The notes under the pieces were generated by a model. That model did no database searches, was not told where the DNA came from, and was given only the letters and a program-made list of their open reading frames with translations. A program made the translations under genes and the position numbers. This document shows, piece after piece, positions 1-55,153 of a stretch of DNA of 55,153 nucleotides; within the stretch, counting starts at the first letter, position 1; the number at the start of each line of letters is the position of its first letter. Origin of the DNA: Patescibacteria group bacterium (GTDB taxonomy: Bacteria; Patescibacteriota; Minisyncoccia; Phycocordibacterales; JAKFXT01); the NCBI GenBank assembly GCA_021731245.1, contig JAKFXT010000019.1, forward strand, positions 1 through 55,153. Direction: 5' to 3'.

Positions 1-45
1 GACAGGGGGATAGTTTACTAAAATTCTATAAAAAGTATTTTTATC

Positions 46-849
46 CTAAATTGAGGCGGCTAAATCTCTCCACTGTGATAAAGAAAGGTCCTCCCCCCTT
101 ATGTTTAGGGGGATATTTGCCTTTCTGAAGGCTTTTTGTAGTTTTTCTCCAGAAATTATTGAAGAAAGGTTGGAAAAAAGGAATTTTCTCTTGTGAGCAA
201 AGCCTGTTTTAAGGATTTCAAACAACTCTTTTTCACTGAAACCTTTAAAAAAATCCTTATTTATATTTGTAATGGTGATAATGGCGGAATCCACATTTGG
301 CGCAGGGAAGAAATTGCCACGAGAGATATAAGAGACGAGAGTTGGCTTGCCATAAACCTTAACAGAAATTGAAAGTATGCTTTCTTTGCCATCACGCGCC
401 ACAACTCTTTGTCCCACCTCTTTTTGCACCATCAAGGTCATTGATGATGGTTGTATTTTGTTTTCCAAAAAAGTTCGGAAGATTTCCCCGGTAATATAAT
501 AAGGAATGTTTGCTACCAACTTCCAACTTCCAGTTTTTAGCTTTAAGCTTTTTAAATTTATGTCGCGTATATCCTTTTCAATTAAAATTAGTTTTTTATT
601 TTTTATATATTCACTAAACTTTTCTTTTAATCCGGGGATTAAGTCACGATCTTTCTCAATCGCATAAACAGTCGCCCCACTTAAAAGCAGATTTTCTGTG
701 AGCGTGCCCTTACCCGGACCTATTTCAAGAATAGTGTCTTCTTTGGTAACAGAAGCTGTTTCCACCATTCTTTTGACTACATTTTTATTGGTTAAGAAGT
801 TTTGTCCAAATTGTTTTTTGGGCCCCCTTTTGATTCTTGTCTTTAGCAT
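46..849 (-). CDS. rsmA: 16S rRNA m6,2A1518/1519 dimethyltransferase
   Basis: KKQFGQNFL, LEIGPGKG (SAM binding) and VANIPYYIT motifs. Confidence 0.96.
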   Translation of the reverse strand: MLKTRIKRGPKKQFGQNFLTNKNVVKRMVETASVTKEDTILEIGPGKGTLTENLLLSGATVYAIEKDRDLIPGLKEKFSEYIKNKKLILIEKDIRDINLKSLKLKTGSWKLVANIPYYITGEIFRTFLENKIQPSSMTLMVQKEVGQRVVARDGKESILSISVKVYGKPTLVSYISRGNFFPAPNVDSAIITITNINKDFFKGFSEKELFEILKTGFAHKRKFLFSNLSSIISGEKLQKAFRKANIPLNIRGEDLSLSQWRDLAASI

Positions 850-894
850 GAGGCCACCTTATACCTTTTTCTATTTTATTCAAGTCTAAAATTT

Positions 895-2856
895 TTATTC
901 CAAATAAACTATTTTTCCTCTAAAAGAATCATTTTCACCAAGTTCATTTTCTAAAATGTCCGGTGCTATGTCGTCTATAAAAGAAGAAGGAACATTCATG
1001 TTGCGTTGCCCGTATTGGCTTCTGACAGACGCATATGTAAGAAATAATTTTTTACGAGCACGAGTGAGCGCTACGTAAAACAATCTTCTCTCCTCTTCTT
1101 TTTCCTCAAGATTTTTTTTGCCACCCATACCCTCGTGTGGGAAAAGACCTTCTTCAAGTCCTGTGATAAAACAATAATTAAATTCGAGCCCCTTAGCCGC
1201 GTGTACTGTCATAAGGCGAACTCCTTCTTTTTCTTCTTTCAAATCATCTTGGTCACTGGTGAGTGCGCATTCGGTTAAAAACAAATCTAAGGCCTCCTGT
1301 GTTTCAAAAGAGTCATATTTACTGGCAACGGAAATAAGCTCAAACATATTTTCTAGTTTTTCTACTCCTGCATCCTTTTCTTCCTCGTAATATTTTTTAA
1401 GCCCACTTTTTTCTATAATAAAAAGTATAGTTTCCGAAAGCTTCTTATTTAAAGCCATATTTTTTATTTCTAGGAGAAGCTTTCTTACGCTAAAAATCTT
1501 TTCTTTGGTTGCACTTGGCAATTGTTCCTCGTGCCCTTCAATAATTTTAAGTAAAGTTGTCTTGCCGACACCTCTTGGTGGAGTATTAATGATTCTTCTA
1601 AAATCGTTCAAGCTATTTTCATCAAGGGAGGCGCGCAAGTAACTGATAATGTCTTTTATTTCTTTTCTTTCATAAAATTTTGTACCAAGAACCTGATAAG
1701 GAATATTTTCTTTAAGCATTATTTCTTCCATTATGCGTGATTGAAAATTGGCTCTGTACAAAATTGCCATATCTTTGGTTTTCATACCGCTTTGCAGTAA
1801 ACTTTTTATTTTTTGAGCAACGAAAGAGGCCTCATGATTTTCATCATATGCACCAAAGAGAGAAATTTTCTCCCCCTCTTCATTTTCTGTAAAAAGATTC
1901 TTATCTTTTCTTAAAGTATTTTTTTCAATAACAGCATTCGCCGCTTTTAAAATTATTTTGCTGGAGCGATAGTTCTGTTCAAGTAAAATGGTTTTAGTTT
2001 CGGGGTAATCTTTTTCAAAACGCATAATGTTTTTGAAATCAGCGCCGCGCCAACTATAAATACTTTGATCAATGTCACCCACGACACAAATGTTTTTCTT
2101 CTCTCCCGTTAAAAGTTTGGCAATTTCATACTGAACTTTGTTGGTATCTTGATACTCGTCTATATGAATATATTGCCAAATATTTTGATAGCGCTTCCTA
2201 ACGCCATCATTATCTTTTAATAAATTTTTTGTAACTAAAAGCAAATCATCAAAGTCGTAGGCCTTGTCATTTAAAAGCGTCGTCTGATATTTTCTCCAAA
2301 TTGAAAGAAGAATTTTATCAATATAATTCTCACTCGCTTTTTCTTCATAGTGCGAAAGAGAAATTCCCTCGCCTTTTTGTTTAGAAATTATGGAAAGAAA
2401 TTTGGCTGGCTCAAATTGTTTGGGATCTAAGGAAAGTTCTTTCAAGGCGCCTCTAATTGCACTAATAGAGTCGCTCCTATCGTAAATTGTGAAATGACGA
2501 GGGATTTTGAGTAAGGAAGAATTTTCTCGCAAAATGTGAACGCCAAGAGAATGAAAGGTCGAAATGAAAGGTCGTGCGAACTCGGAAATCGGTAAATTTA
2601 TAGTTTCGTCCTCCTCTATAAGTTTGAAAATGCGCTCGCGCATCTCTTTGGCGGCTTTGTTGGTAAAGGTAACTGCTAGTATTTGGTGGGGCGAAACCCC
2701 CTTTTTTATTATTTCCAACACCCTGTGGGTTATGGTTTTGGTCTTTCCTGCCCCGGCTCCCGCTAAAATTAGGAGGGGGCCACCTATCAATTCCGCCGCT
2801 TCTTTCTGTTTTAAATTCAAATCTTTTAAGTGGGACATAAAAGTAGAGTTTAACAT
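895..2856 (-). CDS. pcrA: ATP-dependent DNA helicase UvrD/PcrA (start may be ATG at 2838)
   Basis: AGAGAGKT, TFTNKAA, DEYQD, VGDIDQSIYSWRGA, TVHAAKGLEF and EERRLFYVALTRA SF1 helicase motifs. Confidence 0.95.
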   Translation of the reverse strand: MLNSTFMSHLKDLNLKQKEAAELIGGPLLILAGAGAGKTKTITHRVLEIIKKGVSPHQILAVTFTNKAAKEMRERIFKLIEEDETINLPISEFARPFISTFHSLGVHILRENSSLLKIPRHFTIYDRSDSISAIRGALKELSLDPKQFEPAKFLSIISKQKGEGISLSHYEEKASENYIDKILLSIWRKYQTTLLNDKAYDFDDLLLVTKNLLKDNDGVRKRYQNIWQYIHIDEYQDTNKVQYEIAKLLTGEKKNICVVGDIDQSIYSWRGADFKNIMRFEKDYPETKTILLEQNYRSSKIILKAANAVIEKNTLRKDKNLFTENEEGEKISLFGAYDENHEASFVAQKIKSLLQSGMKTKDMAILYRANFQSRIMEEIMLKENIPYQVLGTKFYERKEIKDIISYLRASLDENSLNDFRRIINTPPRGVGKTTLLKIIEGHEEQLPSATKEKIFSVRKLLLEIKNMALNKKLSETILFIIEKSGLKKYYEEEKDAGVEKLENMFELISVASKYDSFETQEALDLFLTECALTSDQDDLKEEKEGVRLMTVHAAKGLEFNYCFITGLEEGLFPHEGMGGKKNLEEKEEERRLFYVALTRARKKLFLTYASVRSQYGQRNMNVPSSFIDDIAPDILENELGENDSFRGKIVYLE

Positions 2857-2888
2857 ATACTAAAAGCTAACTTTTAAGCCCTAACTCA

Positions 2889-2897
2889 TTATCCACA
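2889..2897 (+). promoter_or_regulatory. DnaA box
   Basis: Perfect TTATCCACA in the divergent uvrD/M23 intergenic region; a single 9-mer could be chance. Confidence 0.4.
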
Positions 2898-2914
2898 TGA
2901 ACTTCCTGTTAAGG

Positions 2915-2942
2915 TTGACACCCCTTTTGAGGGGGGTATAGT
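2915..2942 (+). promoter_or_regulatory. sigma70-type promoter for the LysM/M23 gene
   Basis: TTGACA-N16-TATAGT. Confidence 0.6.
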
Positions 2943-3123
2943 AGATATATAGGGTGTGGAAGAAAGCCAAAAACCGACATAAAAACGGCTTAACAGAGCC
3001 ATTATTTCAGAAAAAAAAGATTAATTTAAATTAAAACTTATTAGAATAAAACAAAAACAAAACCCACCCAAATCTGTTAAAGGGGGGTTACATAGTGGAT
3101 TTTTACCGTTTCTCCTTAAACCG

Positions 3124-4119
3124 GTGAGACTAATTGTCATTTTTGCCTTGTTTTTCGTGATTCCCGGCGCAGCTAACGCTGGTTTTTTTTCGCTTATAAC
3201 TGATTTTTTTGAAAAACCAAAAGAAATAATTGAAAGTAGATCAGTCAACACTCAAACGATGGGACTTCTTCAGGCAGCGGTAAGTCCTGACCCAAATCCA
3301 GCTAAGGGTGGGGGTGACATCACAGTTGTTTCGGGTAGTGCCCTACTTTCAGAAGATGGGCCAGAAGGAACTTCTTTAGATGTTGAAGAAAAAACTCAAG
3401 CGGGACACATTAGTTTGTACGTTGTCCGTCAAGGAGACACTCTCTCAACAATTGCTAAGATTTTTGGTGTTACTAAAAACACAATAATGTGGGCCAATGA
3501 AATTCCAGGAGGCGTTATTAAGCCGGGGCAAACCCTCGTCATTTTGCCAATTTCTGGAGTTCAGCACACCGTTGCTAAGGGGGATACTATAAAATCAATT
3601 GCTAAAAAGTATAAAGCAGATGAAGAAGAAGTTTTTCAATATAACAATCTTGAAGAAACCGCAAAGATTGCCGTTGGAGACATTGTAATAGTTCCAGACG
3701 GTGAAATCGCAACAGCGCCTAAAGTAAAAGCCGTTACAAGTACTTGGAAGAAAAGTGTTGGTGGTCCAAAAATCGAAGGATATTATTTGAAGCCACTTCT
3801 TGGTGGCATAAGAACTCAAGGATTGCACGGATATAATGGGGTGGACATAGCGAGTTATTCTGGTGCCCCAATCCTAGCTTCAGCTACAGGGAATGTGATT
3901 ATAAGTAGAACAACAGGATGGAACGCTGGATACGGCCAATATATTGTTATTCAGCATGAAAACGGAACACAGACTCTCTATGGTCACTTAAGTAAAAACT
4001 TAGTTGGTGTTGGAGAGCGTGTAGTACAGGGACAAGTAATTGGTGAAATGGGCAGAACTGGAAAGTCCACCGGAGTACACCTTCACTTTGAAGTTCGCGG
4101 CGCCGCCAATCCGTTCTAG
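3124..4119 (+). CDS. LysM-domain M23 family peptidoglycan endopeptidase
   Basis: Signal peptide, two LysM repeats (YVVRQGDTLSTIA, HTVAKGDTIKSIA), HGYNGVD, YGHL and HLHFE M23 motifs. Confidence 0.92.
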   Translation: MRLIVIFALFFVIPGAANAGFFSLITDFFEKPKEIIESRSVNTQTMGLLQAAVSPDPNPAKGGGDITVVSGSALLSEDGPEGTSLDVEEKTQAGHISLYVVRQGDTLSTIAKIFGVTKNTIMWANEIPGGVIKPGQTLVILPISGVQHTVAKGDTIKSIAKKYKADEEEVFQYNNLEETAKIAVGDIVIVPDGEIATAPKVKAVTSTWKKSVGGPKIEGYYLKPLLGGIRTQGLHGYNGVDIASYSGAPILASATGNVIISRTTGWNAGYGQYIVIQHENGTQTLYGHLSKNLVGVGERVVQGQVIGEMGRTGKSTGVHLHFEVRGAANPF

Positions 4120-4122
4120 TTT

Positions 4123-4602
4123 TTATTGACCAATATGGTAGCAATGCTGATCTTCGTAAGATCCATTTATTTTTTCTTTGAAGGTTAGACCTCCTGGAGC
4201 TATTCCCATCTCTTTAATACTTAGATCAGCGCTCTCGTATTCTCCGGCCAGGCTTTTCTCATCCTTATTTATGAGTAAAAATTGCCCTCTATTTTCTATA
4301 ACAAGAGTTAAATATTTCCATTCTTTGCCGTTTAAAATTTCGATGTAGTAATATTTATAGTTAGGACTATAACACTCATATAGATCACTCCCTGGGTATA
4401 TTCTTTTCTGTGTTCTATAAATTTTTTCTTCTTCTTTAATATCAGAAAGGTATGAATTAGAGATTTTTGTTGGGGGTGATGGTGTTAATTCTGAAAAATT
4501 ACTAAAAGAGTCTTTGTTATTTTTATCTATATAGAAAAATATAGTAATGAAAATTATTGCAATTGAAATAAGGCTCAGTATTAATTTATTTTTTTGAATC
4601 AT
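4123..4602 (-). CDS. hypothetical membrane-anchored protein
   Basis: 159-aa ORF with N-terminal hydrophobic segment; TGC-TAATAT -10 element just upstream. Confidence 0.65.
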   Translation of the reverse strand: MIQKNKLILSLISIAIIFITIFFYIDKNNKDSFSNFSELTPSPPTKISNSYLSDIKEEEKIYRTQKRIYPGSDLYECYSPNYKYYYIEILNGKEWKYLTLVIENRGQFLLINKDEKSLAGEYESADLSIKEMGIAPGGLTFKEKINGSYEDQHCYHIGQ

Positions 4603-4626
4603 GTAGATAGGATATTAGCATGAATT

Positions 4627-6150
4627 TTAATTTTCTTTTTGTCTATACTGCAGTGCTTCCAAAATGTGTTTTGGGAGAACAAATCTTTCGTGTTCTAAAT
4701 CTGCAATGGTGCGTGCTAATTTTATAACTTTGTGATAGCTTCTGGCTGATAGTTGTAATTTTTCGGCTGAATTATTTAAAATCTCTCTTACCTCTTCGTT
4801 TAGTGGCACCAAATTTTCTATATCTTTGGCACTCATATCAGCGTTTAGCATTTTCTTTTTCTTACCCCCAAATCTTTTTTCTTGGTGTAGTCTTGCAGCA
4901 ATAACTTCTTTTTTAAATTCAACGCTGCCTTTGGCTTTTGTTTTTTCCCCCAAAATTTTGTGTTTTACCAAAGGCACTTCAATCCACATATCAATTCTGT
5001 CCGCTATGGGTCCGGAGATTTTCTTTTTGTATCTGCCAATATCTTTTGGTGTGCAGACACAGGGCTTTGTGCTTCCAAAATTCCCACATGGGCACGGGTT
5101 CAGCGCTGCAACTAAAATAAAATTTGCTGGGAAAATGCCACTTCCCTTTACACGAGTTATAGAAACTATTTTATCTTCCAGCGGTTGTCTTAAAGCGTCA
5201 ATTACACGACGCTCAAATTCTGGGAATTCGTCCAGGAAAAGAACTCCGCGATGGGAAAGAGTTACTTCTCCAGGACGAGGAAAAGATCCTCCACCAACCA
5301 AAGATATATAGGAAGCAGTGTGATGTGGGGCACGGAATGGCGGAATTGCTATATAACTTTCTCTTAAATTTCCAGAAACAGAATGAATTGCCGTAACCTC
5401 TAGTATTTCTTCATAAGAAAGTTCTGGGAGTATTGAAGTTAAAGCTCTCGCCAACATAGTTTTGCCAGTTCCTGCTGGGCCATATAAGGCGATATTGTGC
5501 CCGCCGGATGCGGCTATTAAGAGCCCACGCTTTCCTGCTTCTTGTCCTTTGATATCAGAAAAATTTCTGTCATCTAGATTTTCTGGTATTTTTATTTTAG
5601 TTTCTTTTTGTTGTATCAAAACAGGAGCTTTACTCAGAAGATGTTTTATAAGTTCTGATAAATTAGAAACTGGGTAAATTTTAATATCACGAATTAGCGC
5701 GGCTTCTTCAGCGTTATCTTTCGGAACATATATTTCTTTGAATCCTTTTTTCTTAGCTGTTTCAACGAGAGGTAATATTCCAGTAACGGCTCTTAAGTTT
5801 CCATTTAAAGATAACTCACCAATAAATATTTTGTCTTTTGTTTCAAAATCAATTTCTTCTTTGGCCAGTAAATACGAAAGAGCGATAGCGACATCATGAA
5901 GTGGACCTTCCTTTTTTAAATTTGCAGGGGCCAAAGAAACTACAATTTTTTGATTGTGAGATTTGGGAGATGAAAACCCAGAATGTTTTATGGCAGCGGA
6001 AACCCTATCTTTGGCTTCCTCGTTCGCTTTGTCAGCTAATCCTATAATTGAAAAATTGTGAAGACCTTTAGAAAGGTCAACTTCAACATCAATAATAAAT
6101 CCTTCTAATAAATGTGTTTGGGCGCTATGAACTTTCCCAATTTGTGCCAT
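4627..6150 (-). CDS. comM: YifB/ComM Mg-chelatase-like AAA+ ATPase
   Basis: GPAGTGKT, PFRAPHHT, PGEVTLSHRGVLFLDEFPEF, NPCPCG and ARTIADL. Confidence 0.93.
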   Translation of the reverse strand: MAQIGKVHSAQTHLLEGFIIDVEVDLSKGLHNFSIIGLADKANEEAKDRVSAAIKHSGFSSPKSHNQKIVVSLAPANLKKEGPLHDVAIALSYLLAKEEIDFETKDKIFIGELSLNGNLRAVTGILPLVETAKKKGFKEIYVPKDNAEEAALIRDIKIYPVSNLSELIKHLLSKAPVLIQQKETKIKIPENLDDRNFSDIKGQEAGKRGLLIAASGGHNIALYGPAGTGKTMLARALTSILPELSYEEILEVTAIHSVSGNLRESYIAIPPFRAPHHTASYISLVGGGSFPRPGEVTLSHRGVLFLDEFPEFERRVIDALRQPLEDKIVSITRVKGSGIFPANFILVAALNPCPCGNFGSTKPCVCTPKDIGRYKKKISGPIADRIDMWIEVPLVKHKILGEKTKAKGSVEFKKEVIAARLHQEKRFGGKKKKMLNADMSAKDIENLVPLNEEVREILNNSAEKLQLSARSYHKVIKLARTIADLEHERFVLPKHILEALQYRQKEN

Positions 6151-6155
6151 AAGGA

Positions 6156-6545
6156 CTATATTCCTTGCTCCCGGAGCTCAGCTTCTTTTTCTTTGTTCTC
6201 AATTGACGTTCGAGCAGCGGGGTTTGCTTCAAGGCGCTCAACTTCTATTTCTTTCCCTGATATTTCACAAATTCCGTAAGTGCAATCGCCTATTCTTTTC
6301 AGTGCACCTTTTACATCGTTATAGCGAATTTCTAATTGTTTTAGAATGGCGGTGTTTCCCTCATATTCTTCAATTGAGTCTGCAAGTTCCGATTCATCAG
6401 CTGAGTCAGGTCTTAAGTCAGAAGGAGTAGCTTCCCAATCGTTTTTATTATCAGGATTACGACGACCGACACTTTTCAATTCTGCTTCTAAGGTTTGTAA
6501 TTCTTCCTCTAGCTTTTTCTTAAAATGATTTGTATCTATAGACAT
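6156..6545 (-). CDS. DksA/TraR family protein with degenerate zinc finger
   Basis: Coiled coil followed by ALKRI..TYGICE..GKEIEVERLEANPAA. Confidence 0.85.
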   Translation of the reverse strand: MSIDTNHFKKKLEEELQTLEAELKSVGRRNPDNKNDWEATPSDLRPDSADESELADSIEEYEGNTAILKQLEIRYNDVKGALKRIGDCTYGICEISGKEIEVERLEANPAARTSIENKEKEAELREQGI

Positions 6546-6584
6546 ACCCGAATTCTAACATTAATGTATTTTTTTGATAATTTT

Positions 6585-7982
6585 TTAGTCCACCACTTTT
6601 CTAGCAGAAAGACCGCTTAGAATCTCAGCCAAGGTTTCAGGGTGTGAAGTGAAAACAATAGTTTCTCTATCTTTAAGAAAAGTGTATAAGAAAAGAAAGT
6701 TATTATTTTCATCATATAGGACTCTAGCGTCTTGATTCTTTATGGTTTCGTCCTTGAAGACCCTTCTGTTAGTTACAGAGTCGCTACTCGTTGCGTATTC
6801 AAAGTCGCCTGACGATCTCAAAACTTTACCAATATCTTCTTCGAGATTTTTTTCCCAATCAAGCATGCTGGCTCTCGCTGTATCATAGGAATCGGTTTTT
6901 AAAATTATAAAGGATTGGTTTTCTGTAAATCTGTGAAGGCCTAACATATATGAAGAATAAAGTGTGCGTAAAAGTTCTGACGGCATACGAAGTTCTAGAG
7001 CTCTCACAAATTCTTGTGTATTTAAGTTTTCTTCACGGAGTAGTCCTTTTTTTGTAAGTAGGACATTGCCCACTTCGTTTAGATTGTTTTGATTCTGTTT
7101 CCTCTCTGCTGCTATGGCAGCTCTAATATATGATGAGTTGCGCTTATCTGTTGATATTTTTGTTTCAAATTGTGTTGGTATAAATGGCTGGTCTCCGTTG
7201 GGAAGGTCAATTGTCATAATAGGCTCCTTCTCTTTAACTAATATGTAATAAAGCGCATATCCGCCACCGCCTAAAAGTATTAATCCTACAAAAACCGCCA
7301 CAATCTTTATTATTGAGGAGGATGATTTACCGGGTATTTTTTCGTCTGTATTATTGAGAGCTCCCTTTGGTGGAGTTATCATAGACTTCTGACTCATTTC
7401 AGAAGCCACAAAAGAAGTGAGAGTTGTTTTGCCACTACGCATCGCTTCTTGTATGTCACCTTCTAGAGTTCGGAGCTTTTTTATAATTGAAGAGTCAGTT
7501 TTTGGAGAATAGGAAATTTGTTTTAAGTTTTCTTTTATTTTATCTATTCCTTCAGGCGCTACATTTTCTTTGCTATTTTCGTATGAATAAGGAGAGGATG
7601 AGTCGGGCCTTGTTTTTGTGGTTGGTGGATTTTTAGCTACATTTGCCTCAATTGAAAGAAGGTCAGCAATTGTCTTTGGTCTATCTTGTTTAACTTCTGG
7701 TCTGTGAGGCGTTTGGATTATTTTTGGTTTTATTTTGGCACTAGTAATAGCCCCCAAATCTTCATCAAGATCTACCACATGAGTTGGTATTTCTTTTTCT
7801 ACAGGCTCATCATCGGACTCTGCTACAGGAGGCGTTTTCGGAATTGTGTTTCCTTCCGGAATTTTAGTTTCATCCGGCGTTAAAATAATATTATCAATTT
7901 CTGTTTTAGAAAATGATTTTTTAGAGTCCCCCTTACCTGATTGCAATTGGCTGTCTATCAGTTTTTGCAGATCATCTTTCAT
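6585..7982 (-). CDS. hypothetical bitopic membrane protein
   Basis: Long ORF with Pro/Ser/Thr-rich N-terminal half and one central TM helix; ATG at 7982 lies downstream of the hairpin. Confidence 0.8.
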   Translation of the reverse strand: MKDDLQKLIDSQLQSGKGDSKKSFSKTEIDNIILTPDETKIPEGNTIPKTPPVAESDDEPVEKEIPTHVVDLDEDLGAITSAKIKPKIIQTPHRPEVKQDRPKTIADLLSIEANVAKNPPTTKTRPDSSSPYSYENSKENVAPEGIDKIKENLKQISYSPKTDSSIIKKLRTLEGDIQEAMRSGKTTLTSFVASEMSQKSMITPPKGALNNTDEKIPGKSSSSIIKIVAVFVGLILLGGGGYALYYILVKEKEPIMTIDLPNGDQPFIPTQFETKISTDKRNSSYIRAAIAAERKQNQNNLNEVGNVLLTKKGLLREENLNTQEFVRALELRMPSELLRTLYSSYMLGLHRFTENQSFIILKTDSYDTARASMLDWEKNLEEDIGKVLRSSGDFEYATSSDSVTNRRVFKDETIKNQDARVLYDENNNFLFLYTFLKDRETIVFTSHPETLAEILSGLSARKVVD

Positions 7983-7993
7983 TTCAATATATA

Positions 7994-8030
7994 TTAACAC
8001 CCCTCCCCGTTGTTCGGGGAGGGGTGTTAA
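7994..8030 (-). terminator. hairpin downstream of pnp
   Basis: TTAACACCCCTCCCCG-N5-CGGGGAGGGGTGTTAA, 16-bp stem. Confidence 0.65.
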
Positions 8031-8043
8031 GTGAGTTTGGTAT

Positions 8044-10194
8044 TTATTTCGGCTGACTACTTACCGTTCCGCTTTGTGGCGGTTTCGCCCCATTCTTTTC
8101 TGCAAAAGTCGCATCTGCCTGTTTAATAGAAAGATTAACGCGGCCCCTATCATCAACTTCTTTTACAACAACAGGCACAACCATTCCTTCTTTTAATATG
8201 TCCGTTACTTTTTCAACTCGGAATGGTGCGATTTCAGAAATGTGCACCAAGCCCTCTGTGTTGTGTCCGATTTTTACAAAAGCTCCGAAGTCTAGAATTT
8301 TTACCACTGTGCCTTCGAATCTATCCCCTTTCACATACTCTCTCGTCATTTCCTCAATTATTTGTTTTGCTTTTTCTGCTCCTCCATCTTTTCCAGTAAT
8401 GAAAACAGTGCCGTCATCCTCAATATCAATTTCGGTCAATGTGTTTTCACGAATTTCGTTTATTGTTTTTCCACCGGAACCAATAATCATTCCAATCTGA
8501 TCTGGCTTTATTTTGAGCACTACTATCATTGGTGCACGCGGAGATATCTTTTCTTTTGCGTTCGGAATTTCTTTACTCAAAACACTCAAAATTTCTATGC
8601 GCGCTTTTTTCGCTTGCATGAGCGCTTCCTGTAAAATTTTTATGGAAACTCCAGACACCTTTACATCAAGTTGCACACCGGTAATTCCTTCTGTTGTTCC
8701 TGCAACTTTAAAATCCATATCCCCGTGCTCATCTTCTGGTCCTTGTATATCCGTCAGCACTTTATATTTACTATCACTTTCATACATTAGTCCCATAGCA
8801 ATTCCGGCCACACCTCTTTTTATTGGCACTCCTCCATCCATTAAAGCTAAAGTTGATGCGCAAACAGAACCCATTGAACTTGAGCCGTTTGAAGAAAGAG
8901 TTTCAGAAACAAGTCTAATTGTGTAAGGGAAAATATCTTTGTTTGGAATAACCGCACGCAATGATTTTTCTGCGAGTATTCCGTGCCCCACCATTCTTCT
9001 GTTTGTTCCACCCATTCTGCCAACTTCGCCAACAGAAAATGGAGGAAAATTATAATGATGCAAAAATCTTTTTTTCTTTTCTGATCCATCGACATAATCA
9101 ATTGTTTGCGAATCTTGTGGACCACCCAAAGTTAGCGCTGTGAACATATGGGTTTCACCTCTATAGAAGATACCTGAACCGTGCAACACGGGAGACACTC
9201 CACCAGCCTTAGCGTATAGAGAGCGAAGTTCATCCATTTTTCTTTCATCGGGGCGCCTCTCTTTTTCGATAGCTTCTTTGTGTAAATAATCATTAACAGC
9301 TTCTTCAAAGAGGTGTTCTGCAAGAGGAAGTTTCTCATCCCCAAACTTTTCTTCAAACTTTTCTTCCCAAATATTTTTTAATGCATAAATTCCTGCTTTG
9401 CCTGATCCGGAGAACATCGCCTTGTCTAAGTTTGGTGTAACAGCCTCGTGAAACAGCGCTAACCCCTCTTCACTCAAAGCCTTTTTTTCAAATTTTTGTT
9501 TTTCTTTTCCAATTTCTTTAATAATTTTTTTCTGAAAATCTTCAAGAATGGAAATATTTTTACTGGCAAATTCTAATGCTTCTGCCATATCGCTTTCTGA
9601 TATTTCTCCGGACTCCACCTCTATCATATTTATGAGTCCGTCCTTTCCGCAAACAACCATGTCAAAATCCAGTGTGCCTTCTGCTCTCTCTGCGAATGTT
9701 GGGTTAAGCAACCATTCTTTAGTTTCTTTTTTTCTAGAAACTCTAACGCTCCCCACTGGTCCATTCCAAGGAATGTCGGAGGTTGCAATTGCAAGAGAAC
9801 CCGCAAGAACTGCGAGTGTGTCTGGGTCGTGCTTGTCTACTGCAAGAGTTGTAATAACAACTTGAACATCGCGACGAATTGATTGATCAAAAAGTGGGCG
9901 AATAGTTCTGTCTAAAATGCGACCGCGTAAAATCGAATCATCTCCTGGCCTACCTTCGCGACGAATATATTGACTACCTTTTATTACGCCGGATGCATAA
10001 AACTTTTCTTCGTAATCAACCGTTAGTGGAAAATAATCACTATCTTTATCGTGCTTACCTATTACCGCTGTCGCAAGAACAGTTGTGTCTCCATAATGTA
10101 AAATTACAGAACCATTAGCTTGCCCCACAAGATCAGTAAATTCTGCTGTAATAGTTTCTCCAGCAAAATCCAAAGAATATTTTTTTTCTTTCAT
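8044..10194 (-). CDS. pnp: polyribonucleotide nucleotidyltransferase
   Basis: FPLTVDYEEK, HYNFPPFSVGE, SNGSSSM and GDMDFKVAG motifs plus KH and S1 domains. Confidence 0.97.
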   Translation of the reverse strand: MKEKKYSLDFAGETITAEFTDLVGQANGSVILHYGDTTVLATAVIGKHDKDSDYFPLTVDYEEKFYASGVIKGSQYIRREGRPGDDSILRGRILDRTIRPLFDQSIRRDVQVVITTLAVDKHDPDTLAVLAGSLAIATSDIPWNGPVGSVRVSRKKETKEWLLNPTFAERAEGTLDFDMVVCGKDGLINMIEVESGEISESDMAEALEFASKNISILEDFQKKIIKEIGKEKQKFEKKALSEEGLALFHEAVTPNLDKAMFSGSGKAGIYALKNIWEEKFEEKFGDEKLPLAEHLFEEAVNDYLHKEAIEKERRPDERKMDELRSLYAKAGGVSPVLHGSGIFYRGETHMFTALTLGGPQDSQTIDYVDGSEKKKRFLHHYNFPPFSVGEVGRMGGTNRRMVGHGILAEKSLRAVIPNKDIFPYTIRLVSETLSSNGSSSMGSVCASTLALMDGGVPIKRGVAGIAMGLMYESDSKYKVLTDIQGPEDEHGDMDFKVAGTTEGITGVQLDVKVSGVSIKILQEALMQAKKARIEILSVLSKEIPNAKEKISPRAPMIVVLKIKPDQIGMIIGSGGKTINEIRENTLTEIDIEDDGTVFITGKDGGAEKAKQIIEEMTREYVKGDRFEGTVVKILDFGAFVKIGHNTEGLVHISEIAPFRVEKVTDILKEGMVVPVVVKEVDDRGRVNLSIKQADATFAEKNGAKPPQSGTVSSQPK

Positions 10195-10319
10195 TATTTA
10201 TTTTTTGTAGAAACCTTCAGATTTCAGTACTGAAAGCTCATGCCTTCAAAACTGCTTATCCAAAGATTTCTCTAACTTGTAATTTCTTCACTTTAAGTAA
10301 TTTTGGGTAAAAAAGCAAA

Positions 10320-10349
10320 AGCCCGCCGAAACCAATGTTTCGGCGGGCT
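10320..10349 (-). terminator. intrinsic terminator after the NYN gene
   Basis: AGCCCGCCGAAAC-N4-GTTTCGGCGGGCT with T-run on the minus strand. Confidence 0.7.
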
Positions 10350-10361
10350 CTGCTGAAAAGT

Positions 10362-10973
10362 TTATTCTTCTTTTTGCTCTTCTGTTACTTCTTCTATTTT
10401 TTCTTCGGAAAGAATTTCATCCGGCGAGCGATATCCTTTTCTTGGACGTCTCTCGCCTCCTCTCCCACTACCCAATAAATATTTTCTAGGGTTCTCGCAG
10501 AGATCAAAGAAATCATCGGTTGCTTCTTTCAAAGCGCTTGATGTTGATTTACCAAAAGAAACTACTTCTACTTGGCAACCGAAACTATTTCGAAGGAATT
10601 CAACTAAAGGAGCGAAGTCGCCATCTCCTGTTGCAAGAATTACAGTATCTAATTTTGGTGCCATGCGAATTGCATCCACCGCAAGTCCGACATCCCAGTC
10701 GGCCTTTTTTGCTCCACCCCAAAATACTTGGAGATCTTTGGTTTTTATTTCAATGCCCATTTTTGTTAGGGCCTCAAAAAAATTTGTTTCATCTCCCGCT
10801 TCTGTGGTGATGACGTAAGCAATAACGCGAATAAGTTCACGTCCTGCAACGGCATCTTTTACTACTTGGCCAAAGTTTACTTTACCGTGGTAAAGATTTT
10901 TGGCGCTATGATATAGGTTTTGGGCGTCGATAAACATACCGACACGCTGACCTTGGTGTTTTATTACACTCAT
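10362..10973 (-). CDS. NYN/LabA-DUF88 (PIN-like) domain protein
   Basis: FIDAQNLY, KKADWDVGLAVD and TGDGDFAPL acidic PIN-fold motifs. Confidence 0.9.
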   Translation of the reverse strand: MSVIKHQGQRVGMFIDAQNLYHSAKNLYHGKVNFGQVVKDAVAGRELIRVIAYVITTEAGDETNFFEALTKMGIEIKTKDLQVFWGGAKKADWDVGLAVDAIRMAPKLDTVILATGDGDFAPLVEFLRNSFGCQVEVVSFGKSTSSALKEATDDFFDLCENPRKYLLGSGRGGERRPRKGYRSPDEILSEEKIEEVTEEQKEE

Positions 10974-11072
10974 AAAAATTTGTTTGTCCTAAATTTCCAA
11001 AGGAAATTAGGCAACTAATTACTAAATTATTAAAAAATCGACAACACTTACCTTGAAAAAAGAAAAAACTAA

Positions 11073-11339
11073 CTATTTACTAAGTTCTAGTTTTTTGACG
11101 ACAGAAGCGTAGCGTTTTTCGCTCTTCTTCTTTAAATATGCCATATGGGTGCGACGATCCGCTACCATTTGCAAAAGTCCTCGGCGGGAATGCTTATCCT
11201 TTGGGTTTTTCTTTAAATGACCCGCCAATTCATCAATTCTCTTACTTAATATAGAAATCTGGACCTCAGGAGACCCTGTGTCCTTATCGTGTTTTTGCAC
11301 GACTTTTATTGCTTTTTCCTTCTTTTTCTTAGTAAGCAT
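11073..11339 (-). CDS. rpsO: 30S ribosomal protein S15
   Basis: DTGSPEVQI and KDKHSRRGLLQMV. Confidence 0.97.
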   Translation of the reverse strand: MLTKKKKEKAIKVVQKHDKDTGSPEVQISILSKRIDELAGHLKKNPKDKHSRRGLLQMVADRRTHMAYLKKKSEKRYASVVKKLELSK

Positions 11340-11412
11340 TACTCTATACATTAGCAGATTTTGGGCCTTTTGGCAATGACCTCAAAAAGGGGGTATAATA
11401 TTGTGCGACACC

Positions 11413-11886
11413 ATGGAAAAACTCCCGAATCAGGAAGGATTGGACATAAGGCTTAGAAAGGCCAATATCGAGAACATTCCTGTTCTCATAGAAATTGAAG
11501 AAAGTGCGGGAAATCTTCGTATTTACTCCCCCACCTTAACTGAAGCGGAATGGATTAAGGAGCTTCAGAAAGCAAAAGTTTTTCTTGTAGAAAAAAATGG
11601 AATTGTTGCTGGCAATGTTTCCTATGAAATAAAGAGCAAGGATGAGGCTTATGTTTCTGGCTTGATTACCAAACCAGAATTTCAAGGTAAAGGTGTTGGG
11701 CGCAAGGCTTTGGAAATGATTCTGGATGAATTGAAAGATTACAAAAGAATTACTTTAGTAACTCACCCTGATAATAAAAATGCTTTAGAATTATATAAAT
11801 CATTTGGTTTTGAAATTGAATTTCAAAGTGAAAATCATTTTGGTGATGGAGAAGCGAGAGTTTTTATGGCTTTGGAGAAAAAGTAA
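11413..11886 (+). CDS. GNAT family N-acetyltransferase
   Basis: PEFQGKGVGR acetyl-CoA motif and N..ALELYKSFGF. Confidence 0.9.
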   Translation: MEKLPNQEGLDIRLRKANIENIPVLIEIEESAGNLRIYSPTLTEAEWIKELQKAKVFLVEKNGIVAGNVSYEIKSKDEAYVSGLITKPEFQGKGVGRKALEMILDELKDYKRITLVTHPDNKNALELYKSFGFEIEFQSENHFGDGEARVFMALEKK

Positions 11887-11892
11887 ATATGT

Positions 11893-12816
11893 ATGGCAAC
11901 TGAAATTGAAAATCTAAAAAGGCAGTTTCTGGAATATGTAGAAATTGAAAAGGGGCGCTCTCTGAAGACTGTAGAAAACTATGACCACTACCTCACTCGA
12001 TTTTTTGGTTTTGTGAAGATTAGTAAGCCCTCACAAATAACGGACGATAATATTCGCGAGTTTCGTCTTTGGTTGAATCGTCAAGAAGGGCAAAGAGAAA
12101 AAGGATTAAGTGCCGGAACCCTTAAAAAGAAAACTCAAAATTATTATTTAATAGCTCTTCGTTCATTTTTAAAGTATTTAATGAGAAGAGGGATTGAGTC
12201 TCTCCCACCAGACAGAATTGAACTTGCAAAAGTTGGTGAAAGACATTTGGATTTAATTTCTAATGATGAACTTAATCGCTTGCTTAATGCGGCCAAAGGG
12301 ACTGATGAAAAAAGTTTACGTGACAGAGCTATTCTAGAATTACTTTTCTCAACTGGTCTTCGTGTGTCAGAGCTTTGTTCCCTGCCGCGCGACCTAGATA
12401 TTAAACAGGACAGCACTCCTATTAGAGGTAAGGGGGAAAAAATCCGCGTAGTATTTTTTTCTGACACAGCGAAAAAGGCGCTGACAGAATATTTGAAAGT
12501 ACGTAAAGATATGGACGAAGCACTTTTTGTAAATGTCGGCAAATCAAAAAAGGAAGATAAGGAAAGACGTCTCACTCCGCGTTCAATTGAAAGATTGGTA
12601 AAGTTTTATGCAATTAAAGCTGGGATTTCTAAAAAAGTTACTCCTCACGTAATACGCCACTCATTTGCAACAGATTTGCTTAACAATGGAGCTGATTTAC
12701 GTTCCGTCCAAGCGCTTTTAGGTCACGCCAACATTGGCACCACGCAAATATATACTCACGTTACCGACGTGCACTTGCGAGACGTGCATAAGAAGTTTCA
12801 TGGCAAGAAAAAGTGA
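11893..12816 (+). CDS. xerC: tyrosine recombinase XerC/XerD family
   Basis: RDRAILELLFSTGLRVSEL, GKGEK, TPHVIRHSFAT and LLGHANIGTTQIYTHV (full R-K-H-R-H-Y set); XerC versus XerD cannot be resolved. Confidence 0.85.
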   Translation: MATEIENLKRQFLEYVEIEKGRSLKTVENYDHYLTRFFGFVKISKPSQITDDNIREFRLWLNRQEGQREKGLSAGTLKKKTQNYYLIALRSFLKYLMRRGIESLPPDRIELAKVGERHLDLISNDELNRLLNAAKGTDEKSLRDRAILELLFSTGLRVSELCSLPRDLDIKQDSTPIRGKGEKIRVVFFSDTAKKALTEYLKVRKDMDEALFVNVGKSKKEDKERRLTPRSIERLVKFYAIKAGISKKVTPHVIRHSFATDLLNNGADLRSVQALLGHANIGTTQIYTHVTDVHLRDVHKKFHGKKK

Positions 12817-12834
12817 AAATGATAAAATAAAAGA

Positions 12835-13629
12835 ATGATTCAATATTTGCTTCATGGGTATTTAAATCCCTCTCCACTTTTTCTAATTCTGTTTTTTATT
12901 ATTACTTCCCTACTCACCCTCCTCGCTGTTTCTTGTTTTTTACACCGTTCACAAACACATCGTTCTGTTACTCTCTCTGCTCCCATAAGTCATATTTTTC
13001 GATTTATTCTTTGGATTTTTACAGGAATGGTAACTAAAGAATGGGTGGCAATTCACAGAAAACATCACGCTTTTTGTGACGTCGAGGGCGATCCTCACTC
13101 ACCCAGATTTTTGGGACTCAAAAAAGTATTTTTTGAAGGAGCGGATATTTATACAAAGGAAGGAAAAAACAATAAACCCTTGCTCGATGAGTATGGAAAA
13201 GGAACGCCGGATGATTGGATGGAGAGAAATGTGTATGGAGGAAACAGAAGATATTTGGGTATTGGAATTGCTTTTGCTATTGAATTATTTTTGTTTGGGC
13301 TTCCAGCCATAATTATTTGGGCCGGACAAATGCTCGTCATTCCTGTGATTGCCGCAGGTTTTATAAATGGAGTGGCGCACGTCATCGGTACACAACGCTA
13401 CAAGGACGGAGATATAAAAGAAAATGGAAAAGTATTTGAAAGAATTGGGGATGCTAGGAATGTGCCAACTTTTGGTTTAGCGGTTGGTGAAGAATTTCAT
13501 AATAATCATCATGCGTATCAAGACAGATTTAAATTTTCACACAAGTGGTGGGAGTTTGATTTGGCGGGAACATTTATAGAAATTTTGTGCTTATTCAAAT
13601 TAGCAGAAGTTCCGAAAAGACAAAAATAA
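12835..13629 (+). CDS. membrane fatty acid (delta-9 type) desaturase
   Basis: Three His boxes (HRSQTH, HRKHH, HNNHH), GDPHSP motif and TM segments. Confidence 0.9.
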   Translation: MIQYLLHGYLNPSPLFLILFFIITSLLTLLAVSCFLHRSQTHRSVTLSAPISHIFRFILWIFTGMVTKEWVAIHRKHHAFCDVEGDPHSPRFLGLKKVFFEGADIYTKEGKNNKPLLDEYGKGTPDDWMERNVYGGNRRYLGIGIAFAIELFLFGLPAIIIWAGQMLVIPVIAAGFINGVAHVIGTQRYKDGDIKENGKVFERIGDARNVPTFGLAVGEEFHNNHHAYQDRFKFSHKWWEFDLAGTFIEILCLFKLAEVPKRQK

Positions 13630-13644
13630 TTATAAAAAAGAAAA

Positions 13645-13666
13645 CGGCGCGTCCCAAGTCGCGCCG
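13645..13666. terminator. hairpin between convergent genes
   Basis: CGGCGCG-N8-CGCGCCG, with an A-run on the left giving a U-tail on the minus strand. Confidence 0.55.
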
Positions 13667-13676
13667 CTGTCGATGA

Positions 13677-14069
13677 TTAGTTCATCACGCTTTTCAATAG
13701 ACACGCCCTCCTTTCTTGGGGATCAAGAACTCGATAAATATACGAACCTGTCTCACAGTTTCTTGCGACGTAAAGCCAAAATCTTGCTGGGTTCCTTTTT
13801 GAATTTTTACGATTTGCCTCCTCGATGATTTCCATTAAAGGCAGAATCGCGAGAGCAACTTTTTGTTCATCAAGGGGACCCATTGCGATTTTTTGGTGGG
13901 GCAAAATACTTAAGCCCCACTCATCTAAATCCTTGATATAGCCATCGTCCCAAACACTTCTGAGCAATCTGCACGTGCTGACGAAGACTTCATCTCCCTC
14001 GGTCAACCACACAGGAAGAGGTGTTCCGTCGTGCGAACTTCTCATGCGAACTGTCATGTCGATGTTCAT
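13677..14069 (-). CDS. hypothetical orphan protein
   Basis: ORF fills the gap; GGGGAGAG SD 5 nt before the ATG at 14069. Confidence 0.65.
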   Translation of the reverse strand: MNIDMTVRMRSSHDGTPLPVWLTEGDEVFVSTCRLLRSVWDDGYIKDLDEWGLSILPHQKIAMGPLDEQKVALAILPLMEIIEEANRKNSKRNPARFWLYVARNCETGSYIYRVLDPQERRACLLKSVMN

Positions 14070-14135
14070 GGACACTCTCCCCGAAGTTGAGTTGAATGAC
14101 CTGCCTAATTAATAGTGTATGCTAAAATCAAAATA

Positions 14136-14903
14136 ATGAAAATAATTTCTTGGAATGTTAATGGTTTGCGGGCGGTGCATAGAAAAGAGTCACTCCCTCC
14201 TATTTGGAAAATGAACCCAGATATATTTTTTATAAATGAGACTAAAGCGCACCCCGAGCAACTTCCAGAAGAATTACAAAAACCGAAGGACTATTTTGCC
14301 TATTTCAACTCCGCCACTACTCGCAAAGGCTATTCTGGAGTTGCACTTTACAGCAAAGTGAAGCCAGATATGGTGGTTTATGATGTGAAAAAGATAAAAG
14401 ACGAAGAAGGTCGCTATATTGAAGCTCATTATGGAAAACTTGTAGTGATTGGTTGCTACTTTCCAAATGGTGGAGGTGAACCCCATCGTCTTAAATACAA
14501 ATTAGCCTTTTATGATCAGTTTTTGGAACACATTGAGAGTTTGAGAAAAAGTGGACACTCAATAATTTTCTGCGGTGATGTGAACGCGGCGCATGAGCCG
14601 ATAGATTTGGCGCGCCCAAAAGAAAATGACGGTGAAATTGGTTTTCTTCCGGAAGAAAGGGCTTGGATAGATGAACTTGAGTATTCGGGATATGTAGATA
14701 TTTGGAGAGAATTAAACTCAACTAAAGTGCAGTACACTTGGTGGGATGTGAAAACCGCTTCTCGCGAAAGGAATGTGGGTTGGCGTATAGACTACTTCTT
14801 TATAGGCAATAACTTAGTCAAAAAAGTGAAAAAAGTGGCCATACTAGATGAGATTTACGGCTCTGACCACTGCCCTATCTTGCTCGACATAGATTTAAAG
14901 TAG
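14136..14903 (+). CDS. xth: exodeoxyribonuclease III
   Basis: ISWNVNGLRA, GYSGVA, YFPNG, CGDVN, GWRIDY and GSDHCP. Confidence 0.96.
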   Translation: MKIISWNVNGLRAVHRKESLPPIWKMNPDIFFINETKAHPEQLPEELQKPKDYFAYFNSATTRKGYSGVALYSKVKPDMVVYDVKKIKDEEGRYIEAHYGKLVVIGCYFPNGGGEPHRLKYKLAFYDQFLEHIESLRKSGHSIIFCGDVNAAHEPIDLARPKENDGEIGFLPEERAWIDELEYSGYVDIWRELNSTKVQYTWWDVKTASRERNVGWRIDYFFIGNNLVKKVKKVAILDEIYGSDHCPILLDIDLK

Positions 14904-14923
14904 AAGAAAAATCACTATCCACA

Positions 14924-14966
14924 TATATGTCCTTTACATGTCTTTTAAAGGACATATAATTGTCCT
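14924..14966 (+). promoter_or_regulatory. promoter overlapped by an operator-like inverted repeat
   Basis: TTTACA(14933)-N16-TATAAT(14955); perfect 13-bp IR TATATGTCCTTTA-N9-TAAAGGACATATA. Confidence 0.6.
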
Positions 14967-15358
14967 AGACAAATAAGCAAAAGTTCTTTACACAATTTTT
15001 TTTGAAGACATTAATTTTGTCTTCTTCCTTCCTCTTATTCTTTTAGACGCTCGTTTAAAAGAAACAAGTCACAAGGAATTCTTGGGCCCGACTAGTTTGC
15101 TATATAAATCGCATAACCTCACGAACATATAGGGATTCGGTATAAAGAGTCTTAAAGTTTAGGACTTTCTACACCGAATCTCATTGGAATTTGGGTTAAA
15201 AGATTCAGCAAGCATAGGCAAGTACCTGGGGATCACCTCAGTGAAAACAAAAGCGCCTTAACAACGGCGATTACACTTTTTTCGACTTCTTCTCACTTCA
15301 ATTAGAAGTCATGTTCTTTGTAAGCGTAATCACAGATGTTTGGCGCTTTTTTTGTTTC
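14967..15358 (+). ncRNA. candidate structured non-coding RNA, family unknown
   Basis: No credible ORF; upstream promoter, boxA-like GTTCTTTACACAATTT, several hairpins, two long rods with G-U pairs favouring the + strand, and a 3' U-run. Confidence 0.5.
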
Positions 15359-15365
15359 CCTCTAT

Positions 15366-16850
15366 TTACTCTACAAAGTATTTTCCTCGTATTTCTTTCA
15401 CTTTCTTTTCTTGTTCTTCTTCTTTTTTATTTTTTCCTTGTTTCCCCAATTTTTCTAATTCACTAATTTCTAGTTTATTTAATTCACCGGCTTTCTTTTC
15501 TAAATATTCAATAGTGTTTAACTCAGGATTGTCTAACACCTCTTCAAAAAGGGCGTGCAAAATGTAGCCAATTTTGGGCCCTGGAGGTATGCCAAGCACC
15601 TTCATTATGGAATCCCCCTTTATCTTGAGCATTCCCACAGATATTGGGTCTTGCAGTGCCTCTTCCACCATAGATTTATACTTTCTGAACCTATAGGGGT
15701 TTTCCTTAGGTCTTCCTGTGCCTATACGGTCACAAATACGCAAATTCATAAGTTCCCAAACATCTTCTTTGCCAATGTTGGATATTAAGCGTCGGACAGC
15801 AGAAAGGGTTATTTGTTCTGGGTCAGAGAAGAACATATGCCAGCGGACCATCTTCGCGACTTTCTCAACTCGGACAGACGAGAATTTAAGCTCTGTAAGG
15901 ATTTTTTTGGTTAATTTTCCACCGACGACATCGTGTCCGTGAAAGGTATAGTCATCTTTTTCTTTAGAAAAGCGCCTTGTCTCAGGTTTGGAGACATCAT
16001 GGAACAAAGAAGCTAATCTTAAGTCTATTCCCCACTTTTTATCCGCTGCGTGCTGTAAGGTACGCAAATTATGCTCAAAAACATCATATTTATGGGCTTG
16101 ATTCTGCTCTACGCCTATTCCCCTCTCTAAATCTTTGGCAATGTATTGTAAAACCTTTAATTTTAGGGCTAATTCTAGGCCTTTTTTGGGTTCGTCTGAC
16201 ATTAAAATACGAGAAAACTCATCCCGAATACGCTCTTTGGATATCTTTTCCAGCATTTTAGCCTTATTTTGTATAGCTTTTTCGGTATTCTGTTCAATTT
16301 CAAAGCCAATTTCCGCTGAAAGGCGTATTGCGCGCAGGATTCTCAAAGCGTCTTCCTCAAATCTGTCTTCCCCTTTCCCTACCGCACGTATAATTTTGTC
16401 CTTTATATCTTTCTGACCATCGTAGGGGTCCACAATTTTCCCAGTATTTCCGTCCAAGGCGATGGCATTAATAGTGAAGTCACGACGCTTCAAATCATCT
16501 CCCAAGTTCTTACTGAAGCTCACCTTGTCTGGGTGCCTTGCGTTTGAGTAAGTTCCTTCTTCGCGATAAGTGGTGACCTCCACAACCTTCAAACTTTCGT
16601 CGGTTGCCTCGTCATTTACTACCCCCACTGTGCCGAAGGTATTTTCATAAAAAGCATGGGGGAAAATCTGGGTGATTTCTTCCGGTGTGGCGATGGTGGT
16701 GATGTCCCAATCTTTGGGATTTTGACCGCGAAGTAGATCGCGGACACAGCCTCCAACTAGGTAGTTTTCGTACCCTGCTTTTTGTAAAGCAGAAGACACG
16801 GCCAGGACTTCTTTTGGTATCTCTATTCCGTCTGTTGAAGCTCTTTTCAT
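15366..16850 (-). CDS. cca: CCA tRNA nucleotidyltransferase with HD domain
   Basis: VGGCVRDLL, DWD, RRDFTINA, RFEEDALRILRA and LFHD; start at 16850 supported by TGA-TACAAT-N7-ATG. Confidence 0.93.
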   Translation of the reverse strand: MKRASTDGIEIPKEVLAVSSALQKAGYENYLVGGCVRDLLRGQNPKDWDITTIATPEEITQIFPHAFYENTFGTVGVVNDEATDESLKVVEVTTYREEGTYSNARHPDKVSFSKNLGDDLKRRDFTINAIALDGNTGKIVDPYDGQKDIKDKIIRAVGKGEDRFEEDALRILRAIRLSAEIGFEIEQNTEKAIQNKAKMLEKISKERIRDEFSRILMSDEPKKGLELALKLKVLQYIAKDLERGIGVEQNQAHKYDVFEHNLRTLQHAADKKWGIDLRLASLFHDVSKPETRRFSKEKDDYTFHGHDVVGGKLTKKILTELKFSSVRVEKVAKMVRWHMFFSDPEQITLSAVRRLISNIGKEDVWELMNLRICDRIGTGRPKENPYRFRKYKSMVEEALQDPISVGMLKIKGDSIMKVLGIPPGPKIGYILHALFEEVLDNPELNTIEYLEKKAGELNKLEISELEKLGKQGKNKKEEEQEKKVKEIRGKYFVE

Positions 16851-16951
16851 TTCGAATATTGTATCATAATTCCCCACTTTTATACTACTCAATACCCATT
16901 TTAAGCTTGTTTTATATAGGGTTGTATATATAATATGTTATATAACAATAT

Positions 16952-17623
16952 ATGAGTGTTTCAATTAAAGAACAATCCATTCTACTCCGAAAAAATGGGG
17001 CTACTTACTCCGAAATTTCTGCCAAACTTAAGGTAAGTCGGGGCCTTCTTTCCAAGTGGTTTGTAGGACTTCCCTTGTCCTCTTCCGAAAAAGAGGGCCT
17101 TTTGAAGCATCAAAAAGAGGTGGTTCTTAGAAGTCGAAGTAAGAGCAAATTGAGTCGCCAAATGAAGAAGGTTTTTGGCGAAAGACAGGCGCTTGTGGGT
17201 GGGCAAAAAAGCTTCAAAAAGTTTCAGGCCGACCCTCGATTTTTGGTCGGACTTTCTATGTATCTTTCTCACGGATCATTCAATAACCCATACCTACAAT
17301 TTAGTTCTGATGATGAGGGGGCGGTCCAAATATTCCTAGATTGGCTCATTCGCTTTCTTGCTGTGCCGGTCTCTTCCATTCGCTGTAGATTGTATATAAA
17401 CAGCAATATCCCCTACTCTGAAGCTCAAAGTGGCTGGATTAGGAAAATAGCTATAAATGATAAGCAGTTTTTGAGCCCGGTAGTGTATAAAACTAGACAG
17501 AAATCCAAAGAAAATGGCTCAAATAAAGGGTTTTTACAGATTACTGTGCCAGGTATCAACAATATACGCACCCTTAGCGTTTGGAAAAACCTTCTTTTTG
17601 AGCTTTATAAGAAAAAAGCTTAA
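16952..17623 (+). CDS. HTH + LAGLIDADG-like protein (paralog 1, acidic motif residue replaced)
   Basis: LRKNGATYSEISAKLKVSRGLLSKW HTH; FLVGLSMYLSHG aligns with the GEG motif of paralogs 2 and 3. Confidence 0.7.
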   Translation: MSVSIKEQSILLRKNGATYSEISAKLKVSRGLLSKWFVGLPLSSSEKEGLLKHQKEVVLRSRSKSKLSRQMKKVFGERQALVGGQKSFKKFQADPRFLVGLSMYLSHGSFNNPYLQFSSDDEGAVQIFLDWLIRFLAVPVSSIRCRLYINSNIPYSEAQSGWIRKIAINDKQFLSPVVYKTRQKSKENGSNKGFLQITVPGINNIRTLSVWKNLLFELYKKKA

Positions 17624-17626
17624 TTG

Positions 17627-17698
17627 TGCCCCCGGCAGGACTCGAACCCACAACAACTGATCCGAAGTCAGTTATGATATCCATTTCACCACGAGGGC
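17627..17698 (-). tRNA. tRNA-Arg(TCG), CCA not encoded
   Basis: Minus strand GCCCTCG...ACTGA-CT-TCG-GA-TCAGT...GGTTCGAGTCC...CGGGGGC-A folds as a cloverleaf. Confidence 0.93.
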
Positions 17699-17762
17699 AA
17701 TTCTTAAATAGTAGCTTTAAATTGGTATTTTGTAAAAATGAACTCCCATTATAGTATTATAA

Positions 17763-18428
17763 ATGTATATGAGAACAGATAAGAAAGAAGCTTTTGAATT
17801 AAGGAAGCAAGGAAAAACCTTCAATGAGATTTCTAAGAGTCTTGGCATTTCTAAGGGCACTCTCTCCTTCTGGTTTAAGGGTATTGATTGGTCAAGGGAA
17901 ATTTCGGAAAAGAACTTTGTTTTCAACTACTCCCCTGAAAATATAAAGAAAATGCACATAGCCAGACGTCATATGCTTGATAAAAAATATTTATTAGCAC
18001 GTCAGGAAGCCCTAAACGAATTTGATAAATATAAGGAAGAAACGCAATTTGTGGCTGGTATTGTAGCCTATTCTGGTGAGGGTGATCATTCTGTAAAAAA
18101 TGGTATGGCGCGCATAGCAAATTCAAATCCAGGAATTATCCTTATTTTTAAACGTTTTTTAGAGAAATACTATTTTGAAATGTATAAAAAAATACGTGTA
18201 AGCATATTACTTTATCCGGATTTAAATGATGAGGAGTGTTTAAAATATTGGTCAGAAACTTTAGGTGTCTCAATCAAACAATTCCATAAACCAGTACATA
18301 TAATAGGAAAACATAAAAAAAGACGATTGCGATATGGAGTTGGAAGCCTTATAATCAGCAATAAGTTTTTTAAAATTAAACTTTTGGAATTAGAAAACTT
18401 GTGCTTACAACATTTAGCGCGGATATAG
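17763..18428 (+). CDS. HTH + LAGLIDADG-like protein (paralog 2)
   Basis: LRKQGKTFNEISKSLGISKGTLSFW HTH; FVAGIVAYSGEGD, ANSNP and YWS..LG motifs; stop codon lies inside tRNA-Gly. Confidence 0.75.
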   Translation: MYMRTDKKEAFELRKQGKTFNEISKSLGISKGTLSFWFKGIDWSREISEKNFVFNYSPENIKKMHIARRHMLDKKYLLARQEALNEFDKYKEETQFVAGIVAYSGEGDHSVKNGMARIANSNPGIILIFKRFLEKYYFEMYKKIRVSILLYPDLNDEECLKYWSETLGVSIKQFHKPVHIIGKHKKRRLRYGVGSLIISNKFFKIKLLELENLCLQHLARI

Positions 18429-18492
18429 TTTAGTGGTAGAACGCATGCTTGCCAAGCATGGGGCGGGGTTTCGATTACCCCTATCCGCACCA
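18419..18492 (+). tRNA. tRNA-Gly(GCC), CCA encoded
   Basis: GCGGATA/TATCCGC acceptor stem, CATGC-TT-GCC-AA-GCATG, TTCGATT T-loop and ACCA end. Confidence 0.94.
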
Positions 18493-18575
18493 AAAGGACA
18501 AGAAATAATAATAGACATTGAGATATGTCAAAAAAAAGTCTAAAAAACTCTTTATTTAAGCCAAATTATGAAAGC

Positions 18576-18584
18576 TGTGGATAA
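18576..18584 (-). promoter_or_regulatory. DnaA box
   Basis: TGTGGATAA is a perfect TTATCCACA on the minus strand, in an AT-rich intergenic region. Confidence 0.45.
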
Positions 18585-18690
18585 AAATGGGGATTGTGTT
18601 TATAAAAGACAATTGTAAAAAAGTAAATTTTTGTGCTAAAAGTCATTAAAGAGCCAAAGTAAGCCATTATTTGACAATTTAAGAGTAAAT

Positions 18691-18730
18691 AGTTTCATAT
18701 GAAACAAACAGATAGTTTTCACGTGAAACA
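18691..18730. promoter_or_regulatory. tandem parS-like sites
   Basis: AGTTTCATATGAAACA (18691-18706) and GTTTTCACGTGAAACA (18715-18730) against consensus TGTTTCACGTGAAACA. Confidence 0.75.
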
Positions 18731-18766
18731 CTCAAAGAAGGTAAGAATATAGCTAAAAAATTACAC

Positions 18767-19162
18767 GTGAAAGAAAAAAGAGTAAAAAAGACAACAGAAA
18801 AGAGGAAAACAGGGGATTTGGGTGAGTCTATTGCCATTAAGTATTTAGAAGGGAAAGGTTATAAAGTTTTAAAGCAGAACTATCTTAAGCCTTGGGGTGA
18901 GATAGATATTGTAGCTAGGAAGGGAAGCAAGCTCTACTTTATTGAGGTTAAAACCGTTACACATGAAACAAATGGCTCAAATACGTATAGAGCAGAGGAT
19001 AATATTCACCCCTTTAAGCTAAAGCGCCTTGAAAGGACCATAAACTCTTACTTATTAGAGAAAGGAGAAGGTGAGAGCGATTGGCAAATGGACTTGGTAG
19101 TAGTGGCACTAGATAAAGAGAGTAAAAAGGCCAAAGTGAAGTATATAGAGGGAATATTCTAA
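18767..19162 (+). CDS. yraN: YraN (UPF0102) family PD-(D/E)xK nuclease
   Basis: GDLGESIA..YL, GEIDIVA and FIEVKT. Confidence 0.9.
   Translation: MKEKRVKKTTEKRKTGDLGESIAIKYLEGKGYKVLKQNYLKPWGEIDIVARKGSKLYFIEVKTVTHETNGSNTYRAEDNIHPFKLKRLERTINSYLLEKGEGESDWQMDLVVVALDKESKKAKVKYIEGIF
18955..18970. promoter_or_regulatory. parS-like site inside yraN
   Basis: CGTTACACATGAAACA, encoding V-T-H-E-T. Confidence 0.5.
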
Positions 19163-19238
19163 AGGACACTATCGTTTAGTGTTTGTCCTATATTTTGGGA
19201 TATTCAATTTACTCCCAAAAATGCTATAATGTAACTCA

Positions 19239-19634
19239 ATGGAAGCTACTAAGAAATGTCTTTACTGTAATAAATTTTATGCCCCAGATCGTTTTGGTGT
19301 GGCGCTGACCACTTCCCAAAAAGTTTATCGTCGCCAAAAATGTTCGAATTGTTATAGGGAGACAAAACAGAAACTGATACAAAAACATCTTTCTTGGATT
19401 AATGATTATAAAAAGGAGAAAGGATGTACTAGATGTGGTAATATTGACCCGCGAGTCCTTGATTTTCACCATAGGAATGGTAAAGATAAGCTGTTTGGCT
19501 TAGGAACTTTTCGCAGAGCTGTTGGCTTTGAAAGAATAAAAAAGGAAGTTGAAAAGTGTGAAATTGTTTGTGCAAATTGCCACAGAATTTTACATTACGA
19601 AATGAGGCAAGAAAATACAAAAAACGGGGCGTAG
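19239..19634 (+). CDS. HNH endonuclease-like zinc-binding protein
   Basis: CxxC pairs, CTRCG..DPRVLDFHH and CEIVCANCHRILH; stop codon lies inside tRNA-Pro. Confidence 0.85.
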   Translation: MEATKKCLYCNKFYAPDRFGVALTTSQKVYRRQKCSNCYRETKQKLIQKHLSWINDYKKEKGCTRCGNIDPRVLDFHHRNGKDKLFGLGTFRRAVGFERIKKEVEKCEIVCANCHRILHYEMRQENTKNGA

Positions 19635-19695
19635 TATACCGGCAGTACGCTTGTTTTGGGAACAAGTAGACTGGGTTCGATTCCCAGCGCCCCGA
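19625..19695 (+). tRNA. tRNA-Pro(TGG), CCA not encoded
   Basis: CGGGGCG/CGCCCCG acceptor stem, CTTGT-TT-TGG-GA-ACAAG and CTGGG-TTCGATT-CCCAG. Confidence 0.93.
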
Positions 19696-19700
19696 CAATT

Positions 19701-20393
19701 ATGAAATTAAGAAAGATTAGAGGAGGTAATATAGAAGACCTTCAATCTAAAAAATACAATATAGGAGTTGGTATTAGTTTGGGTAACAGATGGTTTACTC
19801 CTTCTAATATCGTAGAAGAGGTAAGGTGGGCTTTGCAGTATACAAAAAAATACGTTGTTATATATGTTGCTGATTCCATACACGCAATTAATTTGGAAGT
19901 CAGAAATAAAATCTCTAAAGAAAAGGCCCTGCGTTCAGCAAATAGGGCTGGAGATAAAATTTTAAAGGAAGTGAAACTTGAAATAGAGAAAAATTTTGAG
20001 TCAATAGATTTCATCAAAATACAATACGCAAAATGGGATGATCTCATTGATGATGATTACAGGAAAAAATTGGCATACCTTTATTCCTTCTATGGTAAAA
20101 ATGATAAATTTAAATTTAACATCCACAATCTTGTAAAAAGCCATCTTTCAAAAGAAGGAGATAGATTTTCTGAAGAAGATATTCATAAATTAGGAACATA
20201 TATTATTGAAGAAATGCCAGAAGTTATGTGTAGAGTTGGTATAAAAGGCAACGTATACGAAGCATACACGTACCCTTTTGATGGAGAGTTGCCAAAGTTT
20301 GTAGAGGATATTCAGAAAGGAATAATTTTCCCTGAAATAAAAGAAAGCATAATGAATACAGAGCCGAAAGTGTTCCTTGAAGTTAACCTGTAA
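19701..20393 (+). CDS. tRNA-dependent cyclodipeptide synthase (CDPS, AlbC-like)
   Basis: GISLGNRWF matches AlbC-type GISxGNxYF with catalytic Ser; YIIEEMP matches YxxxExP; YTYP; 230 aa. Confidence 0.8.
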   Translation: MKLRKIRGGNIEDLQSKKYNIGVGISLGNRWFTPSNIVEEVRWALQYTKKYVVIYVADSIHAINLEVRNKISKEKALRSANRAGDKILKEVKLEIEKNFESIDFIKIQYAKWDDLIDDDYRKKLAYLYSFYGKNDKFKFNIHNLVKSHLSKEGDRFSEEDIHKLGTYIIEEMPEVMCRVGIKGNVYEAYTYPFDGELPKFVEDIQKGIIFPEIKESIMNTEPKVFLEVNL

Positions 20394-20425
20394 CCCCCAC
20401 CCATTTTCTTTAGTTCTATACTCAT

Positions 20426-20743
20426 ATGTCACCAATACTTAAAACAGCGATTGTTAATGCTCTAGGGACAGCCCTGTATATTGCTCTAATTTCTACTTTT
20501 ATGTTTTATGGGCCAGAGTTTTTGGGCGAACCTGATACACCGGACTCTGTTTTGCTTCCCATAATGATGATATCTCTTTTTGTTTTTTCAGCCGCTATAA
20601 CTGCCGGACTTGTTATAGGAAGACCTATAATGTGGTTTTTGGAGGGAAAGAAAAGGGAAGCGGTCACGCTCTTTGTTTACACTCTCGCTATTTTCCTAGT
20701 AATTATTATAGGAATAGTCGGTTTAGTTGCCTTTGTTCACTAA
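20426..20743 (+). CDS. small integral membrane protein
   Basis: 105 aa with three hydrophobic helices. Confidence 0.75.
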   Translation: MSPILKTAIVNALGTALYIALISTFMFYGPEFLGEPDTPDSVLLPIMMISLFVFSAAITAGLVIGRPIMWFLEGKKREAVTLFVYTLAIFLVIIIGIVGLVAFVH

Positions 20744-21963
20744 TTTGTCAGTTCTTGTACGAGAAGATTTTTCAAATAATCAAATTTGTTTGCACGGAAG
20801 GTGAGGACTTTGCTTACTAAATTGCCCGCAAGATATTCACTTAAGTTTTGATTTGTACTCTCTTGAATGCTTCTGTTGATGTGAGAGAGAGTGATGGCGC
20901 GTAAATCTCTTGCAGAGGTTGTGTCTTCGGTTGTGGTGGTGACAATAATTCCTACTACTTTTTTCTCACTTACTTTTACTACAGCGCCACCTGATGAGCC
21001 CTTTTGCGCTAAGACAGAGCCACCTAAAGACATTAAATCCAAAGTAGTCTCTTTGAAGGTGAAGAATTGTTTGATGGTGGAGACGGTGGAGGAGATATAT
21101 AAATTTTGTATGACGGTAATGCCTCCAAGAAAGCCAGCGGGGTAAGCGGTGACTACATAAGAATCCGCTAAAGCAGATTTTTCATCTGGTTCCTCTGCGT
21201 TAAATAGAACATAGGGGAATGTGACAGGGAGTGGCTTATCTTTATTCGCTGAGCTTGTGATTAGGATCAAGGCGAAGTCGTGTTCACCAGTTCCAAGTGG
21301 ATTCTCTTCGCTTAAATTTTTCTTATTCTTTTCAATCCAAGGAGGGGAGATGTATAGAAGCTCTCCTCTGTAAGCGGCTGTTGCAGGACTCCCTGTTCTT
21401 ATAACGCAATCAATATTGTTGGGGGTTGGATAATCTTTCAGTAGAAAATATTGGGCTAGGTGAGCGTTTGTGAGTACTACACCGCGTTCGTCTATTATGA
21501 CACCGCTTCCTGTGAGTGGTCTCAAAACACTTCCAGCCTCGGTGTAGCAGAGAATGTTCACCGCTGCTTTTCTTGCCAATTCATTTACTTCATTTGCGCT
21601 TGGGGCCGGTTGCGGAGGAGTTTCTGCTATTGGCTTAATAGAAAGGGTGAGTGTTTCTTCTATTGGTTTTAATGTTTCTTTTATTGGGGTATTTGTTTTG
21701 GGAGTCGTGGCAGTTTTTGTTGGGGTACTTTCTATTTTGGTTATTGGTTTTGTTTCTAGTGTAGTGGTTGCTTTGGGTTCATTGGCAATTTTTTCTTCGG
21801 TTGTGGTCGCAATAAGTGTTTTGAGTGGGGTAGAGGTGGACGTTTGCACTTCCTCCTTAACATAAGTAGAAGGCGTGCTCGTAGACATAAGATTCGCCGC
21901 TACAAGTAGGGAAATAAAGCCAACAGAAGCTATTTTTATTAGCATTTCGAACAGAGAAAGCAT
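20740..21963 (-). CDS. secreted/anchored trypsin-like serine protease
   Basis: N-terminal hydrophobic segment, Thr/Pro-rich linker, triad motifs TNAHL, DFA and GSSGG. Confidence 0.85.
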   Translation of the reverse strand: MLSLFEMLIKIASVGFISLLVAANLMSTSTPSTYVKEEVQTSTSTPLKTLIATTTEEKIANEPKATTTLETKPITKIESTPTKTATTPKTNTPIKETLKPIEETLTLSIKPIAETPPQPAPSANEVNELARKAAVNILCYTEAGSVLRPLTGSGVIIDERGVVLTNAHLAQYFLLKDYPTPNNIDCVIRTGSPATAAYRGELLYISPPWIEKNKKNLSEENPLGTGEHDFALILITSSANKDKPLPVTFPYVLFNAEEPDEKSALADSYVVTAYPAGFLGGITVIQNLYISSTVSTIKQFFTFKETTLDLMSLGGSVLAQKGSSGGAVVKVSEKKVVGIIVTTTTEDTTSARDLRAITLSHINRSIQESTNQNLSEYLAGNLVSKVLTFRANKFDYLKNLLVQELTN

Positions 21964-22000
21964 TCTGTAATAATATCAGAATTAAAGTGAATTTCAGATG

Positions 22001-22029
22001 TTGAACCCCCGTATATAGTACGATAGAAT
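22001..22029 (+). promoter_or_regulatory. promoter for leaderless paralog 3 + tRNA-Gly transcript
   Basis: TTGAAC-N17-TAGAAT-N6-ATG(22036). Confidence 0.6.
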
Positions 22030-22035
22030 GTGCAT

Positions 22036-22698
22036 ATGAAATTGGCTTTAAGAAAAAAAGCTGAGGGACTACGCTTAGGAGGATATTCTTATACTTATAT
22101 ATCTAAAAAATTAAATGTATCAAAAGGCACTTTAAGTCAGTGGCTTTCTCTTGTTCCTTATACTCCAAATAAAGAAACCATAGCCGTTATAGGGAAAGCC
22201 AGAGTGGCTTCTGGGTTGGTAAAACATAAGTTAAAACTTAAATCTATAGCTGATGCTAAAACAGAAGCTGAAAAAGAAATAGGGAATCTTTCCGAAAGAG
22301 ATATTTTTATGTTGGGTTTAGGTATCTATATTGGTGAAGGAGCGAAAACCCACAGCATTATACGCCTTATTAATTCAAATCCTGATATAATCAAATTCGC
22401 AGTAAAATGGTTTAAGGAATCTTGCGGTTTAAGTATAAGCAATATTAGGATTAGGTTGCATCTTTATCCTGATAATAACGAAAGTAAATGCATTGATTTT
22501 TGGTCTAAAGTCACAGGCATTCCTAGAAACAATTTTCATAAAACCTATATTGATAGGAGGGTAAATAAAAAACTTGCGAAAAGAGGTAAATTGCCTTATG
22601 GTACTGCACATATTGGCATTAAAAGTTTGGGGCAAAAGAAATTTGGGGTTTTTCTTTCAAGAAAGATTAATGCCTGGATTGATAGGGCTTTGAAATAA
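22036..22698 (+). CDS. HTH + LAGLIDADG-like protein (paralog 3)
   Basis: LRLGGYSYTYISKKLNVSKGTLSQW HTH; FMLGLGIYIGEGAK, INSNP, FWS..TG and LPYG; ends 11 nt before tRNA-Gly(TCC). Confidence 0.75.
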   Translation: MKLALRKKAEGLRLGGYSYTYISKKLNVSKGTLSQWLSLVPYTPNKETIAVIGKARVASGLVKHKLKLKSIADAKTEAEKEIGNLSERDIFMLGLGIYIGEGAKTHSIIRLINSNPDIIKFAVKWFKESCGLSISNIRIRLHLYPDNNESKCIDFWSKVTGIPRNNFHKTYIDRRVNKKLAKRGKLPYGTAHIGIKSLGQKKFGVFLSRKINAWIDRALK

Positions 22699-22709
22699 AA
22701 CACATAATT

Positions 22710-22783
22710 GCGGGATTAGTTTAATGGTAAAATGGGAGTTTTCCAAACTCTTGATGGGAGTTCGATTCTCCCATCCCGCACCA
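22710..22783 (+). tRNA. tRNA-Gly(TCC), CCA encoded
   Basis: GCGGGAT/ATCCCGC, GGAGT-TT-TCC-AA-ACTCT, GGGAG-TTCGATT-CTCCC and ACCA. Confidence 0.95.
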
Positions 22784-22826
22784 AATTAAAAATAGTCCTA
22801 TACACATAGGACTATTTTTAATTTTT
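22784..22826 (+). terminator. terminator after tRNA-Gly(TCC)
   Basis: AATTAAAAATAGTCCTA-N6-TAGGACTATTTTTAATT followed by a T-run. Confidence 0.65.
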
Positions 22827-22832
22827 GTGGAC

Positions 22833-22930
22833 TGTAGGATGGGAGAATCGAAAGCCGGAGCACGACAGGTGCGAGGCGGGGTCGCGGAAATTTTTAGTAA
22901 AAAATTATCTGTGACCGATTCTCCTACTTA
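22833..22930. repeat. structured element beginning with an inverted copy of the tRNA 3' arm
   Basis: GGATGGGAGAATCGAA is the exact reverse complement of tRNA TTCGATTCTCCCATCC; internal hairpins closed by GATTCTCC. Confidence 0.5.
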
Positions 22931-23025
22931 CTTCATTTTAAGAAAAGAAAAAACCCCGTGCTAATCTGGGGCTTTTTTCTTATCCCTAATATTTCTAAGG
23001 ATTATAAATTTTTCTGCAGAAAAAT

Positions 23026-23298
23026 TTATTTGACCGCTTCTTTCAAAGCTTTGGCTGCACGGAACTTCGGTACCTTCATTGCTTTAACTTGAACCATTTC
23101 TCCAGTGCGTGGGTTTCTCGCTGTGCGCGCAGCGCGTTGCTTCACTGTGAAGATTCCAAGACCTGCAATTGATACTTCTCCGCCTTTCTTTAATTCATTA
23201 ACAATTCCGCCAATGAATGTTTCAACAGCTTGTTCGGCTTGAACTTTGGTGCCACCAAGAACTTCTTGAACGGCATCAACTAATCCTGCTTTATTCAT
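23026..23298 (-). CDS. hup: DNA-binding protein HU
   Basis: MNKAGLV, GLGIF, RAARTARNPRTGE and PKFRAAKALKEAV. Confidence 0.95.
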   Translation of the reverse strand: MNKAGLVDAVQEVLGGTKVQAEQAVETFIGGIVNELKKGGEVSIAGLGIFTVKQRAARTARNPRTGEMVQVKAMKVPKFRAAKALKEAVK

Positions 23299-23463
23299 AT
23301 TTATAAAAAATTGAAGTGGGTTTGTTGTTTTCGACCAATGAAATAAGTATATAATGAGCCATTTTTTGCGCAATAGCTTCAAAATTACCTATTTTTTGAG
23401 TTAAAAATTATTTTAAATAAAAGAAAAAGCCGAGTTTCTCGGCTTTCTAAAGGAAAAGCAGTG

Positions 23464-23904
23464 TTAGACGTGAGCATGATTCACCAACATTTCTTCGCAA
23501 CTTCTGCCCCAGCCCTCTGCGTATAGTAGAAAGAAGCAGATTCTTTCGGTGATGAAGAAAGCAATTGAAATACCGGCCGCTCCATACAGCAAGTGGGCTT
23601 CGCTTGCGCCCAATGCGTATGAGACGTAGGCCACTATGAGGAAGGCAATGTTTGCCACCCTAAGAATTAGCGCGTAATAGAAAAGACGTCGCTCGAACTT
23701 GCGCATTCCCCCTTCTTTTTCCCAAGACCCACTTCTTTTGGGGTTGGAAATAAAGAATTTGTAGTAATCAACAAGGCTACGAGGAGAAGATTCCCTGTAC
23801 CAGAACCACAGGCTAGCTACAAATAGTAAGTAGCACCTGTGTTCCCAGAAGAACACGTAGGTTCGACCACGGGTGTGGGATAGAAGTGATAGGATGGCGT
23901 TCAT
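23464..23904 (-). CDS. hypothetical orphan membrane protein
   Basis: GAGGAG SD, hydrophobic segments and downstream hairpin AGCCGAG-TTT-CTCGGCT. Confidence 0.55.
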   Translation of the reverse strand: MNAILSLLSHTRGRTYVFFWEHRCYLLFVASLWFWYRESSPRSLVDYYKFFISNPKRSGSWEKEGGMRKFERRLFYYALILRVANIAFLIVAYVSYALGASEAHLLYGAAGISIAFFITERICFFLLYAEGWGRSCEEMLVNHAHV

Positions 23905-23996
23905 TTCTGCTTACTCCTCTGTAATTTGAAAAGGCTGTTCCAATAGCAAAACTACATTTTAGGTTTGCTGATGTCAAATTATCTAAATTTGCGCTA

Positions 23997-25526
23997 CTAT
24001 CTTGCGTATTCGATTGAACGACTCTCGCGAATTACATTTACTTTAATTTCTCCTGGGTATTTCATTTCTTGTTCTATGCGAGTAGCAATATCTTTAGCAA
24101 GCTTACGAGCCTCGAGGTCAGTTATTTGGTCTGGTTTCACAAAAACACGCATTTCACGGCCTGCCTGAATGGCAAAAGCCTTCTCTACGCCTGTAAAGGA
24201 CAATGCTATGGCTTCTAAGTCGCCAAGACGCTTTATGTAGTTCTCTATTGTGTCACGACGAGCGCCGGGACGCCCTCCTGAAATAGCGTCAGCCACTTGA
24301 ACGAGAATGGATTCAACGTTGTCGTATGGGTATTCCTCATGGTGAGCGGAAACCGCGATGATGATTTGTTCTCCTACGCCAAATTTCTGGAGAATTCTAC
24401 GGCCAATTTCTACGTGAGTGCCTTGTACTTCGTGGTCTACTGCCTTACCAATATCATGTAAGAGGGCACCGGCTTTAGCTACTGCTACATTTGCTCCAAG
24501 CTCTTCTGCCATAACTCCAGCTATGTGGGCCATCTCAATTGAGTGTTGCAAGACGTTTTGGCCATAACTAGTGCGGAAATGAAGGCGTCCGAGAATAGAA
24601 ACCACTCTTGGATCTAGATTGAATACCCCACACTCATAACAGGCCTGTTCGCCTTTTTCTTTTATAATTTTGTTTATTTCGTTTCGTGCCTTTTCTACCA
24701 ATTCCTCAATCTTCGCTGGCTGAATTCTGCCGTCTATTATGAGGTTTTCAAGGGCAACACGAGCTATTTGGCGACGAACTGGATCAAAACAAGAGATTGT
24801 AATAACACCTGGGGTATCATCAACTATGACTTCAACTCCGGTTGCACGCTCAAAGGCCTTTATGTTTCTACCCTCTTTACCAATAATTTTTCCTTTTATT
24901 TCATCTGATGGAATAGAAACGGAAGTTGCCATTGTGTCTGCGGCAACAGAATTACCAAAACGATGAATTGCAGAAATGATTATTTCTTTAGCGCGACGCT
25001 CCAATTTTTCTTGACCAGTTTGTTCAAGTTTTTGAATGCGTTGCATTATGTCTTCCTCAGATTGATTTTCTATTGATTTTACTAGTTCTCCTTTCGCTTC
25101 TTCTTTTGAAAGTCCTGCAACTCTTTCTAATTCAACTTGCTTCTCTTTTTCTAGCGCTTCAGTCTTTTCTTTTATTTGTTTTATTTCCGTGACCTTATCT
25201 TTTATGTGATTTACTTCGTTATCAATATCGACTTGGCGCTTATCTAGAAGCTCCTCCTTTTTTATGAGACGCTCTTCTGACTTTTGTATTTTCTCTTCTC
25301 TTTCCTTGGTTTCTTCCTTTGCTTGTTTTTCTAATTCCTCTATTTTTTTCTTGGCTTCGGACGTAATTATTTCAGCGGCTTCTTTTGCCTTGAGTTCCAT
25401 TTGGCGTAGCTCAATTTCTACAGAACCACGCTTTCCCATGGTGAGGAGATAACGTAATAAATATCCTAAAACACCACCTACTATTGTGCCTATCCCAAGA
25501 AGGGCTAATATTATTTTTAATGACAT
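23997..25526 (-). CDS. rny: ribonuclease Y
   Basis: N-terminal TM, coiled coil, KH (KGKIIGKEGRNI) and HD (LLHDIGK) domains, SGGRPGAR. Confidence 0.97.
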   Translation of the reverse strand: MSLKIILALLGIGTIVGGVLGYLLRYLLTMGKRGSVEIELRQMELKAKEAAEIITSEAKKKIEELEKQAKEETKEREEKIQKSEERLIKKEELLDKRQVDIDNEVNHIKDKVTEIKQIKEKTEALEKEKQVELERVAGLSKEEAKGELVKSIENQSEEDIMQRIQKLEQTGQEKLERRAKEIIISAIHRFGNSVAADTMATSVSIPSDEIKGKIIGKEGRNIKAFERATGVEVIVDDTPGVITISCFDPVRRQIARVALENLIIDGRIQPAKIEELVEKARNEINKIIKEKGEQACYECGVFNLDPRVVSILGRLHFRTSYGQNVLQHSIEMAHIAGVMAEELGANVAVAKAGALLHDIGKAVDHEVQGTHVEIGRRILQKFGVGEQIIIAVSAHHEEYPYDNVESILVQVADAISGGRPGARRDTIENYIKRLGDLEAIALSFTGVEKAFAIQAGREMRVFVKPDQITDLEARKLAKDIATRIEQEMKYPGEIKVNVIRESRSIEYAR

Positions 25527-25717
25527 ACAGGGTTTTTACCCTGCTTTACTTAGAGCATTCTGTACTTTTGCGATATCGCTTGGTTCTTTTTGGAAATTTT
25601 CATTAAGGATAAGTTTTACGGGAATTTCGGTAAGATTTCAGAAAGTTCTTCTATAAAACAGTGGCTAATTGCTAAATTTGTTAATGTCCACATATTAGCG
25701 ATAATTGACTAAAAAAG

Positions 25718-25754
25718 CAAAGCCCCCTTCCTCGAACCGAGGAAGGGGGCTTTG
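25718..25754 (-). terminator. intrinsic terminator after clpP
   Basis: CAAAGCCCCCTTCCTCG-AAC-CGAGGAAGGGGGCTTTG with T-run on the minus strand. Confidence 0.75.
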
Positions 25755-25769
25755 TGGCCTTATTTTCCT

Positions 25770-26378
25770 TTATTTCTTATCGGGTTTTTCTCCGGCGCTA
25801 CTTTTGTGTATTTCATCAATAATTCCGTACTTTTTAGCGTCGTCTGATGACATGTAGTAGTCGCGCTCTACATCTTTTTCTATTTTTGATACAGGTTGAC
25901 CCGTATTTTTAGCTAGTATTTTATTTAAGGTCTCACGAGTTTTTAAAATATGCTTAGCGGAAATTTCAATATCAGTTGCTTGACCTTCAGTTCCTCCCCA
26001 AGGTTGGTGAATCATTACTTCTGAATTAGGAAGTGCAAAACGCTTACCTTTTTCACCGGCAGAAAGAATTACAGCGGCGGCGGATGCAGCGATCCCCACA
26101 CACACAGTTGCAACGGCTGGCTTTACATAATTCATAGTGTCTAATATGGCAAGTCCCGCAGTTACGACACCACCTGGTGAATTTATATAGAGATAAATAT
26201 CTTTTTTAGAATCAACTGATTCAAGATAAAGTAGTTGAGCAATTACAATGTTAGCTACATTGTCATCAATTGCTCCTCCTAGGAAAATGATTCTGTCTTC
26301 AAGTAGGCGAGAGTAAATGTCATAAGCGCGCTCGCCGTCAGAACTCTTCTTGATAACTGTTGGTATTAATATAGACAT
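25770..26378 (-). CDS. clpP: ATP-dependent Clp protease proteolytic subunit
   Basis: [22 protein letters not shown] and MIHQP. Confidence 0.97.
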
Positions 26379-26458
26379 AAAATTAGATAGATTAGACGAT
26401 TAGATGAATTAGATTATCAGAATTGCATATTATCAGATTTACATTTCTAGACAAGTTT

Positions 26459-27229
26459 TTATTTTTTCTCTTCCGCTATACCCCAAAGCATAAGGAAGAA
26501 TTGTTTATAGTTCATGGCTACTACGGGAGATTTTATTACATAAATTAGTGGGGGAGTAAGAAAACTATAAAAAGACACTTCACTGCTGCGAATCACCATG
26601 TGCGTTACGCCCTGAGGTAGACTTTTCATAAATCGATATTGCTGATTGGGGAATATTCCGATGTATTTTTCATAAAGAGACCTCTCGTTTTCACTGCCAA
26701 TATATTTTACTTCGATATGTTTTTTCTTTTTTATTTCTAAGTATTCATCTAATAAATCTCCCATTACTTCACTAAAACCTTCTGTGTGCCCACCAATAAT
26801 AAATTCTTCAGAAGATTCTGTGCAGTGTTTTACTGCATCCATCTCAAATTGTTGAATGACTCGTACCCCTTGTATCACTTCAAAATCCTGTTCGTAACCC
26901 ACTTTGCTGATTTTCCCCAATTGCTCGGCAAGATCACTTGCTTCCACCGTTTTCTTTTTGGCAATTTTCTCAAGTTGAATTGGTGGCCGAGCTTTATATT
27001 TTCCGTGCTTGCCATACTTTATTTCGTCGACAAGGCCAAATTCAATCAAGCGACGAAGGGCCAGATAGACATATTGGCGATGAATCTTAGCTCCTAATGC
27101 AATTTTGGATCCGCCTGCCTCTGTACCACGCTCCAAAAGGTAAAGATAAACTTTCGCCTCGTTTTCTGAAAGCCCAAAAGAGACAAGGGAGGAGAGGTGT
27201 GGGTCAATGATTGATTTTTTATTTGTCAT
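26459..27229 (-). CDS. TrmB-family winged-helix transcriptional regulator
   Basis: FGLSENEAKVYLYLL...IHRQYVYLALRRLIEFGLV wHTH with a C-terminal effector domain. Confidence 0.8.
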   Translation of the reverse strand: MTNKKSIIDPHLSSLVSFGLSENEAKVYLYLLERGTEAGGSKIALGAKIHRQYVYLALRRLIEFGLVDEIKYGKHGKYKARPPIQLEKIAKKKTVEASDLAEQLGKISKVGYEQDFEVIQGVRVIQQFEMDAVKHCTESSEEFIIGGHTEGFSEVMGDLLDEYLEIKKKKHIEVKYIGSENERSLYEKYIGIFPNQQYRFMKSLPQGVTHMVIRSSEVSFYSFLTPPLIYVIKSPVVAMNYKQFFLMLWGIAEEKK

Positions 27230-27303
27230 ATATTTTATTACAACTTACTACAATAACGTTATTTTGCAAGCATTTGTGTAAGAAATAACTGTCATTATAT
27301 TAT

Positions 27304-27332
27304 TGACAATACTGCTTAAATATGGAATAATA
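27304..27332 (+). promoter_or_regulatory. promoter for orphan gene pair, divergent from TrmB
   Basis: TTGACA-N17-AATAAT with extended TG. Confidence 0.5.
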
Positions 27333-27403
27333 TATGAAGATAAGTACATTGAATCCGCGGATAACCGCAACCGCACCTCGGGCACTGGGGTAGGGAGAAG
27401 GAC

Positions 27404-27814
27404 ATGAGCACACAATACGATTGTTACACCGGTTTTATCCCCGCTCATTTCTGTGATGCGCGGGTGCTCCAGCTTCTCGAGGGGCTCAAACGCCTGAATA
27501 AAGAGGCTGTGCGGCTCGACGAGCATGGGGCGGAATTCCCAGTCGAGGAGGATTATACGGGGGGACCGTACATCTCTGGACTCTGGAAGGAGCGCCCGTT
27601 TGCGGAGTGGGCGAATGGGCTTATGGACGAGCTTATGCGAGAGAGGAAGATCTCTCTCACGTATCTCGGACACTTTGACTCGGGGGATTGTGGGTACGAT
27701 GAAGAAAAACTCCCCGCCCCCGAAGATTGGGAGGCCTTCCTTTCCCATTGCCCAACCCTTGTTCTTCGCGAAATCATAGCGAAGAGGCAGGAGTCGCTCG
27801 AGCCTTCACCGTAG
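27404..27814 (+). CDS. hypothetical acidic orphan protein, GC-rich
   Basis: GGGAGAAGGA SD, upstream promoter and ATG start. Confidence 0.65.
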   Translation: MSTQYDCYTGFIPAHFCDARVLQLLEGLKRLNKEAVRLDEHGAEFPVEEDYTGGPYISGLWKERPFAEWANGLMDELMRERKISLTYLGHFDSGDCGYDEEKLPAPEDWEAFLSHCPTLVLREIIAKRQESLEPSP

Positions 27815-27968
27815 TCTCGGGCACCATTACGCCGCATATGTCGGCTCGCCAAGCGCGAGAGTGGAGACAGAACGGCTTGGGAGAATCGTAAGATTCTCCC
27901 CTTTATAAAGTTTCTGAAATCAATCAGGAATTTTTAGAGGTTAGTTCTTAAACAATAGGGAGAATCAA

Positions 27969-28205
27969 ATGGACAGGGATAGCATCGGCATCTTTATAGA
28001 CACAAGTCATGGTCCGTCCCATTTGCAAAAGTTCGATGATGTTCTGGTCAAGAAATATCCCTTGGCCAGGTTGCATTTTCGACAGAATATTGCGGAAGTT
28101 AATAATAGCTTGGCTTCGCTTATGCCCAACATTACAAAAATGGAGCGTAAGAAGGAAGAAATCGGAGCCTACCTCGTCGAAATCGTTTATGTTGAATTTA
28201 GGTAA
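27969..28205 (+). CDS. hypothetical small orphan protein
   Basis: GGGAG SD; followed by the AAGAGCAG/CTGCTCTT + T-run terminator. Confidence 0.5.
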   Translation: MDRDSIGIFIDTSHGPSHLQKFDDVLVKKYPLARLHFRQNIAEVNNSLASLMPNITKMERKKEEIGAYLVEIVYVEFR

Positions 28206-28262
28206 CTAAATGATCGACAGCAAAGAGCAGTTTAGGCTGCTCTTTTTCTTTTTTCACTATCT

Positions 28263-28298
28263 CTTCCTCCTCTAATTCGCGCGAATTAGAGGAGGAAG
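28263..28298. repeat. perfect 36-bp palindrome (bidirectional terminator or REP-like)
   Basis: CTTCCTCCTCTAATTCGC|GCGAATTAGAGGAGGAAG. Confidence 0.8.
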
Positions 28299-28311
28299 TA
28301 AAATAAGAAAA

Positions 28312-29430
28312 CTAAGCTTGATTTTCTAAAAACTCAAAGATTTTTTCGTTTTTTATAACATGACGGAAGTATGATGCGGCACGCATCTTGTCTGTGTCTT
28401 TGTAATGCTCTTCCAAGTGTTTAACTTCCTTGTCTACCTCTTCATCTGTTGCTACGATTTTCTCCTCTCGTCCTATGGCATCCAAGATTAACTCCATTTT
28501 AGCTCTTTCAATTGCATCCTTCTCCCATTCTTTTCTTAAATCAGCTTCAGTTTTGTTTATTTTCTTTAGATAATCGGTAAATTGTAAATTCATACGACTA
28601 ATATCATCTTTCATTTGCCCAATCATTCTATCAAGTTCGCCCTCAATAATGACTTGGGGGATGTCTATTTCCGTTTTTTCTATTACTGCTTTGATAATGG
28701 AAAGGCGATTCTTCTCTTTTTTCTTCAATTCTTTTTCCTTTTTGATATTTTCTGTAAGCTTTTTCTTGAAATCTTCAACGTTTTCAAAATTGCCAACAGT
28801 TTTTACAAAATCATCATTTAATTCTGGTAGATCTTTATCTTCAATTATGTCAGCGGGGGATTTTTTGAGAGACATTCTGCGTACTGTGTTTATAGTATCC
28901 TCAATCTCTTTTTCATTAATAGAGACTTCTTCTTTAACAGAAGATTTTTTGGAAATATTTTTATAATCAGGCAAATCAAATTGAGGGAATACGGCTACGT
29001 CTATTTTAAATTCCATAGGGTTGCCTATTGCGAGCTTTGTTATAGAAATCATTGGGGCACCAAGTGGCTCCACTTTGCTTTCTAATAGAATCTCTCCATA
29101 ACAGCGAGAAAGGGCAAGTTCTCCTGCTTTTTCTAATAGGGCAAGTTCGCCCACTCTTTCTATAATGGTTTTTTCTGGTACATGACCTTTTCTAAATCCA
29201 GGAAGATCCACTTCTTTTTTGAAGTGATTTATGGCATCTCCCTTAAAAAGCTCTAGCGCTTTTACACTAATGGACCCTGAAATAGAGATTTCACTTTTTG
29301 GAAGCTTTGAGATATTTATATTCTCAAAAAGCTTCTCGTCTTTATGGCTCGTATGATTATGCTCGTCTGAATGACTGTGATCATGGTTGTGCCCGTGATG
29401 ATCGTGGTTGTGGTCGTTGTGTTTATGCAT
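28312..29430 (-). CDS. tig: trigger factor with His-rich N-terminus and no FKBP domain
   Basis: LPGFRKGHVP ribosome-binding motif, LPELNDDF and C-terminal domain; located near clpP. Confidence 0.92.
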   Translation of the reverse strand: MHKHNDHNHDHHGHNHDHSHSDEHNHTSHKDEKLFENINISKLPKSEISISGSISVKALELFKGDAINHFKKEVDLPGFRKGHVPEKTIIERVGELALLEKAGELALSRCYGEILLESKVEPLGAPMISITKLAIGNPMEFKIDVAVFPQFDLPDYKNISKKSSVKEEVSINEKEIEDTINTVRRMSLKKSPADIIEDKDLPELNDDFVKTVGNFENVEDFKKKLTENIKKEKELKKKEKNRLSIIKAVIEKTEIDIPQVIIEGELDRMIGQMKDDISRMNLQFTDYLKKINKTEADLRKEWEKDAIERAKMELILDAIGREEKIVATDEEVDKEVKHLEEHYKDTDKMRAASYFRHVIKNEKIFEFLENQA

Positions 29431-29484
29431 AGTCTTTTATTGAATTCATCAGTTTAAATTAAATTTAAATTTAAGCAAGTTATA

Positions 29485-29535
29485 TAAAAACCCCTTTCGT
29501 CTAAGGGTTTACCTTATGGCGAAAGGGGTTTTTAA
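29485..29535 (-). terminator. long hairpin/terminator
   Basis: TAAAAACCCCTTTCG...CGAAAGGGGTTTTTA. Confidence 0.6.
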
Positions 29536-29551
29536 TTAAAAATTTGTGATT

Positions 29552-29923
29552 TTAAATTGCAAGTTCTGCGTCTATATTATTCATATCAGAGTCTAAGTTA
29601 TCTAGATCTGTTGAATTTAAGTCTGCATTTATTTCACCAAGGTCATCGCTTGAGCCTTGTTGTTCTATAGAAGCAAGAGAAGTTTCATTTGTAGTACTTG
29701 TTTCTTGGGGCGGCACCACAGCTTCGTTTTGCCCAAGTTGCTGGCCATATAAATAGAGCCCACCCAAAACGACAATCAAAACAACAATTATAGAACCAAT
29801 TATTGGACCAGTTGAAGATTTGTGCTCATCATTTCCAATTGGAGGCATTTGATTCATTGGAGAGTTTGTTGCTGGGCCTCCTACTACTCCTGTCTGATTT
29901 GGCGTTGTGTTTATTCCATCCAT
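29552..29923 (-). CDS. hypothetical single-TM protein with acidic tail
   Basis: GPIIGSIIVVLIVVLGGLYLYG TM segment. Confidence 0.75.
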   Translation of the reverse strand: MDGINTTPNQTGVVGGPATNSPMNQMPPIGNDEHKSSTGPIIGSIIVVLIVVLGGLYLYGQQLGQNEAVVPPQETSTTNETSLASIEQQGSSDDLGEINADLNSTDLDNLDSDMNNIDAELAI

Positions 29924-29942
29924 ATTTTTTAATAATTATTAT

Positions 29943-30950
29943 TTATTGTACCGTAGTATTCGTTTCTGTAGAAATCACCGTACTGCTTGTTGTTGTTGCT
30001 CCCATTTGTCCTTGGAGAGATGTTACAGCTTTTCTTAGGTGTTCATTCGCTTCTTTTATTTTCTCATTAACCTTTTTAGTCGCTTCTTTTAGAGCTTCAA
30101 CTTGGCTTTTTGGATCAGTTGATGATGCCATGTTTCCAAAAGTAGAACTAATATTGCTTATACCGTTCTTAGCGTCAGTAATTGCAATCGTTGCAGTTGC
30201 GAGTTCCGCTTCCGCTGTCGCTGTATTGCCTCCGGCTGCTTTTATTTTTTCAACTCGGCTTTGAATTCTAGCGGAAAGTTTCTCAATACGTTCAATTGCG
30301 GCGGTTAAACGCTTAACTACGTTTTCAACCATGTTGGCCACACGCTCGAGCGCCTTTTGTTTCATTTCTTCGCGACGAACATCGGTTGAAGAAGCGATTT
30401 TCATTTTGCGATCTTCCAAAATCTTTTTTATATCCTCACGACTTTCTTCGCGACGGTCCTTTATGTCTTGGAAACCAGTTTCACGCTCCAATTTTATTTT
30501 CTCTTGCGCCTCTACTCTAAGATTCTTATTATCGAGTCTCATTGCTTCCGCCTTAACTTTAAGAGAAGCTTTTTCTTCTATTGTGAGACCGTCTTCACGA
30601 GCTGTTTGTACAGTGCCTTTAAGTTCCATACGATTCTCTTTTACTTCTCCTTTCAGATCTAAACGTGTGTCTTTATTTGTATTGATGACATCCTTTTTTA
30701 TAGCATTTACATCTTGTCTTTTTTCTTGCTGGACATTCTTGATAAGATTTTTATTTTTTTGAGCATTTTCCATGGCACGAGCCTTCATTTCAGGGGTCAT
30801 AATGACCGGAGCTGGCTTTATTTTAGGCGCTGGGAGAACATCTCCGCCAGTTTGGGCAGGATCTGCATTCTCAGTTTCAGCTTTAACGAAGACGGCCCCA
30901 CCAAAAAGTATAGAAAGGCCTATGATGATAGCTAATATATTTTTCTGCAT
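29943..30950 (-). CDS. secreted coiled-coil protein
   Basis: Signal peptide (..AVFVKA|E), long charged helical region and Thr-rich tail. Confidence 0.8.
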   Translation of the reverse strand: MQKNILAIIIGLSILFGGAVFVKAETENADPAQTGGDVLPAPKIKPAPVIMTPEMKARAMENAQKNKNLIKNVQQEKRQDVNAIKKDVINTNKDTRLDLKGEVKENRMELKGTVQTAREDGLTIEEKASLKVKAEAMRLDNKNLRVEAQEKIKLERETGFQDIKDRREESREDIKKILEDRKMKIASSTDVRREEMKQKALERVANMVENVVKRLTAAIERIEKLSARIQSRVEKIKAAGGNTATAEAELATATIAITDAKNGISNISSTFGNMASSTDPKSQVEALKEATKKVNEKIKEANEHLRKAVTSLQGQMGATTTSSTVISTETNTTVQ

Positions 30951-31047
30951 AATTTATAAGTTAGGTATTAATACTGATTCGAACCAATACATTATATAAC
31001 ACTCAAATTGAGTGTTAAAATTTCTTTTTGTTGATAACAAAAAAGGG

Positions 31048-31572
31048 TTATTTTTTGAATTCTTTGTTGTAAAGTTCAATGGATTTTGCAAAAGCTGCTT
31101 TTGCGTCCTCTGATGTGCCAAATCCCTTAACCTCGACTACCTTGTTTTGTAGTTTCTTATAAGTTGAGTAGAAATGCTCTATTTCTTTAAGGGTGTGCTT
31201 GTTTATATCCTTCAAATCCTGGATTTCGCTCCAGCGAGGGTCATCTGTTGGTACGGCTATGACTTTGTCGTCTCCTTCTCCGCTATCAATCATTTTTAAG
31301 AGGGCGATTGGTCTTGCGTGAACAAGAATACCCGGTAGTAGTGGGTAAGTAGTAAGCAGAATTACGTCGAGAGCATCCCCATCTTCCCATAGAGTTTGCG
31401 GAACAAATCCATAATCAAAAGGAAAGTCTTGTGCAGTGTGCGCCACGCGATCAAGCGCAATAAGACCAGATTTTTTGTCTATCTCGTATTTGTTTTTTGA
31501 GCCCTTATTTATCTCTACGATTACATTGAGCTCGTCTTTTGTTCCTGGTTCTATATCGTGCCAAAGATTCAT
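31048..31572 (-). CDS. ppa: inorganic pyrophosphatase (family I)
   Basis: KNKYEIDK, YGFVPQT, DGDALD and DSGEGDDK. Confidence 0.95.
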   Translation of the reverse strand: MNLWHDIEPGTKDELNVIVEINKGSKNKYEIDKKSGLIALDRVAHTAQDFPFDYGFVPQTLWEDGDALDVILLTTYPLLPGILVHARPIALLKMIDSGEGDDKVIAVPTDDPRWSEIQDLKDINKHTLKEIEHFYSTYKKLQNKVVEVKGFGTSEDAKAAFAKSIELYNKEFKK

Positions 31573-31626
31573 ATTTTTTATATTACTAAATAGTTTATCT
31601 ATTCTAGGTTTTTTTGACTATAAATA

Positions 31627-31665
31627 CAAATCCCTCCGCAAGTTTAAAACTTGCGGAGGGATTTG
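31627..31665 (-). terminator. hairpin after nusA
   Basis: CAAATCCCTCCGCAAGTTT-A-AAACTTGCGGAGGGATTTG. Confidence 0.65.
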
Positions 31666-31682
31666 ATTTTAGATTTTTATTT

Positions 31683-32843
31683 TTATGCAGAGACTTCTCC
31701 TTCTTCTTCAGAACTAGCCACACTTTCTCCAGCGAGAGAGGCTATATCAATGCGCCAACCGGTAAGCTTTGCAGCAAGACGAACATTTTGTCCGCCTTTT
31801 CCAATTGCAAGGGATTGTTGATCCTCGGAAACTATAACTTTTGCTTGATGGGTTTCAGAATCTATTTTAACTTCCAGTACTTTAGCAGGGGAAAGGGCGT
31901 CTTCAATAAACTTTTTAGGATCTTCTGACCACTCTATAACATCGATTTTTTCTCCACCCAATTCACTCATAACGGTAGAAACACGTACCCCACGTTGCCC
32001 CACCATTGAACCTACTGGATCAATATGAGGGTCGCTCGACGCTACTCCTACTTTTGAGCGAGAGCCAGCTTCTCTTGCAATTGATTTTATTTCTACGATT
32101 CCGTTACTAATCTCAGGTGTTTCTTGTTCAAAAAGTTTTGCTAAAAACTTAGGGTGTGAGCGAGAAAGCTTTAAGAAAACTCCACGAGGAGATTCTTCTA
32201 CAGCAAAAAGATACGCTCTTATGCGCTCACCTTGTTTGTAGCGCTCACCAGGGATTTGTTCTTCATAAGAAAGAACCCCCACCGCACGGCCCAAATTTAT
32301 AAAAAGGGCACCGCGCTCTATTCTTTCAACGGTTCCAGCTACGATTTCTCCTTCGCGTTTACCGAATTCTGAAACAACTGAAACTTTTTCAGCTTCACGA
32401 ATCTTTTGAATTATGACTTGTTTGGCTGTTTGAGCGGCAATGCGTCCAAAGTCAGACTTTGTTTCAAGAGGGAAGGTCACTTCTTCATCAAGTAGAGCGT
32501 CTCTCTTAATGCGCTTAGCATCAGATAGTAAAATGTGATGATCTTCATTAAAACGTGGACGAAAATCTTCTGGATCTGCCTCTTTTTCACCATTTAATTC
32601 CGCTTCTACTTCGTCCGGCATCTTTACGCGAGTTTCATCAACTACGAGTTTTACCTGTTCAAAGTTTAAAGAACCAGAACTTGTACTAAAGTGGGCGCGA
32701 ACAATTTGCCCCTTTTTTCCATATTCTTTACGATAAGCCGTTGCAAAGGAAGCTTCGATTGCTTCTACTATTTTTTCTCTTGGAATACCCCTATCGCTCT
32801 CCAATTCATTTAAGACTGAATTTATAACTTTTAAATCAAACAT
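31683..32843 (-). CDS. nusA: transcription termination factor NusA
   Basis: FGRIAAQTAKQVIIQKIREAE, AREAGSRSK and LAIGKGGQNVRLAAKLTGW. Confidence 0.97.
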   Translation of the reverse strand: MFDLKVINSVLNELESDRGIPREKIVEAIEASFATAYRKEYGKKGQIVRAHFSTSSGSLNFEQVKLVVDETRVKMPDEVEAELNGEKEADPEDFRPRFNEDHHILLSDAKRIKRDALLDEEVTFPLETKSDFGRIAAQTAKQVIIQKIREAEKVSVVSEFGKREGEIVAGTVERIERGALFINLGRAVGVLSYEEQIPGERYKQGERIRAYLFAVEESPRGVFLKLSRSHPKFLAKLFEQETPEISNGIVEIKSIAREAGSRSKVGVASSDPHIDPVGSMVGQRGVRVSTVMSELGGEKIDVIEWSEDPKKFIEDALSPAKVLEVKIDSETHQAKVIVSEDQQSLAIGKGGQNVRLAAKLTGWRIDIASLAGESVASSEEEGEVSA

Positions 32844-33014
32844 AATAATTTTATTTTAGCTTTTAGTTAAAAAAATAAGCCCGCAGGGAAGCGGACTATC
32901 AGGAACATCTATATATACTAGCATATACGGTATTTTTGTCAAACTCACTTTTTGTACCACTGTATCCCCATATTTAAAGATAATTTAAGCATTAGTTATA
33001 TATAATAGATACAA

Positions 33015-33347
33015 ATGAGTCTTTCTGATGAATTTTTTAAAGAAGAAGATCAAAGTAAAACCCCTCTGGCTAAGTGGCTTGTTCTCACAATAGTTTTTTT
33101 ATTTTTAGTATGGCTCATATGGGCAATTTTCTTTGGCGGTTTATTTAAAAAGAAAGAAGAGAAGGGATGGCCAACTACAATAGAAGAAAAAAAGGAAGTT
33201 CTAGATAATTTAAGTTTAGGAACTTCTTCTCCACCAATCTCAGTTTCTGAAAAAAAGAAAGTTTTGGAGAATCTTTCCAAAAAATCAGTAAAAACACCCG
33301 TAATGTCCGACGAAGAAAAATTCAAAGCTCTGCAGGGTCTCCAATAA
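33015..33347 (+). CDS. hypothetical single-TM protein
   Basis: One TM helix and a thrice-repeated ExK..L..L motif in the C-terminus. Confidence 0.65.
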   Translation: MSLSDEFFKEEDQSKTPLAKWLVLTIVFLFLVWLIWAIFFGGLFKKKEEKGWPTTIEEKKEVLDNLSLGTSSPPISVSEKKKVLENLSKKSVKTPVMSDEEKFKALQGLQ

Positions 33348-33439
33348 AAGTATTTTTGTGCACAAGTTTGAGAAATTTATTTTCTTACCTCTGATATAAT
33401 TGTTTGGAAAGAAGGGGAGGGCTCTTTCTCTATATTTTT

Positions 33440-35200
33440 ATGCATATACAAGAGGATCAATTAAAAGAATTTATTCTTGATTCTGGATTAGTCTCGCGAA
33501 GCGATTTCGAAGTTGCTGAAAAAGAGGCGATAAGTAAAGACCAGAACGTTGGGCAAATATTGATTTCGTCAGGCAAACTTTCGGAAGATGATTTGCGCCG
33601 TATACAAGCTTATATTCTTGGTATTCCTTTTGTAAATTTAAAAGGCCAGAAAATAGATTTTGAAATTTTAAATCTTATACCAGAGCCTATTGCTCGCAAT
33701 CATAATATTGTCAGTTTCAGAAAAGATAAAACCTCTCTTGAGGTTGCGATGTTAGACACGGAAGATTTGGGGGCAATTGATTTCGTTAAAAAGAAAGTGG
33801 GTCTAAAGGTTTTGCCACGTTTAACTGATACCGAATCGATGAAATCGGTTCTACTTCAATATCAAAAGTCACTGAAAGCAGAATTTGGCGACATAATCCA
33901 AAAGGAAAGTGACACACTTAAAACTTTGATGGAGGAAGCGGGAGGCGAGGAGGCCTCGGCTAAAGATTTGAAGAAATTGGCCGAAGATTTGCCTGTCGTT
34001 CGCATCGTGGACTCTCTTTTAAAGCATGCAATTATTCAAGATGCTTCCGACATTCATATTGAACCTATGGAAAATCAAGTTTTGGTTCGCTATAGAATAG
34101 ATGGAATGCTCCATGATGCTATGGTTCTGCCGAAAGCGGCAGGATCCTCAATCACCGCTCGTATAAAGGTGCTTTCAAATTTGAAACTTGATGAAAAGCG
34201 TCTTCCACAAGACGGACGCTTCAAAGTGGAATCAGAATCTCAAAAAGTTTCATTCCGTGTCTCGGTTTTACCGACTTATTTTGGTGAAAAAACTGTAATG
34301 CGCTTACTTAAAGAAAACGCTGGGGGATTTACTTTGGAAGGACTTGGGTTTCATGGGGAAGGATTAGAACTTATTCATGAAGCAACACAACTTTCTAGCG
34401 GAATGATTTTAACAACTGGACCAACAGGAAGCGGTAAAACCACCACACTTTATACTTTGCTCGATATTTTAAATACGCCGGATGTGAACATTTCAACAAT
34501 TGAGGACCCTATTGAATATCAAATGCCTCGCATTAATCAAACTCAAGTAAAATCAGAAATTGGTTTTAATTTTGCGTCCGGCCTCCGAACTCTAGTTCGC
34601 CAAGATCCGGACATAATAATGGTTGGTGAAATTCGTGATGAGGAAACAGCTTCTCTTGCGATTAACGCTGCCTTAACTGGTCACTTGGTGCTTTCTACTT
34701 TGCACACCAATTCCGCAGCAGGTGCCATACCTCGTCTTATAGATATGAAAGCTGAGCCATTTCTTTTGGTTTCAACAATTAAAGTTATTATTGCGCAAAG
34801 ATTGCTTCGTCGTCTTACGGCAAACAAGGAAGAGCATAAATTAACAAAAGCTGAAATTGAACAGTTAGGAAAAAGAGTTGATTTGGAAAGAATACTAACT
34901 TTTCTTAAAAAAGAAAAAATAGTCCCTGCGAACGCTTCTTGGGAAAGCGTGCCATTTTTTAGACCAAAGCCATCTAAAGATTCTGAAGACGGTTATGGCG
35001 GACGCGTTTCTATTCACGAAGTTTTGAAAATGACTACGACAATAAAAGAAATGATAATGAAAGGAGCGACAGCTGACCAAATTGAAGTTCAGGCTAAAAA
35101 AGACGGAATGATGACAATGCTTGAGGATGGAATATTCCAAGCAGTTAACGGGCTTACTACTATTGAAGAAGTTTTGCGTGTCGTAAATAGTGAACAATAA
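33440..35200 (+). CDS. pilB: type IV pilus assembly ATPase PilB/GspE
   Basis: ASDIHIEP, RLPQDGR, GPTGSGKTT, TIEDPIE, RQDPDIIMVGEIRD and GHLVLSTLHTN. Confidence 0.95.
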   Translation: MHIQEDQLKEFILDSGLVSRSDFEVAEKEAISKDQNVGQILISSGKLSEDDLRRIQAYILGIPFVNLKGQKIDFEILNLIPEPIARNHNIVSFRKDKTSLEVAMLDTEDLGAIDFVKKKVGLKVLPRLTDTESMKSVLLQYQKSLKAEFGDIIQKESDTLKTLMEEAGGEEASAKDLKKLAEDLPVVRIVDSLLKHAIIQDASDIHIEPMENQVLVRYRIDGMLHDAMVLPKAAGSSITARIKVLSNLKLDEKRLPQDGRFKVESESQKVSFRVSVLPTYFGEKTVMRLLKENAGGFTLEGLGFHGEGLELIHEATQLSSGMILTTGPTGSGKTTTLYTLLDILNTPDVNISTIEDPIEYQMPRINQTQVKSEIGFNFASGLRTLVRQDPDIIMVGEIRDEETASLAINAALTGHLVLSTLHTNSAAGAIPRLIDMKAEPFLLVSTIKVIIAQRLLRRLTANKEEHKLTKAEIEQLGKRVDLERILTFLKKEKIVPANASWESVPFFRPKPSKDSEDGYGGRVSIHEVLKMTTTIKEMIMKGATADQIEVQAKKDGMMTMLEDGIFQAVNGLTTIEEVLRVVNSEQ

Positions 35201-35207
35201 AATCAAA

Positions 35208-36428
35208 ATGTCTAAATTTAATGTAAAAGTTATTAATAAAACTGGCGGAATTGAAAGTAGGGTAATTGAAACTGTTTCAAAAGTAGCGCTTTATGAAGAA
35301 ATTAGACGAGGTGGTGGAAAGTTGGTTTCTGCTAGAGAAGTTTCTGAATTTGGTTTTCAAGTAATTTTAGACAAGATAGATTCATTTTTAAGTCGCATAA
35401 AGTTGCAAGACAAAATAATGTTTGCGAGAAACATTTCCGCCATGCTTTCCGCGGGACTGGCTCTTTCTCGCGCCATTATGATAATGGAAAGACAAACTAA
35501 AAATAAAAAGTTCAAAGTCATTCTGCAAGATATCAATGAAGAAATAAGTAAAGGAAGTACTTTTTCTCAGGGTTTGGCTAAATATCCAAAAGTTTTTTCT
35601 AAGCTACTTGTTTCCATGGTTAAAGCGGGAGAAGAAACAGGAAGCCTGGCTGATTCTTTGCTAGTCGTTTCTGATGAAATGGAAAAAAGTTATATGCTTC
35701 AGAAAAAAATAAAAGGGGCGATGTTGTATCCTGCAATTATTCTTACTGCCATGGTCGGAATTGGTGTCTTGATGATGATTTACGTGGTGCCGTCTCTTAC
35801 GGCGACTTTTAAGGAGTTAAATGTTGCACTTCCAACTTCTACTCGCATCATAATTTTTATGAGTGATTTTCTTCAGTCACACATGATTCTTTTTCTTGTT
35901 TCTTTGGTTGGAGGAATATTTGGTTTAATTGGTCTTTCACGTACAAAAAAAGGATCTCGTCTACTCGATTACATTACTCCTAGGTTTCCTATTATCGGCA
36001 CTATAGTTCAGGAGTCTTATGCTGCAAGAACTTCTCGTACGCTCTCTTCTCTTTTATCAGCTGGAGTGGAAGTTATTACGGCCCTTACTATTACGAGAGA
36101 CGTTTTAGCTAACTCATATTATAAAGACGTTCTCTCTGAAGCGGAAAAAGTAATTCAAAAAGGAGCCCCTCTTTCGGAAGTGTTTCTAAAGCATGAAGAA
36201 ATTTACCCAATCTTGGTTGGAGAAATGATGAGCGTGGGAGACGAAACAGGGTCTATTGCTGACATGCTTTTAAAATTAGCCGTTTTTTATGAAACGGAAG
36301 TTGATCAAAAGACAAAAGATCTCTCCACTATAATAGAGCCGTTTCTGATGCTCTTTATAGGAAGCGCTGTCGGATTCTTTGCTGTTGCAATGATTTCTCC
36401 TACATATTCAGTTCTTACCAATCTTTAA
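35208..36428 (+). CDS. pilC: type IV pilus platform protein PilC/GspF
   Basis: AGEETGSL, KIKGAMLYP, VGDETGSI and IIEP..M TM pattern. Confidence 0.94.
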   Translation: MSKFNVKVINKTGGIESRVIETVSKVALYEEIRRGGGKLVSAREVSEFGFQVILDKIDSFLSRIKLQDKIMFARNISAMLSAGLALSRAIMIMERQTKNKKFKVILQDINEEISKGSTFSQGLAKYPKVFSKLLVSMVKAGEETGSLADSLLVVSDEMEKSYMLQKKIKGAMLYPAIILTAMVGIGVLMMIYVVPSLTATFKELNVALPTSTRIIIFMSDFLQSHMILFLVSLVGGIFGLIGLSRTKKGSRLLDYITPRFPIIGTIVQESYAARTSRTLSSLLSAGVEVITALTITRDVLANSYYKDVLSEAEKVIQKGAPLSEVFLKHEEIYPILVGEMMSVGDETGSIADMLLKLAVFYETEVDQKTKDLSTIIEPFLMLFIGSAVGFFAVAMISPTYSVLTNL

Positions 36429-36436
36429 TTCAATTT

Positions 36437-38269
36437 ATGAATAATAATTGGGGTAGTTGGAAAAAAAGAAAAAAGGCGGGGATGAGCCTAATGGAAATTA
36501 TTATTGGCGTTGCTGTTTTTCTTATTATCGCACTTTCTGTTTATCAAAGTTACGCTGGATTATTAAATTTAGTTAGAGTTTCTCGTGTAAAAATTACTGC
36601 AGCAAATTTAGCTAATGAGCAATTTGAAATAACTCGTAATTTACCATACACAGACGTTGGTGTGGTGGGGGGAGTTCCAAATGGAAAAATTCCCTCAACT
36701 CAAAATTTAACACGCGATGGAATTCCTTTTGTGGTTGAAGCTTTTGTTCGTAATACCGATGACCCTTTTGATGGAACGATAGGAGGCTCTCCAAATGACT
36801 TGTCTCCATCGGACTATAAACTTATTGAAATTAAAATTGATTGTCCGACTTGTAAAAATTTTACACCGCTAACTTTTGTGGGACGTGTTGCACCTAAAAA
36901 TTTGGAAGCGGCGTCCACTAACGGATCTTTATTTGTTCGTGTTTTCGATGCTAATGGCTTACCGGTGCCTCAAGCTGACGTACATATAGTCAATAATACA
37001 GTGAGTCCAGCGGTTAATTTAAATGAGGAAACAAATAATCAGGGAGTTTTCCAACTGATTGATGCTATTCCTGCCGTCGATACATATGACATTACTGTTA
37101 GTAAAACAGGATATTCAACCGAAGAGACGTATGCACCAGGGGGCGCGATTGTAGATGTTCCTAGTAAGGCGCATTCAACGGTAGTCCTTCAGAATGTAAC
37201 ACAAACAAGTTTTGCAATTGATAGGGTAAGTACTATTAATGTTGAAACACTGAGATCAAATTGTGCAGTTGTTCCAGATGTTGGATTTTCCATTGTAGGG
37301 GTAAAAACAATTGGAACTTTATCTGGCAATCCTGTCATTAAATACAGCTCCAATCAAACAACTAACGGTTCTGGAATTAGAACTATCTCAGATTTAGAGT
37401 GGGACACTTACAATATTTCTTTAAATGATGCGACATATGACCTTGCGGGCACAATTTCTCCATTGCCTGTCGCCCTTTCTCCTAATAGTAGTCAAAACGT
37501 AACTTTGATTGCTGCTAATAAAAATCCCAACTCCCTTTTGATTACTGTGAAAGACGCAGCGACAGGGCTTCCTGTGACCGATGCATCAGTGCAATTAATC
37601 GACGGGGGCGCATATGATGTCACAAAAGTTACTAACCAAGGTTTTCTTAATCAGACTGATTGGCAAGGAGGTGGAAGCCAAGATGATTTTGTAAACGATA
37701 ATACTAAATATTTCAGCAGTGATGGAAACGTTGAGGACAATAGTCCTTCTGGGGAATTAGGTTTAAAGCAGGTTTTCGGGCTTTATCAAACCCACGGTGA
37801 ATTAATTTCCTCAACTTTTGACACAGGCTCTCTAAGTAATTTTTACCAATTGCTCTGGGTTCCTAATAATCAACCTGTTGAAACAGGAAGTCCTAATGTT
37901 CGCTTCCAAATAGCGACAGCAACTACAAGTGATGCAGGGACAGTCTGGGATTTTAAGGGACCAGATGGAACAGCTTCAACTTACTTCACTACAGGTAATC
38001 AAAATATACATTCCTCACACAATGGAGACAGATATTTACGTTACAAATTAATAATGGATACGGCCGACAATACTTTTACTCCAAGTGTTGGTGATGTTTC
38101 CTTCACCTTTACATCTTCTTGTGTGCCACCTGGACAAGTTCTTTTCGACGGTCTTTCAAATGGCACCTATACGTACGCTGTTACTAAAACGGGGTATCAA
38201 ACTCATACAGCCAATGTTGATGTAAATAATAATTGGCAGAATCAAGATGTTATTTTCCAGCCTGAATAA
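36437..38269 (+). CDS. large minor pilin with beta-sandwich (carboxypeptidase-regulatory-like) repeats
   Basis: Class III signal KKAG|MSLMEII; repeated V.V.D..G.PV..A.V and Y...VSKTGY motifs. Confidence 0.8.
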   Translation: MNNNWGSWKKRKKAGMSLMEIIIGVAVFLIIALSVYQSYAGLLNLVRVSRVKITAANLANEQFEITRNLPYTDVGVVGGVPNGKIPSTQNLTRDGIPFVVEAFVRNTDDPFDGTIGGSPNDLSPSDYKLIEIKIDCPTCKNFTPLTFVGRVAPKNLEAASTNGSLFVRVFDANGLPVPQADVHIVNNTVSPAVNLNEETNNQGVFQLIDAIPAVDTYDITVSKTGYSTEETYAPGGAIVDVPSKAHSTVVLQNVTQTSFAIDRVSTINVETLRSNCAVVPDVGFSIVGVKTIGTLSGNPVIKYSSNQTTNGSGIRTISDLEWDTYNISLNDATYDLAGTISPLPVALSPNSSQNVTLIAANKNPNSLLITVKDAATGLPVTDASVQLIDGGAYDVTKVTNQGFLNQTDWQGGGSQDDFVNDNTKYFSSDGNVEDNSPSGELGLKQVFGLYQTHGELISSTFDTGSLSNFYQLLWVPNNQPVETGSPNVRFQIATATTSDAGTVWDFKGPDGTASTYFTTGNQNIHSSHNGDRYLRYKLIMDTADNTFTPSVGDVSFTFTSSCVPPGQVLFDGLSNGTYTYAVTKTGYQTHTANVDVNNNWQNQDVIFQPE

Positions 38270-38272
38270 AGT

Positions 38273-38902
38273 ATGCAGAAAAATATGAAAAATTTTTATA
38301 AAACCAACAAAGGAGCTACGATTACAGAAATTCTTGTAACCATTGCTGTTTTGGCACTAGTCATAAACGCCGTCGCCTCTTTTAGTGCTGATATTTTTCG
38401 TTTTTCTGGGACAATTTATAATTCTGTTCAAGCTCAGCAAGACGCTCGTAATGTTTTGCGTCAAATGGCTTTTGAACTTCGAACTACTTCTCCATCGAGC
38501 ACAGGGGCGTATGCTTTAGCTGAAGTTTCTGCGAATAGAATCCGCTTTTACAGTGATATTGATAATGATGGATTAAAGGAAGAGGTCATCTACTATTTAT
38601 CGGCTAATGGAAAAACTTTATATAAAAATGTAAGAAAGCCAACTGGTGCCCCGCTTCAATATGTAGGAAATTTCAGTACTTCAACTGTAGCAAGCGATAT
38701 TGTAAACGGGGCAACGCCAATATTTACTTATTATGACACTAATTACGATGGTACAACTGGCTCTCTTGCTCAACCAGTTAATATTTTGTCAGTTCGTCTT
38801 TTGAAAATAGAAATTATTATTGAAAGAGATCCAAATCGCGCTCCTGTACCAATAGTTGTTTCGACTCAAGTTTCATTACGTAATTTGAAAGATAACTTAT
38901 GA
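38273..38902 (+). CDS. minor pilin (PilW-like)
   Basis: NKG|ATITEILV prepilin signal; C-terminal VSLRN. Confidence 0.8.
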   Translation: MQKNMKNFYKTNKGATITEILVTIAVLALVINAVASFSADIFRFSGTIYNSVQAQQDARNVLRQMAFELRTTSPSSTGAYALAEVSANRIRFYSDIDNDGLKEEVIYYLSANGKTLYKNVRKPTGAPLQYVGNFSTSTVASDIVNGATPIFTYYDTNYDGTTGSLAQPVNILSVRLLKIEIIIERDPNRAPVPIVVSTQVSLRNLKDNL

Positions 38903-40401
38903 AGAATAATTTCCTTAAAAAACAAAAAGGAGTTGTTTTGGTTCAGGTTTTAGTTTTTGCAACTGTTTCCGTAATTATAATGACAGGGCTTGTTGGTTGG
39001 GCGGGAACGAACGTTAAAGCTTCACGTCTCGCTTTTTTTCGTGAACAGGCCTTTCAAATAGCAGAATCAGGCATTGAATATTATCGTTGGCATTTAGCGC
39101 ATGCTCAAAGTGATTTTCAAGACGGTACAGGTGCAGCTGGTCCTTACGTGCATAATTATTTAGATAAAGATGGAAATATTATAGGAACATTTACATTAGA
39201 GATTACACCTCCTCCTATTGGTTCAACCGTTGTAACAATTCGCTCCACTGGGGTTGTAAACGAATACCCAACCGTTAATAGAAAACTTGAGGTTAGAATG
39301 GCCATTCCTTCTTGGGCGCGCTATGCCGTTGCGGCGAATGCGGATATGCGTTTTGGAAGTGGAACTGAAGTTTTTGGACCACTCCACTCAAACGGAGGAA
39401 TTCGTTTTGATGGTTTGGCTCATAATATTATTTCAAGCAGTAGAACAAGTTACGATGATCCAGATCATAGTGGCGCTGTTGAGTTTGGAGTACACACCCA
39501 CACCGATCCATCGCCTCCGGCAAATCCTGCTCCACCGAATTCCCCAACTAATAATGCATTTAGAGCCAATGAAGCGCCCCCAACAAATCCCGTTCCTACG
39601 AGAAGCGATATTTTCCAAGCGGGGCGTCAATTTCCGGTTCCCGCGATTGATTTTTCTGGAATCACAACGGACTTAGCTTCTATAAGAACACAAGCACAGA
39701 CTGCATCAGGGTTTTATAGAGGAGGGTCCGGTGCTTTAGGTTATAGAGTTTTGCTTATGAATAATGATACTTTTAGCTTGTATAGAGTAAACACTTTGCG
39801 CGCAGCACCGAACAATTGTACTAACACGGCGAACCAAACAACTTGGGGGACATGGAGCATTGCGACAAGTGGTGGAGCCCAAACCCTTTTAGGGAATTAC
39901 CCAATCCCAGTTAATGGACTTATTTTTTTGGAAGATTCTCGCGTTTGGGTTGAAGGACAAATTAATACAGCCCGCGTCACTATTGCTGCCTCCCGTTTTA
40001 GCCCAGATCCTAATGTTCAATCTCAAATAACAGTTAATAATAATTTACTTTATACAAATTATGATGGGACTGACACAATTTCAATGATAGCGGAGAATAA
40101 TTTTAACGTCGGTTTATTTAGCTTAGATAATTTGCGAATTGATGGAGCTATTGTTGCTCAACTTGGACGTGTCGGTCGTTATTATTATGAAAATGATTGT
40201 TCTCCTAGTGACAATAGAAATACACTTACTTTGTATGGAATGATTGCAAGCTCTCTTCGTTATGGATTTGCTTATACAGACGGCTCTGGTTATGCAACTC
40301 GTAATATTACCTATGATGCCAATTTACTTTATTCACCACCGCCATCATTTCCACTGACATCTGACCAATACACCATAATTTCTTGGCAGGAGGTTAAATA
40401 A
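38899..40401 (+). CDS. PilX-like minor pilin
   Basis: QKG|VVLVQVL lacking E5, QAFQIAESGIEY and C-terminal ISWQE. Confidence 0.8.
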   Translation: MKNNFLKKQKGVVLVQVLVFATVSVIIMTGLVGWAGTNVKASRLAFFREQAFQIAESGIEYYRWHLAHAQSDFQDGTGAAGPYVHNYLDKDGNIIGTFTLEITPPPIGSTVVTIRSTGVVNEYPTVNRKLEVRMAIPSWARYAVAANADMRFGSGTEVFGPLHSNGGIRFDGLAHNIISSSRTSYDDPDHSGAVEFGVHTHTDPSPPANPAPPNSPTNNAFRANEAPPTNPVPTRSDIFQAGRQFPVPAIDFSGITTDLASIRTQAQTASGFYRGGSGALGYRVLLMNNDTFSLYRVNTLRAAPNNCTNTANQTTWGTWSIATSGGAQTLLGNYPIPVNGLIFLEDSRVWVEGQINTARVTIAASRFSPDPNVQSQITVNNNLLYTNYDGTDTISMIAENNFNVGLFSLDNLRIDGAIVAQLGRVGRYYYENDCSPSDNRNTLTLYGMIASSLRYGFAYTDGSGYATRNITYDANLLYSPPPSFPLTSDQYTIISWQEVK

Positions 40402-40476
40402 TATTAGGTATTGGTTAGTAGATCAAAATAAAAATCCCGCGTGCACGAAGCACGCGGGGGCATGGTGGAAACTTCT

Positions 40477-40848
40477 TCAACAGTCAGCGTAGGCGACGGG
40501 TCCTGCTTGGCAGGCAATTTGGAAATCCACGAGCTCCAGCTGGTTCTTCTTGTCGCCACCGACGATACCGCCGCAGCAGTTAACGAAGGTGAGATTGAGG
40601 CCGTGGCAGACATGTTCCTGCACGAGCGGCCGTACGGCATCCGATGCGTGGATACGAATGAGTTGCTTGCCGAGCTTGGAGTTGGGGTCTTCCGTCCATT
40701 GCACGGGCCTCCCAATCTCTTTCGCTTCGTGCGCTTTGCGATGAAGGTAGTCCACGGCCTCGGGACAGTCCTCACGCACTGCTGCAAGAAGTGCCACTAT
40801 ACCCATCTTGCCACCTGCAACATGCCTTTTTACCGAAGGAAACGACAT
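40477..40848 (-). CDS. hypothetical Cys/His-containing orphan protein, GC-rich
   Basis: AGGAG SD 7 nt before the ATG at 40848; downstream hairpin CCCGCGTGC/GCACGCGGG with T-run. Confidence 0.6.
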   Translation of the reverse strand: MSFPSVKRHVAGGKMGIVALLAAVREDCPEAVDYLHRKAHEAKEIGRPVQWTEDPNSKLGKQLIRIHASDAVRPLVQEHVCHGLNLTFVNCCGGIVGGDKKNQLELVDFQIACQAGPVAYADC

Positions 40849-40932
40849 GGATATTCTCCTGTAAGAACAATTCGCTGGCGATCTTACCAGCGTGCCCTCC
40901 GCCATATATTTCGGAGGGCACGCTAATAGCAT

Positions 40933-41610
40933 CTATTGCACGTATGCGAATATTTCTTTAGTCACTCGTTTCGTATCAGCTTCCATTCCATCTTTTTTAT
41001 TATTTACAGTTAAAAAGCGAACTCCTGCGATTTTAAGTTCATGCTTTATCTGTTCGGCTACACGCTTACTGTTGATAGTCGGCTCTACTACAATCACAGC
41101 CAAATCCACACTATTTAAAATTCCCGTAGCCACTGGGTCAGTGCCCGCTCGTTCATCTATTACTACGGCTTCATTTTCTTCAAGCTGTAATAGTGGTAAA
41201 TATGTTTTCAGCGGAGCCGCTAAAGAATGACTACAATGTTCACCAGAGCGGACGATTTCTGTATGGGGACCTGCAACCATAAGGAGTAAATTTTTTTCAT
41301 GTTCAGTTGTTACTTGGGAGGTAAATTCATCAGGAGGATTTAATTTGAAACCAACTCCTTTCTTCAGGGCGTGTTCTTTTGCTTCAAGAAAACCCGCTGA
41401 GTCAGATAAGCCAACATATCTTTTAATTAGATATGGATCAGACCCAAGAAACTTTGATGTAATATCCGCCCCCAAGTTAAAAGAGAAGTCCATATTATGG
41501 TCGGCGTCTATGGCAAGAACTCTATATCCTTTATTTTGTAAATATCTAACAGTCGCTGTTGCAAGCGTAGATTTGCCGCTACCTCCTTTTCCTAAGAATC
41601 CTATTATCAT
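40933..41610 (-). CDS. CooC/AcsF-like MinD-ParA family ATPase
   Basis: Deviant Walker A GKGGSGKST, LAIDAD, EHCSH at the CooC CxC position, VIDERAG and VVEPT. Confidence 0.75.
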   Translation of the reverse strand: MIIGFLGKGGSGKSTLATATVRYLQNKGYRVLAIDADHNMDFSFNLGADITSKFLGSDPYLIKRYVGLSDSAGFLEAKEHALKKGVGFKLNPPDEFTSQVTTEHEKNLLLMVAGPHTEIVRSGEHCSHSLAAPLKTYLPLLQLEENEAVVIDERAGTDPVATGILNSVDLAVIVVEPTINSKRVAEQIKHELKIAGVRFLTVNNKKDGMEADTKRVTKEIFAYVQ

Positions 41611-41674
41611 TTTTTATATATAGAATACAGCCCGTTTTGAAAGCATTAATAAAAAAACGGGATGGACTCTAATC

Positions 41675-41697
41675 TAAATGCGACTTTCTCGCATTTA
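41675..41697. promoter_or_regulatory. Fur/Zur-type operator
   Basis: Perfect 9-5-9 palindrome TAAATGCGA-CTTTC-TCGCATTTA between the divergent ATPase and fur-family genes. Confidence 0.7.
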
Positions 41698-41771
41698 TAA
41701 AAATAGCATAATACAAAAATTCTTGCAAACAGACAGTTGTAAATTATTAGAAACTCTCACATAATTAAAAT

Positions 41772-42203
41772 ATGTTTAAAGAGATTAATTTTTCAGAGCT
41801 TTTACGATCGAGAGGGCTTAAGGTGACTAAAGATCGACTTTTTTTGCTTTCTGTCATAAAAAAATCAAAAAAACCAATATCTATACCCACTTTAATTAAG
41901 AGTGCTAAAAAAATAGACAGGGCTACTATTTATCGCAACGTTAAAGTTTTGTTACAAAGAGGAGTATTACAAGAGGTTTCTTTAGGACACGCTCATGCTC
42001 ATGTAGAATTGGTGGAAAATACATACCATCACCATCATGTCATATGCGAAGGTTGCGGCAGTTTAAAGGATATCGAGGTTTCTAATTCTCTTGAATCTTT
42101 AATAAAAAAAGAAGCCAAAAAACATAAAGCTGAAATTAGACACACTTTAGATTTCTACACCAACTGCGTTAAATGTAAAATAAAAAATGAAATTCTTAAT
42201 TAA
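41772..42203 (+). CDS. Fur family transcriptional regulator (Zur-like)
   Basis: GLKVTKDR, DRATIYRN, HHHHVICEGCG and CVKC. Confidence 0.9.
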   Translation: MFKEINFSELLRSRGLKVTKDRLFLLSVIKKSKKPISIPTLIKSAKKIDRATIYRNVKVLLQRGVLQEVSLGHAHAHVELVENTYHHHHVICEGCGSLKDIEVSNSLESLIKKEAKKHKAEIRHTLDFYTNCVKCKIKNEILN

Positions 42204-43269
42204 AGTTGTTTTTCCACTTATTTTTTTATTCCCCCTTTTTTCAAGTGGGGCTGAATTGCATAGGGATATTACAGAAACACTCCGAGCTAAAGCAACTTTA
42301 ATTATAAGTGAAGAAATCGTAGAAATTCCGGGAACTGATACCAAGGGTGTATTGCAAGAAATTGAACTTAAGATTTTAGATGGTGAACGTAAGGGTGAAT
42401 TGATAAAAGCACAAAATGATTTTTTGAAACTTGAAATAGGAGATGTTGTTTTTGTAAACCACATAGAAACAATTGAAGGTATAAATCTTTATTCTGTTCT
42501 TGAGCCAGATAGGCGTCTAGGCTTATTAATTTTATTTATTATTTTTTCATCGATAGTAATTTATTTTGGTGGCAAAGAAGGTTTTCGTTCACTAATAACT
42601 TTGCTTCTAAGTATTTTGTTAATAGCTTATGTATTTTTGCCATCAATATTAAATAACTTAGCCTCACCCTTGCTTTTGAGTATGGTTTTTGGAATTTCGT
42701 TGTTAGCTTTTTCTATGTATGGAACTCACGGTTTTAATAAAAAAACTAGCATTGCATTTTTTGGTGCGACCATTTCAATATTAATAACAGGATTTTTAGC
42801 GGCTGTTTTGGTTCCCGCTTTAAATTTATCTGGCTTTTCAAGTGATGAAGCCGTTATTTTGAATTTTTCAGAACGCGGTGCAATCGACATGGCCGGACTT
42901 CTTTTGGGTGCAATTATTATAGGTGTAATTGGAGTTTTGGATGATGTAACAATAACTCAATCCTCGGCTGTTTTTGAATTAAAAGATGCCAATAATAATT
43001 TGAGTATGAAGGAGCTTTATAAAAGGGGTACTCAAATAGGTAAAGATCACGTTGGAGCTTTAATAAATACTTTAGCTTTGGCCTACATAGGAGTTGCTTT
43101 ACCACTTTTGTTATTATTTTCTCTATCAGAAACATCTGCTTTTATCCTTGTAAATAGAGAGATTTTTGCAACAGAAATTGTCCGTATGTTAATAGGTAGT
43201 ATCGGCCTTACTTTAGCTGTTCCAATAACGACCTTTCTAGCCGCTTTAATTGCTACCAAACGCTCGTGA
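42187..43269 (+). CDS. YibE/F family membrane protein
   Basis: IIIGVIGVLDDVTITQ, GKDHVGALINTLALAYIG and EIVRMLIGSIG. Confidence 0.9.
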   Translation: MKFLIKVVFPLIFLFPLFSSGAELHRDITETLRAKATLIISEEIVEIPGTDTKGVLQEIELKILDGERKGELIKAQNDFLKLEIGDVVFVNHIETIEGINLYSVLEPDRRLGLLILFIIFSSIVIYFGGKEGFRSLITLLLSILLIAYVFLPSILNNLASPLLLSMVFGISLLAFSMYGTHGFNKKTSIAFFGATISILITGFLAAVLVPALNLSGFSSDEAVILNFSERGAIDMAGLLLGAIIIGVIGVLDDVTITQSSAVFELKDANNNLSMKELYKRGTQIGKDHVGALINTLALAYIGVALPLLLLFSLSETSAFILVNREIFATEIVRMLIGSIGLTLAVPITTFLAALIATKRS

Positions 43270-43282
43270 TACAATAATTCCT

Positions 43283-44041
43283 ATGTTTAAAAAGTTAATA
43301 GTTGCTAACTGGAAAATGAATCCAGAGACTCCCTTGCAGGCCAAAACAATTGCTAAAGGTGTGTTAAAAAAAATCCCAAGAGGAGTAGAAGTTGTTCTGT
43401 GTCCACCGAACATTTTCTGGAGTGACGTGGCAAAAGTGAAACGTCCTAGCAATGTGTTTTTAGGAACGCAGAATGTTTTTTTTGAAGACAAAGGAGCTTT
43501 TACTGGAGAGGTTTCGGCTTCTATGGCCAAGGAATCAGGTGCCACCTTTTCAATAATAGGGCATTCGGAGAGACGTGCTTTAGGAGAAAGTGATGAATTT
43601 ATATCAAAGAAAGTTTTAGCTGCAAAAAACGCAGAATTGATACCTATTATTTGCGTTGGAGAGAAAGAACATGACACACAAGGTCTATATTTAGATTTTT
43701 TGAAGAAACAAATAATCAGTGCCACTTCCTTACTTAGTAAGAGCGCAATAAAAGACATTGTAATTGCCTATGAACCTATTTGGGCTATAGGAAAAGACGC
43801 AAAGAACTCTATGAGTTCTTATGATATACATCAGACATCTCTTTTTATAAGAAAAGTTTTTATTGATTTGTATGGCCAATCTGGTAAAGGAGTGAGAGTT
43901 CTTTATGGTGGCTCTGTTGCTCCAGAAAATTGTGAGGAACTTGTAAAAAATGGAGAAGTAGATGGTTTACTTGTGGGACATCAAAGTTTGATTCCAGAGA
44001 ATTTTATAAAAATACTTACAGCCGTTTCTAAAATTAAATAA
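43283..44041 (+). CDS. tpiA: triosephosphate isomerase
   Basis: ANWKMN, GAFTGEVS, GHSERR, AYEPIWAIG and LYGGSV. Confidence 0.96.
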   Translation: MFKKLIVANWKMNPETPLQAKTIAKGVLKKIPRGVEVVLCPPNIFWSDVAKVKRPSNVFLGTQNVFFEDKGAFTGEVSASMAKESGATFSIIGHSERRALGESDEFISKKVLAAKNAELIPIICVGEKEHDTQGLYLDFLKKQIISATSLLSKSAIKDIVIAYEPIWAIGKDAKNSMSSYDIHQTSLFIRKVFIDLYGQSGKGVRVLYGGSVAPENCEELVKNGEVDGLLVGHQSLIPENFIKILTAVSKIK

Positions 44042-44053
44042 AAACAAAATTGA

Positions 44054-45166
44054 ATGAAAGTCGTCGATCAAATTGAAGACTGTGGAGGAAAAACAATTAT
44101 TCTTAGAGCCGATTTTAATGTTCCAGTTAAAGACGGAGCAGTTGTAGATGATAGAAGGATTACGGCCGAACTAGAAACTATAAATTTCCTTTTAGGAAAG
44201 GGGGCTAAATTAATATTAGTAAGTCATATTGAAAGTGAGGGAGAGGATACCCTTATTCCTGTTTTTAATATTCTTAAAAACAAATATAAAATTTATTTCG
44301 TAGAAGCTAATATTTCTAAAATAAAAGAAGCAAAAGAAAAATTACAAAACGGAGAAATAATTCTTGTAGAAAATATTCGCAATTTTAAAGGTGAAAAAGA
44401 AAATGACGAGAGTTTTTCCAAAGAATTCACAATGCTCGGGGATTTTTATGTGAATGAAGCCTTCCCTGTTTCTCATAGAGAACACGCCTCTGTTGTTGGT
44501 TTTCCAAAATTTTTACCATCGTTTATGGGGTTTCGGTTTAAAAAAGAAATTGAGGAACTCTCTCACGCCTTTAATCCACCCCACCCATTTATTTTCATTT
44601 TAGGGGGAGCAAAATTTGAAACTAAGGAACCCTTAATAGCAAAATTTCTAGAAATTGCGGATTATGTTTTTGTAGGTGGAGCTTTGGGTAATGATTTCTT
44701 TAAAGCTAAGGGTTATGAAATTGGGGGCTCTATTACTTCAAGCTCAGTACCACCAGAAAATATTTTAAATAATGAAAAAATAATAATTCCAATTGACGTT
44801 GTTGTTCGTGCTTCAGATGATAGGCACGTAGTAAGGGGGGCAGAGGAGATTTTACCCCAAGAAATAGTGTCAGATGCAGGTCCTAAAACTCTTGAAATAC
44901 TTCAAAAACACATTATGGAAGCTCGTACAGTATTGTGGAATGGACCTTTAGGTTTCTACGAAAAAGGTTTTGATGGCGGGACAAAAGAAATTGCAACAAC
45001 TATTGCTAAAAGCCGTGCTCGTTCAATTGTGGGAGGAGGGGATACAACGGCGGCGATTGAAAACTTAGGAGTTGCTGAAAGGTTCTCGTTTATTTCTACA
45101 GGAGGTGGCGCAATGCTTGAGTTTTTGGCCAAAGGCACGCTCCCAGGACTTGAGGCCCTTAAGTAA
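44054..45166 (+). CDS. pgk: phosphoglycerate kinase
   Basis: RADFNVP, LGGAK, WNGPLG, GGGDT and STGGGAMLEFL. Confidence 0.96.
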   Translation: MKVVDQIEDCGGKTIILRADFNVPVKDGAVVDDRRITAELETINFLLGKGAKLILVSHIESEGEDTLIPVFNILKNKYKIYFVEANISKIKEAKEKLQNGEIILVENIRNFKGEKENDESFSKEFTMLGDFYVNEAFPVSHREHASVVGFPKFLPSFMGFRFKKEIEELSHAFNPPHPFIFILGGAKFETKEPLIAKFLEIADYVFVGGALGNDFFKAKGYEIGGSITSSSVPPENILNNEKIIIPIDVVVRASDDRHVVRGAEEILPQEIVSDAGPKTLEILQKHIMEARTVLWNGPLGFYEKGFDGGTKEIATTIAKSRARSIVGGGDTTAAIENLGVAERFSFISTGGGAMLEFLAKGTLPGLEALK

Positions 45167-45169
45167 TTT

Positions 45170-45577
45170 CTAGAGTAATTTTTTTATTTTTTCTCCAGCT
45201 TTTGAGATTTCTTCTTTAGTAGGATTGGTTTTTTGCCAGTTAACAAATCCATCATTTTTGTATCTTGGAATTATGTGTACATGGGTGTGAAAAACCACTT
45301 GTCCGGAAGCAGCTTCATTATTCATGTGAACATTTACGCCATCAGCGTTAAGAGCTTCTTTTACTGCTTTAGCAACAAGTCTAGCGGTCTTTGCAACATC
45401 TTTGTAAGACTCTTCGCTTATTTCTAAAATATTTTTTGAATGAACCTTCGGAACAACCAAGGTGTGCCCGGGGTGCAATGGATTTATATCTAAGAAGGCG
45501 TACGTGTCTTCATCTTCGTATACACCTTCGCTAGAAATTTCTTTGGCTACAATTTTGCAAAATAAGCAATCATTCAT
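45170..45577 (-). CDS. HIT family nucleotide hydrolase
   Basis: CLFCKI, GHTLVVPK and HTHVHIIPR triad. Confidence 0.93.
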   Translation of the reverse strand: MNDCLFCKIVAKEISSEGVYEDEDTYAFLDINPLHPGHTLVVPKVHSKNILEISEESYKDVAKTARLVAKAVKEALNADGVNVHMNNEAASGQVVFHTHVHIIPRYKNDGFVNWQKTNPTKEEISKAGEKIKKLL

Positions 45578-45605
45578 AGAGAGTATACTATGTTAAAATT
45601 CACAA

Positions 45606-47300
45606 ATGGGAAAGTATACTCTGAGAGAAAGTGCACCGGATGAAATTCAAAAAGAATTTTCAGCATATCCTGAAATATTAAGAGATTTATTTTTTAGTAG
45701 GGGGATTACGAATTTAAAAGAAGCTCAAGAATTCACAAATCCTTCCTATGAAAATCACACCCATGACCCGTTTCTAATTGCTGGAATGGATAAGGCCGTG
45801 TCGCGCATTTTAAAAGCTATAAAAGATAAGGAGCGAATTGTGATTTGGAGCGACTATGATCACGATGGAATTCCAGGAGGAGTTATTTTGCATGATTTTT
45901 TTAAAAAGATTGATTACGAAAATTTTTTAAACTATATTCCACACCGACACTCTGAAGGTTATGGTGTGAACGAAGGAGGCGTGGGAACTCTTTTTAAAGA
46001 TAAGGTGACGCTTATGATAACTGTTGATGTTGGTATCACAGATGTGGATCCGATTTCAAAGGCCCAAGACTTAGGGATTGATGTCATTGTGACCGACCAC
46101 CATTTGCCAGGAGAAAAACTGCCGAAGGCATATGTGATTTTGAATTCAAAACAAGATCACTGTGATTATCCAGACGATATGCTCTGTGGAGCCGCTCTTG
46201 CTTGGAAATTGGTCACAGCTTTAATTGAAAAAGGTAATTTTAGAGAAAAAGTCGGAGAAGGATTTGAAAAATGGCTTTTGGATTTGGTTGGAATTTCTAC
46301 TATTGCGGATATGGTGCCGCTCGTAAAAGAAAATAGAGTTTTGGCGCATTACGGATTAAAGGTTTTACGAAAAACTAGACGACCTGGACTTTTGAAACTA
46401 TTTAAAAAAATTGGAATAAGGGCAAATTTTCTTGCTGAAGATGACGTTGGTTTTTCCATAGCCCCTCGCATTAATGCAGCGTCTCGTATGGATAATCCAT
46501 ATTTAGCTTTTGAATTACTTTCAAGTACAGATGAAATAAGGACAGAAGAGCTGGCCGTAGAACTGCATAAATTAAACGATGTTAGAAAAGGCACTGTCGC
46601 CGCTATGGTTAAAGAAATGAAACACACTCTTTTGAAAAGAGAATTAATACCGAGTGTAATTGTTATGGGGAACCCACATTGGCAGCCAGCGCTTTTGGGT
46701 CTTGCCGCTATGAATCTTGTGGAAGAACACAATAGACCGGTATTTCTTTGGGGCAAAGAAGGAGGCGGAGTTTTGAAAGGATCATGTCGTTCAGATGGCT
46801 CCGTTAATCTCGTTTCTTTAATGCAAGTAGTTAAAGAGGGAGTTCTTCTTGGTTTTGGAGGCCATGCATATTCTGGAGGATTTTCGGTTCATGATGATGA
46901 AATACATTTTCTAGAGGATCATTTAAATAATGCATATGAGAAAGTTGATAAAAAAGAAATGGAAAAAGAAATTATAATTGATAAAAAATTAAATCTTGAT
47001 GATTTAAACTGGAAACTTTGGGACACTCTCTCACTCCTTTCTCCGTTTGGAGTTGCAAATCCCAAACCACTTTTTTTATTTGAAAACGTAGTCCCAGAAA
47101 AGGTAAGAACTTTTGGGAAAAAGAATGCACATTTGGAAATTACTTTTAGAAAAGATAATGGGGACTTTGTAAGGGCTATTGAATTTTTCAGTAATCGTGA
47201 AATTAAGGAAAATGAAAAAATAAATCTTGTCGCTACACTTGAGAAATCAACTTTTGGTAGATACCCAGAATTGAGATTAAGGATTGTTGATTTACTTTAA
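45606..47300 (+). CDS. recJ: single-stranded DNA exonuclease RecJ
   Basis: DYDHDG, TVDVG, TDHH, PRINAASR, GSCRS and GGHAYSGG. Confidence 0.95.
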   Translation: MGKYTLRESAPDEIQKEFSAYPEILRDLFFSRGITNLKEAQEFTNPSYENHTHDPFLIAGMDKAVSRILKAIKDKERIVIWSDYDHDGIPGGVILHDFFKKIDYENFLNYIPHRHSEGYGVNEGGVGTLFKDKVTLMITVDVGITDVDPISKAQDLGIDVIVTDHHLPGEKLPKAYVILNSKQDHCDYPDDMLCGAALAWKLVTALIEKGNFREKVGEGFEKWLLDLVGISTIADMVPLVKENRVLAHYGLKVLRKTRRPGLLKLFKKIGIRANFLAEDDVGFSIAPRINAASRMDNPYLAFELLSSTDEIRTEELAVELHKLNDVRKGTVAAMVKEMKHTLLKRELIPSVIVMGNPHWQPALLGLAAMNLVEEHNRPVFLWGKEGGGVLKGSCRSDGSVNLVSLMQVVKEGVLLGFGGHAYSGGFSVHDDEIHFLEDHLNNAYEKVDKKEMEKEIIIDKKLNLDDLNWKLWDTLSLLSPFGVANPKPLFLFENVVPEKVRTFGKKNAHLEITFRKDNGDFVRAIEFFSNREIKENEKINLVATLEKSTFGRYPELRLRIVDLL

Positions 47301-47347
47301 TAATACTGATTGAATAAGAACCTCTGTTCTTTCTGGGGGGGGTAATA

Positions 47348-47599
47348 ATGGAAGAGCTCTTCCATCGACTTGTTCTAAATAACGCCTTAAACCCCTTAAC
47401 CTCTAAAGACGACGAGGAGATTGTGTTTTCGGCACTTGAACGTGATTTAAAGAAACTTTATCGACGTACGGTTAATGTAAGGATTTTGGATATTGTCGTT
47501 GAAGGAAGGCCTCTTCTCGGTTGGGAAAAGGGGAGTGATTTGACAGACGAGGCAGCAATTCCGGTTACGACCGTCATCGTAAAGTACAATTTCCGCTAA
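47348..47599 (+). CDS. hypothetical small orphan protein
   Basis: G-run SD; followed by the AAAAGCCGC/GCGGCTTTT terminator. Confidence 0.5.
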   Translation: MEELFHRLVLNNALNPLTSKDDEEIVFSALERDLKKLYRRTVNVRILDIVVEGRPLLGWEKGSDLTDEAAIPVTTVIVKYNFR

Positions 47600-47657
47600 C
47601 GCCTGTTTAACTAAAAGCCGCCCTGGAAGCGGCTTTTGATATACTTAATTTAAATTT

Positions 47658-47810
47658 ATGAAAGAAGTAACGATTTATTGTGATGGCAGCGCTATAGGGA
47701 ACCCTTGGTCTCCTTGGAAACCCACGGTTTTCCAACGAGCTTCGCTCTGCCTTCCTCCACGGGAAAACAGAACTAGTGTTTTCCCGACCCCTTTCCTGGT
47801 CCAGGATTGA
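47658..47810 (+). pseudogene. interrupted duplicate of the rnhA 5' end
   Basis: Encodes MKEVTIYCDGSAIGNP, then an ~90-bp hairpin-rich insert, then CCT GGT CCA GGA (PGPG) out of frame. Confidence 0.8.
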
Positions 47811-47828
47811 TGTGTTTATATTTAATAT

Positions 47829-48527
47829 ATGAATTTTTCTAAAGAAATAACAATATACTGCGACGGTAGCGCCATCGGTAATCCTGGACCTGGGGGATGG
47901 GGGTCAGCTATTTTAATATTTCAAAATCGGGGAGGCAAAGTAGTAGAAGAAATTGGTGGGTTTGAAAAACACACAACTAATAACAGAATGGAAATTACCG
48001 CTGCAATTGAAGGCTTAAAAAAAGCCGTTAGAAATTCTGAAGTTACTGTAAAAACTGATTCACAATATTTAGTAAATGGAATTACTAAATGGGTTTTTGG
48101 TTGGCAGCGTAATGGTTGGAAGACAGCACAAAAGGGAGACGTTTTGAATAAAGAGTTATGGCAAGAATTAATGAAAGTGTCGGCGGATTTAGATGTGACA
48201 TGGGAGCATGTGAAAGCGCACTCAGGTATAACCATGAATGAAAGAGTAGATAAAATAGCCAATGGTTTTGCACGAGGAGAAAAAATAAAATTATATAAAG
48301 GAGGAGACAAGGACTACAAAACTTTCTTGGAGGGTGAACCAAAAGCGAGGGCTACTTCAGGAAGTGGCAAGGCATATTCCTATGTCTCTTTGGTTGGAGG
48401 AGAGGTAAAAACTCATAAAACTTGGAGCGAATGTGAAAAACGAGTAGCAGGGCAAAAGGCGAAGTTCAAAAAAGTTTTTAATAAAGAAGAAGAAGAGTCT
48501 CTAATAAAACAGTGGCAGATAAATTAA
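47829..48527 (+). CDS. rnhA: ribonuclease HI with C-terminal hybrid-binding-like domain
   Basis: YCDGSAIGNPGPGGWG, TTNNRME, TDSQY, HVKAH and NERVD; C-terminal TWSECEKRVAG..AKFKK. Confidence 0.93.
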   Translation: MNFSKEITIYCDGSAIGNPGPGGWGSAILIFQNRGGKVVEEIGGFEKHTTNNRMEITAAIEGLKKAVRNSEVTVKTDSQYLVNGITKWVFGWQRNGWKTAQKGDVLNKELWQELMKVSADLDVTWEHVKAHSGITMNERVDKIANGFARGEKIKLYKGGDKDYKTFLEGEPKARATSGSGKAYSYVSLVGGEVKTHKTWSECEKRVAGQKAKFKKVFNKEEEESLIKQWQIN

Positions 48528-50005
48528 GGAGCAAAATACTTTTATTATTGGTTTTAGGTTTTGTTTTGGGAGTTTTCTTCGCTTCTTTTATAGATATAAG
48601 TATATATTTGTACTTATTTGTATTTTTACTTTCATTCGGACTCATTGTTTTAGGAATCTTTCTAGAAAAAGAAAAAGCCAGAATTTATATTTTAGGCGCT
48701 CTTTTTATTTTTGCCCTTTCCCTTGGAGTTTTGCGATTTGATATTTCCAAGAGTAATTTAAATTCAAATTTGTTACCGAGTGGGAGCTCGTTTTTTGAAG
48801 GAGTTATTTCTGAGGAACCTGACTATAGAGAAAATACCACTCTACTGACTGTTTCTCTGTCTAAATTTGGTGAAGTGGAATCTAAAGAAAAAATCCTTGT
48901 GTTTACTGATGTCGGTGTTTCGTATAAATATGGAGAAAAAGTAAGTTTGTTTGGCGCACTTGAGAAGCCAGAAAATTTTGAGACAGACACGGGGCGTATT
49001 TTTGATTATAAAAACTATTTAAAAAAAGAAGGAATAAATTATATTTTAAGCCGGCCACATATTGAGATTGAGGAAGAACGTGAGGGAAATAAAATAAAGC
49101 AGGCCCTTTTTGATACCAAGAATGTTTTTGTGGAAAAATATGAAAAAGTAATAAATGAACCAGAGTCATCTTTGCTCGGGGGACTTTTACTTGGACTAAA
49201 GCAGGGCTTAGGAAAAGAGTGGAGTGATATTTTGCGAAACGCAGGCATTATTCATATTGTTGTTCTCTCTGGTTATAACATTACGATTGTCGCACAATTT
49301 CTGATGAAACTTTTTGGGTTTTTACAATTACGTTATCGCTTGTCTTTAGGAATTATTTCTATAATAGCTTTTGCAGTGATGACCGGGGGCTCTGCGACGG
49401 TGGTAAGGGCGTCTCTAATGGCTTTGATAGTATTGCTTGCGGAGTTTATAAGACGAAAATACGATGTTACTCGTGCGCTTATTTTGGCAGGAGTTTTGAT
49501 GGTGTTTCAAAACCCGCAAATTTTAGTTTTTGATTTATCTTTTCAGCTTTCATTCTTAGCAACGGTCGGACTTATTTATGTTTCTCCAATTATTGAAAAA
49601 TATTTAAGGATTATTCCGGAAAAGCTCGGCTTTAGAGAAATAATCACTGCAACAATTGCAACTCAGATATTTGTTTTGCCATTTTTACTCTATTCAATAG
49701 GCACCTTCTCATCAGTTTCGCTTATTGTAAATATTTTAGTTTTGCCAATAATCCCTTTCGCCATGCTCTTTGGTTTTCTTGCAGGCATATTTGGCTTTAT
49801 TTTTGCGCCAATCTCTATTCTATTTGGCTTTATAACTTATTGGTTATTAAATTACGCACTCTCCACTGCAAAGTTTTTTGGAGAATTGCCGTTTGCCGCT
49901 TACACTGTCCCACAGTTTTCCGCGGTACTAATGTTTATTTTGTACGCAATATTAATTTCCGGAATATTTTATTGGTATAAAAGGAATGCCGCGACCACAA
50001 GATAG
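48512..50005 (+). CDS. comEC: ComEC/Rec2 competence channel (membrane part)
   Basis: GIIHIVVLSGYN, SATVVRASLM and SFQLSFLAT; many TM helices. Confidence 0.92.
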   Translation: MADKLRSKILLLLVLGFVLGVFFASFIDISIYLYLFVFLLSFGLIVLGIFLEKEKARIYILGALFIFALSLGVLRFDISKSNLNSNLLPSGSSFFEGVISEEPDYRENTTLLTVSLSKFGEVESKEKILVFTDVGVSYKYGEKVSLFGALEKPENFETDTGRIFDYKNYLKKEGINYILSRPHIEIEEEREGNKIKQALFDTKNVFVEKYEKVINEPESSLLGGLLLGLKQGLGKEWSDILRNAGIIHIVVLSGYNITIVAQFLMKLFGFLQLRYRLSLGIISIIAFAVMTGGSATVVRASLMALIVLLAEFIRRKYDVTRALILAGVLMVFQNPQILVFDLSFQLSFLATVGLIYVSPIIEKYLRIIPEKLGFREIITATIATQIFVLPFLLYSIGTFSSVSLIVNILVLPIIPFAMLFGFLAGIFGFIFAPISILFGFITYWLLNYALSTAKFFGELPFAAYTVPQFSAVLMFILYAILISGIFYWYKRNAATTR

Positions 50006-50017
50006 TTTTGGTCGCGG

Positions 50018-50275
50018 CTAAATTTTCCTGTTCTCTTTTTTTCCTTTGAAACTTTTTCTCTCGGCTTTGTGCGTCTGAATAAGCTGATAGATAATTCTCT
50101 CTAATTGCCCGAAGGTGCTTACGGGATTGAGAGATCTCACCTTTGCTTCCTCGCAGAGCTTTTCCAGCTCTTCATCGTTTAAGCTCTCCAGGTGATCGCG
50201 TAAACGATTGGAGAAGGCCTCAAAATGGTCTGGCCCTTCGATCCAGCTTTTCAGCCGTCGAGCAAATGTACTCAT
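50018..50275 (-). CDS. hypothetical small orphan protein
   Basis: AAAGGAG SD before the ATG; fills the gap downstream of sod. Confidence 0.55.
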   Translation of the reverse strand: MSTFARRLKSWIEGPDHFEAFSNRLRDHLESLNDEELEKLCEEAKVRSLNPVSTFGQLERIIYQLIQTHKAERKSFKGKKENRKI

Positions 50276-50327
50276 TGGCGACTCCTTTCTTTTCCAAAAT
50301 GAAGATTATTTTAAATGTTATTTAAAG

Positions 50328-50918
50328 TCAATTTGTTTTCTTAAATCTTTCTTCTACAACTTCCCAATTTAGATTTGCTAGAAAAGCTTCAACATATTTA
50401 ACTTTCTCCGCTGGAACATAATCAACCATAAAGGCGTGTTCCCACATATCCATGGCCAAAAGTATTGGAAGTCCGGACATCTGCCCCAATTCATGATCAT
50501 TTACCCAGTATATGTGGGGAGTTTTGCCAATAGGATCGTAGGCAAGAATAGTCCAGCCAATGCCACGCATTAGCCCCACTGCTTTAAAGTGATTTATAAA
50601 TCCGTCCCAACTTTCATATTTCTCAATCAACACTTTTGAAAGTTCGCTGCCTGTATTAACTTCCTTAGCCCCTCCTTCAAATTGTTCAAAATAGTATTCG
50701 TGCATTCGCATACCGTTGAATTCAAATGGAAGTCGGCGCATTACTTCGCCTAGTGCATAAGAGTTCTTTTCAGAATCTTTTCGGAGTTCTGAGAGAGTTT
50801 CTCTTAGAGTGTTGGTAAATTTTACATAACCCTCATAGAGCTTGATATGAACCTCTACTTGCTTAGGAGAAATTCCTTTTAGCTCGGGAATGTTGAATTT
50901 TTTCGCCTCATATTTCAT
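50328..50918 (-). CDS. sod: Fe/Mn superoxide dismutase family protein
   Basis: H..LY.GYV, NGMRMHEYYF, GIGW and DMWEHAF. Confidence 0.88.
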   Translation of the reverse strand: MKYEAKKFNIPELKGISPKQVEVHIKLYEGYVKFTNTLRETLSELRKDSEKNSYALGEVMRRLPFEFNGMRMHEYYFEQFEGGAKEVNTGSELSKVLIEKYESWDGFINHFKAVGLMRGIGWTILAYDPIGKTPHIYWVNDHELGQMSGLPILLAMDMWEHAFMVDYVPAEKVKYVEAFLANLNWEVVEERFKKTN

Positions 50919-50966
50919 AAGTATTTTTGAATAGATTAATAAATTAATTGTACTATACTTTTTATA

Positions 50967-51842
50967 ATGGCTAAGTCCACTAAGGTTTTGCTTCTACTTG
51001 TCGGGGCTTTGATTGTATTTAACTTTTTCATTTGGCGGGCTACTTCTGCAGAAACCCCAAACTCAATTCTTAAAGTTTATTTTCTTGATATTGGTCAGGG
51101 AGATGCAACTTTTATCGAATCTCCAAACGGTAATCAGGTTTTGATTGATGGTGGCCGTACGGACAATAAAGTTTTGCGTGAGCTCGGTGAAGTTATGAGT
51201 CCACTCGATAGAGAAATTGATGTGATTATTGCAACGCATCCTGACGCTGATCATATTGGGGGGCTTCCAGAAGTTTTAAAACGATTTAGAGTAGAAAATT
51301 ATATTGATTCGGGAAATATGGGCAAGAACACGCAGATATTTAATACTCTAACTGCAATTGTAAAAGAAAAAGATGATAGCGGAATGAATTATCTTTTAGC
51401 TAAGAGAGGAGACAGAATTATTCTTGATGCAGAAAAGCAGATTTATTTAGATATTCTGTATCCGGACAAAGACGTGACTTATGTAGAAAGTAATGACGCT
51501 TCAATTGTCGTGAAATTATCATACGGGAAAACATGCTTCATTATGAGTGGGGATGCTTTTCAGGATATTGAGCGCCATGTTTCTAATATTGAAAAAAACA
51601 ACTTGGATTGTGATGTTTTGAAAACGGGCCACCATGGCTCTCGCACTTCAACTGGGGAGCAGTGGGTTGGTTTTGTTTCACCAAAGTATGCAGTTATTTC
51701 AGCGGGTAAAGATAATTCTTACGGCCACCCGCACAAAGAAGTAACAAACATTTTAGAAAAATTTGGAGTGAAAATTCTTCGTACAGATGAAAGTGGAAGA
51801 ATTGAAATTTATTCCGATGGGGGCGGGGTTTATCTAAGATAA
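50967..51842 (+). CDS. ComEC-type metallo-beta-lactamase-fold nuclease (stand-alone)
   Basis: FLDIGQGDA, THPDADHIGG, GHHGSRTS, NSYGHPH and RTD. Confidence 0.9.
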   Translation: MAKSTKVLLLLVGALIVFNFFIWRATSAETPNSILKVYFLDIGQGDATFIESPNGNQVLIDGGRTDNKVLRELGEVMSPLDREIDVIIATHPDADHIGGLPEVLKRFRVENYIDSGNMGKNTQIFNTLTAIVKEKDDSGMNYLLAKRGDRIILDAEKQIYLDILYPDKDVTYVESNDASIVVKLSYGKTCFIMSGDAFQDIERHVSNIEKNNLDCDVLKTGHHGSRTSTGEQWVGFVSPKYAVISAGKDNSYGHPHKEVTNILEKFGVKILRTDESGRIEIYSDGGGVYLR

Positions 51843-51843
51843 A

Positions 51844-51881
51844 AAACTATTCCCTTATTCGTGCGAATAAGGGAATAGTTT
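51844..51881. repeat. near-perfect palindrome or bidirectional terminator
   Basis: AAACTATTCCCTTATTCG-TG-CGAATAAGGGAATAGTTT. Confidence 0.75.
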
Positions 51882-51910
51882 AAAGAGAGCATTTGAAATT
51901 GATGTTTGTT

Positions 51911-52153
51911 TTAGAAAATACCTGCTTTCTTGAGAGTGGCGTAGGCGCCATTCTTATTTATTGTCTTAATTGCTTGAGTTGAAATATTCAAAGTGAAGGT
52001 CTTATTGAGTTCAGGGACGAAAATACGCTTCTTTTTTATATTTGGGTAGCGACGAGAATTACCACAAGGGTTAAATTGGGTTGCACGAGTTCTGTTGGAG
52101 TAGCGTCCTCCAACTAGTGAGCCTTTTTGAGTTATGTCGCAAACTTTTGCCAT
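51911..52153 (-). CDS. rpmB: 50S ribosomal protein L28
   Basis: MAKVCDITQK, RRYPNIKKKRIFVPE and ISTQAIKTI. Confidence 0.9.
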   Translation of the reverse strand: MAKVCDITQKGSLVGGRYSNRTRATQFNPCGNSRRYPNIKKKRIFVPELNKTFTLNISTQAIKTINKNGAYATLKKAGIF

Positions 52154-52219
52154 TTGTTTAAATTAAAAAAACGGGTTTCATACCGCTATTCCGGCATATG
52201 TTATCATACCTTTACCTAT

Positions 52220-52843
52220 ATGCAAGGAGACGTTTTAACAATAGTATTCCAAGTCGCGATACTAGTTTTTTCTGTTGTTTTGCACGAATTAGCTCACGGT
52301 TACGCAGCTAGTTACTATGGAGATCCAACAGCAAAGCTTGCAGGGCGTCTCACTATGAACCCAGTAAGCCACATTGACCCGTTCGGCTCAATTATTTTGC
52401 CCGCTATTATGGCCATGCTTCCGGGAGGAGTCATCTTGGGTTGGGCAAAACCTGTGCCATATAATCCATATAATTTGAAAGGGCGTTTCGCTGAAACTGT
52501 TGTGACAGGAGCGGGGATAATGACCAACTTACTTTTGGCTTTAATCTTTGGACTCATTTTGCGTTTTGGGGGAGCGAGTTTGGGAGAAGGATTCACATCC
52601 TTAGCTGTCTATATTGTTCTTATAAATCTACTTCTGGCTATATTTAACGCAGTACCAATACCACCCCTTGATGGCTCTAAGGTTCTTTCTACAATTTTAC
52701 CTTTTCAGTATCGCAGAGTATTGGACTCACTTGAGAGATGGGGGTTTGTAATTTTGATAGGATTTGTATTTTTTGGTTGGCAGTTTCTTTCTCCAATCAT
52801 ATACGCTTTGTTTGAATTAATAGTGGGTATTTCTATAAGGTAA
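52220..52843 (+). CDS. site-2 protease (M50 family)
   Basis: HELAHG, GDPTAK..GRLT.NP and FNAVPIPPLDG. Confidence 0.92.
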   Translation: MQGDVLTIVFQVAILVFSVVLHELAHGYAASYYGDPTAKLAGRLTMNPVSHIDPFGSIILPAIMAMLPGGVILGWAKPVPYNPYNLKGRFAETVVTGAGIMTNLLLALIFGLILRFGGASLGEGFTSLAVYIVLINLLLAIFNAVPIPPLDGSKVLSTILPFQYRRVLDSLERWGFVILIGFVFFGWQFLSPIIYALFELIVGISIR

Positions 52844-52929
52844 TACCCGCCCCCAATATTCTTGCACTGTAGAGATGTATATAGTAGAGTGTTGCGACAA
52901 AGAGCTTAGGGCTCGATTTTAATTTAAGG

Positions 52930-53346
52930 ATGTCAACAATCAATCAATTAATAAAGAAGAATCGCAAAACTCCTCGTCGCAAAACAAAGACGACGGCTCT
53001 AAGTCGTGGTTTTAACTATGTTAAAAACAGACCGATGTTTTACCCTAGTCCATTTAAAAGAGGGGTGTGCGTAAAGGTAACAACAAAGACTCCAAAGAAG
53101 CCAAACTCCGCTATTAGAAAAATTGCTCGTGTGCGTCTTACTAATGGAATGGAAGTAACTGCTTATATTCCAGGAGAAGGACACAATCTTCAAGAACACT
53201 CTGTAGTATTGCTCCGCGGTGGTCGCGTAAAGGATATCGGTCTACGCTACACTATTGTTCGTGGAGTATTGGATACACAAGGAATTGATAAACGCCGTGT
53301 TTCTCGCAGTCGTTACGGAACAAAACTTCCTAAGGCTGGAAAATAA
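52930..53346 (+). CDS. rpsL: 30S ribosomal protein S12
   Basis: [16 protein letters not shown] and [13 protein letters not shown]. Confidence 0.98.
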
Positions 53347-53362
53347 TTTTAAATATTAAAGT

Positions 53363-53833
53363 ATGCGAAGAAAATTAAACATAAAAAGAGTCAAACCACT
53401 AGAAATCGTCTATGGTTCAGAGCAAATTGGGAAATTCATTAATTACATAATGAAAGATGGAAAAAAGAGCACTGCTCGTAAGGTTGTTTATGATGCGCTT
53501 GATATAGTGAAAGAAAAAGCCAAGGTAGAAAACCCATTGGAAATTTTCCAAACAGCCATGTCTAACATTTCTCCAAATATGGAAGTACGTTCTCGTCGTG
53601 TGGGAGGCGCCAACTATCAAGTGCCTCGTGAAGTGCGTCCAGAGCGAAAGCAAGCTCTCGCGTTCCGTTGGATTATTGAAGCGGCTTCAAACAAAAAAGG
53701 AAAACCAATGAGTGTAAAACTTGCTGATGAAATTCTCGCTGCTTCAAAAAATGAAGGAGAAGCTATGAAGAAAAGAGAAAATACTCACAGAATGGCGGAA
53801 GCTAACAAAGCTTTTGCTCACTTCGCTTGGTAA
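53363..53833 (+). CDS. rpsG: 30S ribosomal protein S7
   Basis: [21 protein letters not shown] and [12 protein letters not shown]. Confidence 0.98.
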
Positions 53834-53869
53834 GATTACTTTAACTTTTAATAAGTTCTTTATTGTTTT

Positions 53870-55153
53870 ATGAATCGCGACTACCCACTAGAAAAAGTTA
53901 GAAATTTCGGAATTATAGCTCACATTGATGCTGGGAAGACCACAACTTCCGAGCGTATTCTGTATTACACAGGAATGACTCACAAGATTGGTGAAGTGCA
54001 CGAAGGTGAAACTGTAACCGACTGGATGGAACAAGAGCGTGAACGTGGAATTACTATTACTGCCGCTGCCATTACTTGTTTCTGGAATAAAACAGATGAT
54101 CCAGAAAAGAAGGACATGTTTCGTTTCAATATTATTGATACCCCAGGTCACATTGATTTTACAGTGGAGGTAAAACGCTCACTTCGTGTTTTGGATGGAG
54201 CTGTTGTGGTGTTTGATGGAGTTGCAGGCGTTGAGCCACAATCAGAAACAAATTGGCGCTATGCTGACGAGGCTTCTGTGCCACGTATTTGTTTTATAAA
54301 TAAATTAGACAGAACGGGTGCCTCTTTTGAAAAATCATACGCGTCCATCCTTGATAGATTGAACAAAAATGCAATTAGAATGCAGATTCCAATTGGTTTG
54401 GAAGATAAGCATGAAGGAGTAATAGATCTTTTGAAAATGAAGAGCTATCACTTTGAAGGAGAAATGGGAATGAAAATTGTAGAAGGAGAAATCCCAGCCG
54501 AACTCATGGAAGAAGCTAAGAAATATCGTCATGAGCTTGTAGAAAAGATTGTTGAGAACGATGACGTTGCAATGAATGAATATTTGGAAGGAAAAGAAAT
54601 TTCAATTGAGAGACTGAAAGCCCTTTTGCGTAAAGCGGTTATTGGAAACAAGATTTTCCCAGTTTATACAGGCTCTGCTTTGAAAAATAAAGGTGTGCAA
54701 TTGGTGCTTGATGCTGTTTCCGATTATCTTCCTAGTCCACTTGATCTACCCCCTGTTAAAGGAAAAAATCCTGATACAGGAGAAGAAATATTTCGCAGTG
54801 CAAGTGATGCGGACCCGTTCTGCGCTCTCGCTTTCAAACTTCAAGCTGATCCATTCGTAGGACAACTTACATTCTTCCGAGTTTATTCTGGAACAATTGA
54901 AGCCGGTTCATATATTTATAATTCAACAACAGGAGAAAAAGAGCGCTTGGGACGTATTGTGCGTTTGCAAGCGAATGAAAGAGAAGAAGTGAAAAAAGTT
55001 TTTGCTGGAGAAATCGCAGCAGCTGTAGGACTAAAAAGCGCTCGCACCTCACACACCTTTTCTGATGAAAATAATCCTATAGTACTTGAAGAAATCAAAT
55101 TCCCAGAACCAGTTATATCTTTGCGCATTGAACCAAAGACAAAAGCTGACCAA
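53870..55153 (+). CDS. fusA: elongation factor G (partial, runs off the window)
   Basis: ATG at 53870 reads [43 protein letters not shown] and NKLDR; follows rpsL-rpsG. Confidence 0.97.

Follow-up and report, generated by a model that had tools for sequence, protein, structure and literature searches.

Results

A non-coding unit between xth and cca

The window, by which we mean the whole 55,153-nt stretch of Patescibacteria DNA analyzed here, contains a self-contained non-coding unit at 14904–15365 on the + strand, present in a single copy in the genome (G000). The unit is flanked upstream by xth (exonuclease III family; 14115–14903, + strand; Pfam Exo_endo_phos, E 2.4e-28) and downstream by the convergent cca, which encodes a CCA-adding enzyme with an HD domain (15366–16892, − strand; Pfam PolyA_pol, PolyA_pol_RNAbd and HD). 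The preliminary description had called the interval free of open reading frames (ORFs), and indeed no ORF of at least 30 aa is listed from the xth stop codon (14903) to 15310; the sole listed ORFs are three frames at the 3' edge (15311–15567) that overlap cca in antisense. No + strand gene follows the unit in the ORF list, cca being convergent.

Blastn searches of all 22 contigs of the 694-kb genome returned, for the 5' part and the two long helices described below (Rod 1 and Rod 2), only chance words of at most 17 nt elsewhere. A dispersed palindromic mobile element (MITE-like) was rejected on the same searches, which found no further copies. The RNA region is 76% identical to that of congener G003 and 71% identical to that of congener G002, and the neighboring proteins are 85–90% identical; by sequence comparison at the genus level, the region is more conserved than an unconstrained spacer would be expected to be. 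Of 132 loci, 90 have an xth homologue beside the promoter and 78 a cca homologue beside the unit, which is housed between the two genes in either orientation. In the congener G001, xth is not followed by the unit and the promoter has no match, which shows that loss or relocation of the unit can occur.

Conservation within the unit is highest in the promoter

A σ70-type promoter, TTTACA-16-TATAAT, is predicted at 14933–14960 (+ strand) and agrees with the consensus at 11 of 12 positions, in keeping with the earlier claim that the unit has its own promoter. A scan of the region found 2 promoter-like sites against 2.3 expected from shuffles; since this count is not above shuffles, the weight of the promoter lies in its conservation and not in the scan. 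A DnaA-box-like sequence, CTATCCACA (14915–14923, + strand), stands about 8–9 nt upstream of the −35 hexamer, at approximately −52 to −44 from the predicted start. Operator-like repeats lie over the −35 element and the spacer (14928–14954): TGTCCTTTA (14928–14936), TGTCTTTTA (14939–14947) and the inverted TAAAGGACA (14946–14954).

At least 120 genome records contain the promoter motif, and almost all of these belong to Paceibacteria (Parcubacteria); the pattern scan returned at least 120 stretches, with one promoter match each among the matches listed. A class-level sample of 301 genomes held eight with a match, exactly one match each, and the strict pattern was present in only 5/13 same-order genomes of one sample. 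Perfect TTATCCACA is found in 110/129 distinct loci, although the pattern by which the loci were collected itself included the 8-mer TATCCACA; the promoter stretch alone was recovered by BLAST, independently of the pattern, in nine further relatives. A TAnnnT hexamer with varied letters follows at a spacing of 16–18 nt in 119/129 distinct loci. The spacer holds a second TGTC(C/T)(T/A)T in 73/129 loci, and AAGGACA lies upstream in 65/129 and in the spacer in 19/129. The promoter is the most conserved part of the unit, far above the RNA body. At one locus at least (L048) an ORF apparently lies within ~60 nt after the promoter. A cluster of TGTCCTT-like words upstream of dnaA was set aside as chance because it lies inside the rnpA coding sequence.

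Parts and predicted fold of the RNA body

The predicted non-coding transcript extends from 14967 to 15354 (+ strand, ~390 nt, both ends predicted) and is supported by its fold, by consensus pairs and by its single copy. Its minimum-energy fold has −110.6 kcal/mol against −76 ± 5.3 kcal/mol in shuffles (z −6.57; 0/100 shuffles as good).

The boxA-like word of the preliminary description, GTTCTTTACACAATTT at 14983–14998, is present as part of GUUCUUUACACAAUUUU (14983–14999, + strand), which falls within the single-stranded 5' region, ~17 nt downstream of the predicted start. It is followed on the + strand by hairpin P1 (GAAGACA/UGUCUUC, 15004–15024), which reads GAAGGCA/UGCCUUC in G003 and GAAGGUU/AACCUUC in G002, and by a pyrimidine tract, UUCCUUCCUCUU (15025–15036, + strand), kept as CCUUCUCCUUCC in G003 and G002 and present as a similar CAUCCUUCCUCU in the more distant G004. 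Hairpin P2 (UUCUUUUAGAC/GUUUAAAAGAA, 15038–15063, + strand) is part of both the minimum-energy fold and the consensus fold, where it is helix 1. Rod 1 (15092–15218, + strand; fold and consensus) is an extended, imperfectly paired helix that is interrupted by a 12/10-nt internal loop and includes the stem GGGAUUCGGU/ACCGAAUCUC; G003 and G002 retain CAUUGGAAUUUGG, the 3' side of this loop, and G004 has a similar sequence there. A small hairpin, CUGGGG/CCUCAG (15226–15241, + strand), appears in the centroid structure. Rod 2 (15244–15354, + strand; fold) is a long terminal hairpin with a G+C-rich base and U7, and carries a GUUCUUU word (15313–15319), the second in the transcript, in its 3' internal loop. 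All the helices listed in the preliminary description, namely the hairpins GAAGACA/TGTCTTC (15004–15024), TTCTTTTAGAC/GTTTAAAAGAA (15038–15063) and CTGGGG/CCTCAG (15226–15241) together with Rod 1 and Rod 2, are in the minimum-energy fold.

A simple terminator scan reported no terminator in the region. Rod 2 lies directly after the cca stop codon and has T-runs on both strands, and we ourselves read its G+C-rich base with T7 (15342–15353) as a two-way terminator that also serves cca.

The transcribed body ranges from ~110 to 450 nt across lineages and is fast-evolving yet strongly folded. The 250 nt after the promoter have a mean fold z of −3.51, compared with −0.54 for an upstream coding control (50 random loci of 88 eligible; Mann-Whitney p 6e-9).

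Compensatory changes preserve the helices within the genus

The consensus of G000, G003 and G002 comprises 94 pairs, with 90.9% of cells paired. The two congeners keep the fold by compensatory substitution: 16 pairs are altered on both sides, whereas shuffles give 6.8 ± 1.9 (0/500 as high) and slid controls 1–4; the count covers three close sequences, and four more were compared by eye. Helix 5 (in Rod 1) and helix 8 (in Rod 2) have five double-sided changes each, those in helix 5 including CG/GC swaps in G002.

At greater distances the architecture is recognizable and the letters are not. G004, whose xth is 65% identical, has the same order of parts with different stem letters, and a terminal rod with GUUCUUU in its 3' loop is found in 7/7 family-level sequences, again with differing stems. 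A covariance model of Rod 2 built from the three sequences found one further genome, weakly (G006, 19.3 bits, E 0.13), and missed G004, G007 and G010; an nhmmer search of 131 loci with the three-sequence profile found genus-level copies only, and Rod 1 is not recognizable outside the genus. MAFFT misaligned the distant rods, and the formal covariation count is therefore confined to the three sequences. When metagenomes were scanned for the boxA word, 120 stretches came back, but only two of them are the RNA of the xth-cca unit; both are of the G002 and G003 types and so add no new diversity.

The fold energies do not assign a strand. The preliminary description had held that G-U wobbles consistently favor the + strand; this did not hold up, as the minus strand folds as well (−111.6, z −6.26), the plus/minus energies of three homologues are −111.6/−115.3, −120.6/−116.5 and −122.9/−143.0, and G-U pairs, counted for each strand in its own consensus, differ little in number (33 vs 28). 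Since neither strand has the better fold, the helices by themselves would be just as compatible with DNA palindromes; the strand was assigned from the conservation of the promoter and from the GTTCTTT word, which is strand-specific.

GUUCUUU is the only word shared by the RNA bodies

Sense-strand GUUCUUU is the only word that the bodies share, in 1–3 copies. It occurs as GTTCTTT in 62/89 loci, with a mean of 0.98 per locus against 0.05 in shuffles (~20-fold), and is lacking in the other 27; the antisense word is found in 5/89 loci and the reversed word in 7/89. In the family to which the window belongs, one copy lies close to the 5' end and another in the internal loop on the 3' side of the terminal rod.

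The leader of the RNase P RNA also contains the heptamer, as do the sequences immediately preceding eight ribosome-binding sites of small genes. The excess in mRNA leaders is modest (eight cases vs roughly three by a rough estimate); seven of the eight genes have no Pfam family and one encodes a LuxR-type regulator, so the idea that these are Nus or ribosomal genes was rejected, none of the eight being such. The genome encodes NusB (120.4 bits). The Rho RNA-binding domain was not found in G000, a 95.6%-complete genome, so boxA antitermination lacks its usual rationale here. In its own rRNA leaders the organism has somewhat different words, TGTTATTTGACAA for 16S and TGATATTTGATAA for 23S.

Comparison with known RNA families

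No RNase P RNA, tmRNA or SRP RNA covariance model matches at the locus, as had been surmised from the lack of their signatures, and Rfam searches of 14850–15450 at E ≤ 10 with lax filters gave no family match beyond chance level; those to U5, mir-581, TCL6_2, the L13-Bacteroidia leader and STnc550 were rejected as chance-level. RNase P RNA is found elsewhere (C11:19476–19838, 85.8 bits, below the cut-off of 100), as is tmRNA (C6:11523–11898, 102.6 bits).

6S RNA (RF00013) has no match at E ≤ 10 in 14850–15450 and none at the gathering score (46.4 bits) in the window. Unlike a single rod of about 150–200 nt with a central bubble and closed by its ends, the predicted RNA is ~390 nt long and multi-domain, with separate consensus helices; the closing pairing of the single-sequence fold is not conserved, and the two termini do not pair to form one rod. 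A better, sub-threshold 6S candidate is present at C6:18341–18450 (25.8 bits vs the cut-off of 46.4), in its own intergenic gap with a terminator and with a GGGAG...CACCCACCU core.

SRP RNA (RF00169, RF01854) has no match in the genome, nor in 21 genomes including G000. G000 likewise yielded no Ffh M domain (SRP_SPB) and no SRP54-type GTPase, and the DTAGR and TKxD...RGG motifs of such SRP-type proteins were absent from its six-frame translation. An SRP RNA reading of the locus was rejected because neither Ffh nor FtsY was found.

The unit lies in the probable region of the replication origin

In G000, G061 and G062 the locus is situated in or near the GC-skew valley; it is within 2–6 kb of the gene-strand switch and 24–30 kb from dnaA, which is on the same contig at that distance in 5/5 genomes. 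In the closed genome of G061 (685,965 bp) the skew minimum is at 79,950, the promoter at 85,437, some 5.5 kb away, the end of all minus-strand genes at 83.2 kb and dnaA at 61–62 kb; in G062 the minimum is 2.7 kb from the promoter, and in G000 the valley spans 11.3–18 kb. The minimum of G063 is at dnaA, 28 kb away, and the valley of G065 is flat over ~50 kb. The rpmH-dnaA spacer of G000 is only ~60 bp, too short for a classical origin there.

A second non-coding module (18490–18766) follows a tRNA gene (18419–18489). Its contents are A+T-rich DNA, TGTGGATAA (18576–84), a second box-like word, AAGGACA/AAAGACA and a parS-like GTTTTCACGTGAAACA (18715–30). An equivalent DnaA-box/parS module is found 2.2–3.7 kb from the RNA promoter in 5/5 genomes, and in all five the DnaA box and AAGGACA words recur in it together. 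This module is the better candidate for the origin proper. The promoter has a single DnaA box in G000 and two adjacent boxes in G061 and no box cluster; the transcribed body has no excess of boxes (7 forward vs 8.6 in shuffles), and inspection by eye revealed no clear DnaA-trio pattern or unwinding element at the locus. Parsing the surroundings for parS-like sites gave such sites within ±800 nt in 48/132 loci. The gap at the strand switch (10973–11401) was rejected as a candidate: it has no DnaA box and, by eye, resembles a small minus-strand ORF.

Discussion

The evidence supports a structured ncRNA gene of a not-yet-catalogued class between xth and cca. The preliminary description had offered a divergent 6S-like RNA or a novel RNA class; the conserved promoter, the covariation and the lack of an Rfam match favor the second, and the lack of an RF00013 match speaks against the first. 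That the locus yields a real, selected non-coding transcript is probable. Control of its predicted transcription by DnaA, suggested by the box upstream of the −35 hexamer, is about evenly balanced. DnaA, together with a second factor reading TGTCCTTTA, for which a DeoR-type gene on C4 is one lead, would set transcription of the small-RNA gene, and the RNA level would then follow the state of replication initiation. The RNA would most likely display single-stranded, boxA-like GUUCUUU motifs on a variable structured scaffold and could be a decoy or platform for a protein that reads them, with NusB-S10 as the obvious candidate; this motif-display or decoy mechanism is tentative, and we think it rather doubtful. 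The statement as a whole, that of a lineage-specific, probably DnaA-controlled ncRNA that displays GUUCUUU and is perhaps a decoy, falls a little short of an even chance.

Two alternatives would shift the function from the RNA to the DNA. The unit could be one arm of a bipartite, transcription-coupled chromosome origin and not an independent RNA gene: DnaA at the promoter would fire or block the transcript, its synthesis (through negative supercoiling, an R-loop or a primer) would help to open the DnaA-box/parS module, and the hairpins might act as single-stranded DNA or as RNA. The skew valley and the nearby strand switch fit this, as do the short rpmH-dnaA spacer, the location at this promoter of the best-conserved DnaA box of the region (with two adjacent boxes in G061), the recurrence of DnaA box and AAGGACA in the second module, the parS-like sites inside or beside the unit in 48/132 loci, a promoter far more conserved than the RNA body, and the equal folding of both strands. 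Against it stand the count of one or two boxes with no excess in the body, the lack by eye of a DnaA-trio or unwinding element, the skew profiles of G063 and G065, and the occurrence of the unit in either orientation; moreover, an RNA product is indicated by the strand specificity of GUUCUUU and by the conservation of the terminal rod that surrounds it. We consider such an arm unlikely. Equally improbable in our judgment is its fullest form, an origin split in two and wired to a non-coding transcript, in which DnaA upstream of the −35 element would switch RNA polymerase, in a Nus-type and boxA-marked state, onto a structured region that is not translated, and transcription or the RNA would license opening or segregation at the DnaA-box/parS module 2–4 kb away. 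Another possibility is that there is no functional RNA and that the gap between the convergent genes is a store of DNA-level elements, in which bidirectional terminators serving both xth and cca lie together with parS sites, a DnaA box and what is left of palindromic hairpin insertions; the low folding energy would then be due to the palindromes of these elements. The equal folding of both strands, the range in length between lineages, the position of Rod 2 at the cca stop with its T-runs, and the lack of the unit in G001 are all compatible with it. We nevertheless hold it to be quite unlikely: the 5' part and both rods are single copy, the promoter is conserved order-wide with its −10 letters varied at a fixed spacing, GTTCTTT is enriched on the promoter's strand only, conservation within the genus exceeds that of an unconstrained spacer, and the long helices maintained by compensatory change go beyond what a terminator requires.

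The remaining alternatives concern the kind of RNA. The 12/10-nt internal loop flanked by stems, the conservation of CAUUGGAAUUUGG on its 3' side, and the fact that 6S RNAs keep their shape rather than their sequence would suit a divergent RNA of the 6S or Ms1 type, with Rod 1 as the part that binds RNA polymerase. This reading is very unlikely given that RF00013 has no match even at E ≤ 10, that the RNA is twice the usual size with several domains, that Rod 1 is lost from view outside the genus, and that the C6 candidate has its own gap and terminator. For another divergent housekeeping RNA (SRP RNA, RNase P RNA or tmRNA), the apparently empty SRP RNA 'slot' of the genome could be cited, but the proteins that SRP RNA would serve, and their motifs, were not found in G000 either, RNase P RNA and tmRNA lie elsewhere, and the Rfam searches were negative; a leader or small-protein gene is opposed by the absence of an ORF of at least 30 aa in 14904–15310 and of a + strand gene that follows. 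We regard this group as having next to no chance.

To our knowledge, almost no regulatory RNAs have been described in the candidate-phyla bacteria (Patescibacteria). Our literature searches on ncRNA or 6S RNA in Patescibacteria, on SRP in Parcubacteria and on absent SRP in Patescibacteria found nothing relevant, and a full-text search found no paper on Patescibacteria replication origins. The novel RNA class proposed here would be a new family with clear boundaries that is traceable, by its promoter motif, through at least 120 genome records, and whose promoter joins the predicted binding site of the replication initiator to a non-coding RNA. The order xth – RNA – cca – tRNA-Gly – DnaA boxes/parS offers a practical landmark for the origin region of uncultured genomes. 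If either DnaA control or GUUCUUU display is true, replication status would be passed to RNA-level regulation by a compact device in a 0.7-Mb genome; if the split-origin reading were true, this would be a bacterial origin coupled to RNA, a departure from the models of E. coli and B. subtilis.

Compared with 6S RNA (RF00013) and Ms1, the unit is alike in being a small-RNA gene of the abundant type with its own predicted promoter and terminator, in conserving shape above sequence, and in having, in Rod 1, a helix with an internal bubble. It differs in lacking a covariance-model match, in its length (~390 nt) and at least five helices with no rod closed by the two ends, in the restriction of Rod 1 to the genus, and in the existence of a separate 6S candidate.

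The promoters of mioC and gidA, the transcription units that flank E. coli oriC, are linked both to DnaA and to the activity of the origin. Here, too, a promoter with a DnaA box stands beside the probable origin region and its transcript has no obvious coding role there. mioC and gidA, however, encode proteins, whereas the transcript predicted here is a folded, boxA-bearing RNA with a terminator of its own, which would stop it 3 kb before the second module.

A possible parallel with the boxA leaders is a U-rich word, GyUCUUUA-ACAA in form, which lies close to the 5' terminus of the predicted untranslated transcript in a genome that encodes NusB. The word has an extra base relative to the boxA consensus of E. 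coli and is unlike the host's own rRNA-leader words, a second copy lies in the loop of the terminal rod, and Rho was not found. boxA elements are present in rRNA leaders and other targets of Nus factors, such as E. coli rrn and suhB (PMC5725501; PMC4807359), and boxA acts outside rRNA too, although the survey in question left out non-coding RNAs (PMC5725501).

The proposed display of GUUCUUU can be compared with protein sponges. CsrB and RsmZ are protein-sponge RNAs with many copies of GGA, whereas this RNA has 1–3 copies of a different word, GUUCUUU. The likeness is that a short, repeated single-stranded word is alone conserved on a scaffold of variable length and sequence, and that the same word is found near the ribosome-binding sites of mRNAs.

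Locus and predicted fold

The interval between the stop codon of the exonuclease III gene xth (14115–14903, plus strand; Pfam) and that of the convergent CCA-adding enzyme gene cca (15366–16892, minus strand; Pfam) spans 14904–15365 of the window and is non-coding; 14904–15310 contains no ORF of 30 or more amino acids. The preliminary description placed a structured RNA with its own promoter here. All the sequence features it named were found at their coordinates, its hairpins and rods are present in the minimum-energy fold, and the promoter (TTTACA-16-TATAAT) lies at 14933–14960. The fold energy is −110.6 kcal/mol, compared with −76 ± 5.3 kcal/mol for dinucleotide shuffles (z = −6.57; 0 of 100 shuffles equal). 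The proposed bias of G-U wobbles toward the plus strand was not borne out: the minus strand folds equally well (z = −6.26), and across three homologues neither strand was a consistent winner. A terminator scan of the RNA unit (the promoter and the predicted ~390-nt transcript, 14967–15354, plus strand) found none; we read the G+C-rich base of the terminal rod (Rod 2, 15244–15354) and the U7 run as a putative terminator.

Homologues and covariation

BLAST against 61 genomes (the window's own, G000, and 60 relatives) recovered the whole RNA element only in the congener G003 (76% over 447 nt) and its 5' half in G002 (71%); in nine further genomes the match was confined to the first ~45 nt, corresponding to the promoter. 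A metagenome scan yielded only further copies of the G002-type and G003-type elements. RNAalifold analysis of the three-sequence alignment gave 94 pairs, with 90.9% of the cells paired in the consensus. Changes on both sides occur in 16 pairs. Column shuffles average 6.8 ± 1.9, none of 500 reaching the observed count, and a slid-partner control gives 1–4.

A fourth congener (G004), with an xth 65% identical, keeps the order of the parts with largely different letters: boxA word, hairpin P1 (15004–15024 in the window), pyrimidine tract, hairpin P2 (15038–15063), rod (Rod 1, 15092–15218), CAUUGG...GGGG and terminal rod. The terminal rod has one layout in all seven family-level sequences: a closing stem rich in G+C, then a middle stem and an apical hairpin, with GUUCUUU on the 3' side of the rod and a U-run after it. 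The three-sequence covariance model was too weak to formalise this layout, reaching only G006 (19.3 bits). The rods are single copy in G000, which argues against hairpin mobile elements. The fifth congener (G001) has no RNA unit 3' of xth, which we read as loss or relocation. A short G+C-rich hairpin stands alone after xth there (L328, on G001:C2), and the opposite-strand coding region beyond it is, by eye, unlike the usual neighbour.

Promoter conservation

Within the RNA unit, conservation is highest in the promoter. The pattern TATCCACA-N3-6-TGTCCTTTAC matched at least 120 stretches of genome contigs, once in each. Among the matches listed, nearly all are Parcubacteria/Paceibacteria MAGs, for example Kaiser-, Taylor-, Campbell-, Adler- and Nomurabacteria. 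A few carry other labels, and one of these (L033) appears to match by chance in unrelated sequence. Allowing at most one mismatch, the pattern occurred in 8 of 301 genomes of a class-wide sample, including 5 of the 13 that belong to the same order as the window, and no genome contained it twice.

Promoter features were counted in 129 distinct, anchor-aligned loci among the matches listed. The DnaA box and TGTCCTTTAC are present by construction, as parts of the search pattern; the promoter BLAST matches are independent of it. Perfect TTATCCACA, which we take to be the DnaA-box consensus, is present in 110 of the 129 loci, with AAGGACA upstream in 65. The spacer holds a second TGTC(C/T)(T/A)T in 73 loci or AAGGACA in 19. 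A TAnnnT hexamer with many different letters lies 16–18 nt from TTTACA in 119 loci; this variation of the −10 letters at fixed spacing is characteristic of a real promoter rather than a frozen repeat. Judging from these motifs, there is perhaps an even chance that the promoter is built for reading by DnaA and a TGTCCTTTA-binding factor.

TTATCCACA or ATATCCACA was also observed 29–42 nt upstream of other TATAAT-like hexamers (C4:41617, C12:4783 and C8:24087 of G000; window 2889), and DnaA, or another reader of that word, may control several genes. The gene at C4:40442–41302 of G000 (L324:243–1103) encodes a 286-residue protein whose C-terminus weakly matches a DeoR-type winged helix (E = 4e-4, narrowly under the cut-off). 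AAGGACA/AAAGACA words are abundant upstream of and within this gene, and its product is a possible candidate reader of the TGTCCTTTA repeats.

Predicted transcript and the GUUCUUU word

The sequences 3' of the promoter range from 110 to 450 nt and are unalignable outside the genus. Folding is kept: 50 loci drawn at random from the 88 eligible have a mean z of −3.51, compared with −0.54 for an upstream coding control. The sole shared word is GTTCTTT, found in 62 of 89 loci (one, two and three copies in 39, 21 and 2 loci) at a mean of 0.98 per locus, compared with 0.05 in shuffles; the antisense word occurs in 5 and the reversed word in 7 of the 89. Counted over 480 nt, the figure was 77 of 118. 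What is conserved is a short single-stranded word, carried on a folded scaffold that varies.

We take GTTCTTT to resemble the boxA of rRNA leaders, as in the E. coli consensus. G000 encodes NusB, inside a 342-residue open frame; a search of the whole genome gave no Rho RNA-binding domain (PF07497). The promoter of the RNase P RNA is also followed by the heptamer. Eight small G000 genes (83–153 residues) carry it immediately 5' of the ribosome-binding site, 6–45 nt ahead of the start codon: four on C3 (55511–55873, 36377–36709, 29303–29692 and 23459–23833), and C10:71–445, C11:14790–15083, C11:244–705 and window 47348–47599. Seven of the eight match no Pfam family; the other is a LuxR/GerE regulator. 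One survey shows that boxA can function outside rRNA and, by its own account, left non-coding RNAs out of consideration (PMC5725501). A stretch, CCCCTCACATGAATT...GTTGC(C)TACAAG, is common to the RNase P RNA upstream region (C11:19385–19430) and the 23S rRNA leader (C4:51730–51880), where it falls within a long inverted repeat.

Chromosome position and a second module

The RNA unit is flanked by xth in 90 and by cca in 78 of 132 loci, in either orientation. dnaA lies on the same contig, 24–30 kb off, in the five genomes tested (5/5); in G000 it is on contig C7, which would fit if C7 adjoins C5. On the 686-kb contig of G061, cumulative GC skew has its minimum at 79,950, within a flat valley at 60–88 kb, and its maximum at 474 kb. 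The large ORFs at 55.5–83.2 kb, dnaA included, are all on the minus strand; the RNA promoter lies at 85,437. The skew minimum lies 2.7 kb from the promoter in G062 and at dnaA in G063; G065 has a flat valley. The window has a skew valley at ~11.3–18 kb and a gene-strand switch at ~11 kb. The rpmH–dnaA gap in G000 is ~60 bp, so no classical origin fits there.

In 48 of 132 loci, parS-like words (at most two mismatches to what we take to be the parS consensus) occur within 800 nt either side of the promoter, often two to four times; chance is roughly estimated at ~0.003 per locus. The parS-like TGGTTCACGTGAAACA was observed inside the cca coding sequence in 12 cca-RNA-xth loci (L026, L027, L041, L060, L064 and L081, for example), at a fixed position (approximately −570 to −650 relative to the promoter). 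Similar words lie inside cca in the opposite arrangement.

In the five genomes examined (5/5), a second, conserved non-coding module follows a tRNA 2.2–3.7 kb beyond the RNA unit and 24–30 kb from dnaA. In it, TGTGGATAA is followed after ~11 nt by another DnaA-like box, and the module also has AAGGACA/AAAGACA, A+T-rich DNA and a parS site that is perfect or nearly so. In the window it spans 18490–18766, after the tRNA at 18419–18489; elsewhere it spans G061:C1 89,120–89,330, G062:C2 47,650–48,050, G063:C2 131,250–131,700 and G065:C4 47,850–48,250. This module, more than the RNA unit, is likely to be the origin proper of these genomes. The RNA unit sits beside this putative origin.

Catalogued RNA families and the SRP pathway

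At gathering scores, Rfam 15 identified four tRNAs and nothing else in the window. Searching 14850–15450 at E ≤ 10 gave chance-level matches only, in keeping with the preliminary statement that RNase P, tmRNA and SRP signatures are lacking. Elsewhere in G000 (694 kb, 22 contigs, 95.6% complete) are the RNase P RNA (C11:19476–19838; 85.8 bits, below the cut-off) and tmRNA (C6:11523–11898). A sub-threshold but suitably placed 6S RNA candidate (C6:18341–18450, minus strand; 25.8 bits, cut-off 46.4) has the core GGGAG...CACCCACCU and lies in a 260-nt intergenic gap, with a terminator-like hairpin after it.

We rejected an SRP RNA reading of the RNA unit because the SRP proteins, like SRP RNA, were not found in G000. 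Neither an SRP54-type GTPase (Ffh or FtsY) nor an Ffh M domain was found in this genome, and DTAGR and TKxD...RGG turned up in no ORF of this type. In G000 plus 40 relatives (G001–G040; 41 genomes in all), the SRP54 family gave nothing more than partial P-loop matches, and a phylum-wide sampling (phylum sample G363–G439) recovered the Ffh M domain in none of 81 genomes; the family search detected both proteins in 14 of 14 control genomes. The pathway may truly have been lost across the lineage, or the first filter may lack sensitivity for divergent genomes. Our full-text literature search found no paper stating such an absence in these bacteria; if the first search filter has no blind spot, it merits separate study.

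Interpretation

The double-sided changes, the kept folding and the shared word make it probable that the element is a real, lineage-specific gene for a predicted structured non-coding RNA. The main rival makes the RNA unit part of a two-part, transcription-coupled origin. Proximity to the second module and the DnaA box in the promoter are consistent with this; the RNA body shows no excess of DnaA boxes, and we consider such an arrangement unlikely. A purely DNA-level reading would accommodate the equally good fold of the minus strand, but the strand-specific enrichment of GTTCTTT makes the strongest case for the promoter-strand RNA being what matters, and we rate the DNA-level reading lower still. 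The 6S-like RNA of the preliminary description, which Rod 1 recalls and the chance-level Rfam matches do not favour, is the most improbable of the three.

As for function, we tentatively suggest, by analogy, that the predicted non-coding RNA could act in motif display or as a decoy, with NusB–S10 or another GUUCUUU reader as candidate partner; we regard this as possible but doubtful. With its conserved word on a variable scaffold, the RNA unit has the same look as motif-display/decoy RNAs. It differs in its word from the boxA of rRNA leaders in the same genome: the rRNA leaders of G000 have TGTTATTTGACAA and TGATATTTGATAA, whereas the RNA unit has GTTCTTT.

Follow-up and report, generated by a model that had tools for sequence, protein, structure and literature searches.

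Protein-coding genes at the 5' ends of tRNA genes, and stop codons shared with the tRNA, in a Patescibacteria group bacterium and its class

Coding sequences and endonuclease genes at tRNA genes

In bacteria, tRNA genes can contain group I introns that encode HNH homing endonucleases. One of the two open reading frames (ORFs) at the centre of this analysis is homologous to ORFs of such introns in the same class, but it lies outside any intron, before a tRNA gene, and ends inside that gene. A free-standing endonuclease gene among tRNA genes is known from phage T4, where the GIY-YIG homing endonuclease SegB is encoded in the tRNA gene cluster, as was shown by experiment (PMC2330249). According to its abstract, SegB recognizes a T-psi-C stem-loop motif of the tRNA gene, and its homing drags neighbouring tRNA genes along; a shared stop codon is not mentioned there (PMC2330249). 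SegB is a phage enzyme, whereas the genes described here are chromosomal, belong to ultra-small bacteria, stand precisely at the 5' edge of single essential tRNA genes, and are predicted from sequence.

Same-strand coding sequences that run into a tRNA gene were described by Hudson, Lau and Williams (2014, PMC4131195). In their account of overlaps between coding sequences and t(m)RNA genes, RNA maturation is predicted to remove the stop codon and leave a non-stop mRNA, which is a substrate of tmRNA-SmpB. This is exactly the mechanism that the initial annotation of the present locus had put forward; the conversion of an mRNA into a non-stop mRNA by tRNA maturation is already proposed in print. 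Their census counted 250 same-orientation overlaps of the 'CDS upstream' type among 115,660 t(m)RNA genes; such overlaps are rare and clade-restricted, and no endonuclease family is found among the top entries listed (PMC4131195). In comparison with that census, 5 of 37 tRNA genes are overlapped in the single genome studied here, and all of the ORFs belong to mobile-type families. A literature search, with supplementary gene lists outside its scope, found no paper on endonuclease genes located at the 5' ends of tRNA genes in Patescibacteria or CPR.

Layout of the window and its recurrence in the class

The window is the whole analysed stretch of 55,153 nucleotides. Its features around the tRNA genes are as follows.

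16952 to 17623, + strand: 223-amino-acid HTH-family paralogue, ending 2 nt from tRNA-Arg(UCG)
17626 to 17698, - strand: tRNA-Arg(UCG), inverted in place; in the four relatives compared, the 5' side of the tRNA faces the paralogue, which runs into it
17763 to 18428, + strand: 221-amino-acid ORF of a family with an HTH and an alpha/beta domain with the motif LYWGEG; its last 10 nt are positions 1-10 of tRNA-Gly
18419 to 18492, + strand: tRNA-Gly(GCC), found by ARAGORN and Rfam; U8-A9-G10 at 18426-18428 is the stop codon of the 221-amino-acid ORF
19239 to 19634, + strand: 131-amino-acid HNH-type ORF (motif DFHH...CANCH); its last 10 nt are positions 1-10 of tRNA-Pro
19625 to 19696, + strand: tRNA-Pro(UGG), found by ARAGORN and Rfam; U8-A9-G10 at 19632-19634 is the stop codon of the HNH ORF
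22030 to 22698, + strand: third HTH-family paralogue, with its own stop codon 14 nt before tRNA-Gly(UCC)
22710 to 22783, + strand: tRNA-Gly(UCC) behind the third HTH paralogue, found by ARAGORN and Rfam

All four window tRNAs were confirmed by the Rfam tRNA model. The initial annotation had claimed that two unrelated ORFs stop on the TAG of tRNA positions 8-10, and the coordinates of the ORFs and of the ARAGORN and Rfam tRNAs agree on this. The 221-amino-acid ORF ends GCG CGG ATA TAG, with TAG at tRNA-Gly positions 8-10, and the HNH ORF ends AAC GGG GCG TAG, with TAG at tRNA-Pro positions 8-10. At both window junctions, a same-strand coding sequence lies upstream of a valid tRNA gene and stops inside the mature tRNA. 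A blastp comparison of the 221- and 131-amino-acid proteins found no similarity; thus, the same 10-nt overlap is present in two non-homologous genes.

The overlap is more frequent than chance would give. In the whole 0.69-Mb genome, TAG8-10 is the stop codon of an upstream same-strand ORF of at least 98 amino acids at 5 of 37 tRNA genes, while in the other two frames no upstream ORF ends inside any of the 37. Three further tRNA genes have a related ORF with its own stop codon 4-14 nt upstream, and an ORF is joined to the 5' end of eight tRNA genes altogether. The initial observation is therefore correct, and its extent was understated. In ultra-small bacteria of the Patescibacteria type, a sizeable share of the essential single-copy tRNA genes (8 of 37 here) carries a putatively selfish gene at the 5' end.

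Across the class, the HTH, HNH and GIY-YIG families are all associated with the 5' ends of tRNA genes. Among 155 ORFs examined (96 of the HTH family, 29 HNH and 30 GIY-YIG), 108 abut a same-strand tRNA gene, namely 78 HTH, 9 HNH and 21 GIY-YIG. The layout is found in three unrelated families and at no fewer than 12 tRNA isoacceptors. The stop codon lies inside the tRNA in 46 of the 108 abutting ORFs, at position 8 in 32 of them, at position 13 in nine, at position 20 in two, and once each at positions 21, 36 and -2. The other 62 have their own stop codon 4-35 nt upstream of the tRNA.

Protein families and their probable mobility

The initial annotation described both window ORFs as nucleases; the HNH ORF is a putative one, and for the 221-amino-acid ORF the description goes too far. 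The HNH ORF has the HNH motif and homologues (E 1e-11 to 1e-15) within group I introns that interrupt the anticodon loops of tRNA-Thr, Asn, His and Asp genes in the same class. Nineteen of 29 HNH homologues terminate 362-455 nt into tRNA genes, in which ARAGORN finds introns of about 500-577 nt, and two of three HNH-bearing introns tested score above the cut-off of Rfam Intron_gpI. The 221-amino-acid ORF combines an HTH at the N-terminus with a C-terminal alpha/beta domain for which there is no convincing structural match. When two AlphaFold models of the HTH family were compared with the PDB by Foldseek, no endonuclease fold was among the matches listed (best TM below 0.45). The ESM Atlas returned only unnamed clusters for this family, and a search of a large protein database returned only matches named 'hypothetical protein'.

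A LAGLIDADG identity of the HTH family was considered and rejected. The family resembles LAGLIDADG enzymes such as I-DmoI in a weak profile match to the motif region of I-DmoI (PDB 5ak9, E 0.0075) and in its LYWGEG motif at a helix end. However, Pfam LAGLIDADG_3 (PF14528) is touched by only 1 of 34 members (E 0.006), and Foldseek lists no LAGLIDADG structure; the alpha-beta-beta-alpha-beta-beta-alpha fold of these enzymes is not matched by the HTH-family models among the matches listed. The HTH family is widespread and unnamed, and it is a putative nuclease at most. The GIY-YIG family is represented elsewhere in the genome by an ORF on C8 (PF01541, 54.8 bits).

The ORFs could also be an annotation artefact, that is, decaying remnants or chance frames that stay open to the first stop codon. 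Pfam finds an above-threshold nuclease domain in neither window ORF, which would fit this explanation. Nevertheless, intact homologues of the HTH ORF are present in 131 of 301 class genomes and those of the HNH ORF in 44 of 301, the two AlphaFold models have high confidence (pLDDT 93.9 and 95.8), and residues are conserved, including the LYWGEG motif of the HTH family. Such conservation contradicts an artefact, which is therefore hardly credible. For annotation, the layout means that ORFs of this kind are clipped or dropped by gene callers.

The ORFs appear and vanish between close relatives. G000 is the genome that carries the HNH ORF of the window at tRNA-Pro, and G303 is its closest kin. 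Seven genomes have the tRNA-Pro site, and the HNH ORF is present in G000 alone and absent in all six relatives. HTH ORFs are present at tRNA-Gly(GCC) in 3 of 8 genomes, at tRNA-Gly(UCC) in 2 of 6 and at tRNA-Arg(UCG) in 5 of 7. Since all three families are tied to tRNA genes and patchy in their presence, and the HNH type also occurs in group I introns, they resemble homing-endonuclease genes that have settled in the leader of a tRNA.

The tRNA alleles linked to ORFs disagree with genome kinship in two of three contrasts, namely tRNA-Gly(GCC) in G000 and tRNA-Gly(UCC) in G304. The tRNA-Gly(GCC) of G000 is 0.89 identical to that of ORF-bearing G301 and 0.73 identical to that of its nearest kin G303. 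Between G304 and G301, tRNA-Pro is identical, whereas tRNA-Gly(UCC) reaches an identity of only 0.69. The third contrast is tRNA-Pro of G000, with an identity of 0.96 to that of ORF-free G303. At most GIY-YIG loci, a copy of the first 9-22 nt of the tRNA is located upstream of the ORF. No remnant of a tRNA 5' end was found upstream of the two window ORFs. Three remnant scores of 10 or more were obtained at HTH and HNH loci; L105 was read as a remnant, and L088 and L114 are probably second tRNAs. For the upstream insertion borders, intergenic sequences from sites with the ORF (G000) and without it (G303) could not be aligned by eye.

A far-reaching explanation is that each ORF moves together with its tRNA as a single cassette and overwrites resident tRNA alleles. 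The ORF would be expressed only as the 5' leader of the tRNA, and RNase P together with tmRNA tagging would automatically cap the dose of a selfish nuclease. If true, expression would limit itself by design, and this design would have evolved convergently in three endonuclease families of ultra-small bacteria, but it is quite improbable. The reading we prefer, and consider probable, is that selfish genes of the homing-endonuclease type fill tRNA 5' leaders and that the shared stop codon is a by-product of packing without a spacer. It builds on the observed layout, recurrence, patchy presence, lability and frame statistics. Three unrelated families (HTH, HNH and GIY-YIG) would occupy the space directly before tRNA genes, both in this Paceibacteria-type genome and in the class to which it belongs. 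Their mobility would come from homing with co-conversion of the tRNA. By attaching themselves to indispensable genes, selfish genes may survive in minimal genomes.

Transcription, RNA processing and choice of stop codon

In the preferred reading, each gene would fill the 5' leader of its tRNA. A -10-like box would stand shortly before the start codon of the gene, and the coding sequence would meet the tRNA without a spacer. Promoter-like elements of the window are as follows.

17740 to 17746, + strand: sequence GAACTCC, resembling the upstream GAACC box of the HTH family
17750 to 17755, + strand: -10-like TATAGT, 7 nt before the ATG at 17763, a leaderless-type start
18327 to 18355, + strand: candidate tRNA promoter inside the 221-amino-acid ORF, TTGCGA-17-TATAAT (10/12), 64 nt before tRNA-Gly +1
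19222 to 19230, + strand: extended -10-like TGcTATAAT, 8 nt before the ATG at 19239
19589 to 19616, + strand: candidate tRNA promoter inside the HNH ORF, TTTACA-16-GAAAAT (9/12), ending 9 nt before tRNA-Pro +1

Of 91 HTH-family ORFs, 85 have a -10-like hexamer in the 70 nt before the ORF. The ORF-linked tRNAs may own promoters as well, as the two candidate sites inside the window ORFs suggest. It is conceivable, though unlikely, that the overlap exists at the DNA level only. In that case, the tRNAs would be transcribed mainly from their own promoters in the last ORF codons, the ORF would rarely be transcribed from its own promoter, and the two would be independent neighbours. The candidates at 18327-18355 and 19589-19616 fit this explanation, as do the -10-like hexamers in the last 70 nt of 51 of 78 HTH ORFs, compared with 27-35 of 78 interior windows. 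However, promoter-like sites in the window region are not in excess over shuffled sequence (14 versus 11.8 +/- 3.4), the enrichment in ORF 3' ends among homologues is only weak and its position is not conserved, and a strict -10-like hexamer within 70 nt is missing at 5 of the 8 ORF-linked tRNAs of this genome. Moreover, ORF transcripts that read through would end in the tRNA despite an internal promoter. The initial annotation had treated tRNA promoters inside the ORFs as an argument against its leader idea. Candidate sites are present in both ORFs, but such promoters would leave the ORF mRNA exposed to RNase P and hence are not decisive.

The part of the initial annotation that described the ORF as a pre-tRNA leader is supported by the layout. 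A terminator scan gave a single match on the + strand, which lies inside a tRNA; none was found between ORF and tRNA, where the layout leaves no room. Because the ORF fills the front of the tRNA without a spacer or terminator, any full-length ORF transcript would have to run into the tRNA and become an RNase P substrate. The genome has a full-length RNase P RNA at C11:19476-19838 (85.8 bits, under the Rfam cut-off of 100), and it also encodes SmpB (165.8 bits) and tmRNA (102.6 bits). The formation of a non-stop mRNA through RNase P cleavage is a plausible consequence. A search of sequencing runs for this stretch listed four DNA runs, all from one study, and no RNA run. ORF and tRNA would be co-transcribed, and mRNAs processed by RNase P would lose their stop codon as a side effect. 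Such genes offer a natural setting in which to test the published proposal that maturation of a tRNA can turn an mRNA into a non-stop mRNA.

ORFs with their own stop codon are evenly distributed over the three frames (24, 18 and 20). The frames of all 108 abutting ORFs pooled are uneven (53, 33 and 22), with 53 in register with TAG8-10. The TAG8-10 frame holds 35 of the 46 ORFs that stop inside a tRNA (binomial p about 4e-9, uncorrected for kinship). Where TAG8-10 is in frame, the tRNA stop codon is used in 33 of 44 cases; this falls to 9 of 18 where the first stop is at position 13 and to 0 of 7 where it is at position 19, and the third frame gives 2 of 22. This falling use of deeper stop codons fits the neutral alternative that the initial annotation had also named, in which ORFs lose their own stop codon and read on to the first in-frame TAG. 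A gene without its own stop codon would be translated to the first in-frame stop codon of the tRNA, and in one frame that stop codon would be U8-A9-G10, which is nearly universal. The 10-nt overlap shared by two unrelated genes is then a by-product, because it would arise from packing without a spacer against a conserved RNA gene. The uneven pooled frames can be explained by a survivorship sieve, and selection for the TAG8-10 register can explain them too.

An adaptive explanation takes up the model of the initial annotation. RNase P would cut at tRNA +1 and remove the stop codon, tmRNA-SmpB would rescue the ribosome and add a degradation tag, and selection would keep the stop codon in the tRNA and so cap the dose of a toxic nuclease. 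Zero spacing would place the tRNA on every full-length ORF transcript, all three processing components are encoded, the TAG8-10 register is over-represented, the layout originated repeatedly, and the same consequence was proposed for overlaps of coding sequences and t(m)RNA genes (PMC4131195). Even so, the adaptive explanation is highly doubtful, since 62 of the 108 abutting homologues retain their own stop codon. At least 20 changes between 'stop in tRNA' and 'own stop' are required over 85 tree tips, and shuffled labels require 20-29 (10 shuffles printed), so the state is nearly as scattered as chance would place it. The idea of a selected dosage device is thus not upheld, and the shared stop codon itself is probably no regulatory invention. 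Within one genus, the ORF linked to tRNA-Gly(GCC) stops at position 8 in G000 and at position 13 in G301 and G304, and the ORFs most closely related to the HNH ORF, which lie at the same tRNA-Pro, carry stop codons of their own 22-25 nt upstream.

Overlapping genes and their families

Two ORFs of the window end inside a downstream tRNA gene, on the TAG formed by tRNA U8-A9-G10 (TAG8-10).

17763-18428, + strand: 221-aa ORF, ending GCG CGG ATA TAG
18419-18492, + strand: tRNA-Gly(GCC), called by ARAGORN
19239-19634, + strand: 131-aa HNH-type ORF, ending AAC GGG GCG TAG
start at 19625, + strand: tRNA-Pro(UGG)

The TAG at 18426-18428 corresponds to positions 8-10 of tRNA-Gly(GCC), and the TAG at 19632-19634 to positions 8-10 of tRNA-Pro(UGG). 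The ORF ends and the ARAGORN tRNA borders bear out both overlaps as first described, and all four window tRNAs are supported by the Rfam tRNA model. The two genes had also been called non-homologous, and no similarity was detectable between their proteins.

The initial annotation regarded both ORFs as nucleases, which is supported for the 131-aa ORF and only putative for the 221-aa ORF. The 131-aa ORF gave nothing above cut-off against Pfam; its HNH signature (DFHH...CANCH) is visible, and its homologues settle its nature at the sequence level. In 30 loci, 29 homologous ORFs were found, of which 19 end 362-455 nt within tRNA genes (mostly Thr and Asn, also His and Asp) that carry introns of approximately 500-577 nt according to ARAGORN. 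The Rfam group I intron model matched two of three tested HNH-bearing introns. A further 9 of the 29 homologues abut a tRNA 5' end.

The 221-aa ORF belongs to an unnamed helix-turn-helix (HTH) family, whose database homologues are all labelled 'hypothetical protein'. Pfam HTH_23 was matched by 26 of 34 members and the Sleeping Beauty HTH by 12 of 34, and an 'LYWGEG' motif is conserved in the C-terminal domain. The family profile weakly matched the I-DmoI motif region (E 0.0075). Two AlphaFold models (pLDDT 93.9 and 95.8) were searched with Foldseek; the matches listed hold no LAGLIDADG or other endonuclease structure, and the best TM was below 0.45. The family was therefore not filed as LAGLIDADG, and any nuclease activity is putative. 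HTH-family genes also lie 9-35 nt 5' of tRNA-Phe, Asn and Thr genes with ORF-less anticodon-loop introns of 185-269 nt (fetched loci L020, L022, L030, L075, L081, L082, L096, L099 and L100); the two such introns tested both gave a match to Rfam Intron_gpI.

Distribution at tRNA 5' borders

The genome that includes the window as contig C5 (694,538 bp, 22 contigs, approximately 38% G+C) has 37 tRNA genes, and all three incoming reading frames were read for each. In five of the 37, including the two window cases, a same-strand ORF of 98-221 aa lying upstream ends at TAG8-10. The other three are as follows.

Contig C8, tRNA-Thr(CGU): preceded by a 152-aa HNH-like ORF ending at TAG8-10
Contig C8, tRNA-Asp(GUC): preceded by a 98-aa GIY-YIG ORF (Pfam PF01541, 54.8 bits) ending at TAG8-10
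Contig C11, tRNA-Arg(CCU): preceded by a 210-aa paralogue of the 221-aa ORF, ending at TAG8-10

In the other two frames, no ORF of at least 60 aa with an upstream body ends inside any of the 37 tRNAs. A paralogous ORF stops shortly 5' of three further tRNAs.

Window 22030-22698: stop 14 nt 5' of tRNA-Gly(UCC)
Contig C4, 5387-5722: stop 7 nt 5' of tRNA-Arg(UCU)
Contig C1, 12887-13144: stop 4 nt 5' of tRNA-Ala(UGC)

With five overlapping and three near-abutting cases, 8 of the 37 tRNAs therefore have a gene of this kind at the 5' border. Across 2031 bacterial genomes with 115,660 t(m)RNA genes, Hudson, Lau and Williams reported 250 same-orientation 'CDS upstream' overlaps (PMC4131195).

Among 301 genomes of the class, 131 have the HTH family, 44 the HNH family and 229 a third, unrelated family of small GIY-YIG proteins. 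Loci around best-scoring matches, which are not a random sample, provided 155 ORFs (96 HTH, 29 HNH and 30 GIY-YIG). An ORF was counted as abutting when the first base of its stop lay between -35 and +40 of a same-strand tRNA, and 108 of the 155 did so (78 HTH, 9 HNH and 21 GIY-YIG). The remaining 47 comprise 19 intron-borne HNH ORFs, 7 HTH ORFs immediately downstream of a tRNA, 11 ORFs situated 36-523 nt upstream of one, 3 GIY-YIG ORFs with a stop more than 350 nt beyond the tRNA start, 5 whose nearest tRNA is on the opposite strand, and 2 in loci without a tRNA. The observation is thus confirmed and extended from two window overlaps to a recurrent pattern in the genome and class. A literature search returned no description of chromosomal endonuclease-type genes systematically placed at tRNA 5' borders in Patescibacteria or CPR. 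A known parallel is T4 SegB, a free-standing endonuclease gene in a tRNA cluster that targets tRNA-gene sequence (PMC2330249).

Origin of the shared stop codon

The stop lies within the tRNA in 46 of the 108 abutting ORFs, at position 8 in 32, 13 in 9, 20 in 2, and 21 and 36 in one each; in the last, only the G of the TAG belongs to the tRNA, as its base 1. The remaining 62 ORFs end on a stop of their own, 4-35 nt 5' of the tRNA, and are divided evenly among the frames (24, 18 and 20). Use of a tRNA-internal stop declines with depth in the tRNA. Where TAG8-10 is present and in frame, 33 of 44 ORFs use it, compared with 9 of 18 ORFs whose first in-frame stop is at position 13, none of 7 at position 19, and 2 of 22 ORFs in the third frame. 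U8-A9-G10, which reads TAG in 77 of the 108 abutted tRNAs, is simply the closest stop and the one most widely available.

Selection for stopping at TAG8-10 would also leave a bias in frame. When pooled, the ORFs fall unevenly into the frames (53, 33 and 22), and the TAG8-10 frame holds 35 of the 46 internal stops (binomial p ~4e-9, Fisher p ~2e-6, neither corrected for kinship). However, a survivorship sieve, in which a gene that loses its stop persists only with a near backup stop, predicts the same skew, and the frame data are therefore compatible with both the selected and the neutral reading.

A FastTree phylogeny of 103 HTH-family proteins with trimmed tails had 85 tips labelled 'stop in tRNA' or 'own stop'. 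The stop state changes at least 20 times over these tips, compared with 20-29 times in the 10 shuffled-label runs printed, which is close to random scatter. Within one genus, the gene linked to tRNA-Gly(GCC) stops at position 8 in the window genome and at position 13 in relatives G301 and G304. The closest relatives of the window HNH ORF share 51-54% identity with it and likewise sit at tRNA-Pro; they end on stops of their own, 22 and 25 nt ahead of the tRNA. The own-stop majority, the depth gradient, the tree scatter and the within-genus variation favour a by-product, and the shared stop most likely results from mobile genes being packed against tRNA genes with zero spacer.

Predicted transcript fate and probable gene mobility

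A -10-like box lies a few bases 5' of the start codon of each of the two window ORFs.

17750-17755, + strand: TATAGT, 5' of the 221-aa ORF
19222-19230, + strand: TGcTATAAT, 5' of the HNH ORF

Such a hexamer occurs within 70 nt upstream of 85 of 91 HTH-family genes. A recurring layout was seen in these 70 nt (L001-L108; window 17740-17760), with GAAC(C) followed after 4-16 nt by a (TGn)TATAAT-like box. GAAC precedes the box at 44 of 91 loci, and a perfect inverted repeat of at least 7 bp is present at 35 of 91. The repeat often encloses the layout; its arms vary between loci yet stay complementary, and the right arm, GGTTC, is just before the ATG.

The tRNAs may have separate promoters of their own, since promoter-like sites occur near the 3' ends of both ORFs (18327-18355 in the 221-aa ORF and 19589-19616 in the HNH ORF), and -10-like hexamers show a moderate enrichment over the final 70 nt of HTH-family ORFs (51 of 78, versus 27-35 of 78 in interior windows). 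However, the promoter-like count of the region does not exceed that of shuffles, and the hexamer position is not fixed among these ORFs. Such promoters would not rescue the ORF mRNA from RNase P. With no spacer and no terminator, full-length ORF transcripts end in the tRNA and should therefore be cut, at predicted sites inside codon 219 of the 221-aa ORF and codon 129 of the HNH ORF. The genome encodes RNase P RNA, SmpB and tmRNA, and thus non-stop mRNA and tagging are a reasonable and plausible predicted side effect. The initial annotation had proposed that tRNA maturation strips the stop, which would limit a toxic nuclease or couple its level to tRNA processing. This interpretation is partly supported: the ORF is probably the tRNA's leader, and the shared stop more likely reflects packing than a dosage role. 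The mechanism is already in print as a prediction, CDS-t(m)RNA overlaps having been proposed to yield non-stop mRNA with tagging (PMC4131195).

Eight genomes of the family share the order CCA-adding enzyme, [HTH gene] tRNA-Arg, [HTH gene] tRNA-Gly(GCC), YraN, [HNH] tRNA-Pro, variable genes, protease, [HTH gene] tRNA-Gly(UCC), in which the bracketed genes are patchy. The HNH gene is present in only the window genome among 7 with the tRNA-Pro site; the HTH gene is found at Gly(GCC) in 3 of 8 genomes, Gly(UCC) in 2 of 6 and Arg(UCG) in 5 of 7. Gene-linked tRNA alleles are discordant with genome kinship in two of three contrasts. First, tRNA-Pro is the same in G301 and G304, but tRNA-Gly(UCC) identity between them is just 0.69; G304 carries the gene, and the G301 allele equals that of G303. 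Second, the window tRNA-Gly(GCC) most resembles the allele of G301, which bears the gene (0.89, versus 0.73 to closest kin G303); its 5' half is like G301 and its T-arm like G302. In contrast, the window tRNA-Pro and the tRNA-Pro of G303, which lacks the gene, are 0.96 identical. In these few cases, the pattern resembles homing in which the tRNA was co-converted in part or in full.

In GIY-YIG cassettes, the first 9-22 nt of the tRNA are duplicated 5' of the ORF, and a conserved CCCGCCCGAACG-like sequence comes after this copy. The copy was found in the C8 case (13526-13943, - strand) and, on inspection, in about ten of the 21 GIY-YIG loci that abut a tRNA; L140, L141, L144-L146, L150, L153 and L161 show it. 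It therefore points to insertion of the cassette into the D-arm region, which would supply a substitute tRNA 5' end. No tRNA 5'-end remnant was found upstream of the two window genes. ORF-less mini versions of this element precede tRNA-Val(GAC) (c730-804) and tRNA-Glu(UUC) (3158-3229) on C11, where the first 9-12 nt of the tRNA are duplicated ahead of a CCCGCCCG...CGGGCGGG hairpin and the intact tRNA follows approximately 25-35 nt on.

Three further features were seen in the window. A stretch of 80-100 nt 3' of tRNA-Gly(UCC) (~22840-22925) is repeated, according to BLAST, on contigs C1, C3, C6 and C11 and in relatives, and its copies mostly adjoin tRNA genes. tRNA-Arg(UCG) (17626-17698, - strand) is inverted exactly in place relative to relatives. 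In G303, G301, G302 and G306 it shares the strand of the HTH-family gene and follows the gene stop by 3-22 nt; in the window the slot reads as the reverse complement and 2 nt separate the gene stop from the tRNA 3' end, and G307 has the inversion without the gene. The ORF immediately 3' of tRNA-Pro (19704-20390, + strand) matches tRNA-dependent cyclodipeptide synthase (NCBIfam TIGR04539, 47.7 bits, cut-off 45; Pfam CDPS, 27.9 bits, cut-off 27), and its slot holds unrelated genes in the relatives examined.

Follow-up and report, generated by a model that had tools for sequence, protein, structure and literature searches.

Does a gene whose product may consume aminoacyl-tRNA owe its position directly behind a tRNA gene to that tRNA? 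This question is raised by a 55,153-nt contig of a Patescibacteria group bacterium of the order Phycocordibacterales (JAKFXT010000019.1, assembly GCA_021731245.1; the whole stretch is hereafter called the window), in which a first-pass annotation recognised a cyclodipeptide synthase (CDPS) gene starting just past tRNA-Pro. That annotation proposed that an HNH gene, the tRNA, the CDPS gene and a membrane-protein gene constitute a minimal biosynthetic unit, co-transcribed with a possible substrate tRNA. The reading that we favour, with a probability of about three in four, is that the ORF encodes an active stand-alone CDPS resembling the characterised ParcuCDPS and making cyclo(His-X), that it is a low-GC acquired accessory gene in a variable slot behind tRNA-Pro, that it is expressed by read-through and that the identity of the tRNA is incidental. 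The features of the locus are compiled in Table 1.

Table 1. Features in and around the CDPS locus (positions refer to the window).
Feature	Position	Strand	Evidence or remark
tRNA-Arg(tcg)	17626-17698	-	ARAGORN, Rfam
tRNA-Gly(gcc)	18419-18492		ARAGORN, Rfam
HNH endonuclease gene	19239..19634	+	phrog_2255 'HNH endonuclease', E 1.2e-26; stop codon 10 nt inside tRNA-Pro
Promoter-like TTTACA-16-GAAAAT, candidate only	19589..19616	+	8 nt ahead of tRNA-Pro, inside the end of the HNH ORF
tRNA-Pro(UGG), no encoded CCA	19625..19695	+	Rfam 59.4 bits versus cut-off 29; ARAGORN tRNA-Pro(tgg) 19625-19696
5-nt spacer CAATT, discriminator A19695 to ATG 19701	19696..19700	+	
CDPS gene, 230 aa, XYP type, ParcuCDPS-like	19701..20393	+	HMMs, alignment, predicted structure
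105-aa protein, three hydrophobic segments	20426..20743	+	No family match
tRNA-Gly(tcc)	22710-22783		ARAGORN, Rfam

The ORF behind tRNA-Pro encodes a ParcuCDPS-like enzyme

The ORF is intact, and its translation contains the three motifs on which the original identification was based, GISLGNRWF (residues 24–32), YIIEEMP (167–173) and YTYP (189–192). A longer, TTG-started ORF from 19656 that overlaps the tRNA is not supported by the homologues, all of which align from M1 at 19701. The Pfam profile for CDPSs, PF16715, was passed narrowly (27.9 bits versus a cut-off of 27), as was TIGR04539 (47.7 bits versus 45), and most of the homologues among the matches listed (at least 120) carry a precomputed PF16715 label. 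A far stronger match was obtained with PDB entry 7QB8 (E 3.6e-65), which aligns without gaps over residues 1–228 at 48% identity (110 of 229 aligned positions). This entry is ParcuCDPS from Parcubacteria bacterium RAAC4_OD1_1, identical to CDPS 90 of Gondry et al., 2018, for which six mutant entries are also available (Sutherland et al., 2022); the two proteins have the same length (230 aa each) and fold (TM 0.87–0.91) and come from the same superphylum. The AlphaFold model of the ORF (pLDDT 95.7, pTM 0.89) shows the CDPS/Rossmann-like fold, and its best structural matches by Foldseek are the seven ParcuCDPS crystal entries (TM 0.84–0.91), followed by other CDPSs; among the matches listed, ranks 1 to 45 are all CDPS structures, with TyrRS at rank 50. 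Profile scores, alignment and predicted structure together confirm the ORF as a genuine CDPS of the ParcuCDPS-like clade, an enzyme kind that is already known, with its structure solved and its activity characterised in the Parcubacteria relative. Like AlbC, YvmC and Rv2275 (PF16715, TIGR04539), it combines catalytic Ser, Tyr, Glu and Tyr residues with a Rossmann-like fold akin to that of class-Ic aminoacyl-tRNA synthetases, but it is only 15–19% identical to their structures and scores just over the HMM cut-offs.

Conserved catalytic and His-recognition residues predict a cyclo(His-X) product

Alignment to ParcuCDPS revealed that the catalytic residues S26, D58, Y167, E171 and Y191 are all present in the window's enzyme, as are the P1 triad for His recognition (Y55, E174 and Y189) and P192; the roles of these residues, including the contact between D58 and S26, are those deduced from the ParcuCDPS active site and its mutants (PMC7613923). 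Across 76 family sequences S26, Y167 and E171 are invariant (76/76), Y191 and D58 are each found in 74, and the full triad Y55/E174/Y189 occurs in 29. The XYP subfamily, to which ParcuCDPS was assigned by its authors, is defined by Y and P at the equivalents of AlbC positions 202 and 203, with a non-conserved X at position 40 (PMC7613923). Using the AlbC numbering of that paper, with position 29 taken as S26+3, the window's enzyme has Y191-P192 and N29 just as ParcuCDPS does, which agrees with the initial placement in the XYP subfamily with Asn at X.

ParcuCDPS makes cyclo(His-Pro) and cyclo(His-Glu), is active in cells and in vitro, and has Pro-tRNA(Pro) among its second substrates (PMC7613923); PMC5816076 gives proportions of 44% cHP and 56% cHE for the enzyme in E. 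coli. His is accepted by two of about 120 validated CDPSs, according to PMC7613923. Both a HisRS gene and tRNA-His were found in the window's genome. Extrapolating the catalytic steps from this characterised homologue, His-tRNA(His) would bind pocket P1, made up of Y55, E174 and Y189, and its histidyl group would be transferred to S26, polarised by D58. A second aminoacyl-tRNA, for which Pro-tRNA(Pro) is an uncertain best guess, would then give a dipeptidyl-enzyme, and cyclisation aided by Y167, E171 and Y191 would yield unmodified cyclo(His-X). The product is thus probably a plain cyclo(His-X), as far as homology can indicate. Of the Pro- or Gly-containing product suggested at first, the Pro part may stand in the form of His-Pro, while nothing points to Gly.

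The residues after the Tyr-Pro pair differ between the two enzymes: positions 193–197 read F193-D194-G195-E196-L197 in the window's CDPS versus Y-K-T-R-I in the ParcuCDPS cluster. Of the 76 family sequences, 58 share D194 and 34 share E196. In other CDPSs this stretch lines pocket P2; if it does so here, a differing P2 might direct the enzyme to a main product in which the second residue is neither Pro nor Glu. A positive charge is ascribed to P2 by the ParcuCDPS authors, who link it to the use of Glu; this would be in line with such a shift, but they call the interactions with Pro unclear, and the main text of their paper holds no list of P2 residues (PMC7613923). Second-substrate choice in CDPSs is, moreover, often loose, according to PMC5816076. 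We therefore consider a main product other than the Pro and Glu compounds possible but doubtful, and retain cyclo(His-X) with Pro as the provisional partner.

The CDPS gene occupies a variable one-gene slot

Comparison with four same-genus genomes (G001–G004) showed that tRNA-Pro and a neighbouring protease gene are kept in all of them, while the gene after tRNA-Pro varies, being a 209-aa unknown in G003, a DUF4268 gene in G002 and a peptidase S51 gene in G001 and G004. The window's genome (G000) and G003 are homologous up to the 3' end of the tRNA and again from the ATG of the membrane-protein gene onwards, and the arrangement is best explained by a slot for one gene that extends from the 3' end of the only tRNA-Pro to the start codon of that conserved gene. 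None of the four same-genus genomes yielded a CDPS, and neither did any of 11 from the same family; the closest relative among the 61 related genomes searched, at 62% identity, belongs to another family of the same order. The GC content of the CDPS gene is 31.7%, compared with 38.2% for the window. Horizontal acquisition of a low-GC accessory gene is the best explanation for these observations.

Genomic islands inserted at tRNA 3' ends are a general phenomenon. Three features of the locus recall them: the accessory gene starts precisely at the 3' end of the tRNA, the content varies among congeners, and the gene is poorer in GC than the backbone. Unlike such islands, the locus carries a single gene as cargo, a Pfam scan of the eight neighbouring ORFs gave no integrase, the interval 19150–20800 lacks any direct repeat of the tRNA end and shows only short repeats of chance size, and no CDPS family member was found in viral contigs. 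With no integrase among those eight ORFs and no such repeat in that interval, a tRNA-targeted integrative island is not supported. A mobile cassette with fixed ends was also considered, and here the sister loci L063 and L072 were uninformative, their homology being confined to the ORF (76% nucleotide identity).

The genes on either side do not travel with the CDPS gene. A protein with three hydrophobic stretches does follow it, as first described, but a homologue at 59% identity is present in G003, which has no CDPS, and the membrane-protein family occurs in 15 of 61 relatives, versus two with a close CDPS and four with any CDPS hit. The single genome that holds both the membrane protein and a close CDPS (G045) has the two genes ~200 kb apart, and a membrane-protein homologue near a CDPS gene was detected at one locus, L008, both in the first 36 loci (blastp) and in 110 loci (tblastn). 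G003 lacks the HNH gene at the corresponding position, and no homologue of this gene was found in the 110 CDPS family loci (tblastn); its ORF gave no Pfam match to an HNH domain. The membrane protein is a conserved backbone gene unlinked to the CDPS, and the HNH gene is a neighbour, inserted relative to G003, and not a partner. The minimal unit of HNH gene, tRNA-Pro, CDPS and membrane protein is not supported by these comparisons.

Probable expression of the CDPS gene by read-through of tRNA-Pro

The tRNA-Gly/Pro cluster of the first-pass annotation was recovered, with tRNA-Gly(gcc), tRNA-Pro and tRNA-Gly(tcc) all called by both ARAGORN and Rfam. As the tRNA-Pro is the sole one found in an assembly that is 95.6% complete, it is a housekeeping gene rather than a dedicated copy; in its orthologues from G001–G004 the anticodon stem carries a compensatory change. 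Contigs of three further DNA runs from the same study bridge the junction from the HNH gene through the tRNA to the CDPS gene with 0 differences, and hence the junction is not an assembly artefact. Among the sequencing runs listed as covering 19200–20800, no RNA run was found. The distance of 5 nt from the discriminator to the CDPS start codon was likewise reproduced, and neither a promoter nor a Shine-Dalgarno site would fit into the spacer. Since only 5 nt separate tRNA-Pro from the ATG, read-through is likely. A promoter scan found 7 sites in the region versus 8.8 ± 2.8 in shuffled sequences, i.e. no excess, and no terminator-like site was found on the + strand from tRNA-Pro to the end of the membrane-protein gene. 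Judging from the layout of the sequence, the tRNA-Pro (or HNH) transcript thus probably extends into the CDPS gene, and an almost leaderless CDPS mRNA would result when the 3' end of the tRNA is matured. RNase Z was considered as the enzyme freeing this mRNA and dropped, as the TIGR02651 hits in the genome reached only 22 and 19 bits versus a cut-off of 293.

Co-transcription of tRNA genes with a downstream protein gene is known from the E. coli tRNA-tufB operon, and tRNAs punctuate mitochondrial transcripts. As in these systems, the protein gene of the window immediately follows a co-directional tRNA, which leaves no space for a promoter, and tRNA processing would set the 5' end of the mRNA. 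The window differs in its 5-nt gap without a Shine-Dalgarno site and in an RNase Z signal below the cut-off, and its co-transcription is one that we infer. A bolder extension would be that, through 3' processing of the tRNA to an almost leaderless mRNA, the output of His-cyclodipeptide tracks and reports the tRNA expression of the cell, and that the majority pocket with FDGEL makes a cyclo(His-X) not yet described for any CDPS; we regard this combination as improbable.

tRNA genes are enriched upstream of CDPS genes, but not tRNA-Pro

A single-sequence scan of genome contigs found no CDPS relatives, whereas an alignment-based scan returned 36 loci, to which metagenome loci were added later; the family as a whole comprises roughly 250 representative clusters. 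In the flanks of the other family loci tRNA-Pro was never found (0/106), so that the linkage to a substrate tRNA put forward at the outset is not a conserved feature. This count bears on whether tRNA-Pro and the CDPS gene form a selected module, in which a substrate tRNA is co-transcribed with the enzyme consuming it and the HNH and membrane-protein genes complete a small biosynthetic unit. Such a module would fit the use of Pro-tRNA(Pro) by ParcuCDPS, the tight spacing and the archaeal locus L030, where a homologue follows HisRS at a distance of 45 nt and tRNA-His is located 1.8 kb upstream. It is nevertheless very unlikely: besides the absence of tRNA-Pro elsewhere, the tRNAs directly upstream of family members are of about a dozen kinds (including Gln, Ser, Arg, Glu, Asn, Gly, Leu and Ile), the tRNA in question is the only tRNA-Pro of its genome and is kept by congeners with unrelated genes behind it, and the membrane-protein and HNH genes vary independently of the CDPS gene. 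That the tRNA is a tRNA-Pro is most likely incidental. An alternative match between tRNA and substrate appeared at first in the genome loci, where tRNA-Gln, Glu and His were found upstream (tRNA-Gln at 8 of 15 tRNA-bearing loci); it was discarded after the metagenome loci had added Ile, Ser, Arg, Gly and Leu, and several of the tRNA-Gln loci share synteny.

Upstream tRNAs as such are more frequent than expected. Of 79 clusters, 7 have a co-directional tRNA no more than 100 nt upstream of the CDPS gene, and a limit of 300 nt gives 12 of 75; the corresponding counts are 12/700 and 19/693 for control genes of G000 and 8/411 and 12/390 for flank genes of the same loci (Fisher test against flank genes, odds ratio 4.9, p 0.005 at 100 nt and 6.0, p 7e-5 at 300 nt); these figures come from a crude ORF caller and from loci that are related to one another. 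Within 300 nt downstream, a co-directional tRNA was found in 0 of 63 clusters. This asymmetry could mean that the position behind a tRNA is selected throughout the family, with CDPS genes borrowing strong tRNA promoters and synthesis following tRNA expression, and is no by-product of landing sites. Consistent with this, the cases next to a tRNA are dispersed across the family tree, the gaps at four loci, the window's and three behind tRNA-Gln (L009, L029 and L013), measure 3–8 nt and leave no space for a promoter of the CDPS gene itself, and at further loci a tRNA, one or two other genes and the CDPS gene follow each other co-directionally. Against it, 63 of the 75 clusters have no tRNA within 300 nt, and in the window's genus the same slot is taken by unrelated genes. 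Because these fill the slot in the same orientation across the genus, the slot itself appears to attract genes, and on the sequence comparisons at hand we judge family-wide selection to be rather unlikely. The locus of ParcuCDPS itself (L021), unlike that of the window, has no tRNA within 4 kb. Titles and abstract openings among the papers listed, and a term search of PMC5767969, yielded nothing on CDPS genes linked to tRNA or SET-domain genes.

Neighbouring genes reveal no shared partner of the CDPS

Many actinobacterial CDPS genes cluster with oxidases or P450s. The window's CDPS, unlike CDPSs in general, has no adjoining tailoring genes, and no cyclodipeptide oxidase, P450, 2-oxoglutarate oxygenase or prenyltransferase was found among 150 immediate neighbours in 89 family clusters, nor was a partner gene shared by these loci. 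At L019, which falls into the same cluster as L021 at 95% nucleotide identity, the adjoining genes encode a PLP-dependent decarboxylase and a semialdehyde dehydrogenase. Some loci, L009 among them, pair the CDPS gene with a SET-domain gene.

The missing tailoring genes would suit a family whose real role is aminoacyl-tRNA housekeeping, i.e. sensing or draining His-tRNA, with the cyclodipeptide as a side activity and no exported metabolite as its purpose. Several neighbours related to tRNA charging could be cited in its favour: PheT upstream (L001, L020), PheS and PheT on either side of the CDPS gene (L086, L089), HisRS (L030), GatD (L031), MnmA (L032), D-aminoacyl-tRNA deacylase (L025) and peptidyl-tRNA hydrolase (L065). 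However, about 12 in 150 neighbours is, by rough estimate, close to the background of a small, translation-rich genome, and an excess of translation genes was judged not clearly above expectation. A gene as patchy as this one (4/61 relatives) also fits such a role poorly, and the homologue ParcuCDPS does form cyclodipeptides in cells and in vitro. We hold this housekeeping role to be very unlikely.

Implications

What is known of the CDPS enzyme class itself is unchanged by these results. Few enzymes are known for His-containing cyclodipeptides, and the window's CDPS, whose product is a prediction, is a diverged member with the same His pocket and a different stretch after Tyr-Pro, which makes it a natural test case for second-substrate selection. 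For the gain and expression of secondary-metabolite genes in genome-reduced symbionts, the locus and its relatives provide leads: a variable slot at a tRNA 3' end, a 5–6-fold excess of co-directional upstream tRNAs, and start codons only 3–8 nt behind a tRNA.

Enzyme identity and predicted substrates

Four tRNA genes lie between 17.6 and 22.8 kb of the window (Table). The first-pass annotation had described a cyclodipeptide synthase (CDPS) gene 5 nt behind tRNA-Pro and followed by a three-transmembrane protein, and this observation was confirmed: tRNA-Pro ends at 19695 by Rfam, the CDPS ATG at 19701 is a start backed by homologues, and the spacer between them is CAATT. The upstream HNH ORF, in which Pfam detected no HNH domain, has its stop codon 10 nt within tRNA-Pro, and the 3' end of the membrane-protein ORF overlaps the stop of the protease gene. 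Since contigs of three further DNA runs (one study) bridge the HNH-tRNA-CDPS junction with 0 differences, this gene order does not stem from misassembly. Over 19625-19672, a short contig from one DNA run (X3 record 6) shares the 5' half of tRNA-Pro and differs upstream; its likely source is a related strain or species that lacks the HNH gene.

Features of the window, of its genome (G000) and of the compared loci (L-numbers)
Feature	Location	Strand	Remarks
tRNA-Arg(tcg)	within 17.6-22.8 kb	minus	tRNA call and Rfam
tRNA-Gly(gcc), tRNA-Pro(tgg), tRNA-Gly(tcc)	within 17.6-22.8 kb	plus	tRNA call and Rfam
Endonuclease-like genes, window	16952-17623; 17763-18428; 19239-19634; 22030-22698		
Endonuclease-like genes, other G000 contigs	C11 11082-11675 (-); C4 5474-5659		
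HNH endonuclease ORF	19239-19634		upstream of CDPS; phrog_2255, E 1.2e-26
CDPS ORF	19701-20393	plus	230 aa; all three motifs quoted by the first-pass annotation
Membrane-protein ORF	20426-20743	plus	105 aa, three hydrophobic stretches; next after CDPS
Trypsin-like protease gene	20740-21963	minus	PF13365; convergent with membrane-protein gene
Slot cargo, same-genus loci	L111 3083-3712 (-); L112 399-1331; L119 2389-3210 (-); L118 2679-3392 (-)		co-directional with tRNA
SET-domain genes behind CDPS	L009 4696-5193; L016 4695-5168; L041 3531-3968; L047 3703-4167; L055 654-1169; L065 3695-4189; L079 1243-1695		
CDPS between pheS and pheT	L086 1485-5337; L089 70-3601		two DPANN loci
CDPS 45 nt behind HisRS	L030 2164-4654		tRNA-His upstream
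GatD after CDPS	L031 4001-5988		
MnmA after CDPS	L032 3650-5784		
pheT before CDPS, C39-like peptidase after	L001 and L020 1646-5253		nearest relatives of window protein

The assignment as a CDPS was right. The ORF passes PF16715 (27.9 bits against a cut-off of 27) and TIGR04539 (47.7 against 45) narrowly, and residues 1-228 align without gaps to ParcuCDPS, the crystallised and characterised enzyme of Parcubacteria bacterium RAAC4_OD1_1 (PDB 7qb8; E 3.6e-65; 110/229 positions identical). An AlphaFold model from 44 homologues (pLDDT 95.7) best matched the seven ParcuCDPS entries (TM 0.84-0.91), with other CDPSs next. In E. coli, ParcuCDPS is reported to make cyclo(His-Pro) (44%) and cyclo(His-Glu) (56%) (PMC5816076). 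Its structural description places it in the XYP group, with an active site of S26, Y167, E171 and Y191, D58 as essential partner of S26, and histidine selected in the first-substrate pocket (P1) by Y55, E174 and Y189 (PMC7613923). The window protein keeps every one of these residues; S26, Y167 and E171 are invariant across 76 family sequences, 29 of which have the complete Y55/E174/Y189 triad, and the window's genome has both HisRS and tRNA-His. On the strength of the family and structure matches, the kept residues and this HisRS/tRNA-His pair, we interpret the ORF product as an active CDPS with His-tRNA(His) as its predicted first substrate.

The second substrate is less certain. Right behind the Y-P motif, in a stretch that we take to be part of the second pocket (P2) in other CDPSs, the window protein has the sequence most frequent among family members, F-D-G-E-L, and the ParcuCDPS cluster has Y-K-T-R-I. 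P2 of ParcuCDPS is described as positively charged, a charge that the authors link to glutamate use (PMC7613923).

The family is of moderate size, with 250 representative clusters at E ≤0.001, 24 at E ≤1e-30, and 215 matches in a word-indexed search. In the tree, the window protein falls inside a bacterial clade that comprises 55 rows and has good support; its placement there is not resolved, its nearest neighbours being L020 and L001. Four long representatives, P0121 (390 aa), P0148 (389 aa), P0202 (624 aa) and P0237 (716 aa), far exceed 230 aa, have their CDPS portion at one terminus, and may be fused forms.

A one-gene variable slot behind tRNA-Pro

Among 61 related genomes, a CDPS turned up in four: that of the window, one from another family of the order (62% identity) and two distant ones (30% and 24%). 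None was found in the four same-genus genomes (G001-G004) or in 11 same-family genomes, most of the genomes behind these absences being at least 89% complete. The neighbourhood is kept in all four congeners, with a DUF4268 protein behind tRNA-Pro in G002, a peptidase S51 (Pfam) in G001 and G004, and, in G003, the order YraN, tRNA-Pro, a 209-aa ORF that belongs to no known family, membrane protein (59% identical), protease and tRNA-Gly(tcc). Because similarity between G000 and G003 stops at the tRNA 3' end and restarts at the membrane-protein ATG, and because the congeners carry other cargo, the CDPS occupies a one-gene slot whose content varies by lineage and in every case shares the orientation of the tRNA.

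The membrane protein is a backbone gene. Its family occurs in 15/61 relatives, the sole genome with both it and a CDPS homologue has them ~200 kb apart, and only L008 has a homologue near a CDPS (1/36 loci by blastp; 1/110 by tblastn). G003 has no HNH gene at the corresponding position; instead, G001-G004 have a common upstream sequence before the tRNA. The minimal HNH-tRNAPro-CDPS-membrane protein unit proposed earlier is therefore not supported: the CDPS was not found in 4/4 congeners, and its supposed partners vary separately. The CDPS (GC 31.7% against 38.2% for the window) is accessory cargo in a slot 3' of a tRNA; the neighbouring ORFs that were scanned include no integrase, and the slot is not bordered by a repeat of the tRNA end.

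Endonuclease-like genes abut tRNA genes throughout the window's genome. Four of them encode ~220-aa paralogues whose N-terminus carries a helix-turn-helix; the other two are HNH-like. In the Atlas, the cluster nearest the paralogues bears the automatic name 'putative LAGLIDADG homing endonuclease' (score 0.97); the only Pfam matches were weak, under cut-offs and to helix-turn-helix domains, and PHROGs gave weak DNA-binding matches for 1/3 scanned. Most of these genes meet a co-directional tRNA (Gly gcc, Pro tgg, Gly tcc, Arg cct, Arg tct) at its 5' end, stopping there or running ~10 nt into it, and one adjoins tRNA-Arg(tcg) at its 3' end. A G004 homologue adjoins tRNA-Gly(tcc); G003 has no copies beside tRNA-Pro and tRNA-Gly(tcc).

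tRNA genes upstream of family members

Genome contigs supplied 36 loci (flanks up to 4 kb) and metagenome contigs 70 (up to 3 kb); together these form 89 clusters at 95% nucleotide identity. The suggestion that tRNA-Pro is a linked substrate tRNA found no support, as none of the 106 homologous loci had tRNA-Pro in its flanks. A tRNA lay within 4 kb in 15/36 genome loci, 14 of them upstream and co-directional, eight being tRNA-Gln. Counting one locus per cluster, and dropping four clusters without the N-terminus and those short of upstream sequence, a co-directional tRNA ended ≤100 nt before the CDPS start in 7/79 clusters and ≤300 nt before it in 12/75; one further cluster had an upstream tRNA on the opposite strand, and 0/63 had a co-directional tRNA ≤300 nt downstream. 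L090 (tRNA-Leu 23 nt upstream) is outside both counts, its best alignment segment beginning late, and L054 (tRNA-Ile 84 nt upstream) is outside the 300-nt count, its contig being short of upstream sequence. Control values were 12/700 (100 nt) and 19/693 (300 nt) for G000 genes, and 8/411 and 12/390 for flank genes of the same loci. Against the latter, Fisher's test gave odds ratios of 4.9 (p 0.005) and 6.0 (p 7e-5), p-values that overstate the case, the loci being mutually related and the controls coming from the same crude ORF caller.

Given the direction and variety of the tRNAs (Gln(ctg), Gln(ttg), Ser(gga), Ser(tga), Ser(gct/act), Arg(cct), Arg(tct), Glu(ctc), Asn(gtt), Gly(tcc), Leu(gag), Ile(tat)), a moderate excess is likely real; cases are dispersed across the family tree. 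It does not point to substrate tRNAs. We favour gene gain biased towards positions just 3' of tRNA genes, as the different cargos in the slot among genomes of this genus suggest; selection for expression from tRNA promoters also fits. In L062, the 1.2 kb ahead of the CDPS contain six tRNA genes (~740-1860), including three co-directional tRNA-Ser, one called with anticodon ACT; this call, and an ARAGORN call with a four-base anticodon (ccaa) at ~700 in L110, may be caller artefacts.

As to expression, the 5-nt spacer is too short for either a promoter or a Shine-Dalgarno sequence, the plus strand from tRNA-Pro to the end of the membrane-protein gene shows no terminator-like site, and a promoter-like site 8 nt before tRNA-Pro is no more than expected by chance. 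Similar gaps of 3-8 nt lie behind tRNA-Gln in L009, L029 and L013, and neither these tRNA-Gln genes nor tRNA-Pro encode CCA. Judged from this layout, the CDPS would be transcribed by read-through from the tRNA (or HNH) promoter, with the mRNA 5' end produced by tRNA 3' maturation; no RNase Z exceeded the family cut-off in the G000 genome.

Other neighbours

Pfam scans of 150 immediate neighbours of family members revealed neither classical CDPS tailoring enzymes nor a universal partner. A small SET-domain protein (145-171 aa) is encoded directly 3' of some homologues, co-directionally and after 6-44 nt, in 7/73 clusters having a downstream neighbour, spread across the tree. Few prokaryotes have SET genes (1/14 control genomes) and G000 has none; the pair may make up a two-gene cluster that includes a methyltransferase, and the only literature match for CDPS with SET concerns fungal histone methylation. 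Several homologues sit amid aminoacyl-tRNA genes (Table), an association that, in genomes this small, does not clearly exceed chance.

Taken together, the window CDPS is a new, diverged member of an enzyme clade already known and structurally solved, and its interest is modest, resting on the second-substrate pocket and on the pattern of tRNA genes flanking the family.
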